Shown: positions 1-64,000 of the stretch, piece by piece
Numbering within the stretch: the stretch's first letter is position 1
How the letters are laid out: each line of letters begins with the position of its first letter
Assembly: GCA_951406725.2 (NCBI GenBank)
Contig: OX597819.1
Coordinates: forward strand, 58,156,001-58,220,000
DNA length: 64,000 nt
Source: Octopus vulgaris
Lineage: Eukaryota
Reading direction: 5' to 3'
Translations under genes and position numbers: made by a program
The notes under the pieces: model-generated
Seen by the model: the letters and a program-made list of their open reading frames with translations, nothing else
What the model was told of the DNA's origin: nothing
Database searches by the model: none

Positions 1-1118
1 GTGATGTGAACTAAAATCTAACGGAACTTGAAGTTCACTTGTTTGTTTCTTCAGATATTTTCCCTGTGGTATGGTGCTCTCCACAGTAAATTAAATTAAA
101 TTCGTGACAAGTTAGAGAAAAACTACCAGCTTCAAAGGAATATTACCTGAATGTTAAAACATAAGTGGCTTCAAATAGGATGTGAAACTGCGTCACGATT
201 TTGACTCGTCTGCAGCTTACTTTTGTGTCTGTAGCACTCGCTATCGATTAATTAATAAAATGTAATTTTTATCTAGAACTTCACTTGGATGTTATTAGAA
301 CACAAAATACTGTATTATTTATCTTGAGAGGACCTTTCATATGGACTCGAGGTGCATGTAAACTCTCATATTTGTATCATTGACAGACGAGAACCATCTG
401 CTACGACCGCCGGAACAGCCAGATCATGTGATTTTGTCCCTGTTTTGGGACCCTCAACCAAATATAGTAAACAAGGAAGCAGTAAGCTTCTTAAAAACCG
501 TCCTAAATATCATATCTATTTTTGTTTAAAACCAACTTTCTTTACGTCATTTAATTACTTCTAGATTGTACGTAAATCACCAGTTATTTTTTCTCGTCTT
601 TCTTTAAATCCTATATTACCTAAAACAATCCATTCTTATGTATATCCTTTCTCAGTCGTAATCGTCACCATTCACCTTTTAACTACTAATTCTTCACTTC
701 CCTCTTCTTTATACCAATTAATATAGCGATCTGCCACCATCTGAGAGAAACAATTCAAGGCAACGTGTACTAAAGTGCTTCTCCGACACTACAAGCTAAT
801 GCATCACTAGATAGCTGTATTATGCTCCTTGTGGGAAACTTCAGCTTCCCATGGTACCAACTTACGCCAAGGCGTAGATCGATGAAATTCACTTCACCAA
901 GTTCTCGGTGCGGTGAAAGACCGATGCCCTATCGATTCGATCATTCATCACTTTTCCAGTTCCTGCTATCGAATACCAGACATATGCCAACAGCAATATT
1001 CTGTCATGATATATGTTTTGTGGCCACAGATACATAAACACTATATTGTTTTTATTAAAACAAATTAAGTCGTCAGAATTAATGAAAAGGACAGAAATTC
1101 TGTCTTATTTCTATGTTT

Positions 1119-1119
1119 G

Positions 1120-1150
<31 letters not shown>

Positions 1151-1205
1151 ACTATTATTGTTATTATTATTATTATCATCATCATCATAATCATCATCAT
1201 TATTA

Positions 1206-1293
<88 letters not shown>

Positions 1294-1305
1294 CATCATC
1301 ATTAT
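1119..1305. repeat. Compound (GTT)n/(ATT)n/(ATC)n microsatellite
   Basis: Directly visible trinucleotide runs. Confidence 0.95.
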
Positions 1306-1940
1306 TTTGATCGTACAGTAGTCAATATGAATGTTTACAGAGGAACTGCAGCAGTTGGTATTGTTAATAATCGCTACTGTATCATAGAAGTTTGATCATT
1401 TCCAGTCTCTATCCAATAATAACTATTTTCTCTCATTCCTTTGCAATAACAATTTTTTTTTTTTCCATTTCAGTTACATCTGTTGCTTACATGTTTTAAT
1501 TAGTTTTTCACCCCAGCAAGACTCCACTAAGCAATACCAATAACATGGCAAACAAACTGATTGCTCTCAATATCTATCGATTAGTTAGCTCTATACACAG
1601 TTTTATTAGAAGTTGAAGATTAAAGCGGCGAAAGGGGGCAACTTCTTTGATATTTCGAGGTTAAACAATGAATTTTCTGAATACTTTATTGATTTAAATG
1701 TTTGCTTTGAACATCTTGCTATTTGAACTTCAGTGAAAATCAAAAAAAAATTGTTGCTTTGACAGGAGGAAAATAACAATCAACAGTAGGAAACGTATAT
1801 GAGAAAGAAAAAGAGAAGAAGAAGAGACAAAAATGACTGAGTGGATACTGTGAGCAGAATAGCAGAATACACATAAACACATACATACATGTGTGTATGT
1901 ATGTATGTATGTACACATCATACATGTCTGTGTGTGTATG

Positions 1941-1975
<35 letters not shown>

Positions 1976-1983
1976 CACGTACT

Positions 1984-2048
<65 letters not shown>

Positions 2049-2318
2049 CATATACATATAGAAACGTACGTACGTGCACACATACATACGCACGCACCGG
2101 TACATCACCGACATCCCGGACCTCTTATAATCAACACTAATTTAAACAAATGCGCGGGTACCTGTATTTCATTTAATTATTTGAGTTAATTTAATATATG
2201 CTTAGATTTTAAAAATCTTAACCAAAGTGATCACCCCTCGTTCGGAAAAATAGAAAAATAACTCATCTGGAAAGACTTTGGAACCAGGTATTCCAGAAAA
2301 TTGATATTTTGCACATTA

Positions 2319-2321
<3 letters not shown>

Positions 2322-2405
<84 letters not shown>

Positions 2406-2438
2406 TGTGTGTGTGTGTGTGTCTGTGTGTGTGTGTGT
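2322..2438. repeat. (GT)n microsatellite
   Basis: Directly visible. Confidence 0.95.
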
Positions 2439-3357
2439 AAGTGAATTATTCATTAAACACAAACTTAATTTTGTAGAGGAAGGATATGTCCAGCTTTTTA
2501 TCCAACCTGAATCGATGTTAAATCTTGTTACTTCTTCTATTTGATCTCTGAATCCTAAAGGGAAAAAGAATACTAATATATTGTAAGGCATTTATTCTGA
2601 TGAATTACTTTCTCTGGCAACATTACTGTTCCAATGTAAACACGTTTCTGTATAATTTAGATGATTATCAATGTCAAACTTAAGACAAATGATCAACTCC
2701 CTCACACAAACCAAATCTGAGAAGTCACCAAATAATTGATCACTTTTAATAAGCTACAACTCCAATAGCCAAAACTAATATCTTAAATGCAGAAAACAGC
2801 ACGAACAGTTTCTAAATTGATGATTAGAAACAGACCCATTGATACTCTAGAGAATTTGAAGAATTTGGTAAATTTGTTACGGTTCCTACCTAATTCCATT
2901 TGTGAGAGGTAAAGTTGTCAGGTATTCGGTTAAAGGCAAACTTCGATTGTATTTCTAGACATGACTCCGATATTCATTATCTACACCAACATTTGGATCG
3001 TTCTTAATTAAGTTTACTGAACATCACCTTTATCATTATATTCAAAGGAAGAGAAGAAATATATTCAACTGTATGGTTGGGGAGGGAGGAGACGGATAAG
3101 CGAAGTTTGATGAACGTGAAATTTTGGTGTAATTAAAAACAAGACTGAAAGTTTTCGGAGATAATTACTTGTCAAAAATACACGCATACAGAAGAAAGTT
3201 CTATGGCTCCTGAAATACGGGGCTGTATGCTGCGGAGATGCTGTGCTCTAAAATAGAAAGTAAAGGTGACAAAAAATATTAAAAGATAGTTTAATGATAG
3301 TTGTTATTATTGTTGATGTTTGTTGCACAGTCCCTATCAGCCCTGACTTAGAAAATA

Positions 3358-3648
3358 TCTTTATATATAAAAGTGAAGTTGTGTGAGTGTCTGTCTCCTA
3401 CGATTTAGATTCCTAACTACTCCTACATTTTGCGGTGCAGTTTAACCAAAAGCGGGTATCTTAGTCGTGATTCATATCGAGCCCTTCTGGGTATTAGCGC
3501 GCGTCTACGATGAGCCTATGATTAAAAAAAAAATTTACCATCATTTTTTCCCATTTTTTTTGCTATTATATAAGGGTAGTAACTCTCTAAAAATGCTTAT
3601 ATAGTTATTTCGCTTACAAACCCGAGCAACGCCGGGCGATACTGCTAG
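3358..3648 (+). mobile_element. Non-autonomous Helitron
   Basis: Starts A|TCTTTATATATAAAAG and ends CTAG|T, with a GC hairpin (cccgagcaacgccggg) about 12 nt before the end; A|T insertion with no TSD, which is the canonical Helitron signature. Confidence 0.8.
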
Positions 3649-3887
3649 TATGATATAAACTTGATCGGTCAAATGACAAAACACGATCCAATGACCCTGT
3701 GTCTTATATTCATCATGCTTCTGCAAAATTCAGGATGATACTATGCATCTCATACGCAATTCTATTCCATATGATGTAGTATGGTACGGTATTCTGGACA
3801 CGCTACACTTTCGTTATCCCTATACGTTTGCTGCTGTAGACGCTTAGCTCTTTGTCGGCCCTTATTGAACATGCACATAAACATACA

Positions 3888-4179
3888 CAGGGGTTCCCAA
3901 CCGGGGTCAACAGAAGCTTTAAGGAGGTCCACGAGTGAAAAATTTGTGGGTCCATAAATGAATTTTGTCTACTAGGAGAGGTACCTGTATTTATTGAAAT
4001 TTTCAAGATTTGTATTTGGAATTTATGTTATGAATATAACGAAATTGTTTCAGTCTTAGTTTTTACTAACCTACAAAGAAATATTTTATTTCAATAATTT
4101 ATACGTGCATATATGGGGTCCACAGATGACAAGATAGCTCTCAGAGGGTCCACAAACAAAATAAGGTTAGGAACACCTG
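3888..4179. mobile_element. hAT (Charlie-like) MITE
   Basis: Imperfect 15-bp TIRs caggggttcccaacc / ggttaggaacacctg; internal ggggtccac subterminal motifs; TSD not preserved. Confidence 0.6.
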
Positions 4180-4902
4180 TTATAAGCAAAGACATTCAAG
4201 CCATGAGTGTCCCATCGATTAGCTCTAATGTTGTGCATTTAGATTTATCCAGTGTACCTCCTAGTTTTTCCAGGGAGCCAACGTTCTGGAAAGAGAGGAC
4301 AGATCATAGTGGTCAATGTAAGGCGTGGATGGGTTGATAACAAGATCAGGGGTTAATTGATAGTCTATGGATAAACATGATGCAAAACCAGCCAGCTCCC
4401 ATGAACAGAGGTCTGTGTAGTACAACAGAAAAGGCGGCAGAGAGGAACAACAGGATGTATGTGGGGCAGAGGTTGAGATGTGTTTGTAGGTGATATGGAA
4501 GTTAACAACTGGAGTTGATCCTAACCTAATTTCTATGGCGTTTAAGTTGATAACTCATCAGCTAGTTATCATTGTATTATCCTGGCTTTTACATAATTCA
4601 ATAGAATCACGCGCTGTTCATTACTTGTAATGAAATTAGCTAAAACAGGTAAAAATCAGCGTCAACCGAAGTTAAGTTCACTATCAAAAGAGATGACATA
4701 AAAACATGTAGTTTATTTAGTACACCATTTTGTGGTTGATCTAATAAGGATTCTTTACAATGACAGCACAAGGTTTAAATTGCAGGGGGGATATTGTCGA
4801 TTAAATCAACATACATAAATGACTCATACTTATTTCAACGCCCCCTGGAAAAGGAAGGTAATGTCGAGCACGGTATGAGTTGAATTCAGAACATAAATGT
4901 AT

Positions 4903-5306
4903 CTTTTTATTCGTTTATTCGTTTCAGTCATTTTGACTGCGACTATGCTGGAGCACCGCCTTTAGTCGAGCAAATGGACCCCAGTACTTATTCTTTGTAA
5001 GCCTAGTACTTATTCTATCGATCTCTTATGCCGAACCGCTAAGTTACAGGGACGTAAGCAGACCAGCATCAATGTCAAGCGATGTTGGGGGACATACACA
5101 CAAACATATACACACATATATATAATATATATATATATATATATACGACGGGCTTCTTTCAGTTTCCGTCTACCAAATCCATTCACAAGGCTTTGGTCGA
5201 CCCGAGGTTATAGTAGAAGACACTTGACCAAGGCGCTATGCAGTGGGACTGAACCTGGAAACATGTGGTTGGTTGGCAAACTACTTACCACACAGCCACT
5301 CCTGCG
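4903..5306 (-). mobile_element. tRNA-derived SINE, family A (internal (TA)n)
   Basis: Minus-strand head gcaggagtggctgtgtggtaag...ggttcagtccc (A/B boxes); homologous to 7151, 8777, 21932, 53044, 56170. Confidence 0.9.
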
Positions 5307-5357
5307 AACTAAAATAATACAAAGCAGAATATATGGTTTTTCTGATTGAAATATTGA

Positions 5358-5570
5358 TTTCAAATTCAGGCACAAGGCCAGCAATTTCGGGAGCGGAGGT
5401 AGGTTGATTGCATCCCCCGCCCAGTACTCAACTGGTACTTATTTTATCAACCCCGAAAGGATGAAAAGCAAAGACGACTTTGGTGGAATTTGAACTCAGA
5501 ACATAAAGACAGACGAAATGCCGCAAAACCTTTTGCCCGGTGCGCTAACGATTCTGCCAACTTGCCGCCT
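5358..5570 (-). mobile_element. tRNA-derived SINE, family C
   Basis: Head ggcggcaagttggcagaatcgttagc, B box gagttcaaattcc, central cctttcggggttgataaaataagtaccag; about 10 copies in the window. Confidence 0.85.
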
Positions 5571-5699
5571 TTTAGCCAGTATATTACTGATACTTTATTC
5601 GCTCTCGGAAAATTAAAGGAAAATTAATAGGAGGTCACTCAACAATTCGATGGATGAAGGTTCTACGATACTTGCTACCAGGTGATGATTTGTTCATAG

Positions 5700-5920
5700 T
5701 GATCAAACGTTTCTGCTGTACATTACTTCACTCCTTTCATCAAACCGATGTTGCTTAACAAGTGCACGACCTGCCACACGTCAGATGTCAAAGTGGTCGC
5801 AGAGCAACGTAAACGAAGTGTTTTGCTCAAGAACACACTGCACTACGCGGTCTGAGAATTGAAACCACAATCTTGCGATCGTGAGGGCAACAATCTAACC
5901 ACTAGGTTATGCACCTTCAC
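5700..5920 (-). mobile_element. tRNA/CORE-like SINE, family B2 (degenerate)
   Basis: Minus-strand tRNA-like head followed by gtgttcttgagcaaaacactt; similar to 6064 and 57005. Confidence 0.65.
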
Positions 5921-6063
5921 TGATGTGCTTTGTAACAGAACTTGTCTTAACATTTGACTTCAGGCAACAATGGAGATGGAAATCATAGTAAACAGAAAGC
6001 TGTTTACCGCTGAGAATGTGGTAACATACCATCTAACATGTTAGTACTATGTTACTCGTCCTT

Positions 6064-6404
6064 GTGTGAAGGCGTATGGCTCAGTGGTTAAAGCGTCGAG
6101 CTAACGATCGTGCGGTTGTGAGCTCGAATCCCGGACCGAGCTGCATGTTGTGTTCTTGAGCAAGACACTTTATTTCACGTTGCTCCAAGTTAACTCATCT
6201 GTAGAAATGAGTTGCGATGTCACAGGTGCCAAGCTGTATCTGCCGTTGCCTTTCCCATGGATAGCACTGGTGGCGTGAGGAGGTGAGACCGGTATGCATG
6301 GGCGACTGCTTGTCTTCCATAAACAACCTTGCCCGGACTTGTACCTAGGAGGGTAACTTTCTAGGTGCAATCCCATGGTCTGTGTCGTGACCGGAGGGGG
6401 GTCT
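6064..6404 (+). mobile_element. tRNA/CORE-like SINE, family B2
   Basis: A box tggctcagtgg, B box-like gagctcgaatccc, then CORE-like tgtgttcttgagcaagacacttta. Confidence 0.8.
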
Positions 6405-7150
6405 CAGATCTCAGACTCGTCCTTGTATATAGACATTTATTTTCAATTAGATCTGTGGAATATACCAAAGAGGAAAGGAGCTAAAGCGATATTTTTTATA
6501 GTATTTAGTTTAGTTCTTTACTTGCAGTTTCTCTCTGGTCGTAAACGACGCAAATCGCAAGTTTGCAGCCCGTCGACTCGTGCTATTGAACACTAGCATG
6601 AAAACCGTCGTCATTTCAAAGTTTCCTTTGTTTAAAGTTTATATATGAATACAATCAGAAAATTGTTGTTCGTTCCAGCAGAAAAGTAATCCACTTTAAC
6701 TATAATATTAAATATTTAATCTACTTAACGTGTAGAGTACTCTTTATTTTTGTTTCGCAAAACTGCATACAGATATTATATAATATAATATAATATATAA
6801 TATAACATAATATAATATGTGATATATAATATAATGTAATATAATATAATCGCAAACAGAAGAGAAAAACAGGAAACGCTTTATCATGGATATGACAGGC
6901 TCGTATGAAATAAAAGATCAAAGCTGATCGCAAAACTGCACAAGGTTTGGTGTATAGCTGAAAGCCACATTGTAGGAAAAACAGGATACAGAGTTGGCCA
7001 AAAGAAACCGAACATTCCGTGCTAGCATTAATGCTGGTTGATATCGCTGGAAGAGTAATGCTTTTGGAAAGTGCGGAATGCATTGTGATTTCAAGTCGAC
7101 AGCTTATTACTGGTGCCATGTTATGCAAGATTAGTTTTTCCTGGATCTAT

Positions 7151-7371
7151 CTTTATTCTTTTATTCTTTCATTTGTTTCAGTCATTTGACTGCGGCCATG
7201 CTGGAGCGCCGCCTTTAATGGAGCAAATCGACCCCAGGACTTATTTTTTGTAAGCCTAGTATTTATTCTATCGGTCTCTCTTGCCGAACTGCTAAGTTAC
7301 GGGGACGAAAACACACCAGCATCAATGTCAAGCGATGTTGGGGGGACAAACACAGACACACAAACATATAC

Positions 7372-7413
<42 letters not shown>

Positions 7414-7572
7414 GGATTCTTTCAGTTTCCGTCTACCAAATCCACTCACAAGGCTTTGGTCGGCTCGAGGCTATAGTAGAAGATACTTGCCCAAGGTTCC
7501 ACACAGTGGGACTGAACCTGGAACCATGTGGTTGGTTAGTAAGCTACTTACCATACAGCTACTCCTGCACCT
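7151..7572 (-). mobile_element. SINE family A
   Basis: Near-identical to 53044-53521. Confidence 0.9.
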
Positions 7573-7614
7573 ATCTATTGGAAATACTGTCGAAAATTTT
7601 CCGATATTTTATCA

Positions 7615-7850
7615 ATGCGTGGTCGAGTGGTTAGAATGTTGCACTCACAATCGCAAGATAGTTGTTTCGAATCCTGGGTCGAGAGGTGTGTTGTATTCTT
7701 TCGAAAAACACTTCATTTCACGTTGCTCCATTTCACTCAACTGTAAATCAATAACCCTGCAACGGACTGGTGTTCCTTTCACTGAAAATGCTGTGATCTT
7801 GGTCACCTCTGCGCCATGGAAACCTGGTAGCGGTTTCTAGGACTCCTAAC
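7615..7850 (+). mobile_element. SINE family B2 (degenerate)
   Basis: tggtcgagtggttag...gtttcgaatcc followed by CORE-like sequence. Confidence 0.6.
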
Positions 7851-8613
7851 ACTCAAAACAGTAATATTCACGGGATGATGATAATGGTGATGGTGATGAT
7901 GATGATGGTGTGGAGGAGGAGGAGGATATCCATGCCATACTCTGACCCGTATTTCTCCTTCTGGATTCTTCGGTTATGGTTTCATTCACTGATAATTGAT
8001 ATTTACAATCACACTTATTTTTACAGCTTCTCTCCTATGCCATATTGTTGCAGTTATATGACATGATTATAGACAGATTATAGAGAGGCAGCTTATGAAT
8101 CGGTAGTCTTAAGATTCATTGTTTACTTAGCCTTAAGAATTGAGACGGTTTTCTTTTGTTCTTCGTTAACAGCTCAAATGTTGTCGCCGGCCTCTTTCAA
8201 TATCTCGTTAAATTTCTCTATTAGCAACATTGTATCTCTGTTAAATACTTGAAACAGAAGTTTGGAATACAATTATGTCCAGATGCCTTCTAGTTGTGTG
8301 TCTTTTGCACTATTCCAGTTTCTTCTATATTTATTGCCTCTTACGAGTGTTCAAATTTCTCTCTTTATTGTTCTGAGCAATTTTGTACGAATTTATTCCT
8401 TCGTTACCAATACTTCTCCTCCTCAAAATTCTCCTACTTCTGTTATTGGTGCGACATTGCTCTCTATTATATTTTTGTCAGATTCTTTGTTTTATTTACA
8501 CTGGAGATACTAATGTTATATGTTTCTTTTAATTAGGTCTGAGATAGTTTGTTTTTCTTTTCTTTTTAATTGTTGCAGTTTTATACCTGACAGGTTCTTT
8601 TGTAGGTCTACAG

Positions 8614-8954
8614 CAGTGGCTCTCAAACATTTTTCACCTATGAACTGCTTTTGGTAACTATTTCATTCTGGTGGATCTCTGTAGCCACCCGATCTTTAAA
8701 ACCTAGTTTTATAGATACTTCATTCAAAATTTCTATTTTGTTTTTCTCACATTAACTTGTTTAGTTTGAACTAAGTAGGAGTGGCTGTGTGGTAAGTAAC
8801 TTGGTTCCAGGTAAGTAACTTGGTTCCAGCCACATGGTTACAGGTTCAGTCCCACTGCGTGGCACCTTGGGCAAGTGTCTTCTACTATAACCTCGGGCCG
8901 ACCAAAGCCTTGTGAGTGGATTTGGTAGACGGAAACTGAAAGAAGCCCGTCGTA

Positions 8955-8998
<44 letters not shown>

Positions 8999-9399
8999 CG
9001 TGTGTGTATATATATGTTTGTGTGTCTGTGTTTGTCCCCCCCCAAAATCGCTTGATAACAGATGCTAGTGTGTTTACGTCCCCGCATCTTAGCGGTTCGG
9101 CAAAAGAGACCGATAGAATAAGTACTAGGCTTACAAAGAATAAGTCCTGGGGTCGATTTGCACGACTAAAGGCGGTGCTCCAGCATGGCCGCAGTCAAAT
9201 AACTGAAACAAGTAAAAGAGTAAAAGAGTAAGTAAAACGTTAGAGAAAGAAATCTAGATGTTTCTTGCAATAAATACCCCTAAAGCAAACTTCTGTTTTA
9301 TGCTCTCTTAATATACTATTTACTATTTAGCTGGTATGGACCTCCTAAAATTGTATATGAGTTTCCAGGAGTCATATGGACGACGTTTGAGAACCAATG
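8614..9399. mobile_element. hAT-type MITE interrupted by a SINE
   Basis: TIRs cagtggctctcaaac / gtttgagaaccaatg; degenerate 8-bp TSD gtctacag / atctgcgg. Confidence 0.6.
8777..9229 (+). mobile_element. SINE family A nested in the hAT MITE
   Basis: Full head-body-(TA)n-tail structure ending (aaaagagt)n; internal 20-bp duplication ggtaagtaacttggttccag. Confidence 0.9.
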
Positions 9400-9980
9400 A
9401 TCTGCGGGAAGAGTTTCTACAGTTTGTAATTTTAAAATTATTTCCAAATTTCGACTGTAGTGGTCGTAATTTCCACCTTTAGAATTACCTATCTTAAATC
9501 TTCCTCATTTTCCTATTTATTTATATTTTTGTTTGTATTCTTCTGGTTTGCTTTTTGTTCTATAAGTATTCTGGCTTTAAATTTCGCTTGTTCTTGTTTT
9601 TACTTACTTCGTGTCAATTTTCTCATTTGTGGTTTACGCTCTCAATATTATTATATTTTTATTAGTTGTTTTGCTTTGTTGCTAATATTTTTGGTGATGT
9701 AGTCTTTCTTTAAACGTTTTATTTCATTTCCTGATATACTTTTTTAGTTCTTAGAGAGTTTTATAAAGTAAGCTTGTCAGTTAGAGTCCAGAGATACAAG
9801 TAGATTCTCCTTATTTTCCCTTCAAATTTTAGATGCATATATTACCGTAATTTTGTTCGCGATAAATTTTCACTGTAAAATATTAATGTACAGTAATAAA
9901 ACTCCTCCCATGTTCAGTTATGCCTTTCCGAAGGGTAAAATCGGGACATTTCTTATCATTTTCATCAAACATCAGTCAAC

Positions 9981-10510
9981 TACTGAAGTCCAGTATACTC
10001 ATAATGACTACCTATCTGATAAGGGTGCACTAGGCACATGCATAATGATCCCATATCAAGATAAACAGCGCATGACCTTGCAAGTAGGGCCCAGTTAGAA
10101 TTTTCCTTACGTCGAATAGCCCATCTCGCTCGAAAGGTGCCTGAATAAGGTCTGTTTTGGGATGAAGAACGAAACACCCATTTTCCAGAGGCGAATTATT
10201 CAAACTCCAAAGAATTCTTCTCAACACATGGCTATGATGCTCCCCCACTACTTCTGCTCGTGATCAGAGATGCACATATTGTCAGCCACTAAGGGACATG
10301 CTCAGCTGGTTATGGTCAAATAACTGACAAGCAAATCTGTTGCATTGAACAGAATATTTGCTGTAGCCCACCATTTATACCAAGACAAAACATGTATATG
10401 ATAACTTCCAATCAGTTAAGATGGGAAGCCGAGAACCACTGCCTGGCACTGTATCAGAGCATTGATAACACTTCCAATCAGTTAATATCAGACACCATGA
10501 AAGCCACTAT
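9981..10510. mobile_element. Non-coding interspersed repeat (about 520 bp family; second copy at 43695-44213)
   Basis: Colinear similarity over about 450 bp with 43740-44213. Confidence 0.85.
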
Positions 10511-10514
10511 CTCA

Positions 10515-10722
10515 GCAAGTTAACAGAATTGTAAGCACGCTGGGCAAATGCTTAGCGGCATTTCGTCCTTCTAGACGTTCTGAGTTCAAATTCCGCCAAG
10601 GTCGACTCTGCATTCCATCCTCTCAGGATTGATAAAATACGTACCTGTTGAGAGCTGAGGTCGATGTAATCGACTTAAATCCCTTACTCGAAACTGCTGG
10701 CTTGATGCCAGATTTTGAAAAC
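10515..10722 (+). mobile_element. SINE family C
   Basis: gcacgctgggcaaatgcttagcgg...gagttcaaattccgcc. Confidence 0.8.
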
Positions 10723-10929
10723 ATTATCGTTGTTGCTTTTACTTAGATTGCACAAAATGTTGTGTGCCGGGTTTAAAAGTATTCTAGTATTATTGGTACG
10801 CTGCTTATTTTTATATAATTTACATTTTTTTTCAGTTTCAATCGCTGCTAAGGACGAGCGTTTCGAACGATTACATTGACTACACGCCTGTCTTCAAATA
10901 TGTTTTAGCCAACATCATAAATTTTTTAT

Positions 10930-12770
<1,841 letters not shown>

Positions 12771-12976
12771 CATTATTTTATTATTATCCTCCCTTTCAGT
12801 ATTTAAATGTTACCATTCCATAAAGACCAAAGAACCCCAACCCCAGAGTCTGAAGAACAAAAAAAAATTTTACAAAGGAGGATCTGGCGAGATCGATAGA
12901 ACATAGAAAGGACTTCAAATGTAACCAACAGGATGTAATAAATATGATACTTCACAGGAGAGTGCGAGCTAATATC

Positions 12977-13003
12977 AATAACAACAACAACAACAACGAC
13001 GAC

Positions 13004-13058
<55 letters not shown>

Positions 13059-13073
13059 GCAACAATTATAAAG

Positions 13074-13107
<34 letters not shown>

Positions 13108-13121
13108 CAACAATTATAATG

Positions 13122-13206
<85 letters not shown>

Positions 13207-13232
13207 TAATAATAATAACACTAATAATAATA
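12977..13232. repeat. (AAT)n microsatellite
   Basis: Directly visible. Confidence 0.95.
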
Positions 13233-13279
13233 ATGGTAATCAATCTGTAGGAATATAGAAAAAATCTGTGGAATAGGAC

Positions 13280-13366
<87 letters not shown>

Positions 13367-13449
13367 AGTAGTTGAATGAATTATCTTATTATGGATAATT
13401 CGGTTAACCGATACCTGGGTAGCAAATTCACGTCAGATATATATATATA

Positions 13450-14404
13450 TATATAGGTAAACAGTAAAAATAATTACAGACATGGACAAGAACATGAAAC
13501 GCCACAGAGACGACACAAGAACCACAGGACGGGACATTCGAAGCCCTCAGTCATCAGTCAAGAACCAGATCATCTTAGCAATTTCGGCTGATTAATCTTG
13601 AGATTGCTCCGATATGGGCAGCCCGCCACGGGAAATCTAAGCCAAGTGCATTAGATCCCCTGGAAGAAAGCTTCGAATGTATACAACACGAGGACGGAAA
13701 ACGAACGAAGTACACGAACAAAAATACAGAATACGTGACAACAATAAGAATACAAAAACGTAAAAACAATAACGGTAAAAATAAAGTATAAAAAATAAAC
13801 AACAAAACAAAACCAGGACGTAGGACAAGGGTCTTTAGACAGGACGAATTGAGCATGGGGCTGGCTTGTGAAGTTGTGCCTAATGGCCACAGGGAGACGA
13901 ACAAGTACGTGTTGCTTCAGCGGCTGCTGGAACGAAAAGAGCGCTCAACAGCGGCTGGCGGTCACGTGAGAACAAAAGACAAGAGAAAGGGACAGATGAA
14001 AAGAGAGAGAAGGTGGACGAGGGAGGAGAAGAAAGAGACAGATCGAGGGGGCTGGAGGTGAGAGAGATAGAGAAACGTAGAAGGGGGGGGGGGGGAAACG
14101 GATGGAGAGGGAAAGAAAGGAGGGGGAATAAGGGAGGAGAGAGAGAGAGAAAGAAAGATTAAGAGTCGTATCAATGCTTGAGAAAAAAATATACTTATCG
14201 TATAAGGACAATTGTGGATACGTAGCCGCCGATTATATAGGTAAACAGTAAAAATAATTACAGACATGGACAAGAACATGAAACGCCACAGAGACGACAC
14301 AAGAACCACAGGACGGGACATTCGAAGCCCTCAGTCATCAGTCAAGAACCAGATCATCTTAGCAATTTCGGCTGATTAATCTTGAGATTGCTCCGATATG
14401 GGCA
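13450..14404. mobile_element. Non-coding element with 171-bp direct terminal repeats (784-bp period), inserted in (TA)n; PLE pseudo-LTR-like
   Basis: 13450-13620 identical to 14234-14404; (TA)n on both flanks; no TG..CA ends, PBS or credible ORF. Confidence 0.7.
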
Positions 14405-14446
14405 TATATATATATATATATGTATATGTATATAATATATATACAT

Positions 14447-14533
<87 letters not shown>

Positions 14534-14680
14534 GGTATGTATATATATATACGAATACGTGTATAAATGGTTGGGATTTGTGCTCATCAAAAAAGAACTG
14601 GTGAGGCTCAACATTTCTCGGAACTTTGATGATTCTAGTTGCGTGCTCTTCATGTTTAGGGTTAGCGGGACAACGATTAT

Positions 14681-15413
14681 ATATAATGGTTGTATACTGT
14701 CAATCTAACAAAAACGTGACAGTAGGGGGTACACCACCGCTGTATAGCCCTAGGAAGCATCGAACGCTTCCTGATAGCTTTGACACATTTTTTCACAGGG
14801 AAAAAATGTGTCAAAGCTATCAGGAAGCGTTCGATGCTTCCTAGGGCTATACAGCGGTGGTGTACCCCCTACTGTCACGTTGGGAAAAATGTGTCAAAGC
14901 TATCAGGAGGCGTTCGATGCTTCCTAGGGCTATACAGCGGTGGGGTACCCCCTACAGTCACGTTCTTGTTAGATTGACAGTATACAACCATTCTATCGCC
15001 CCACCACCGTACATGTCTCTACGAGAGATTTAGAAATTCAATATTTCTTATTTTGATAATCAGTGAATAAACTTCACTGAATATAGATATATAGAATTAC
15101 GAAGTCGAGGCAAATATCACCAGCTGACCAGTGTCTGCTACTCTAGGCCGATGAAGGACAACGATCCTGAAACACGGTGTCCCTAGATGCAGTTCCGGCA
15201 GCCGGGGGTGTTTGTCTCCCCTTCGTATATGTATATAAGGACACAGGGAAAAAATGTGTCAAAGCTATCAGGAGGCGTTCGATGCTTCCTAGAGCTATAC
15301 AGCGGTGGTGTACCCCCTACTGTCACGTTCTTGTTAGATTGACAGTATACAACCATTCTATCGCCCCACCACCGTACATGTCTCTACGAGAGATTTAGAA
15401 ATTCAATATTTCT
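14681..15413 (+). mobile_element. Hammerhead-containing 365-bp partial tandem repeat with a 5' inverted copy (retrozyme / non-autonomous PLE-like)
   Basis: 14882-15048 repeats at 15246-15413; extra partial copy 14794-14881; inverted copy 14681-14794; TA-rich flanks. Confidence 0.75.
15142..15187 (+). ncRNA. Type I hammerhead ribozyme (minimal; U4C core variant)
   Basis: Stem I tctagg/cctaga; core CCGATGA; stem II agga-caacga-tcct; GAAA; stem III cac-g-gtg; GTC cleavage triplet (cut after 15181). Confidence 0.8.
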
Positions 15414-15550
15414 GATTATATATATATATATACGTAAATGTATGTGTATAGCGAATATACCTGTGAACTATTAAAAACACACGCACTATATATTTGGTGT
15501 TATTTTGCTTCAGCGTTATTTATTTTTTACATTAATCTTAAACTTATTTC

Positions 15551-15595
15551 GGCCAGAGTTCTTTCGTCACACTCCTGTGACCGCATCAGTGGTCC
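15551..15595 (-). ncRNA. Hammerhead-like motif in the inverted pseudo-LTR (copy of 18727-18771)
   Basis: Exact reverse complement of the motif at 18727-18771. Confidence 0.6.
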
Positions 15596-15925
15596 TTTGT
15601 TTTCTTCTTTCTTATTTGTGTCTCTCCTTACTAACCGTCAGCCATTTTGTATTTCTATTGTATGTCTTCATTTGCGCATGCTTATATCTCTATGTGCGTC
15701 TATGCTTATTTAGTGTGTGTATGTCGGGGGATGCCTGTAATATTTGTATCTTCCGTTTATATACGTTCATGTAATTTGTATTTTGATTTTGTTGTTGTTG
15801 TTTTTGTTTATTCTTATTTTGTTCATGTGTTTACATCCTCTTATTATTATCATTACATATGCTTGTATGTATGTATGTATAACAACAATACTAGTAATAA
15901 TAATAATAAATCGAATCGAAAAAAG

Positions 15926-18308
15926 GCTGATGATTGAAACAGTAATGATAATGAAGATAACCCTAGAAAGACCATTGACATTTATACCCACCCCTTTGAC
16001 ACTCAATTCTTCAACGTATATGACAAATCTTACTGCATGAGCCGGATTTATCCAACAACATTACCCTTCAACAAAAGAGTCTACATACCAAGACATACTA
16101 ATGACCATATGGAAGCACAGTTCACTATAGCTAGGACCAAACTTAGACAGATTTTAGGATTATACACTAAGAGACAGAGACAGAATAAGACAGAGGCCCA
16201 ACAACTCGGGATTAAACCTGCATGTAGCCTACATAAGCTCATTCAGCGCACGAGGAACGGAGAGGTGGTATGCCTTCCCACAGATAAGTCCGGCAGGATG
16301 TCAATAGACAGCTTACCGAACATCCAGGCAATGCAACCTCATATCGCCAATACAAAAATAACAACTTTACAGGCGCATGAGGAGAGAGAAAAGGTCCTCA
16401 ACGCCCACATGATGATGTGGACAATTGTTCTGGGACCCCAGAAACGTACAGCAAATAATTTCCAAGCCTGGAACAATAATATCCCGACACTTATGGACTT
16501 CGCAAGGACCATAAAATAACTACTGACCCTGTAGCAGGACCACCAACAAGACCAGTCTGTGGAGTGAATATCGCTAGCAATTACAGAATCTCCTACTTCC
16601 TCTCAATGATCATACGCCTTATAATCCGGATGTCACCTTATGTTTGTGACAGCACAGAAGATCTCCTCAGAAGGATCGATGACTAACAACACTTGTGACC
16701 TGACAGGATGTATGGTGGGTAGCATGGATGTGGTATCCCTATACCCATCGATCGACGTAGATTTTGCGGTGGAGAAGTGCGTGGAGATGATCAACGAGAG
16801 CCAGGTGGAGTTCCGTAATGTCAATACAGAGGAACTGGGCCTCCTACTTAGACTGACATGTAATAATGAATACTTAGATAAACATAATCTCAGTAGTTTC
16901 TGCCCCAGTAGATGTTTAAGAGGTAGACCACCCACAATTACTTCTATGGCTAGGAAGACACATATAGAAAGATGGCGCGGATGGACCAGAGCCATACGGA
17001 GCCCCGCAAATGTCCATCAGGTAAAGAAAATGATCGCACATGCACTAGGAGCTAGTATAAGAGTTACCCTAAAAGGCCACACGTTTAAGTTTAATAATAA
17101 AATATATGCCCAGGACGAGGGGGCAGCCATCGGCGTTAGTATCGCTGGTGATGTGGCCAACCTTTTCATGGTATGGTGGGACAGAAGGCTTAAAGAACGC
17201 CTAACACAGAACTCCATACTCGTAAACATGTACTCTCGCTATGTTGATGATATCAACATAGTGGTAAAGGCACCCCCACAAGAGAGTAATGTTGATATAG
17301 TAATAGAAACTAATACTATGGAGATCATCCAGCAAATAGCTAACTCCATCCACCAGAGTATTAAGGTCACAATAGACTACCCCACTAAACACCCCAACCA
17401 TAGACTACCAGTACTAGACACTGAACTCTGGCTAGAAATTGTGAATAATAAAACCCAAATCCTTCATTCATACTATGCCAAACCTACGGCCTCAAAATAC
17501 TTGATCCACCGGAACTCAGCTATTGCGGACAATGTCAAATTCAATATTTTGATGGCAGACCTCGTCAGAATAAGGAGAAATGTGTCACGCATGTGCGAGC
17601 CCACAGAGTTAAAGAGACACATACAATATTTCATTCACCGCATGCAGTTCTCAGGTTACAGCCATAAAGAAAGGATCAGAGTATACAAAGGAGCCATGAA
17701 GAAATTTGATAATATATTATGTAATTATAGGAATGGGATTTGCCCACTCTATAGGAACAAGTCATGGAACACTATAGAAAGGACAAAAAAGAAAATAGGT
17801 GAACTGGCGTACCGCTTTAGAAGAACCCTAGACAAACTTAAGCTAAGAATTAAGGTTGTTGAAAAGCCAGGCAACCCTATCAAATCTATAATTGGTAGAA
17901 CCTATCCTTTTAGTAGAACACCCTGTACGGATTAAGTACTGTACTGTATGTAGATTTAGCCCACAAATAAACTGTAAAGCCAGAAATGTAGTCTATAGTA
18001 TAAGATGTATAGAGGGACGATGCAGTAACAAGACAGCGACATACGTAGGGGAAACGGCAAGAAGCATAGGAGAGCGGGTAAATGAAAATTGGAGACAACT
18101 CAAAGAAGGTAAAAACTCATCGATTCTGTACCAACACGCCGAACAGGAACACGGGGGATCAATCAACAATATAGAAATTAAAATATTGTCCACACATAGA
18201 ACAGATGCAACAATCAGACAAATTACAAAAGCTACACACATAATAGAAAATAAACCTAGCCTGAATAGAAAACTAGAATGGAGCACTAGCACACACCACA
18301 ACATATGA
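15926..18308 (+). pseudogene. PLE polyprotein (RT + C-terminal GIY-YIG endonuclease), frameshifted
   Basis: TDKSG, YGLRKDHK..RPV, SMDVVSLYPSI, QDEGAAIG..IAGDVANLFM, RYVDD, LPVLD, YYAKPT; then a Cys-rich linker, VVYSIRC..C..YVGETARSIGER, YQHAEQEH, PSLN; frameshifts near 16490, 16680, 17930. Confidence 0.93.
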
Positions 18309-18726
18309 CGATAGAGGATCCCGAAAACATAATAAATACACAGATAAATAAACAAATAGAAATAAATAACTATATATATTTTTTTTTCTTTTTTCGATTC
18401 GATTTATTATTATTATTACTAGTATTGCTGTTATACATACATACATACATACATACAAGCATATGTAATGATAATAATAAGAGGATGTAAACACATGAAC
18501 AAAATAAGAATAAACAAAAACAACAACAACAAAAACAAAATACAAATTACAGGAACGTATATAAATAGAAGATACAAATATTACAGGCATCCCCCTCACA
18601 TACACACACTAAATAAGCATAGACGCACATAGAAATATAAGCATGCGCAAATGAAGACATACAATAGAAATACAAAATGGCTGACGGTTAGTAAGGAGAG
18701 ACACAAATAAGAAAGAAGAAAACAAA

Positions 18727-18771
18727 GGACCACTGATGCGGTCACAGGAGTGTGACGAAAGAACTCTGGCC
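18727..18771 (+). ncRNA. Minimal type I hammerhead-like motif in the PLE pseudo-LTR (variant core)
   Basis: ggacca-CTGATGC-G-gtcac-aggagt-gtgac-GAAA-gaac-TC-tggcc; A9C change and a near-palindromic stem III. Confidence 0.65.
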
Positions 18772-18947
18772 GAAATAAGTTTAAGATTAATGTAAAAAAT
18801 AAATAACACTGAAGCAAAATAACACCAAATATATAGTGCGTGTGTTTTTATTGGCTAAACTGGCAAAATGACCATTCCGAAATATAACAATATCTGTTTC
18901 AACACACGACTTCACATAAAAAAATCTTGCACAACAAATATTTAAAC

Positions 18948-19016
<69 letters not shown>

Positions 19017-19056
19017 ATATGTATATGTATATATGTATGTATGTTTGTATGTATGT

Positions 19057-19151
<95 letters not shown>

Positions 19152-19780
19152 TAGATAAAACTTACTTGGAAGTGGACGCGTGGCCTTCCATCATATAATA
19201 ACAAAATAATAAATAAAACATACGCATATATACATACATATATGTACGTACCTACATCTATATGTGTATATACATGTATATATGGGTACAGGACACCAAG
19301 ACAAACGTCGAACACAATGAGAAACGAAAACATAAAAACAGAACCATGGAAACGAACATTTTTTTAAACAACGAAAAAACAGGGTACAAGACATACAACA
19401 CAAGGAAAATTCCCCTTCTTCAGCCGCCTCCGTTTCGTCTACTCTTTGTTTCGAAAACACGGTGTAGACGAAACGGAGGCGGCTGAAGAAGTAGTGGTGG
19501 AGGTGATGAAGAGGTGGTGGAGCTGATGGTTGTTATTGTGGTGGTGATTGTGATGGTAAGGAGGGTCCACCCGAGCAAAACAGGAATCAAAGGGGTCCTT
19601 AGGGGAAAAGATGGTGAGAAACACTGTTCCTAATGAATGCATTGCTTTCATTTTGATAAGGCCCAAGTTACTCTATTGGTTAAAAAAAAAAGTGTGAATG
19701 TATATCTGAACCTGTATATGATGCGTGGACATCAAGGAAATGGAAATATATCTTGTATATTACATTTATAGACAGGGCAG

Positions 19781-19965
19781 GTGTGGAGGCGCAATGGCTT
19801 AGTTGATCGCGGTTTCGATTCCTAGACCGGGCATTGTGAGTGTTTATTGAGCAAAAACACCTAAAGCTCCATGAGACTCCGGCAGGGGGGGAGTGAACCC
19901 TGCTGTAATCTTTCACCACAACTTTCTCTCACTCTTTCTTCCTGTTTCTGTTGTACCTGCATTCT
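19781..19965 (+). mobile_element. tRNA-derived SINE family B1 (internally deleted)
   Basis: gtggaggcgcaatggc...ggtttcgattcc; same family as 35961 and 51529; an inverted partial copy follows at about 19985-20083. Confidence 0.8.
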
Positions 19966-20544
19966 GTTGTACCTTTAGGTGATTTCGCTCAATAAACACT
20001 CACAACGCCCGGTCTGGGAATCGAAACCGCGACCCTACGACTGCGAGTCCTCTGCCCTAACCACTGGACCATTACACCCCCACTTTACAAAGAGCAAACT
20101 TATAGCTGTTCGCGTATTTTCCTGGCATTTTCCTATAACCGGTCTATTTGCCTTACGATATGAACAGATCACTTTACACGGTGGAGGTAGGCATCAGAGA
20201 TACTACGAAGCTTCTGAATATTTTTGTTTCAAATTCAATTGATCTAGATCTTTCTGCCAACTTTGAACTCCATACAGTCAAAACCAGCTGATTCATCTAG
20301 TCTTTTAACTCAAAGACAATAGATACATTCCAAATGTTATTCCTTGAACTTTTATGGTTGCTGGTAAACCAAACAAAGACGTCGAAGAAGGAAAAGAGGT
20401 ATATTTTGCTCCTGCTTTTCTTTTTTGTTTTGATTTTCTTCTTTCTATTGTTTATGTGTATAGCCTTAGAGGCATGTTTATAGGTGCTTGTATATCTTTT
20501 CTGTTTGCATACATACAAATATTCTTACATTAGCCAACACAACG

Positions 20545-20592
<48 letters not shown>

Positions 20593-20751
20593 TATATGTT
20601 CGTGTGTGTTTGTACAGCTTACAGTATAATATATGTATACATATATGTGTATGTGTGTATATATACGATTAGCAAATATGTATGTATGCGCGCGTATGTG
20701 TTTACATGTATGTATATACGGATATATATATACGTATATACACACACACTA

Positions 20752-20801
<50 letters not shown>

Positions 20802-21082
20802 GACTTACAGATATACGTATGTGTAAAGACTGATAGATAGAGGCGTATAGAGTGCATATATATATATATATATATATATCCCCACTAAGGGATAACATCT
20901 GTCCAATATACTGTTGGTAGAATACCCAATTATTAATACACAAGAGTTTTTTATTGCATTGCAATTACATTACCTAGTGTATTAAATGGGTGAAGGTAAA
21001 GAGATATTTTACCATTAATTTAACATTCTTAATGTCCTAAAGTTGATGAACCAACTATTATTTTCCTCCATTTTCTTATTTG

Positions 21083-21122
<40 letters not shown>

Positions 21123-21186
21123 CGTACATATATATATGTGTATATAGAGAGAGACAGAGGGAAAGAGAGATTAACCAAAATGAATG

Positions 21187-21729
21187 AACAAGCAAGACAT
21201 GTAATATGACTTTAGAGCATATGATTTATAATTCAAGCATAATTGCAGAATTGTTTGAGTTAAAAAGGGATTATGAAGTTATTTCTAAAATAGCTGTGCA
21301 TATGGCGCATATGGCGCATATTTCATTGGGCAAAGATTACCATATAAAAGTCAACTATTTTATCTTCAGATAGGAAGGATTAAGAAATAACCTTAATGAA
21401 GGATATTAGTAATTACCGATTCCATCATCGAAGAATTAAGGAATATTTTTTTTTTTTTACTAAAGATATTCCTTTATTCTTCAACGTTGGAACTATTAAC
21501 TACTAATATCCTTTATAAAAGCTATTCCTTAATCCTTCCTTTCTGGAGACGGAAAAGTTGGCTTTTAAATGGCAATATTTGCTGTATGAGATATGTACTG
21601 TATGCACAGCTATTCTAGAAACAGATGCATAACAAATTTATGCAAAACTTCTTGATCCCTTATTTACCCTAACAAATCTGAAATTATAAATTACATGCCT
21701 TAAAACGATACCTCATATTTTGCATGTTT
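21187..21729. mobile_element. Fold-back (long palindromic) MITE-like element
   Basis: Concentric inverted matches: gaagaattaaggaatat/atattcctttattcttc, aaggatattagta/tactaatatcctt, ggaaggattaag/cttaatccttcc, atagctgtgcata/tatgcacagctat. Confidence 0.75.
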
Positions 21730-21931
21730 ATCCTTTCTTTCTAATATACATATATATATATATATATACCCGCTTAATAAGGAACCACTTATAGCCATTC
21801 ATTGCTAGTCAGCTACAACGCTATTTTTGTTTTGCTTTAGTCACAGTTCAGGTCGGAGTTTTAGTGGTAAATCCGCCTGAGCACTTATTGTACATAGCTA
21901 ATATGCATACATCGTATGCTTTCATGTATGT

Positions 21932-22570
21932 AGGCGCAGGTGTGGCTGTGTATGTAGTAAAGAGCTTGCTTCTCAACTATATGGTTCCGGGTTCAGTCTC
22001 ACTACGTGACACCTTGATCAAGTGTCTTCTACTATAGCCTCGCGCCGTCCAAAGCCTTGTGAGTGGATTTGGTAGACGGAAATTGAAAGAAGGCGGTGAG
22101 CTGGTAGAAACGTTAGCACGCCGGGTGAAATGCTTAGCGGTATTTCGTCTGTCTTTACGTTGAGTTCAAACTCCGCCGAGGTCGACTTTGCCTTTCATCC
22201 TTTGGTGGTCGATAAATTAAGTACCAGTTACACACTGGGGTCCATGTAATCTGTCCTTGTTTGTCCCCTCTATGTTTAGCCCCTTGTGGGCGATAAAGAA
22301 ATAGGAAACTGAAAGAAGCCTGTCATATATATAATATATATATATGTATGTATGTATGTATTTGTATATCTGTGTCTGTGTTTGTCCCTCCATCATCACT
22401 TGACAACAATCTTGGTGTCTTTACGTCCTTGTAACCTAGCGGTTCGGCAAAGGAGGCTGATAGAATAAGTATCAGGCTTATAAAGAGTAAGTCCGGGGGT
22501 CGATTTCTTTGACTAATAAGCGGAGCTCCAGCATGACCGCAGTCAAAATGCCTGAAACAAATCAAAGAGT
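21932..22570 (+). mobile_element. SINE family A with a family C SINE nested inside
   Basis: Family A sequence breaks at 22091 and resumes at 22304. Confidence 0.85.
22092..22303 (+). mobile_element. SINE family C with 14-bp TSD
   Basis: TSD ggaaa(t/c)tgaaagaa at 22078-22091 and 22304-22317. Confidence 0.85.
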
Positions 22571-22875
22571 ATCCGTACAAGCATACATATAAGAAAGTAT
22601 ACAACCAAGTGTGCGTGCAACATATACACAGTGTCTTTGTCTGCTGAATTTAATTTCGGGCATTAATCAACTCGAAGATCTGATGGAAAACACTTGCTTA
22701 ATGCGCAACACCGTGAGACCGAATTTTTGTATCAGGCTCCAAAATTTTTATTCGAGAGAAGAGACATTTTACAATAAATATTTATATTTATATGAAAAGA
22801 ACGGTATTAATTCATTCGAATGAAATATATAGTTTTAGAAAATATAAACTTGCTCTCGGTAAGGTATTATTTTGT

Positions 22876-23260
22876 TCTACTCTAGGCACAATGCCCAAAA
22901 TTTTTTTTTGGGGGGGGGGTAGTCGATTAGATCAACCCCAGTACGCAACTGGTACTTAATTTATCGACCCCGAAAGGATGAAAGGTAAAGTCGACTTCAG
23001 CGGAATTTGAACTCAGAACGTAAAAGCAGACGAAATACCTATTTCTTTACTACTCACAAGGGGCTAAACACAGAGAGAACAAACAAGGACAGACACACGG
23101 GTTAAGTCGATTATATCGACCCCACTGCGTAACTGGTACTTAATTTATCGACCCTGAAAGGATGAAAGGCAAAGTCGACCTCGGCGGAATTTGAACTCAG
23201 AACGTAGCGGCAGACGAAATACCACTTAGCATTTCGCCCGGCGTGCCAGCTCGCCACCTT
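22876..23260 (-). mobile_element. Dimeric SINE family C
   Basis: Two tandem B-box/core modules; degenerate TSD ending aaggtattatt; same layout as 55737-56135. Confidence 0.85.
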
Positions 23261-23601
23261 TCTGAGCAAGGTATTATTAATACGATACGTGGTGAGAAGT
23301 ACGAGCATATGATACTTGTAAAATATTACTTCGAAAAATTGAATAAGTTGTTTCCGTTAGTTATGTTCCTATTGGTATTTACGAAGAGCTATAATTGAAG
23401 AAAATTAATATTGAATCTGAATAATGAAAAAACCTCGTACGCTAATAAGGATTATAATTAGGATTATAAGGAAACGGTATTAAATAAGTTTTTGGTTGTT
23501 TGTGTTATGTTTTTTGCTTATTTGATTGTTTTTCATGTAGCTTTATATGCTAGCGAAATTCCCACGGATTTTGCTAGTTGTTACTGTGGCTATGATAATA
23601 A

Positions 23602-23642
<41 letters not shown>

Positions 23643-25046
23643 GCTTTTTTTTCTTCTTTCAAATTTTCTTCCATTTCTTGCCGAGTGTCTTCCCGACTCC
23701 TAGGGCAAAGAAACTCATAGTGTATATTGGTAGGCCATTAAACCAAACTCAGTAGTTCGTTCATTTTTTTTTTTTTTTTTTTAAAGTTAAATTAAAATAC
23801 ATGAGCAGCAACAGTTCTCACATCGACAATGCTCTTCTCAATACGTGTGATGTACCAGTTAAGACAATCTTTTGCACTTCTTGCAAGGATGGTAAGCCAG
23901 GGATCATTCTCATATAATTTTCGGTTCCCTTCTTGATCATTCCTAGTGCTCCTACGATCACTGGTATTGTAACCGCCTTGAGATGCCACATTTTCTCAAT
24001 TTCAATGAGTAGGTCTTTATATTTTCTGAGCTTGTCAAACTCTTTCGCTGAGATATTATGATCACAGGGGATGCTCATGTCGATCAATAAGCAAACTTTA
24101 TTGTTTTGGTCTTTCACAACAATATCTGGTTTATTGGCCTTGATGGTTCGGTCTGTATGTACTGGAAAGTCCCACAGAATGGTTACATTTTCTCCTTCAG
24201 TTACAGCCTCAGGGTGGTGATTATACCACTTGTCGGCAGTTTTGATATTGTAATGCCGACTTATTAGCCAGTGGAGATATTGGCCAACTCTGTCATGTCT
24301 TAATTTATACTCCACTGGTGCTAAGACTTTACATCCAGAGATTAGGTGGTCCACTGTTTCAATCATGTCGTTGCAGAATCGGCATTTTGGGTCTGCTCCA
24401 TTTTTCATCACATTGGCCTGGTAGTTCCGGGTTAATAGGCTTTGGTCTTGAGCAGCCAGGATGAAACCTTCGCTCTCTGCTTTTAGCCCTGAGCTCCGCA
24501 GCCACTGATGGGTTTGCTTCTGGTCAACATCAGCTTGTTTGCTGCGGGTCACATATTTGCCGTGCAGAGGTTTCTCCTCCCACCTATCAGCCAATTGCTC
24601 GTGCGCTTTTTTCATTGCCATCATTTTCACCTTCTTTGCAACAATAGTTGCCGTACTTCCCTCGGGTTGTTCAGTTTGGGTATCCTGCACGAGATCAATA
24701 GCAAATTTTTTGCTTTCCTTGATGATAGAATGAAGCTTCTTTCGTCTCTCGTGATTTTCCACGAGCTTTAGCATCCAGTCATTCGATATTTCGAGATATT
24801 TGGCCAGTCCAATTGTGGTTGTTTTGTAAGCTAGTTCAAATTGGATCAGGCCTCGACCTCCTTGGGCTCTGGGAAGGTAAAGGCGATCTACGTCTGCCTT
24901 TGGGTGGTGCATCCTATTACAACTCAGCAGCTTGCGTATTTTTCTATCTATATTCTTTACTTCACTCATATTCCAGTTCAACACATTGTAGCTATAAGTA
25001 ACAACTGGAACTGCTAAGGAATTTATAGCTAACACCTTGTTACGTG

Positions 25047-25048
<2 letters not shown>
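23643..25048 (-). mobile_element. 5'-truncated Dong/R4-type RLE LINE (family A) in (TAA)n; open 405-aa C-terminal ORF
   Basis: RLYLPRAQGGRGL, LHGKY, CRFC..ETVDHLISGC (CCHC), RHD, KPDIVVKD..LIDMSIP..KLRKY; TTA tracts on both sides. Confidence 0.92.
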
Positions 25049-25115
<67 letters not shown>

Positions 25116-25187
25116 GGCGTCAAATCTTAAAAACAACAACAATATTATTATCATCATCATCATTTTTATTATTAATATTATTATTAT

Positions 25188-25846
25188 TCAGTAGTATATT
25201 TTTTATATCGTGCTTTCACTTCACTACCGAGCACAGCTCTGTGTGCCTTGGGTATGTGCTGTGATTTGTTGTGATGCTCTGATGGTTATAGAATGGAAAG
25301 TGTTCTGCGTAGGATGTGTGCAGTGCCTAGTAGTGCAATTTTCTGTATGTTGTATGCGTTTGTAAGTCCTGGTATTTTTGTTATGTATTTGTCTGAATAT
25401 TTTTTTATCATGCCTAATGCACCTACTATGATAGGAATTGTTTCTGTTTTTAGATTCCACATTTTGGTTACCTCTATTTCCAGGTCTTTGTATTTTGAAA
25501 GTTTCTCCATTTCTTTTAGAGACACGTTGTCATCCGCTGGTATTGATACATCAATTAGAAAACATTTTTTTCTTCATGATCTCTGACAACTATATCTGGT
25601 CTGTTGGCCTTAATTTCTCTGTCTATGAGTATTGGCATATCCCAGAGTATGGTTGCTTTCTCGTTTTCTGTGACCTTTTCTGGTGTGTGCCTATACCATC
25701 TCTTTTCTGTTGTTATTCCATAATGTTGGGCATAGTTTCCAGTGTATATAGGTCCCAACTCTGGCGTGTCTGTGAATATATTCCTTCTTAGCCAGGACTG
25801 GGCAGCCAGAGATAATATGATTTATTGTTTCTTGTCCATCTCCACA
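25188..25846 (-). mobile_element. 5'-truncated Dong/R4-type LINE (family B)
   Basis: NHIISGCP, ILWDMP, RPDIVVRD, KLSKYKDL, IVGALG; frameshifted; TTA flanks. Confidence 0.9.
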
Positions 25847-25862
25847 TTATTATTATTATTAT

Positions 25863-28800
25863 TCTATGTTTGACTTTTGCTTTATATTTGTACAAGTTGG
25901 CTCCCAGTCTCACCCAGAGACCTCAAGAGACAAAAGGTTGGAAGTTCATGTTGTTGTTATGCCTAGTGTGCCATATATTTTTGGGGGGGGGAGTTTTTGG
26001 TGTTGTACTAATGAATGTCTAAAAAAAAATTTTTTTTTTTTTTTAAACCGAGAATTATGTTTGTTTTAAACCTGGAGATTACATAGAAAGTATTTTGCGT
26101 AGGATATGAGCAGTTCCCATGAGCACTATCTTTTGAATTTCTGCCATTTTGGGGTTTCCTGGTATCTGAGTTAGGTAGCTATCAGCCCCTTTTGCTATCA
26201 TTCCCAGGGCACCTATGACAACAGGTATTGTTTTAGTCTTCAGCTTCCACATTTTGCTGATTTCTATTTCAAGATCTTTATATTTGCTCAGTTTTGGGTA
26301 GGTCTTGACAGATACGTTTATATCGATTGGGACAGTCATATCAATGAGGAGGCATGTTCTTTGTTTGAAGTCTTTCAATATGATGTCTGGCCTATTTGCA
26401 TCTATCTTTCTGTCAGTTTGAATGGTGAAGTTCCAGAGGAGTGAGATGTGGTCATTTTCAAACACTGGGGGTGGTTTGTGTTCCCAACAGTTTTTTTCAT
26501 GGGGCAAATCCAGGTTTTTGCAGATTACCCAGTGAATATATTGTGCAGCTCTATCGTATCTGTTGAGATACTCTGTAGGCGCTAGAAGACTGCACTTGGA
26601 GACCACATGGTCAATGGTTTCATTTTGTTGCTGGCATACACGACACGTTGGACTGCTTCTGATCTTTAATATGTTGGCCTGGTAGTTTCTTGTTGGTAGG
26701 CATTGATCTTGAGCTGCTATGATAAACCCCTTCTGTTTCAGATTTTAAGCCAGATGCCATTAGCCATTGATGGGTCAGGGCTTTGTCAACATCTGCAGTA
26801 TTTGCTCTCTTTTGGTATTTGCCATAGAGAGGTTTTTCTTGCCATTTATCATTCAGAATATCTAAGGCCGCAGATTTAACACGGGTTTTCATGCGCTTAG
26901 CTTTTTTCTGTGCCTGTTTCTTGTATGTCTATCTCTAATTCCGAAATTTGTTGTATTCGGAATTCACTTAGATATTCCTTTACCTGTTTTGTTACTGAAT
27001 ATGATGCTTTCTTGTTTTCATGTTTTGAGACAAGTTTTAGCATCCAGTCCTCAGAGTTTTTCAGGTAAGTGTCTAGGCCAATTGTAGCAATCTTCATTGT
27101 TATTGCCAGTTGTAAAAGTCCACGGCCTCCCTCTTTTCTTGGCAGATAAAGTCGTTCTGTATCTGCCTTAGGGTGGTGCATTCTATGCATTGTCAACAGT
27201 TTTCGTATTTTTCTGTCAAGATTACATATTTCAGTAATTGACCAGTTAACGATATTGAAACTGTAAGTCACAACTGGTATGGCTAATGCATTGATCGCTT
27301 CGATCCTGTTTCTCGCATTCAGCTCTGTCTTGAGTATTGCTCTTACTCTGCGATAACATTCTCTCCTGATCCTTTCCTTCATCTCTGAATGCCTTATTCC
27401 TTCTCCTTCAATTACCTCTAGATACTTGTAGTTCTCTGCTGGGTCTAATTCTTTTGTGACATTCTGCTGGTCAAGGTTAACGTTAGATGTTTCTGTCATT
27501 TTTCCTTTGATAAAGGTAGCTTTTGCACACTTATCGAGGCCAAATTGCATTCTGATGTCATCACTGAATTGTTTGACAATCGCTAGTAAGCCCTTGAGTT
27601 GTTGGTCATTTTTTGCAAAGAGCTTTAAATCATCCATGTAAATGAGATGATTTATATTTTTATCAAACATTTTATACCCGTACTGCGCGTCATTCAGCAG
27701 TTTTGAGAGAGGTATTAAGGCTAAACAGAAGAGGAGTGGTGATAGTGAGTCACCCTGGAAAATGCCACATGAAATTTTTACATCACCAGCATTTAGAGAT
27801 TCATTGTCACTATTCAAAGTTAGTGTGGTTCTCCATGATCTCATGCTTACAGACAAAAAGTTTCGCAAAGCAGGTGCTATCTTATACATTTCTAGGCATT
27901 TCTTAATCCAGCTATGCGGTAGGCTATCAAAAGCCTTTTTATAGTCTATCCAGGCTATTGATAAGTTTTTGTGTCGTTTGTGACAATCTTCTTAGATCAT
28001 CTTATTGATGAGTAGTTGATCTTTACAACCGTAGGATCCACGTTTACATCCTTTCTGTTCATTAGGGAATATGCTGCTGTCTGTCAAAAAACTATAGGTA
28101 TATTCCGTCAGGACAGATGTTAGTGTTTTATACATAGTTGTTAAGCAGGTTATGGGTCTATAGTTTTTGGTTCATTTGTTTCTTCACTTTTTGGAAGCAG
28201 GAATGTTACCCCATTAACTAGCCAAGGAGGCATCCCACTAGGGTGTTGCAAAACATCATTGTAAAGTTCTGTTAGCAGTTCATGGCTCTCTGGGAAGGCA
28301 TTCAACCAAAAGTTAGGGATTTTATCCTTTCCTGGAGACTTCCATTTGCTTGACCTCCTGAGAGCAGATCTTATATCTTCTACCTTGACACCCTCCCGCT
28401 TTTGCTCTTCTAAGGAGTCCAGTTCTTTAAATATTCTATCAATCCATGGGGCCTTTTCGCTGTGTTTTTTCTTCTGCCCAAATTTTATTCCAAAATCCCT
28501 GCACTTCTTCTTTTGATGGTACAGTCTTTACAGTAACTGTTGTTTTTCCTATCTTCCTGTAAAAATTTTTGGGGTTATTTTTGAACATGTTGTTGTCCCT
28601 GAAGAATGTAACACGCTTTTCATACCTCCCTATGCGGGCAGCTTTAGCAGATACCTTTTGCTTGATGGTTTCTATGGTGGCATCAATATCAAGTATAGTT
28701 TTCATATTATATTTTTTCATTAGTTTGGGGGTTTTTGTAGGTTTGGTAGTCTTATGAACCTTAAGGTTTTTCAAATATTCAATGTCAGATCTAAATAGTT

Positions 28801-30028
28801 TAATTTGTTGTTGCAAACGCTCTTGCCAAGAAGGCTTTTTGTGGAAATGTTGCCGTTTTCTAATCTTTTCACCACATAGGATCGTTGAGATTTTCGCAGA
28901 TGCATAGTATAGGTGGTTGAGATCTGTGATATCAACATCATTAGCTGAAATTATATCCTTAAGTGCAAGCCGGGTTTTACCAATTATTTTCATGTTTTGG
29001 TTAGAGTTGCGGATTTTAGGGAGTGTATCACGTTCATCCATACTGGTTTCTTTAATTTTCAGCCATTCAATCATGATTTGACTTTTTAGCTCATGTAGTT
29101 CTGTCGGATCAATATTTGTGTGACTTTCTTCATCTATTTGATGTTCATCTGTCTTAGTGTTTATATTTGGTTCAGGGAGTATTTCACTTTGCCTATCACT
29201 TATACTAACTCTTTCATCCTTACTTCGTTTTTATTAGCTCTGAGCCGGTCTATAATTATTTCCTCTGTATTATCTTCTTTAGCTGCAGCTTCGTTCATTC
29301 TATCCGTTACTGCTTGTCTAATTTGATCAATCTCTACTTCAGTCAGTAATTTTTTTTATAATGTTTCTTCTGACGTTGGCAAGTTTGTTACTGTCTATGT
29401 AGGGTCTTACTTCAGGGTGTTTCTGTCTCCAGTTTATGTAGGTTTGTATAGTGTTCAATTTATCTGTGGGGAAATATATAGCATAGTAGAAGGCCGCAAG
29501 AACTTCTTTGTTATCTTCCCTAGTCCATTTTTCCTTCTTTTTCTTTTGAGTGTTTGGTGACGAGCATGGATGGCCATCTGTTGGAATATTCCAGTTGCGG
29601 GGTACGTCCAGCTCCTGTGTGTCGGGAAGATTTGATCCAGGAGCTGATTTTTCAATCAGACTTTGGTTCAATTTTCGGGTTCGTGGTCTTTTGTAGTCCG
29701 CTCGTCGACCATCGCGGATTGCAGGTTGTTTTGTTGACATTGAAGCATGACGAGCTTCGACTCTTACATTAAGAGACGGATCTGTCAGTTTAGGATTCTC
29801 TGCACGTAAACATTGTTCGTAGCGCAGCTTCTTAAGGTTAGCAGATCTGTATTCGTCTGTATTTTTTTTGTTGATAGTTTTATCTCCGGGCATAGTTTTC
29901 CCTTCTTCTTTTTATTTATTCATTCATTTTTTTTTAAACCTATGAAAGGTTCACTCTGCAGAAAACAGTAGATCTTCCAGTTTTTCCGTTGCCACGCTGG
30001 GTTGGTCAGAGCAGCGAAAAACACGTCC

Positions 30029-30029
<1 letters not shown>
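25863..30029 (-). mobile_element. Apparently full-length Dong/R4-type RLE LINE (family C), about 4.17 kb, frameshifted
   Basis: N-terminal KWTREDN..FYY motif; RT motifs KSPGKD, PITCL, WIDYKKAFDS, GIFQGDSLSPLLF, YMDD; CCHC; RPDIILKD..IDMTVP..KY; (TTA)n at both ends. Confidence 0.93.
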
Positions 30030-30084
<55 letters not shown>

Positions 30085-30089
<5 letters not shown>

Positions 30090-30444
30090 TAGTTTTATTT
30101 TTTATAGCGTGCTTTCACTTCACTACCGAGCGCAGCTCTGTGTGCCTTGGGTATGTGCTGTAATTTGTTCTGATGCTCTGATGGTTATAGAATGGAAAGT
30201 GTTCTGCGTAGGATGTGTGCAGTGCCTAGTAGTGCAATTTTCTGTATGTTATATGCGTTTGTAAGTCCTGGTATTTTTGTTATGTATTTGTCTGAATATT
30301 TTTTTATCATGCCTAATGCACCTACTATGATAGGAATTGTTTCTGTTTTTAGATTCCACATTCTGGTTACCTCCATTTCCAGGTCTTTGTATTTTGAAAG
30401 TTTCTCCATTTCTTTTAGAGACACGTTGTCATCTGCCGGTATTG

Positions 30445-30445
<1 letters not shown>
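30085..30445 (-). mobile_element. Short 3' fragment of Dong family B
   Basis: Nearly identical to 25188-25546; TTA flanks. Confidence 0.92.
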
Positions 30446-30509
<64 letters not shown>

Positions 30510-30552
30510 CATTATTATTATCATCATCATCATAATCATCATAATTATTATT

Positions 30553-30584
<32 letters not shown>

Positions 30585-30591
30585 TATTATT

Positions 30592-30626
<35 letters not shown>

Positions 30627-30834
30627 TATTATTATCATCAGCATCATCTTCATCATCAGCATCATTATTATTATTATTATTACTATCATCAGTATTATTA
30701 TTATTATTATCATTATTATTATTATTATTATTATTATTGTTAACTTACGTCGACTTTTCCCTTCATCTCTTTCGGGAACGATAAAATAAGTACCAGTAGA
30801 ACACTGTATCCCAAATTATTATATCAGGTCTATT

Positions 30835-31200
30835 GTGTTTACATTTTATTAAGGTTTTCACTGGGACATTCAACCAGTACTCCTTTTTATTATGAGTGGT
30901 TATGGCTTTCACCATACTGTGGATTCTTATTTCTTTGTCCTTGAGGTTATCCTATAATGGATCTCGTTATACAATTTCGAACAACTGCTTATGATGTGTG
31001 TGACAATATCAGTGTTAACTCCACAAAGTCTGCATCGGTTGTCAAATTTTACTGTTTTTCCTGCATCTCTGTCTCCTTTGTTCATCAAGTATTTGGTTGA
31101 TATTTCTTGTACCTGGATTGCAAACGCATACTCTTCAAAGTGGGAGGTAATAACCCGGCTATTGGTCTATGATAGACTGCTTTGATGATCAATGTTACTA
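30835..31200 (-). mobile_element. Degenerate Dong/R4-type LINE fragment (family D)
   Basis: Minus-strand translation SHFEEYAFAIQVQEISTKYL..RCRLC..THIISSC. Confidence 0.7.
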
Positions 31201-31202
31201 TC

Positions 31203-31233
<31 letters not shown>

Positions 31234-31429
31234 TGTATGTATGTATGTATGTATGTATGTATGTATGTATGTACATGTCTGTATGTATAGTTTACTGTTC
31301 CGTTAAGGTAGGATCAACAAAAAATACTCCATCCAGTGAGAGAAAAATATTGCCTAATGTTCAGAGGGACCCACGTTTCTGAGCATGAAACTGTTAGTAG
31401 TTCGTGTTTTCACATTGAGTGCATTAAAT

Positions 31430-31670
31430 GACGTGTATGTGTGCCTGTGTGTGTATGTGTGTGTGTGTGCGTGCGCTTGTCCCTCAACACCACTTGACAA
31501 CCGATGCTGGTTACTTTACGTCCCCGTAACTTAGCAAAAGGCACTGATAGAATAAGTACCAAAATTTTAGAAGAAAAATTCGTATGTGCTGGAGTTGAGT
31601 TGTTCGATTAAATCAAAAATGAAGGCGGTACCCCAGCATGGCCGTAGTCCAAGGACTGAAACAATCAAAT
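31430..31670 (+). mobile_element. 3' half of SINE family A
   Basis: cttgacaaccgatgctgg...tacgtccccgtaacttagc...cagcatggccg. Confidence 0.7.
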
Positions 31671-31859
31671 ATACTCTCGAATTATAATTGAATTTGCCAG
31701 TTGAATGAACTGGAGAAATGTGAAATAAATTGTCTTACTTAAGGATACCATGCACCGCCGGTAATTGAACTCACGACGTTACGTTAGAGATAACGATGTT
31801 ACGACGTTATCCCTAACCACTAAACCACGTGCCCGACGCATTATCTTCCCTAATATCAA

Positions 31860-34200
31860 CACTACCATCACCAACACGACCCTAATTACCACCTCCTCTG
31901 CTACTACTACAACTACTGTGACCACTACCATAACCACCTCCTCCACCACCATTACTGGCACCAACGGAAACACAAACACATCTACTACCTCCTCTACCCT
32001 TTCCTCTATCATTACCACACATTCACCATGGACAGCATCAATACTACCACCGACATCGACACAGCTATCATTTTTTCTACGACTACTATTACAATTAACA
32101 CTACCACCACTACCAACAAACAGCCACCGCCACCACTACCACTAACAGCTACCAGCGCCACTAACAGCCACTATCACCACCAACAATAGCCACCACCACC
32201 AATACCTCCAACACCACCAATAGCCCCCACCACCAACAGCCACTACCACCACCAACAGCTCCCACCACCAACAGCTCCCACCACCAACAGCTCCCACCAC
32301 CAACAGCCACCACCACCAACAGCCCCCACCACCAACAGCCCCCATCACTAACAACCAATACCCGCCACCACCAGCCACCACCACCAGCAAAAACAACCAA
32401 CAACGAAAATCCAGCATGGTTACCACCTCCACCACTACTACCATCCACCACTACTACCATATCCACTAACACCGACACTGCTAATACTACCAACACTTTG
32501 ATTGCTACCACTACCGTTACTAGTATCACCACCATTTTCATCACTACACCTTCCTGCATCACCACCACAACCACCAATGTTAACAGCACAGCAACTATTA
32601 CCAACTCTTCGAATAACACTACAACCACCACAAACACCACCACCGACACCACAAAACCACCGAACAATGTCTGCCAATTTCACCTCCACCAACAATAAAC
32701 AGAAATCCTGACCTTCATCATTCACACACACACACACACACACACACCCGGTTATCCCACCACGCATTCATAACCTCACCGCCACCATCACTATTCATCA
32801 ACAACACTTACAGCAATACTATTACCACCGCCAACGCCACCAACACTACAAACACTAACATCACTACCACCGTCACCGCTAACACCACCGCCGCCATCAC
32901 CACTAACACCAATACAACTACGGCCGCCAATACCAATCGCCACCACCAGCAACACCACTAAAACGTACACCAGCATCATTACCACCGCCACAATCATTGT
33001 GGATAACTGTTGTTTTAATTTCCTGTCCGTATTCACCAACCACCTTTCAGAAATAAAAATGTAATAAAAAAAACAAAGATGATTTATGCAGTTTTTAATG
33101 AAACTGCAAAGTCGATTGTTTGTCTACTGTTGTGTGGGTGGTGGTGGTGGTGGTGGTGGTGGTAGTCGTGGTGGTGTTGGTTGTGGTGGTAGTGGTGGTA
33201 GTGGTAGTGGTGCTGGTGGTAGTCGTGGTGGTGCTGGTAGTCGTGGTGGTGCTGGTAGTCGTCGTGGTGGTGGTAGTGGTGGTGGTGCTGGTGGTAGTCG
33301 TGGTGGTGTTGGTTGTGGTGGTGGTGCTGGTGGTAGTGGTGGTAGTGGTAGTGGTGGTGGTGGTGGTGGTGGTGGTGGTGGTGGTGGTGGTGGTGGGTGG
33401 TGGTGGTGGATGGTTGGTGGTGGTGGTAGTGGTGGTGGTGCTGGTGGTGGGTGGTGGTGGTGGGTGGTGGTGGGTGGTGGTGATGGTGGTGGTGAGTGCT
33501 GCAGTTGTTGCCGCTGCTTCTGCTGTCATTGATGCTCTTGATGTTGTTACTGTTCTTCTCGTTGTTGTTCTTGTTGTCGCAATTGCTGCTGCTGTTATCG
33601 TTGTTTCTGCTGATGTTGTTAGTATTGTTGTTGTTGTTGCTGCTGCTGCTGTTGTCATTGTTGCTCTTGATGTTTCAGTTCATCTCGTTGTTCTTGTTGT
33701 TACACTTGTTGTTGTTGTCGTCGTTGTTGTTATTGTTGTTGTTGTTACAGTTGCTGTATTTGTTGTTGCATTTTCAGCTTGTTGTTGTTGCTATTGTTAT
33801 TATTGTTACAGTTGTTGTTGTTGTTGTTGTTGTGTGTGTTGTCGTTGTTATTGTTGTTGTTACAGTTGCCGTGTTTGCTGTTGTTACTTCAGGTTGTTGT
33901 TGTTGCTGTTGCTGTTGTTATTGTTGTTGTCGTCGTTATTGTTATTGTTATTGTTGTTATTACAGTTGCTGTATTTGTTGTTGTTGTTGTTACAGTTGCT
34001 GTATTTGTTGTTGTTGCTTCAGCATTTGCTGTTGCTGTTGTTATTTTTGTTACATTTGTTGTTGTTATTGTTTCAGATTGTTGTTGCTGTTGTTGTTGTT
34101 GTTATTGTTGTTGTTATTGCTTCACATTGTTATTGTTGCTGTTGCCATTACCGTTGTTCTGCTGTCGTTGTTGTTGTTACTCTTGTATTATTGAATTGCA
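31860..34200. repeat. (ACC/AAC)-rich tract followed by a (GGT/GTT)-rich tract
   Basis: Directly visible; includes a 16-bp minisatellite acagctcccaccacca near 32250-32300. Confidence 0.9.
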
Positions 34201-35960
34201 ATTTTATTGTTTCTCCATAGTTTATTTTTTTCTTGTTTGTTTATTTTTTCTTTATATCCTTCCTTTACTCTTTCCAGATCTTTCTCATCTTCTTTTGCTT
34301 TCTTTTATTTAATCTTCACCATTTTTTATATTTATTTCCTTTTAGTTTTATCTCTTCTTTGCTTTTTTGTTCATTCTTATCCTTTCTTTTATTTTCTCTG
34401 CTCTTTGCTTTTTGTTTATTTTATTGTTTGCCTATTGTTTATCTATTGTTTGTCCGTTTGTTTGTTTAGTTTTTTTATCATTTACTTATTTGTCTCTTGA
34501 TTGTTTTTGTTTGTCTTGTTGTTTATCTATTGTTTACTTGGCACTGTTTATTTTATTTATTCATTTTATTGATAATGTACTGTTAGTTTATTACTTGTTT
34601 ATAATGCTTTGTGTCAGTTATTATTATTATTATTGTTGTTGTTGTTGTTATCGTGCTTATTAATATTATTATTATAGCTGTTAATAAAGATTATCCTTAT
34701 CATCGTCATCTTTATCATCATCATTCTCATTATCACATCATCATCATAATCATCATCACCATCATCATTATCATCATTATTATTCACTGTTGAAGATCCA
34801 TGTAGTGATTTCTTTTGTTCTTTTCCATTCAAGTTTTCGTTTCATTTTCTATGTCATCTTCGCCGCTGCCCCCACTACAGCCTCTATCAATGCCAAAATT
34901 CTCTTATCCCACCAATAATTACTGCTACAACCATGCTATCACCACTACCGACACGGATGAAGTGCTAGTACAGACTGAGTCACAGATTAATCTTCTGAAA
35001 TAATAATACCCCACAAAACATCGGTGGGTTTCATAGATTCCCTATAAAAGTATTCTAGAGAAGCTTGCCCACCCCACCCCCACGGTAAATCTGTTTCCAT
35101 AGTCAACAGAATTACCAGCTAGTGAAAGAAAATCAAAACCACTGCTGCCACCCTGTTAAGCAACAAAGTGTAGTAGAAGAAATGGAGCCACTGCCGCCCC
35201 CACCTGCAACAGCAGTGAATGCATGGCAAAATGTAGCTCATTTGCTGGTGCTTCAAAACCGTTGGATTCGGTCCCATTAGACAAGAAACGTTAGTTCTTG
35301 GAACAAGCAGCTGAAAGAATCAACAGACACGATAAAAAGGTTACAATCACGGTAGCACTGAAGTTCCTGGAGCAAACAGATACAAGAACAATAATATACA
35401 GATATAAATCGTTAAAAAAGGCATACACTGAAACGAATATTTCCAGAATAAGCTGAATTATACTTAAAAACCATGGATGTTATCATTCATGCCAACATTT
35501 ATGGTTACTTACAAGTAAATTTTCATTAGACTATCCTGACCGTGAAACACTCCATAGTCATACATAGAAGCGAGGAAGTTACACTGTTATCAATTTATTT
35601 ATTTGGAACTGGGAGTGATCAGGATAAAATTTTCAGAAACACCACCAGAATTAAGCTTCTGGTGGGTATTGAAATGTATTGTGTTGCAAGAGTCCAACGC
35701 GGTGCGAGACATAAAAGAAAATCCGAAAAGAAAATTGGGTTGGAACACAGTTGAAAATTCTGATTCACGTGAAATTTGAGACACTAGAGCAGATCTATGA
35801 CTTAATAGAAATATCAGGAGAGCAGAATCTTCAGCTAGCACTGTAAGGTAGAAGACCACAACTGTAGCAGCACCGATCACCTCTAACCCTTCTCCCTCCA
35901 ACAAGAACGAACAGGGACTGTTGAAAGAATGCTTCCCCTGCTGACAACAACAGCAGCGGC

Positions 35961-36152
35961 TGTGGAGCCGCAATGGCCCAGTTGTTAGGGCAGCGGACTC
36001 GCGGTCGTAAGAGCGCGGTTTCAATTCCCAGACCGGGCATTGTGAGTGTTTATTGAGCAAAAACACCGAAGCTCCACGAGACTTCGGTAGGGAGGGGGGA
36101 ACCCTGCTGTACTCTCTCACCACAACTTTCTCTCACTCTTTCTTCCTACTTC
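35961..36152 (+). mobile_element. SINE family B1 (tRNA-Arg-like head)
   Basis: gtggagccgcaatggcccagttgttagggcagcggactcgcggtc...ggtttcaattccc. Confidence 0.85.
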
Positions 36153-36436
36153 TGTCACATAGCAGAGGAACCATGGTATAACCCACTATGGTGTGGTAAA
36201 CTTTCAGACTCTAGTCTAGATTGCGAATCCTCTGTCCCCCAGGAAGGTTCAGCTCTCCACCCGTTAAAAGCCACCGTTTACAGAATGAGGATAACACCGT
36301 AGCTTTCGCGCCCGTGCAACCGCCAGTCCATCGCGTGTGGTGGGTGGATCTTGAAGTTGCCACACGCATTCTTAGTAGCTTAGAGTAGGCTCGAATTAGA
36401 AATTATTCTTTGTGGCTAATGGCGTGAGTCCTGATT

Positions 36437-36603
36437 GGAAGAAGAAGAAGAAGAAGAAGAAGAAGAAGAAGAAGAAGAAGAAGAAGAAGAAGAAGAAGAA
36501 GAAGAAGAAGAAGAAGAAGAAGAAGAAGAAGAAGAAGAAGAAGAAGAAGAAAAGAAGAAGAAGAAGAAGAAGAAGAAGAAGAAGAAGAAGAAGAAGAAGA
36601 AGA
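36437..36603. repeat. (GAA)n microsatellite
   Basis: Directly visible. Confidence 0.95.
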
Positions 36604-37299
36604 AATCAGCAGCTACAAAACTATCAACAACAGCAACACAAACAACAGCATGTAACTGCACAAACAGTGGCTGCAGCAGCAGTGTTTGTGGCACCTGCTA
36701 CAAGAATGAAACCAGCACCTGCAACAACAAATGCAACAGCACCAACAATGAAAGCAACTACAACAAAATGAAGAAGCATCGCGATCAAAGATTACCAACA
36801 ATAGGAAGAACGGGAGAAATGCATTTAAACAATGATACATCACCACCAACAACAACATCAATTCTTACAACACTGTCATCATCATCATCATCATCATCAC
36901 CACTACCACATACTCCACCGACACTGGAAATACAAGTTCAACTCAGTTCACACCCATTTTCACGACCAAAATAGCTCCAGCAAGATGAACAAAAAAATCA
37001 TTAACTTCACAGCCACAGACATAAGTCACAAAAAAACATCAGCATACAAGCATTAGACACGATGACTACTACATACCAGCACATAAAAAGTCATCAAACA
37101 GCACTAAACGCATATCACTTTGTAAATCACAAATATCCCGAGATTTCAAAGGGAATATTAAGGAAATCTGCAAAGATTTTCTCATGGAAACATCCACATT
37201 TAGCCGGACGAACGGAAAACCTGTCTTTCCACAGGAATCAGGTAAGGAGCTTTTTCTCACTTTCTTCCCTTTTAACTAACATTGCCTTAGAATACTCAG

Positions 37300-38010
37300 A
37301 ATAGGCAATGTGAACGCACGTTGCCTGGGGTCACTTTGGATGCAGGACAACCAATTCAGCTACCTTAAGTCACTAAATATAGGTACGGTGACCATCGACG
37401 AGACCAAAATTTCCGAACCACGAGCCTTCGGCTCACTTACAGCGTTATGTGGTGTACGCATCTATAGGTTGGTTGGAATCGGGAGGCAGAATCGCTGTGT
37501 CCTTTGGGAAAGGGCTGGACCTCAAGATACGGACCATCCTCATCGACGCAGAAGATAAATTGGTGCTATTGTACGTAATCTGCAGCGAACGCAATGCTTT
37601 AGAGCAGTGGTTGTCTATGTCCCAACAGAGGCGGAACGACCAGATTTCTTTGCACGTCTGAAGATTTCCCACTTGAGTACAAGTAGGTAATTGGACCATC
37701 ATCTCGGATGCACGCGTCAGTTGTGTGGGATTAGATAATAGGAGAGAGGGAATAACAAAGCCTCTCGAGCTTGCCCATGCGTTTCCATCTGTCTAACAGG
37801 TAACCAGGATTTCCCAAATATGCCAATGTGGACATGGACATAACGCATCGGGACATCCAAAGAGATAGGATATTCTGTAAGATAGTAGATAGGAGTAGCG
37901 CTGGTCGTCCATAATTCAAGGTGTTCGGCTACATAGACAACAAATTTGTGATCTGTATGGTCGGCCTAGATAGGCTTCTTAGGAGAAATCCGTGGCTGGA
38001 ACCTGAATGT
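37300..38010 (+). pseudogene. Highly decayed L1/Tx1-like APE endonuclease fragment
   Basis: NVNARCL...IDETKI resembles the APE N-terminal motifs (NVRGL..QETK); later VGNW resembles GDWN; many frameshifts. Confidence 0.45.
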
Positions 38011-38030
38011 GTTGTTCGGTCGTTGTAAAC

Positions 38031-38242
38031 CGGTAAGCAGGCAGAATCATTAGCACGCTGGACGAAATGTTTAGCGGTATTTCGACCGTCGCTACGTTCT
38101 GAGTTCAAATTCCGCGAGGTCGGCTTTGCCTTTCATCCTTTCGGTGTTGGTAAATTAATTACCAGTGATACACTGGGGTCGATATAATTGACTTATCTGC
38201 ACCACCACCAAAATTTCAGGCCTTGTGCCTTTAGCAGAAAGG

Positions 38243-38243
<1 letters not shown>
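38031..38243 (+). mobile_element. SINE family C
   Basis: Family consensus motifs; runs into an (ATT)n tail. Confidence 0.85.
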
Positions 38244-38322
<79 letters not shown>

Positions 38323-38360
38323 TACTATTACTATTATTATTACTATTATTATTATTATTA

Positions 38361-38535
38361 TTCAGTGGTTTTATTTTTATAGCGTGCTTTCACTTCACTA
38401 CCGAACGCAGCTCTGTGTGCCTTGGGTATGTGCTGTGATTTGTTGTGATGCTCTGATGGTTATTGTATGGAAAGTGTTTTGCGTAGGATGTGTGCAGTGC
38501 CTAGTAGTGCAATTTTCTGTATGTTATATGTGTTT
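38361..38535 (-). mobile_element. Very short 3' fragment of Dong family B in (TAA)n
   Basis: Matches 30085-30260; TTA flanks. Confidence 0.9.
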
Positions 38536-38549
38536 ATTATTATTATGAT

Positions 38550-38589
<40 letters not shown>

Positions 38590-39479
38590 TCCGATGGAAA
38601 GGAAATAATGACGTATGTTAATATGGTGAGAGTGCTGCTACCAAGAATTATTATTATTTTTTTTTTTTTGTTGAATTCCTTAATTTGTGCAAAGTTATAT
38701 ATTCATTTGTTTAGGAATTTACTGATTCTATTCATGCTGCTGCTGCTACTACTACTACTACTACTACTACTACTAACACTTCTACTACTACTACAGTTGT
38801 TGCTACTGTATACAGCAACTAGAATCACGGTCATCAATCATAATTACAAATAAAGGATAAAATAAAGAACGCAGTATTTTCTTCGTTATCATCGTCGACA
38901 TTATCGTCGCCGTCGTCTTCATCATCATCATCTGCCTCATCTTCATCGTCATCATCGTCGTTCCCGTCGTCGCCGTCACCGTGGTTACCGTCGTCGTCGT
39001 CGCTGTCATAATTATCATTATGCTCTATAATATACATCGCCTAATATTTTAAGGTATATTATTGTTTTTGTTAGTTTTTCTAGGCGTCGTTGGGGTGGAG
39101 GCTGGAAATGATGGTGGTTGTGGTGGTGGTGGTGATTGTGCTGATGGTGACGGTTACAGTGATTCACCTGATGTTTTTGTTAGTGGTAGTGACGAAATTT
39201 GTTATTTTTGTTATTTTTGCTCAGGAAGAGGATGGGAAGGAGGTAGTGATGGTGTTATTTACTGATGTTTTCGCTCATTATTCCTATAAACCAGCAACAT
39301 CAACCGCAGCAGCATGGTTGATTTATTGTTGCTGCTGCTGCTGTTGCTGTTGCTGCTGCTGCTGCTGTTGATGGGGGTGGTAATAATGATAATTATGATG
39401 ATGATGAGGCGGAGGAAGAAGAGATGGAAGAAGGGGCGTAAATACTTGGAGTTGGAGGGGAGATAAACAGGTTGAGAAG

Positions 39480-40230
39480 GAGGAGTAAGAGAGGGAGGGG
39501 AGGAAGAGAGGGGGAGGACGAGGAAGTGGATGAGGAAGAGAGGAAGGAGGAGGACGACGGGAAAGTGGATGAGGAAGAGAGGAAGGAGGAAGGTAGGGAG
39601 GGGGAAGAAAGAGACGGAGGAGGTGGAAGAGGAAGAGAGGAAGGAGGAGAATGAGGAAGAGACGGAGGGGAGTAAGAGAGGGGGAGGACGAGGAAGTGGA
39701 TGAGGAAGAGAGGAAGGAGGAGGACGACGGGAAAGTGGATGAGGAAGAGAGGAAGGAGGAAGGTAGGGAGGGGGAAGAAAGAGACGGAGGAGGTGGAAGA
39801 GGAAGAGAGGAAGGAGGAGAATGAGGAAGAGACGGAGGGGAGTAAGAGAGGGGGAGGACGAGGAAGTGGATGAGGAAGAGAGGAAGGAGGAGGACGACGG
39901 GGAAGTGGATGAGGAAGAGAGGGAGGAGGAAGGTAGGGAGGAGGAAGGTAGGGAGGAAGAAGGTAGGGAGGAGGAGGGCGTTGGAGAAAGAGACGGAGGG
40001 GGTGGAAGAGAAACAGAGGAAGGAGGAGAAAGAGGAAGAAGGGGGAAGCGTAAGAGAGGGAGGGGGAGAACAAGGAAGAGGATGGGGAAGAGGGGAGGAG
40101 GAAGAGGAAGATAGGGGGAGGAGAAGGAGGAGAAGGAGGAGGAAGGGAAAGGTAGGGATGCGGAGGAAGAGGAAGGTAGGGAGATGGAGAGGGAGGAGGA
40201 GGGAGGGGGAGGAGGACGACGACGACGACG
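39480..40230. repeat. Polypurine tract containing a 170-bp tandem unit (about 2.5 copies)
   Basis: agtaagagagggggaggacg recurs at 39671 and 39841. Confidence 0.85.
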
Positions 40231-41389
40231 AAGAAAGGCTTATGACAACCAGGATAATTTAAGGAAGAAAAACCAACAAAAAGCAATAAACGGCAGTACG
40301 AAGTAATTAGTTTTACACTATAAAAGAAGAAACAGAAAAGTTCAACGTTTCGAACTGTTGTCCATCTTATAGAAATATAGAGTATAAAAGTAAGGAAACA
40401 AGTAAAAGCGAGTGGCCAATGATACTTTTACATTGGACGGCGTATTTTCATGATTTGAGTTCAAATATCATAGAGGAGAATTTCGATTTTGTCTTACATC
40501 TTTCCGGAACTGTAATTACAGCTTGTTGGTTCCAAAGCGGTGATTTGGCAGTGGTTTTCGAGTGTGGTATTTATTCCGGCCTTCTGCATTGCGAGTTCAA
40601 ATCCTACTAAGGTTACGATGATGTTTGTCTTTCATCTTTTCAGGAGCATCAGTTCGAAATGATGGAATGGCGGAAGAGTTAGTGCATCAATCTTATTGCA
40701 ATCTCTGCTTCGGATTTTTGTATTCGGCGTTCAGAGAGAGAAAATTTTAATCCGTCATTCGGTTTAACTCCATAACCTGGATTTCGGCTGCCTTTAACTG
40801 ACTTCATTCCGTTGCAAGCATTCGTGTTTCTATTCCCCTGCCAGTCTCTAAGTACCAGAAAAAATAAAGGGTTGCGGGAGGTACCCTTTTCTTCTTCACT
40901 AAGAGATGAAAATGATTAAGTAGACGTATAATCACAAGCGTTCCAGCCATGATAATCCCGTCTTTTCGTATATTTAGAACTACCTTAATCCAACATGTCC
41001 TTCTTTTTATAGGACGGTTGAGTTTGATGTGATGGTTATTTGGTTGCTATATCTAGCATATCGAAAGACTACTAAGAAGCACCTGCCATTCGGGATTAAC
41101 AAAAATATGAATTGAATTTTGCATAGGGATCGATTTAATCGATAATTACATGTCTCATCTAAAAATAAGTTGGGGCGTCAAACTGAATCAAATTGATTTC
41201 AGTACTTGATTTAAGGATTATTTTATGGAAACACGCACGCATGCACGCACAAACACACACACACACACACACACACGCTCGCACGCACAAACACACATGC
41301 ACGCACACACACACTCACACGCACACACTCTTTCACTGACTGACTCAGATTGAATTTGAACTCAGAAATACAGCTTAACGTAACGTCAA

Positions 41390-41925
41390 TGACAACAACG
41401 ACGACGACGACGAAGAAGAAGAAGAAGAAGAAGGAGGAGGAGGAGGAGGAGGAGGAAATAATGATGATGATGATGACGACGATGATGGCGAAGAAAAGGA
41501 GAGATAGGGGGAAGGGGAGAAGGAGGAAGGGGATGATGATAATGACGATGATAATAATGACCAGGAGGAAGAGGAGGAGGAAGAGGAGATAGAAAAGGAC
41601 AAAGAGTAGGAGAAAGAAGACCACAAAGAGTAGGTGGGAAAGGAGGGGGATGAAGAAGAGGAGGGAAAGAAGGAAGAGAAGGAAGAGGAGGGGAGGAAGA
41701 GAAGGAAGAGGAGGGGAGGAGGATGTGGTGGTGGTGGTGGAGGAGGAGGAGGAGGAGGAGGAGGAGGCGGAGGAGGAGGAGGCGGAGGAAGTGGAAGGGG
41801 AGGAAGAGGAGCAGGAGGAGGAAGAGGAGGATCATGATGATGATGATGATGATGATGAGTATGATGATGACGATGATGACGGTGATGACGACGACAACAA
41901 TGACGATGTTCATGATGACGACGAG
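41390..41925. repeat. Compound GAA/GAG/GAT low-complexity tract
   Basis: Directly visible. Confidence 0.9.
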
Positions 41926-42270
41926 ATCAAAACGCGTAAACTGCAATTACGTTACGAGAAACATTACAAGAACGAAGAGAAGGAGCCGAGTACTGTAACT
42001 GTAAGAAATTGACAAGCGTCCTAAGAAACAGAATCCCATAATGGCATTTTGAGGAATGAAATTAAACAGAGATGGGGAGAGGGCGGGAGTGGGCGTGGGG
42101 TGGAGTATAAAGAGAGAAAGATAAAACAAACATAACAATAGAGCAGAGAAGAGGATAAGAAAATTCGAATGAAATAAACAAAAACAAACTAAACAATAAA
42201 GAAATTAATAACACAATGATAAAAAAACCAAACATCATCATCATTAATCGAGGAATGAATGAAACTGGTG

Positions 42271-42586
42271 GAGACATAGGGGTGGGCTCTTGCAGAGGAG
42301 TGGAACCAGGAAGAGGGAGAGGAAACTAAGAATGGAGACAACATGTGACCTCGATGAACCTGGATGGAATGCGTCATTCAAAATCTCAACGTCTTCGTAA
42401 ACTTGAAATATGTTTGGCGGCGCATTTTCGAGACATAGGGGTGGGCTCTTGCAGAGGAGTGGAACCAGGAAGAGGGAGAGGAAACTAAGAATGGAGACAA
42501 CATGACCTCGATGAACCTGGATGGAATGCGTCATTCAAAATCTCAACGTCTTCGTAAACTTGGAATATGTTTGGCGGCGCGTTTTC
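42271..42586. repeat. Tandem duplication of a 159-bp unique-looking unit
   Basis: 42271-42429 nearly identical to 42430-42586. Confidence 0.92.
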
Positions 42587-42807
42587 TGGTCTTTTTTTTT
42601 TTTTTTTTTCCTAACGTTGAAAAGTCTTGTACATTTATTTATCTATGTCTTGTTTCGTTTATTTTTTTTATATTTCGTTTGAACCGTGACAAAGTGTCAG
42701 AGGTAGTTACGTAAATACACCAGGTTTTGTTTGTTTGTTTTAGCATCCTGTAGCTATATAAACAAATTATTATCATTTTTGTTTAAAAATAAAAGATAAA
42801 AGAAATC

Positions 42808-42882
<75 letters not shown>

Positions 42883-42907
42883 GGTGGTGGTGGTGGTGGT
42901 GGTGGTG

Positions 42908-42939
<32 letters not shown>

Positions 42940-43198
42940 AAGAGGAGGAGGAGGAGGAGGAGGAAGAGGAAGAAGAAGAAGAAGAAGAAGAAGAAGAAGA
43001 AGAAGAAGAAGAAGAAGAAGAAGAAGAAGAAGAAGAAGAAGAAGAAGAAGAAGAAGAAGAAGAAGAAGAAGAAGAAGAAGAAGAAGAAGAAGAAGAAGAA
43101 GAAGAAGAAGAAGAAGAAGAAGAAGAAGAAGAAGAAGAAGAAGAAGAAGAAGAAGAAGAAGAAGAAGAAGAAGAAGAAGAAGAAGAAGAAGAAGAAGA
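42808..43198. repeat. (AGT)n(GGT)n(GAA)n microsatellite
   Basis: Directly visible. Confidence 0.95.
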
Positions 43199-43202
43199 AA
43201 AT

Positions 43203-43675
43203 CTGACAGAATCGTTAGCATGTCGGGCAAAATGCTTAGCGGCATTTCGTTTGCCTTTACATTTTAAGTTCAAATCCTGCCGAGGTCGACTTTATCTTCC
43301 ATCCTTTTGGAGTCGATAAAATAAGTACCAGTTGAGCACTGGGGTCGATCTAATCGATTTACCCTTTCCCCCAAAATTGCTGGCCTTGTGCCAAATTTCG
43401 AAACCGTTTTTATTATTGTTGTTGTTGTTTTTGTGGTTGTTGTTGTTGTTATAAACAGGACAGAGAGCTAACAGAATCGTTAACTTGCTGGACAAATTGC
43501 TTAACGGTAATTCTTCAGGTTCTTTACGTTCTGAACTCAAATCCCGCCGAGGTCGACTTTGCCTTTCCTCCCTTTCGTAGTCGATAAAATAAGTACCAGT
43601 CGAGCACTAGGGTTGATGTAATCGACTTGTTCCTTCCCCCGAACATGCTAGCCTTGTGCCAAAATTTGAAACCAA
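43203..43675 (+). mobile_element. Two consecutive SINE family C copies (43203-43405, 43458-43675)
   Basis: Both carry agaatcgtta..gcttagcgg, aaatcc.gccgaggtcgac, gtcgataaaataagtaccag. Confidence 0.85.
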
Positions 43676-43694
43676 TATTATTATTATTATTATT

Positions 43695-44213
43695 GAGTGA
43701 GAGAGCAGTGAATGCCATCAAAGTGACACTGGGTTAAAATATACGAAGCCCAGTATACCCGTCATGATTACCTGTCTGATAAGGGTACACTAGACACATG
43801 CATCACAACCATGTGTGTGCGACATGGTGATCTCATATCAAGATATACAGCACATGACCTTGCAGGTGGGGCCCAGTTAGAATTTTCTTCTGGTCGAGTA
43901 ACCCATCCCGCTCAAAAGGTCCCTGAATAAGGGTTGTTTAAGTATGTTGAACGAAACACCCATGTTTCCAGAGGTGAATTATTCAAACCCCAAAGAATCC
44001 CTCCCAACACATGGCTATGATGCTCCCCCACTACTTCTGCTCGTGATCAGAGATGCACATATCGTCAGTCACTAAGGGACATGCTCAACTGGCTAAGGTC
44101 AAACAATTGACAAGCAAATCTGTGGTATTGAGCAGAATATTTGCAGTAGCCTGTCTTTTAAACCAAAACAAAACAATGTACATGATAACACTTCCAGAGA
44201 GCCACTGTCTGGT
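43695..44213. mobile_element. Non-coding 519-bp interspersed repeat flanked by (TTA)n
   Basis: Homologous to 9981-10510; TTA repeats directly on both sides. Confidence 0.85.
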
Positions 44214-44752
44214 TTATTATTATTATTATTATTGACGTTGTTGTTTTGCTGTTGTAGTTCTGAGATTTTACTGTATAATGCCTTCGTTTCTGGATTACAT
44301 TTTTATCACTTATTCAGTTTGGGATTCGTTTCTCTGCGTCAATTTGTTCGAGATTATTCAAAGGAAAGGAAGGATGATAAGCAGGCTGTTGTTAACTTTT
44401 TTGTCCATGTTTGGATGAAAAAAAAAACGGGGGGCTTTTTTCACATGTTTTTAATTCAAAAGAAAATGCCGGCATCAAGTGCTTCCTACAAACAAAAGTC
44501 TTTGCAAATGAAGAGGCAACACACAAAAACGAGAAAAATCGGGCAAAATATTCTAAAACCAAGGACTAACCTTTAGAAACAAGCAAAAAAATTATTATTT
44601 TGTGGGGTTTTTATATGAATGAAAGGGATTTTGGTGATTCAATAATAACAACTTTAAGAGCAACGACGGCAAAAGCAACTCAGATTTGCAAATATCACGT
44701 TCAATAAAGAAATGCTGGGTATAAAGTCAAGATTAGGAAAGAAGAAAGGTGA

Positions 44753-46369
44753 CATTATCTTTCTGTCAGTTTGAACGGTGAAGTTCCAGAGGAGTGAAAT
44801 GTGATCCTTTTCAAGAACTGGAGGCGGTTTGCCTTTCCACTAGTTTTTATCATGGCACAGGTAAAGGTTTTTTGCAAATTACCCAGTGAATATACGGTGC
44901 TGTTCTATCATGCATATTTAGATACCCTGTACGCGCAAGAAGACTGCACGTGGAGACAACATGATCAATGGTTTCATTTTGTTGTTTACATACACGACAT
45001 GTTGGGCTACTGCCGTTCTTTAATATGTTGGCCTGTTAGCTCCTTTTAGGTAGACATTGATCTGTTTCAGATTTTAAGCCAGAAGACACTAACCATTGAT
45101 GAGTAAGGGCTTTGTCAACATCGGCATTATTAGCTTTCTTTGGGTATTTGCCAATAAGAGGTTTTTCTTGTCATTTATCAGTATACCTAAGGCAGCAGTT
45201 TTAGCACGGGTTTACATACGCTTAGCTTTTTCTGTGCTTGTTTCCAGTACGTCTAATTCTGGAATTTGTTGTATTTGGAATTCATTTACATATTCCTTTG
45301 CCTATTTTGTTACTGAGAATGATGCTTTCTTGTTTTCATGCTTTAAGACAAGTTTTAACATCCACTCATCAGCGTTTTCAGGTAGATGTTTAAGCCAATT
45401 GTGGCAATCTTCATTGTTAATTCCAGTCGTAAAAGTCCACGGCCACCCTCTTTTCATGGCAGGTAAAGTCGTTCTATATCTGCCTTAAGGTGATGCACTC
45501 TATGCATTGTCAACAATTTTCGTATTTTTCTGTCAAGATTACATATTTCAGTAAATGACCAGTTAATGATATTGAAACTGTAAGTCACGACCGGTATGGC
45601 TAAAGTATTGATCGCTTCGATCCTGTTTCTTGCATTCAACTTTGTCTTGATTATTGTTCTTACCCTGCGGTAACATTCTCGTCTGATCCTTTCCCTTATC
45701 ATTGAATGTTTGATTACATCACCTTCAAATACCCCAAGGTTTTTGTAGCACTTCTCTGGTTCCAACTCCTTTATGACATTCTATTGGACAAGATTAACAT
45801 TGGATCTTTCTGCCATTTTTCCTTCGATAAAGGTAGCTTTTGTACATTTATCGAGGCCAAATTGCATCCTGATGTTATCATTGAATTGTTTAACAATTTC
45901 TAGTAAATCCTGTAGCTGTTGGTCATTTTTTGCAAAGAGCTTTAAATCATGCATGTAAATGAGATGATTTATATTTTTATCAAACGTTTTATAGCCATAT
46001 TGTACATCATCGAGCAATTTCGAGAGAGGTATTAAGGTTAGACAAAAGAGGAGTGGCGATCGAGAGTCACCCTGGAAAATGCGCCATGAAATTCTTACAT
46101 CTCCAGTATTGAGAGATTCATTGTTACGGTTCAAAGTCAGTATGGTTCTCCATGATCTCAAACTTACAGACATGAAGTTTCGCAGAGTAGGAGCTATTTT
46201 ATACATTTCCAGGCATTTCTTAATCCAGCTATGTGGTAGACTATCAAAAGCTTTTTTATAGACTATGTGGCAGACTATCAAAAGCTTTTTTTATCGGCAG
46301 GTTTTTGTGTTGCTTGTGATAATCTTCCAAGATCATCTTATTGATGAGTAACTGATCTTTACAACCATA
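44753..46369 (-). mobile_element. Degenerate internal fragment of Dong family C
   Basis: Colinear with about 26400-28030 (YKKAFDSLPH, IFQGDS, YMHD, RIEAINTLAIPV); 5' end abuts (TTA)n; 34-bp internal duplication near 46230-46293. Confidence 0.9.
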
Positions 46370-46380
46370 TTATTATTATG

Positions 46381-46454
<74 letters not shown>

Positions 46455-46799
46455 CAGTTGCGAAAATGGCAAGAGTGGATGGTGCCACTCTTAGTGTAAA
46501 GCTGTAAGTCGGAGAGGAGAGGGCACCTGTTCTTGGTGTTCAGATAAATCTCGGACAGTGAGATTCCTCGATTATCCCTAGAGGTCCTCCTGTATCAAGA
46601 AGGTTACATCTCCATCATCCTTTCCTCCTCTCCTCTTCTCTTTTTTTTAAACCTTTGTATGCTATGTATATGTCCCTTCCTTTTCAGTGTATACTGACCT
46701 CTTTTTTAATCATTTCGTTATATGTAAACCCCAACACTTTATGCCTACCTTTGTATTGACCCCCATCATCATTGCCAAATAAATGAAATTGCTGTGGTT

Positions 46800-47055
46800 G
46801 TAGTTGTTGTTGTTGTTCTTCTTCTTCTTCTCCTCTTCTTCTTCTTCTTCTTCTTCTTCTTCTTCTTCTTTTTCTTCTTTTTCTTCTTCTTTTTTCTTCT
46901 TTTTCTTCTTCTTTTTTTTTTCTTCTTCTTCTTCTTCTTCTTCTTCTTCTTCTTCTTCTTTTTCTTCTTTTTCTTCTTTTTCTTCTTCTTTTTCTTCTTT
47001 TCTTCTTCTTTTTCTTCTTCTTCTTCTTCTTCTTCTTCTTCTTCTTCTTCTTCTT

Positions 47056-47086
<31 letters not shown>
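46800..47086. repeat. (TTC)n microsatellite
   Basis: Directly visible. Confidence 0.95.
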
Positions 47087-47300
47087 AGGTGGCGAGCAGG
47101 CGGAATCGTTAGCATGCCGGGCAAAATGCTTAGCGGCATTTCGTCCGTCTTTACGTTCTGAGTTCGAATTCCACAAAGGTCGACTTTGTCTTTCATCTTT
47201 TTGGGGTCGATGAAATAATTACCAGTTACGCACTGGGGTCGATGTAATCGACTCGTCCCATCCCCAACAATTTCTGTCCTTGTACCTTCAGTAGAAAGAA
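47087..47300 (+). mobile_element. SINE family C
   Basis: Family consensus motifs. Confidence 0.85.
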
Positions 47301-47309
47301 TTCTTATTG

Positions 47310-47678
47310 TTACTTCCGCCTTAACGAAGGCGGAAGTATTGTTTCAGTCGTGTTTGCTTGTTTGTTTGGCCGTTGACAAAATATCTCAAGAGCCGTTGGA
47401 TGGATTCGGATGAAACTTTCAGAGATGTATGGCCTTGTAACTGGCACGAAATGATTAGATTTTGGGATCGATCCGGTACCCGACAAGGATTCTGGATTAT
47501 TTTTCCTGTTGTTTTACTTAATTTTTGAGAGCGATCAGGTTCATTTTTAGTATTCTCATTTGTGAGAATAGTCGACTTTATTTCAGATATTTTCATTTTA
47601 TAGATCATCTCTGGCTAATCATTGAGATGACGTTGGTGTTGCCTTGGCGGAGGTTTGTGCTCTCTGAGTGTTTTTGTT
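47310..47678 (+). mobile_element. Non-autonomous Helentron/DINE-like element
   Basis: 5' hairpin tacttccgcctt-aacg-aaggcggaagta, short (GTTT)n, subterminal inverted repeat ggcggaggt, 3' stem-loop gctctctgagt, T-rich flanks. Confidence 0.65.
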
Positions 47679-47699
47679 ATTATTAAAATTATTATTTCA

Positions 47700-47993
47700 T
47701 GAAAACTTACAGCTAATTTTGTTGGGTATGATGGAAAGTGTCTCTTATCCACTGCCAGCAGACTAAGATGACACTTGTTTGCTGGTCATGCTTCAAGAAC
47801 CCTGCGAAGAATTCTTATAGTGCCAAGCAATTCTGATTCTTGTAGGTGCTCTACCCTCACATTTGTACCGATCTTTTTCAGCCATGTTGGTAGTTAAGTG
47901 CTGATGCTTCCAAGTGCTCCACTTATTGGTATCATGTCTACTCTCTTCATTGACTACAACCTTCGTATTTCCCACTTTAAATCGTCATAGTTG

Positions 47994-47995
<2 letters not shown>
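47700..47995 (-). mobile_element. Degenerate 3' end of a Dong-type LINE
   Basis: Frameshifted remnants of IP..GALGSI and LLGTIRILRRVL; abuts (TTA)n. Confidence 0.55.
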
Positions 47996-48242
<247 letters not shown>

Positions 48243-49404
48243 CCGATACAGAAACCCGACTGTAGCAACATTACAACCATTTAAAACAACGCCATGAAGA
48301 GCTTCTCCAATAAACTGAAGTGCTTCGTGGAGGAGTTATCCTTGTTTTATGATTTCAAACTATCCTTTTACAAAAAGAAAAACAAAAGAAAAACAAAAAG
48401 AAAGCAACAATATTATTATTTTATCTAAATGTGTATATATATCCTTCGTCACAAAGTACCATGAAATGTAATCTTTATCATAAACTATTATACCATACGA
48501 CGTACAGTAATTCTCGTTATCATAAAGTAGAGGGAAATGTGTTTTCTCTAGCAAAGTATCATAAAATATAGTTTTTATCATAAAATATAAAATAAATTCT
48601 TTATTTCAAAGAAATGTAGCGAAGGTGTATGGATTATTTATCGCACATATAAATATATGTATAAAAATTGTTAATGCTATAAGTGGCAAAAATATTCTCG
48701 AAACGATGAACAACAAAGCTTATGTATATTTAGATACACAATAAATATCTTCATGTTTTGTTGTTTTTAATATAGAAAAATGAACAAGACTAAATAACAA
48801 ACACACACATTCAGTTATCATTCTTGTCCACTTTGCTGTAGCTACTGTTATTTAACCCTAGGCTGATCAATGTTATTCTTTTCTTTGTCACTTTTTAACA
48901 TCGTAATGTATGACTTAAGGAAAATTTTGCTCCTATTCTAGACTTTGACCAACTCGAGCCCGCCTTGTTGGTTTATGTCCACTTTCTTCATGTGGTTTAA
49001 CCAAAATTCATCTCTGATACAGAAGACATATGATCAAAAGCATTATAACCATGGCTATACCGTCTTCTTCCTTCTTGTTTTGTACACGTAATTCTAAATT
49101 GTCTACTGTATACTCAAATAACAGTTTGTTTTTTTAAGTAGTGTGTAATTTAAGGGAAATTTTGTTGTCATTTCTAGCAAGTCGAAAACTCTCTTAAGTG
49201 TTGGCTCATTGACACGTTTCCCCTTCGACCATCCTTGTGTGTAGGAAACATGAATCTAAAACCACATTGTCCATTAAAATCTTACATTTTTTTTATAAGT
49301 GTAAGCTATCGTCGTAAATGTAAATTTAGCTGCTATTTTCAACACGTTTACTGACCACATAGCTCCTCTTCCTGTCCCTCCATGATTTTTTCCATTTATT
49401 TTTG

Positions 49405-49692
49405 CCGCATTTTCCGGCATACAAGTCGATGTTGCACCCGGTAAACGTATACTGTAAACATTCAAACACCGTCTCTATCTTTCCAAAACCTGCTACAGTT
49501 TACACGGAATTTTTGGTACTCAGTAGTCGTTTCGGTGTACAAGTCGACTTACCTTTTGGAGGAGAGGCTGTAAATTTTGGTCTCAAAAATTCAACTTTAA
49601 TACTTTTGTCTAAAACAGGCAGAATTAGTCATTTCTGTTTGGGAAGTGAAGGAAATCAGCCCAAAAAATGGGCAATATACCAGAAAATACGG
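49405..49692. mobile_element. Possible Tc1/pogo-like MITE
   Basis: Degenerate TIRs ccgcattttccggcata / tataccagaaaatacgg; repeated tacaagtcga. Confidence 0.4.
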
Positions 49693-49812
49693 TATCCACA
49701 TACGGACATGCACATTCACAAAAAAAAAAAACAAAAAAAAAAACAAAAGACGAAGACAGGTGGTGTAGACAACAAACAGATGTATTAGTATAACGCTCGG
49801 GAAGTGAAAAGT

Positions 49813-49848
49813 CTTCAACGTTTCGAGCCTACGCTCTTCCACAGAAAG
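49813..49848 (-). ncRNA. Minimal hammerhead-like motif (variant core CTGTGGA)
   Basis: cttt-CTGTGGA-A-gagc-gtag-gctc-GAAA-CG-TT-gaag; palindromic ACGT stem III. Confidence 0.5.
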
Positions 49849-50017
49849 GAACACAGAAAGAAACAAGGAGAGAAAATAAGAATGTGTAGTGGCTATTTAT
49901 ATATATATATATATATAGTTGATGCAAACATGAACAAGCGAGAAAAAACAACAACGCGAGGACGTGGAATAAGTACAGTGTTAGTGGACGCTCAGGAAAG
50001 GAAAGAAAAGAAAGAGG

Positions 50018-50052
50018 ATTTCACGTTTCGAGCGGAGCTCTTCATCAGAAAT
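50018..50052 (-). ncRNA. Minimal type I hammerhead motif (cleavage triplet GTG, probably inactive)
   Basis: attt-CTGATGA-A-gagc-tcc-gctc-GAAA-CG-TG-aaat, within a (TA)n-flanked element of about 195 bp (49918-50112). Confidence 0.7.
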
Positions 50053-50105
50053 ATAGAAAGAGTCCAAAGAAGGGAAGACGGGGAAAGAAAATCGCCAACG
50101 ATACA

Positions 50106-50143
<38 letters not shown>

Positions 50144-50726
50144 GTGTGTGTGTATACATATATATATTATGTTTAAGCCTCTGTTAAATATACAGATGTT
50201 ATATATAGTTGTAAATAATTCAAATTTGTCCAAAAAGCGGTAAAAGAAGGGAATAAAGAGAATAAAATATAATAAACATGAAATAAGGATCTATAGTCTA
50301 TATTGTGATAGAAAAGTTTTTTAAAAATTCACAATGCATGATATTTAGATTACTTATTCATATACCAAGAAATTGTGTATTATGTTTCTACCAGATATGT
50401 ATTATGTGTATTACGTCATGAGTCATGTTGGCTTAAAGAAAAAAAACCAACGAAATATTTTATAATCTTGTTAGTTCGATCAAATATCCATTAGAAGTTT
50501 ATTTAAAACCGAATTAATTTGTAAAAATGTTAATGGTTATACTATTTACTTACAATAAATCCCATCTATTTTGTAATACAACTCGATATAATTAGATAAA
50601 ATATATTAATCTTACATATATATATTAAATATTTGAAATACGATATTATGCTTATGTTAGAATTATGTATATTATGGTAAAATATCCTGCATTTCTACTA
50701 ATTGAAATAATAATAAATGAATGATG

Positions 50727-50831
<105 letters not shown>

Positions 50832-50876
50832 TATATATATACATATATATATACATATATATATATATACATATAT

Positions 50877-50932
<56 letters not shown>

Positions 50933-51299
50933 CTATGTATATATATATATATATGTAGAAATGACCATTTGGTATATATATATGCACGTGTGTGTGAGTG
51001 TATGTATATATAGGTATTTATATGTATATATTTCTAAAACTTAAATATATTATATTGTAATATCTATAATGCAGTAATGTAGTTGTCTACTCAGGTATTC
51101 ACAGATACATCTAGCTTTCTATCTAATAATGATATTATAGAAATATTTAATGATTTTTAGATGACATATCTAAAACAGATATTAACCAATATACTTAGTC
51201 TTCTATTTAATAATAGTAAAGAAATATTTAATGGTTCTTGGAAAACATATTTAATCTATTATTTATTATTAATAATAATAATTAAGGAATATTTAATGA

Positions 51300-53040
51300 T
51301 ATTTAGGTGCGTGTAAACAGGCCGAAACTTGTTCACTCCTTTCAGTATACCATTCATTTGCACAAAGGGAAAAATTCTACTTGGCGGCCGATAAGATTTT
51401 GCAAAACTTAAAATTTTCCATCTAATTTTAAAACTAATATTGCTATCCTTTCATCTGGAGATGAAATTGCTAAGGCTTGTGTTATTATGTTTGTGGAGAT
51501 TTCTAAAAGAACTCATATGACTAGCAATCCTTTTTTCCGTCCTTCTCAAGCCTAGCCAGGCTCATGGGCCCGGACTCTGCGGCGTATGTGTTCCCCCGCC
51601 CCCGGCTGGACGGGACGCCAGTCCATTGCAGCGTTACTCAAGAAACAGGAAGAGAAAGTGAGAGAAAGTTGTGGTGAAAAAGTACAACAGGAGTCGCCCC
51701 CACCCCCTGCCGGAACTTCGTGGAGCTTTTAGGTGTTTTCGTTCAATAAACACACACAACGCCCAGTCTGGGAATCGAAACCGCGATCCTCCGACCGCGA
51801 GTCCACTGCCCTAACCACTGGGCCATTGCGCCTCCACGACTAGCAATTCTAGTGTTCACAAAACATTTTGTTGATCCAATATAGAAGAGCTTCTACGTTA
51901 GCTTGATATATCAGATTCCTAAATTTTCAATAATTATTAAATTTGCATTTTTCTTTAACCTTACAATTGCAAAATTTATTCAGATTATCTTTGGAATTAA
52001 CTAAAAGATTAGTTTATTGGTGGTTATTTCCCCCTGACCGTTTAGACTATAATTTTCACAATTACGCCAGGTAGATGTATTGTTTGCTGTTTCTCGAAGA
52101 AATATTAATTTTATGATTCTCATTAAAATAAATTAATTTTGTATTATTAATTGAAGATATATATCTAAATAAATTTTTAGTAAGTGAAAAACCAAATTTT
52201 GTAAATTTATTTTTACTAATATCATTCTATTTATTAGAAGTAGAGTGTTTATTTACTAGTCTGCGCATAACTTTGATTAAATTAATTTTTATTTGTTTTG
52301 CAAAGGGCAAGATTAGCCAGATAATATTAACATTTACTTTTTATTAGTAGTATAGTAATTTCCTGTGTTTATTTTAGTGGGTTTTATACAAAGTATATGT
52401 ATATTATTTTTATTTCTATTTGTATTATAATTACCATTTTTATGATTATTATCATCATCAGATTTCAAGTTATCAATCTTGTCAAAAACTACATTATTTT
52501 TATATATCCCATTTCTATCATAATACGTGTTTCTTTTATCAGGTCTAATCTAGGTTTACATCTTTATTATCGCAATATGGATATATACATTAGTATTTTG
52601 GTCTGTTTTATCCATGTTTACTACTCCGTTTTAATTTAGGTTATTCTTAGCATATTTCCACAGTGTATTCTATTATCTATTTCTTCTTTATTCGTGTTAT
52701 CTATTTTAATCCTAGCCGTTATCTTGGGTTTTTCACATTATTATTATATGTTCCTGCCTCATTATCTATACTCATATTATTAACAATTTGTTAATTATAC
52801 TTAATTTTCTGTTTATATCCTTCTTTTCCCAAAGCAATATTATATGTCTTTATTTTCCTCAAACATTTCCTGACTATATTTTTAACTAAACAATTACCAA
52901 TTGACTTTGGATGATTACTTTTAATATCAATATAAGTTATTTTAGAATTCGGTTTATGGTATGGTGCATGTTTACCTGTTTTTAGGTTAAAATTCATATC
53001 TAATAGGTTAACAGAATTAAGTTACTTTTCTATTGAAATA
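51300..53040 (-). pseudogene. Decayed second Penelope-like element (RT thumb to GIY-YIG)
   Basis: PYHKPNSKITYIDIKSNHP; IIWLILPF (WFNPP-like); FYIGST..RIASHMSSF..TSLS..IRWKIL..SACLH. Confidence 0.8.
51529..51837 (-). mobile_element. Full-length SINE family B1 inserted in the PLE endonuclease
   Basis: TSD gactagcaat at 51519-51528 and 51838-51847; tRNA-Arg-like head. Confidence 0.92.
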
Positions 53041-53043
53041 TAT

Positions 53044-53521
<478 letters not shown>

Positions 53522-53879
53522 ATAGTCCAAATATATTGAAGAACTAATGCAATTTTTTCTTATATAACTCAAGTTTTCTGTTAGATGGATTTTTGATGAT
53601 AAACAGTGCTTCATCCCCTTACACCCATCCCCTATTTCTGGAAATTCATTATTGAACTTATGTAAAATGTATCTATGCATGTATGTATGTACGTATATGT
53701 ATATGCATATTCACACACACGCACGCACACACATATGTATGTATTTATATATATTGTAAGTATGTATGTATTCATGATTTAATTAGAAGAGAAAGAGCAA
53801 CACCCCATAACATTTTTCATGGCCTCCGAGACTGTTGAGACGAGGAGAGGAAGCTATACACAGACCAGTTCCCAGGGTT

Positions 53880-54132
53880 CGAGTAACCCTTAAATGCAAC
53901 TATATCGAATCCTAGAGCTAATAGGGTCGTTTACAAGTTTTCATAACGTATAAGAGACAGAGATCACAACATTTCTTCATCGCACGGTTAGTCGTTTACC
54001 GCTGAGTTAAATGGAATATCGTGAAATTAAGTGTTTTACACAAGAACAAAGCGCATCGCCCGGTCCTCCATTTGAAACCACGTTCTTGCAATCTTGAGTA
54101 ATATACCCCAACCACTAAGCCCACCTGCCTCC
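53880..54132 (-). mobile_element. Degenerate CORE-like SINE
   Basis: Minus-strand tRNA-like head followed by tgttcttgtgtaaaacacttaa. Confidence 0.5.
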
Positions 54133-54929
54133 ATTCAAGTTTCAAGAGGAGCTGTTAAACTGAGCGACGTATTAAGTCTTCTTCCTCCAGTAATAAGAGC
54201 AGTTCCTGGTGGGTTTCACACAGCTTTCATCTATTGTAAGACTTTAGTTGATCCGAGATTACTAAAGAAAGATTACTCTTGATACCGCGCCATGCGATCA
54301 ATGTCGAAATCACTTAGTTTCGAAACAAACTTCACAACCAACTGTTAAGAAGATACGCCTGCGCCTACACAAGTTTCTTTCATCCATATCTATTAATCCG
54401 AGACCTTGTGCCTATATAAAACATCACTGTAATCTGAAGGCAAAAAGCCAACAATGGAAATAAGTGATAATATTCGATTCAATCGATCACTACTGCTGCA
54501 TATTTCATCGACCCTGGAGAGTTGAAAGTTAAATCAAGCCAAGTTCAGTACAATTTTAACATGAAATGATATGAAACTCCCGCACGTCGCCATTATTACC
54601 ACTTCCCACCAATCTTCAAAATCATTATTATTGCAATAGAAATCACTATTTTCTCTCTCTCTTTGGTGATTATTTAAAAGCAAAGTTATAAAGCAACTCC
54701 GTTAGCACTAACCTGATAAATAGTAAAATCTTTTAAAGTTTCAATACATTATTCTACTGTTTTCGTTGTGTTTCACCACAATTTCCTCCGTAAATTAAAT
54801 CACAACATAAATTGTTTCCTTCCGTAATGAGATTTCAGCTTTCGAGAATGGATCTTGGCATCTATTTAGCGATAGTTGTGCCAACAGTTATTAGCACTGC
54901 TCTAAGTACGATAACAGTGATAAAACGAT

Positions 54930-54963
<34 letters not shown>

Positions 54964-55357
54964 CACATACATACACACACACAAATGCACACACACGCAT
55001 ACACACTCACTCACACTCACACATACATACATACACTGAGAAAAACAGTATACAGAGAGGTAATATATATTATTTATATACATAAATGTGTGTGTGTGCA
55101 TCTATATGTGTGTGTGTACGCATGTATGTATATATGTACACACACACACAGAGAAAGATGCACAGACAGACCGACAGATAGACAAACAGATAGATAGATA
55201 GACTATACTCACTTGTGTATGTATGCGTTGTGTATATGTACTTTCGCATGTATATATGTACGTATGTCTCTATGTATATATTTATGTACGCATGTATGTG
55301 TGTATGTATTGATGGATGTATGAATGAACGTGTGAGTGTATCTGTGTGTGCATCTGC

Positions 55358-55401
<44 letters not shown>

Positions 55402-55736
55402 ACATAGTAAGTGGTAAGTTGATAATATAAAGCTGACGGTAACGTTGTGTTGAACTGAATCTTCGATATGGTTTCCTTTCACATTCGTATCATTCTTTTT
55501 AGCTTTTAACACTTTATACTATTTAAAAGCCTTAAAAGAGTCACTAATGCCATGCTTTGATTCGCTACTTCTGTAAAAATCTTGGTTTAATGTCTATCTG
55601 AGGAAGGTAAGACGGATCTACTTGATTACATCCACTCGCAAACGAGAAGCTATAACAATGTTATAACAAACGGTAATGATTTAAAATACAAATATATTCG
55701 TCTGGTATAGAGTGGAAATAAACTTTTCTCTATATT

Positions 55737-56135
55737 CTTTTCTATTCTAGGCACATGGCCCGAAATTTTTGGAGAGAAGGGGCCAGTCGATTCGATCGAC
55801 CCCAGCACGCAACTGGTACTTAATTTATCAACTCCGAAAGGATGAAAGGCAAAGTAGACCTTGGCGGAATTTGAATTCAGAACGTAAATACAAACGAAAT
55901 ACCTATTTCTTTACTACCCACAAGGAGCTAAACACAGAGAGGACAAACAAGGACAGACACACGGATTAAGTCGATTATATCGACCCCAGTGCGTAACTGG
56001 TACTTATTTAATCGACCCTGAAAGGATGAAAGGCAAAGTCGACCTCGGCGGAATTTGAACTCAGAACGTAACGGCAGACGAAATAACGCTAAGCAATTCG
56101 CCCGACCTGCTAACGTTTCTGCCAGCTCACCGCCT
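55737..56135 (-). mobile_element. Dimeric SINE family C with perfect 18-bp TSD
   Basis: TSD taaacttttctctatatt at 55719-55736 and 56136-56153. Confidence 0.92.
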
Positions 56136-56169
56136 TAAACTTTTCTCTATATTGTCTTCATTTGCCTTC

Positions 56170-56550
56170 TCAACCACAGAGTTCCAAGTTCGGTCCCACT
56201 GCGTGATAATGTGAGCAGGTGTCTTCTACGATACTGTAGCCTCGGGCCGGCCAAATCCTTGTGAGTGGATTTGGTATACGGAAATTCAAAAATATCAGTG
56301 TACATTTACCGAGGGCAGGCTGAAAAGTTCCTGGCTTTAAGGGTATCGCGGAAGGCCTGGTTGGAGCCCCGAACGTTCCGAGTTCTTTTACAGGGCTTAG
56401 AAAAAAACTGAAGGACCACTGCAATAAGTGTGTGAATCTGAGAAGGGAATATTTTGAATAAAATGATAATTAACTGATCCTCCTTTATTTTCTTTTACCC
56501 TAGGCCAAGAGCTATTCAGCATCCCCTTGTATGTGTGTGTGTTTGTGTGT

Positions 56551-56592
<42 letters not shown>

Positions 56593-56680
56593 ATACCCGT
56601 GTCTTTGCTCTTGTGTTTGTCTCCCACTACTGCTTGACAACCGATATTGTTTTGTTTGCGTCCCATATAGCTTAGCGGCT
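56170..56680 (+). mobile_element. SINE family A interrupted by a mariner MITE
   Basis: 5' part at 56170-56293, 3' part resumes after 56531. Confidence 0.75.
56309..56529 (+). mobile_element. Mariner-derived MITE
   Basis: TIRs cgagggcaggctgaaaagttcctggc / gccaagagctattcagcatccccttg, TA flanks, transposase C-terminal remnant LKDHCNKCVNLRREYFE*. Confidence 0.75.
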
Positions 56681-57004
56681 AATTTTCAGTAACTGGATAT
56701 CTCACTTAAAGAACTAAGCGTATACTGCCTAGATTCATGTGCATCTTACTACCACTCATAAAGACAGACATACACACACGCGCACACACACACACATACA
56801 CACACACACATACACACAGACATGCACACACATACACACACACAAATACACACGCACATACACATGATGGTGGTGATGATAGTGATGGTTGTGGTGGTGA
56901 TGATGGTGCTGGTGGTCTCCGATAATCTTAGAAAGTCGGTTGTGAAATTTCTTACTGAACATCCAACACATAATGATTTGCTTATATTGATCAAAGATTT
57001 GTGT

Positions 57005-57218
57005 GATACATTCGCTCACCTCCCTCCATCAAATCGATGCTGGCTGCACAGGTTGCACATTGTACCAAACGTCAGGTGTCGAAGTAATGGCAAAGGAACG
57101 TGAGATAATTTGTTTTACAGAAGAACAGAAGAACACAACGCACTCCTCGATCCAGAAATTGAAACCGCAATCACGCGATCGTGGGTGCAACCTTCTGACC
57201 ACTAATCCATGTGCCCTC
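57005..57218 (-). mobile_element. SINE family B2 (degenerate)
   Basis: Similar to 5700-5920. Confidence 0.6.
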
Positions 57219-57324
57219 GACACATACATACACACATACATACATGCATACATACATACATACATACATACATACATACATACATACATACATACATACA
57301 TACATACATACATACATACATAAA

Positions 57325-57890
57325 CACATATCACCCACATCATAAGCAGTTGTCCGAAAATGTCATCACGGTATTATAAGACATGATGTTGTACCTGGGA
57401 CACTCTATAATGAAATTCGTCGGAAGGATGACCCTGAAGACAAGGAAACAAGAACCTACAGTATGGTAGAAGCCATAACCAATCAAAATTATAAAGGACT
57501 GCTAGTGGAATGTACCAGTGAAGACCTCAATAAAATGCAAGCACAACAGACATGTTATAATGATTGGGGATGGAGAAGAGAAATTGTGTACAGTTGTGGA
57601 AATTAGCTGCTCAGTAGATGTTAACATAAAGCTGAAGATCAGTGAAAAAGAGAACATCCCGTTGAACTATTGAGAAATCTACAGTTACTCTATCCAGATC
57701 ACAAGTTCAGGTTTATACCTGTAATTATTGGGGCGCTGGAATATGTAACACACTGCCTAAATACCAATCTTGAGAAATTAGGCTTCTGAAAACCAGAAAG
57801 GAGAAAGCTAATTCGAAGACTACAGATCCAATCCATCACTGAAACTGTAAAAATCTGTAAAACACTTTCCAGAAGTTTGCCATTTAATAT
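57325..57890 (+). mobile_element. Dong/R4-type RLE domain fragment (family D)
   Basis: HIISSCPKMS, RHDVV, WNVPVKTSIKCKHNR, VVEISC, IPVIIGAL. Confidence 0.75.
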
Positions 57891-58985
57891 ATATGAGCAT
57901 TCTAGATATACAATTATATGCATGAGAATACATGCAAAACATGCAAATATATACACATCTACACATATATATATACATATGTGACGACTGACATGCGTGT
58001 ATGTATGTATGTATGTATGTATGTGTCTATCTTATACGTATGTGAGGGTTGGCCAGTGTCAATACGAAATTTTATTTTCATTTCGATTAAAACAATATAA
58101 CATTTCATAGAGATAATCTTTCTATTGTCAACAGGATATTTTATACCACAACAACGACACCACATTTTGTATATGACTGTGTATCTGTCTGTGAGTGTAT
58201 ATGTGTAAGTGTATGAGTGTGTATATGCCTCATAAAGTGCGTGTTTTTCCGTGTTAGGTACGTTATTGAACATACACACACATCTACACATAGATATATA
58301 TATCTATATATTAAAAATACCAACAAACCCGAAGACTGCACCAACAAAGCAGTTTCCTGCCTGGCCTTCAGTATCAAAGCATATTCTCCAATTACTCCCA
58401 CCAACCACGCGGTAAGCCATTATGCCATAGTTTTTCAAGTAATTCATTACTACATATTCTCATGTGACTGCATAGGCTCATTTTATGTTTCTTATTCTAC
58501 AGCCACACTAGTAATCCAATGTCAACCCTTCACCTTGTGCAACATTTCGACGGTTCACTTCCTGGTTGTCGTCTCCCATTGCAACCCATTTCCGGAATGT
58601 ACCCATTTACGTACAATATCTCCATTACTCTTCTATTCATTTAACTGGCAACCATACGATGGGTCGTGTTAGACGCAGCGCGACCGCCTCAAGGCGACTA
58701 CATCCACTGACAGCTTTTCGGTGGCTTCAAAAACTACATACCCTGCCCCACCCAATTTTCAATGACAGATTAGGGCCTGGAATCCTCCAAACGGACGTAT
58801 TACATGTCGTTTAGTCGAATTAGACCATCATTTACCTCACAAGTGTTTTGTCGTCAATGCTGCTCTTTCCCGTATCACTTATTTCAACATAACTGTAATA
58901 CATACATACATACATATATATACATACATACATATATATACAAACTATACCATTTTAATCCCGAACAACACCGAGTATCTCTACT

Positions 58986-59260
<275 letters not shown>

Positions 59261-59685
59261 AAGATACATACGTATGATATGCTCTATAGATAAATATATA
59301 AATGTACAAGCGTACGTACATACGTAACAACAAATATGTGTGAGTGTGTGTGGCTGTGTATGTGTGTAGCTTTATGTTGACATATGTTCTATTTGTTTTG
59401 CATGATTTATCATATTAAAATTATGAAATGAAACCGATTTGTTGTACTTACAGAAAGGTCATTCCGATAATAAAATGTTTCTGAATGGGAAATCATTCAA
59501 AAAGACTCAGTAGCATGACGGACAGTTTCTGGCGAATTAATCAATAATTAATTTATTGATTAATAGATTACTTAACAATAAAACCTATAGTGTATTTCAA
59601 CCAGTGCGCCTTTGTTTCTGGACTGAATGACTTTCCGAAAGTACAATAACATATGTATGTGTGTATGTGTGTGTGTGTATGTATA

Positions 59686-59721
<36 letters not shown>

Positions 59722-59916
59722 TGTATGTATGTATGTATGTATGTATGTATGTATGTATGTATGTATATATGTATGCATGTGTGTGGGGGACAAACAGATC
59801 TACAGTCACAAATACATGCACATATATATGTGTGTGTGTGTGAATACATATATACATGCACATGTATGTATATATATATATGCATATATGTATATATATG
59901 TCTGTATATGTATGTG

Positions 59917-59968
<52 letters not shown>

Positions 59969-60034
59969 GATTTAGTACATATATATATAAAGCATATTTT
60001 TGTGTATGTGTGTATATATGTTATTGTGTATATT

Positions 60035-60077
<43 letters not shown>

Positions 60078-60156
60078 TTCAAAATGAAATCACATGTGGA
60101 TCGATGGGGATTTTTTGCCCCGTCTTCCTTTTTTCTTGGACTATCCTCCGTCTCCT

Positions 60157-60191
60157 GTTTCTGACGAAGAGCTTTGCTCGAAACGTAAAAC
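60157..60191 (+). ncRNA. Minimal type I hammerhead motif with intact core
   Basis: gttt-CTGACGA-A-gagc-ttt-gctc-GAAA-CG-TA-aaac; within a (TA)n-flanked element (about 60075-60310) related to 49918-50112. Confidence 0.75.
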
Positions 60192-60305
60192 CACCTTTCT
60201 TTGCTTCCCTGAGCTTCTGCTAATATTTTGCACGTACCACGTCCTCGCGTTGTTGTTTTAACTTGTTTTGTTTGCTCTTCATTTTGTTTTTTTGGTGGAT
60301 GGATT

Positions 60306-60376
<71 letters not shown>

Positions 60377-63160
60377 TATTTGCACTTTGGATATATGTCT
60401 ATTGGTATGTCACTAAAGCACATTCGTACTAAATTCCTCTTCCGTTTCTTTCATCAATTTTATATATATACATACACACATATATATATATATAATACAT
60501 ACATACATGTGCGTATGTGTCTATAGATGTGTGTATATATAGTCATTTGTGCATGTGAAAGCATGGACGAGAGGAATAGTAAATAAGGAGAGTGTATGGG
60601 TATGTATATGGCTGAGATATTAAAAAAGAGTGAATGAGAGTGGGAGGGAGAGAGAGAGAGAGAGAGAAGAGGGGGAGGAGGAAGAGGAGGAGGTGGGGGG
60701 AGAAAGAAGAGGAGGATGCAGGGATAAATTTGTTTTTCAGTTTCTGTTTGTACGGACATATGGCGTCAGCACATATTCAATACATATGCGTGTGTATGTA
60801 CGCGCGCCCGTGCGTTTGTGTGTGTGTGTGCGAGTGCGTGTACGTATTAAAATGAACAAAACAAAAATTACACTGACATAATCAATAAGTGTACTAAATC
60901 AATGGATATAAATTTACACAGATAATGCAGAGCTAGTTGTTGAATTAAGACAGATTGAATCCACATGCCTCTGTTACACGCCACACGACACACGCCATCT
61001 ACCGACGGAAACGCATGCAAACTAAACACCTCTCTGTTTAAAAATCAATAGTTCTTTCCCTCTACCACTTCACCTTGTCTCTCATACTTATCCTCTTTTG
61101 CCTGCAGAGTAATATGCACACACACACACACACACAGACACACACACACATACAGACACAGAGAAAGCGAGAGGGATACAGAGAAAGGGGGAGAGAGGGA
61201 GAGAGGGAGGGAGATGCAAGTCAAAATGTAGCGGTCGTGATCCCAACAGTCTAAACACTATTAAGCTACTTGAATCAATAGGAAATGTTTTAAGCGTTAT
61301 ATTATACGTGTATATATGTGTATATGTGTGTATATATATATATACATGTACACATACTCACACACACACATGCACACACACACACTCTTACACACATATA
61401 TGTATGTGCATGTGATCCTATGGACAGTTGAATTATATACATGTGTGTGTGTGTGTGTGTGTGTATGTGTGTGTATGTGTACTTTTATGTAGTCGAGTAG
61501 TATATTATTTATGGCATATAACCGGTTACAAAGTTACCATTGCTTTCGCGTCTACTATCGCACTTGGCAATACGGGTGAACCATCAGACATACAGGGCAG
61601 AATCGCATAGTCTCTTTGGATAAGTATACTGTCATGGTCAGTTTAGTGACCAAACGAAAAAAAGAACCGTTTCTGAGAGGGAAAGAAGAATTGCTTTCCC
61701 TTTTAAGATTCCAGCCGTAGCCCAATGGAGCAGCTGTACCAGTGTACGTTTATTTTTAGGGTAGGGTTCCGTTCTGTAGTCCACAAACAGTGAAGACCAT
61801 GTTTCCAAACGAATTTTCTACCATGAGGGCAGCGGCTAAAACTTTCACTTTTTGAATTCAATAAGGATTCCATACCGAGCGAAATTTTAGGATCATTGTC
61901 CTCTCGACTAGACAAAGTTTGCAACGTTTGTTTCCGTTGAGGTGTGGTCCATTTTATTTCAGCAGCTTCCAATTAAGTTTTGTATGGCGTTTCCACCTCT
62001 TTAATCGCCATATACAGCTTACTAAAGTTGTAACTTTGCGCTTCTCTGGAATCCTCAATCAGGACTTGTGGTTATTTATCCTGGGTTTTAAATTGGCCAG
62101 TGTTGCATCGACCATTTACTGGACAGTCACTGCTTGCCCAACAGGAGTATCCTGCTTCTACACGGGTTTTGCGTACGATCACTAACATCTTTTTCTACAC
62201 AAGGTGCACAGCTAAACGAGACGCTTAAGTTATGTCTACTGAATACTCTCTTATATCTATAGAATTGTGTGAAATGCTTATCTGCTAATTAAAGAAAGAC
62301 TCTGCCTACGCAGGTAGTAACGTTGAGCAAGAAAGTGAGGAAAAACAGGACTTTGTGGTAGCACTTTCTTTTGTGAGTATTAAATCCCAGCATATAGGCG
62401 ATAAAGTCCTTCAACCTGCTAGCTGCCAGAGCGTTGCTGTGATAGGGGACCACTGCATCAAAAATGTCTTTATTTGAGGATAAGTTTGAAGTCTTCTTAC
62501 CTTCACAAGATTTTTAGACACTATAGGAGAGTGGCAAAATGATGTGTTGATATACGACAGCCTTTCATTATGTTTTCTGTCGGGCCTGTATGAACCAGCG
62601 TCTAAATCGTGTGTAACTTCTAAAAAAATTAATTATAGTATAATTGGTCTTAGTGGTACCCTTACGATCGAGTAAATTAAGCATGTGAATCAGGTCCTTC
62701 CTAATTCTGTGCATGGTGTACTCGTTTTCACTTCCAGATACAGCTGAAGCGTCAGCGCTATATATAGACCAAAATGAACTGACGGAAACTCTTTCTTAAA
62801 GTATAAAGTATGTATAATCCTGTAAGGTCGCAGATGTCTCCGTTGTAGAATATGCCCAGCTGTCTCCGTTGTAGAATATGCTATCCTGGTTCAGTTGTTT
62901 GACCCAAGCCGAACAATTGCCGAACAACAGTGGGTTTTTTGGGGCGTGTTTTATTACCTATATATCTTTTTCTTTAATGTCTGTAAATTCCATAGCGAAA
63001 ATAGAAACCTTTTTGATAAAGACAGATAAATATCCGTTGTATATATGTATTTTTCTAATCACTTTCATTTTACGTTATATACCCACTGACATTTATAGCC
63101 GGTCATAACCAAGATACAGAAGGTAAGAACAATATGCCTAGGCCATCTCAGTATATCTAG

Positions 63161-64000
63161 CCCCTTGACGCCGGTATTACCCGAAGCATGTGAAACACTG
63201 CTCCGGGTTTTTTTTTTATCTAATGAGGCCACACAAACACACAAGTGCCAACGAGCTCGCGTCTATTTACGTTCACCGTTGCAATAACATAGCGTCGTAC
63301 ATTTACGACTACCGGTTTATGAAAACGAACTATGTGAAGCTATTTATCATAATATGATATGCACGAGTTATTCTGCTCAAGTTCAAAAAGTAGCTTGCAT
63401 GTGGTACAACTCAAAACACGGTATTATGCGAAGAGACACATCCCAGTCCGGACAACGATATCTGGTTTCGCGCCTACGGTGGTGTGAGGTGCATGCAACA
63501 CATTTCCTTGCCGGATTCTGCTTTTTTCGGTTGGCGGTATGAAGCGCGGGAAATGTCCACGTCGGTTCAGAAGCCGGTTTGGAGTCAGTCGGGCGTGAGG
63601 ACATCCACGCGTTCGGTGGTTGGGCAGCTGGTAAACTTCGATAATTTCATTTATCAAAGCCTCGCGAAATGCGAGTCCAGTTGTTTCGCCACCCAGCATT
63701 CGCCAGATCAGATGTGTGTTCATGAGTGCCATATCCGCAATGTACAAAAATACTTTTTGTACCATTTTCCGAATCTTCGTGATATTTGTGCGTGGTAGCC
63801 AGCTAATCGGATCTATCCACCCCACACATTGCTCTGTTGTAGTCCTGTACAACATCGGGTTTTATGATGGGAGTCCCCTGCACGATTCCGTTTGCCAGTT
63901 TCAGACATTGCAGCAGAGTACATCGTACTCAGCATGGTCACGTACTTTCTGTCTCGCCAGGCCAACGCCAGGAGACCACTGTCCGTCGAACGGTATGCAA
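63161..64000 (-). mobile_element. piggyBac transposon 3' part (degenerate transposase), continues beyond the window
   Basis: LAWRDRKYVTMLST, KPDVVQDYNRAMCGVDRSD, FREALI, Cys-rich tail RKCVAC..ETRYRCPD..PCFELYH; terminus cccctt at 63161. Confidence 0.88.

Follow-up and report, generated by a model that had tools for sequence, protein, structure and literature searches.

A 365-bp non-coding repeat of Octopus vulgaris with a U4C hammerhead motif and Penelope-like insertion anatomy

The window, that is, the whole stretch of 64,000 nucleotides of Octopus vulgaris contig OX597819.1 that was analysed, carries a non-coding insertion at 14686-15413, in which an inverted 109-bp piece is followed by an 88-bp partial copy and then by a 365-bp unit with part of a second one. 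The features of the insertion and of its immediate neighbour are as follows (position, strand, description).

14675-14685, no strand: left 11-bp direct repeat, equal to 15414-15424, GATT followed by a TA run; candidate target-site duplication
14686-14794, minus: inverted 5' piece, reverse complement of unit positions 15248-15356
14794-14881, plus: 88-bp direct partial copy of unit positions 15242-15329 (98% identical)
14882-15246, plus: full 365-bp unit, 43.8% GC, without ORF and with strong self-pairing
15135-15192, plus: extended stem I with an internal loop, from the fold; the U at 1.7 is 15188 and the A ending loop II is 15164
15142-15187, plus: type I hammerhead motif with U4C at 15149 and a near-palindromic stem III, from the motif scan, shuffles and family variation
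15175-15177, plus: middle of the palindrome in stem III; its predicted pairing with core positions 15148-15150 (P 0.98-0.99) would hold the ribozyme shut
15247-15413, plus: second copy of the unit's first 171 bp, ending at the common 3' end of the family (15413-15418)
15414-15424, no strand: right 11-bp direct repeat, continuing into (TA)n, its first 4 letters possibly derived from the element
15472-18850, plus: decayed coding Penelope-like element (PLE), context outside the insertion, with reverse transcriptase (RT), C-terminal GIY-YIG and inverted terminal arms of about 410 bp

The 365-bp period described in the earlier note was confirmed: 14882-15052 recurs at 15247-15417 (171 bp, 97%), and an offset of 365 gave 161 matching letters of 164, whereas the 11 other offsets tried gave 35-56. 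The two 171-bp copies differ at 5 of 171 positions, one of them at an A run, differences that are uninformative on a circular versus a multimeric template. The sole period given by TRF at the locus was 83 bp (14802-14964). The tandem array that had been proposed was not recovered, as the locus amounts to about 1.46 units, one full unit plus 171 bp, with one ribozyme. The absence of an ORF was upheld (the longest ATG frame has 57 codons and no stop-free run exceeds 75), as was the structured character of the unit, whose fold beat 100 of 100 shuffles (z -5.55). The aggaagc/gcttcct hairpin does not belong to the unit, which reads aggaggc, but its aggaagc arm is present in the upstream partial copies. 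No tRNA was found by ARAGORN in 13000-19500, a search that decayed heads could escape.

The extent given previously, 14882-15413, covered the unit and the partial second copy; neither the upstream pieces, inverted arm and 88-bp copy, nor the direct repeat at the flanks had been noticed. The inverted piece is 96% complementary to 15248-15361 and matches 14800-14881 in 82 of 82 letters. The resulting perfect 82-bp palindrome, with a 5-base spacer (14713-14881 of the window), could form a cruciform or a long double-stranded RNA. A microRNA precursor at 14743-14851, suggested by Rfam, was rejected, the matches being the perfect inverted repeat with a score below gathering. The flanking 11-mer occurs three times in the window, both strands considered, and two of these occurrences are the insertion flanks. 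We take this repeat for a duplicated target of the form GATT(AT)n. At 11 bp it is longer than 4 bp, as expected for a non-LTR retrozyme, and its first 4 letters may be the element's own; on this reading, 14686-15413 likely arose in a single event. Partial tandem, inverted 5' piece, common 3' end and TA-rich, microsatellite-like target were all present; an inverted piece, a partial copy and a unit between direct repeats at a TA run are the anatomy of a PLE insertion. The portion consulted of PMC8557442 reports, for PLEs, partially tandem insertions that carry an inverted 5' copy and favour TA targets. The insertion further resembles endonuclease-bearing (EN+) PLEs and their non-autonomous derivatives, as presented there and, for Poseidon PAc, in PMC11167929, in its ATT-containing target, its staggered 3' ends (15413 vs about 15356) and the hammerhead in its repeat. 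Unlike those elements, it has no ORF, a 3' end unlike that of any PLE seen here, and hammerhead stems of canonical rather than minimal type.

All three pieces start within unit positions 15242-15248, for which random ends would give a chance of about 0.001; the cluster was spotted post hoc and hints at a preference for a given RNA 5' end or switch point. Near this start lie strings that, read by eye, may be TATA-like (15233-15240) and B-box-like (15278-15286), and which could also be read as favouring a SINE-like origin.

The neighbouring PLE has arms 97-98% identical to each other and the motifs DKSG, YVDD and YVGET. Its RT (E 0.00026) and GIY-YIG (E 0.071) matches are weak and below Pfam cut-offs, and a PDB sequence search with the RT returned one weak match (E 0.019). 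The earlier description of this PLE as autonomous-type holds for its type but not for its present state, its frame being broken into at least four pieces. From its Cys-rich linker it is probably of Neptune or Nematis type. At this locus the unit adjoins no RT/GIY-YIG ORF of its own family, and it has no similarity to this PLE or its terminal repeat, as had been claimed for the latter, the local scores being equalled by 29-121 of 200 shuffles; the closeness of the two likely reflects a common preference for TA runs and not a partnership.

Other elements of the window, which comes from a microsatellite-rich animal genome, were also recorded. The terminal repeat of the neighbouring PLE contains a hammerhead-like motif at 18726-18777, whose core at 18733 is CUGAUGC, without the A of position 9, and whose stem II is longer; an inverted copy lies in the arm 15472-15730, and the fold is no better than shuffles. 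About 100 bases after the right arm (18850-18949), before the TA run, are absent from the inverted left arm and are a possible PLE tail. Between TA runs at 13450-14404 there is a second small non-coding element, which may be a further non-autonomous insertion of PLE type. Its two direct repeats of 171 bp are identical and separated by 784 bp; each repeat has CTGATGA on the minus strand, and no complete hammerhead was found there by the descriptor scan. Remnants of non-LTR retrotransposons with an RT and a restriction-like endonuclease end, which we take to be R4/Dong-like, occur at 23818-29911 and 45781-46290 (minus strand).

The type I hammerhead proposed at 15142-15187 was recovered with a stem I of 6 bp, a stem II of 4 bp, CCGAUGA, GAAA and GUC, and a predicted cut after 15181. 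When the window was scanned on both strands with a hammerhead descriptor, one core mismatch being permitted, two matches were obtained in 64 kb, of which this is the better; the second has weaker stems. Dinucleotide shuffles of the unit gave any hammerhead match in 4 of 3000 and an equally good one in 0 of 3000. No hammerhead match was obtained with Rfam, neither at gathering nor at E values up to 10. The core departs from the canonical CUGANGA by the U4C change, and stem II opens with A-U instead of the usual G10.1-C11.1, two differences from canonical metazoan type I hammerheads. The other type I features are present: three stems, GAAA, an NUH site, U1.7 and the terminal A of loop II, the last two being the letters of a known loop-loop contact according to the text available from PMC11875169. 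In the sections of PMC4209133 consulted, the metazoan PLE minimal hammerhead has a stem II of 7-8 bp, a stem I of 4-5 bp, an extra base after A9 and no stem III. With its stem lengths and its palindromic stem III, 15142-15187 is, by those definitions, a canonical metazoan type I motif and not a PLE minimal one. The 6/4-bp stems, the short, dimer-compatible palindrome of stem III, U1.7 and the loop II terminal A are shared with the type I hammerheads of the newt satellite and of schistosome SM-alpha, as these are given in parts of PMC4209133 and PMC6155905.

The presence of related copies was assessed in other contigs. The stretch was present in 20 of the 24 runs listed, ten of them with at least half of its words; six studies and four organism codes were represented. 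Four runs (X1, X3, X9 and X12) were aligned to 15049-15471 at 82% likeness to the window copy, with 5152, 55, 5596 and 150 contigs aligned, those of the TA flank counted in; X9 and X12 were used as contigs and not as evidence of expression. In the two large runs, as many as 41-89 different contigs share a given variant position. Among those listed, contigs leave the element at 15413-15418 into differing flanks (X9, n=3; X12, n=2 and 1). The 3' end is joined to the unit start with other junction letters in two contigs (X1, 15411 to 15049; X3, 15413 to 15052), opposite strands are joined in three, and a diverged 3'-end-like sequence precedes 15050 in five X3 contigs. Such joints are present while no contig of the four runs spans the whole unit. 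As read from these contigs, the unit is a dispersed family with a common 3' end and an inherited head-to-tail continuity. The earlier idea of a ribozyme RNA mobilised by PLE RT stands in so far as the family is non-coding and structured, with PLE-type ends and head-to-tail copies elsewhere; an active two-unit retrozyme at this locus was not borne out.

Loose ends at 15279, 15312-15314 and 15339 were found in both large runs, where related subfamilies share parts of the 3' half and differ on one side; several subfamilies may thus make up the family as a mosaic. The summed depth of contigs peaks at 15319-15363; over the ribozyme it falls to about a fifth of this peak, and at 15094-15108 to about 2%. 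This profile would fit mostly 5'-truncated copies at thousands of loci, a reading not used because contig depth is not copy number and does not allow parts to be ranked. Pattern scans of metagenome contigs, viral contigs and prokaryote genomes gave no match.

When the core was compared as CUGAUGA vs CCGAUGA, the runs aligned had CCGAUGA. Position 15149 has no row among the variant rows listed, and all C>T places of at least 8% (3 of 3 in X3, 3 of 3 in X9 and 4 of 4 in X12) correspond to listed rows, namely 15121, 15162, 15203 and 15387; the run tallies thus imply that 15149 stays C in at least 92% of the depth in these three runs. In X1, four C>T places were tallied and three are among the rows listed, so that a U4 minority is possible there, and with recruitment at 82% likeness to the window copy more distant U4 subfamilies escape view. 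By the tally, the C is likewise retained in X9 and X12 pieces with a divergence of about 10%, which indicates that U4C is old in the family. A private decay of the window copy was rejected as its origin, the C being common to the family contigs.

Of 40 rows, 14 were checked, and the weakest of these had 0.19 as its highest share. In the rows listed, variation touches 1 of 39 constrained ribozyme positions; for free positions the figure is 4 of 8 (Fisher p 0.002) and for the flanks 28 of 120 (p 0.002). Beyond those listed there are 11 substitution and 4 indel rows; the flank contrast is lost if 3 of the further rows fall on constrained positions (p 0.11), and the free-position contrast if 5 do so (p 0.05). 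The variants listed within the motif affect position 7, loop II (two sites), the stem III centre and, rarely, 15150; apart from this last change, none of those listed touches U1.7, the loop II A, the stems, GAAA or the site.

The hammerhead had been called fully pairable, which is correct on paper but not in the predicted fold. In the circular unit, C4 completes a 3-bp helix between the core and the centre of the stem III palindrome in loop III, whereas stem III itself has P 0.00. Folding was based on nearest-neighbour energies, in which Mg and loop-loop or tertiary contacts are ignored. On this basis, the active fold lies above the minimum by 5.4 kcal/mol in the circle and 5.7 in the tandem dimer with C4, by 3.2 and 1.3 with U4, and by 2.7 and 0.0 in a variant with one G less in the palindrome. 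This one-G-less variant, which makes a double hammerhead its minimum fold, represents 13% of the depth in X3 and less than 1% in X1. For the majority C4 form, dimers are predicted not to rescue the active fold; contrary to such a lock, the double hammerhead of the bare 46-nt motif is merely 0.2 kcal/mol over the dimer minimum.

The same core change is known from a viroid hammerhead in which, by the portion consulted of PMC3088659, U4C activity in vitro was considerably lower and infectivity was still permitted, so that the weaker ribozyme was enough in vivo. There it is an RNA variant of a plant pathogen, whereas here it is the majority state of an animal genomic repeat. In another hammerhead, every single or double mutant of the CUGA turn had low activity except for a C3/G8 swap (PMC9901934, as far as its available text goes). 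Taken with the predicted fold, the ribozyme looks maintained but damped.

Signs of cleavage were sought at contig ends. X3 contigs start at 15182 and 15185, at the predicted cut, which are 2 of the 16 left boundaries among those listed (p 0.013-0.08 by window width), a selection with 359 loose ends and 11019 pieces beyond it. In the contig-end table, ends do not accumulate at the cut. The contig that starts at 15182, the first base past the predicted cut, is there joined to 15352, in an AC-rich region, two letters fitting both sides; such a trace would be expected from a template jump off the 5' end of a cleaved RNA. The two starts are a weak hint of cleavage. The conserved motif, the loop-loop letters and the contig starts at 15182 and 15185 suggest, at the level of sequence, that cleavage does occur.

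The element shares with metazoan non-LTR retrozymes (Cervera and de la Pena 2020, PMC7229834; Li et al. 2026, 10.64898/2026.07.22.740005; both as partially consulted) a non-coding unit of a few hundred bases within 150-450 bp and below 50% GC, a type I hammerhead, strong self-pairing, a long target duplication and co-occurrence with PLEs; solo copies are known there too, and a link of these retrozymes to non-autonomous PLEs is argued in the same two sources. It differs in the single ribozyme at the locus, in CCGAUGA across the sampled family and in being known here from sequence alone. Most described animal circles are predicted to let the ribozyme fold, according to the text seen of PMC7229834; in the circle of the present unit it is predicted shut. 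The available part of 10.64898/2026.07.22.740005 defines an active retrozyme by at least two consecutive ribozyme units. As the locus has one ribozyme and its core is not CUGANGA, it is not filed as such; given the predicted folds, it is best read as a solo retrozyme-like copy whose ribozyme may be weak or conditional.

The most probable account, to which we give a probability of about 0.55, is that of a non-autonomous element mobilised by a PLE and copied from uncut or re-ligated RNA longer than the unit, with cleavage rare or assisted. In this account, the RT and endonuclease of a PLE would act in trans on the family RNA. The PLE protein would bind such a longer-than-unit RNA, and its endonuclease would nick both strands at a GATT(AT)n site. 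One nick would prime cDNA at the family 3' end (15413), running through the ribozyme site into the next unit and then jumping to a second template at 14881/14882; the other would prime the inverted piece at unit position 15356 or so. Repair would finally join the two cDNAs head to head and duplicate 11 bp. The portions consulted of PMC11167929 describe a Poseidon PAc protein that cleaves and extends both strands, prefers ATT and has two internal start sites, and a copying process without need of ribozyme cleavage, the Poseidon ribozyme cutting only with the protein. By analogy, both-strand extension with two internal starts may explain why the inverted piece ends about 57 bases off the main 3' end. 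Since C4 lowers catalysis in the published tests and pairs with loop III in the predicted fold, cleavage is likely rare or dependent on a protein or a variant partner, and likely dispensable for copying; having a single ribozyme, the copy alone cannot release unit-length RNA. Against this account, the neighbouring PLE has no sequence in common with the unit.

A possible alternative, held with doubt, is a classical non-LTR retrozyme with arrays of two or more ribozymes elsewhere, whose dimers cleave efficiently despite U4C and whose 365-nt circles are copied for more than one round by a PLE RT, the locus being a solo offspring. The unit size and GC content fit the ranges given in the available text of PMC7229834; the stem lengths and palindromic stem III are those of tandem-repeat hammerheads in the sections seen of PMC4209133; the loop-loop letters are present, the copy exceeds one unit and crosses the cut site, the two X3 contig starts agree with the cut, and the one-G-less form reaches the double hammerhead as its minimum. 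These points are opposed by the one ribozyme at the locus, by the absence of a visible array (within contigs that do not span a unit), by the majority U4C with its predicted lock, by the low activity of CUGA-turn mutants other than the C3/G8 swap in what was available of PMC9901934, and by a cut site without end pile-up, the 16 boundaries being a selected listing.

A third account appears improbable: the unit would belong to a coding PLE elsewhere, as its terminal repeat plus 3' untranslated region, and the locus would be a 5'-truncated copy with template jumps. The same inverted and partial-tandem anatomy would be expected, and 5' truncation is the rule among PLE copies. Between retrozymes and PLE terminal repeats there is no sharp border: in the text consulted of 10.64898/2026.07.22.740005, 24 of the 57 families in Xenopus matched annotated repeats, nearly all PLEs. 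However, the unit's own 3' end lies upstream of the ribozyme here and, with differing junction letters, in other contigs, and five X3 contigs have the diverged 3'-end-like sequence in that place. No shift into coding sequence was seen among the loose ends listed (untranslated, with 359 beyond the listing), and the stems are canonical and differ from those of the minimal type, in which stem II is long and stem I short. It is very improbable that the unit is a SINE-like or satellite repeat whose inherited ribozyme fold is dead and which spread through a LINE or through recombination, as there is no tRNA-like head in the range covered by ARAGORN and no own poly(A) or simple-repeat tail, the anatomy is inverted and partially tandem, and variation avoids the ribozyme stems among the rows listed, even though LINE remnants lie in the window and schistosome SM-alpha is a hammerhead-bearing SINE-like repeat in the portion seen of PMC8490949.

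As a class, PLE-moved hammerhead repeats are already described, and one further family is modest news; what is new is a multi-copy family that keeps U4C with the rest of the ribozyme constant. The literature searched, including the available parts of PMC6155905, PMC6765202, PMC8490949 and PMC6962438, contained no report of a genomic family with U4C, with Lunse et al. on PLE hammerhead variants, supplements and Repbase/Dfam lying outside the search; the one match listed for the CCGAUGA/CCGANGA core concerns a therapeutic ribozyme. Searches demanding CUGANGA would miss such families, and Rfam missed the 365-bp one.

The family bears on two open questions, what keeps the ribozyme inactive in the circles of animal retrozymes (as raised in the consulted text of PMC7229834) and whether PLE copying needs cleavage (likewise in PMC11167929), and its C4, U4 and one-G-less forms are a ready natural series. 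We consider it rather unlikely that the fixed U4C is an off switch, in which the C would pair with the palindrome and keep circles or units uncut until a PLE protein or a one-G-less partner unlocks them. If true, the lock would be a natural answer to how hammerheads stay silent in animal retrozyme circles.
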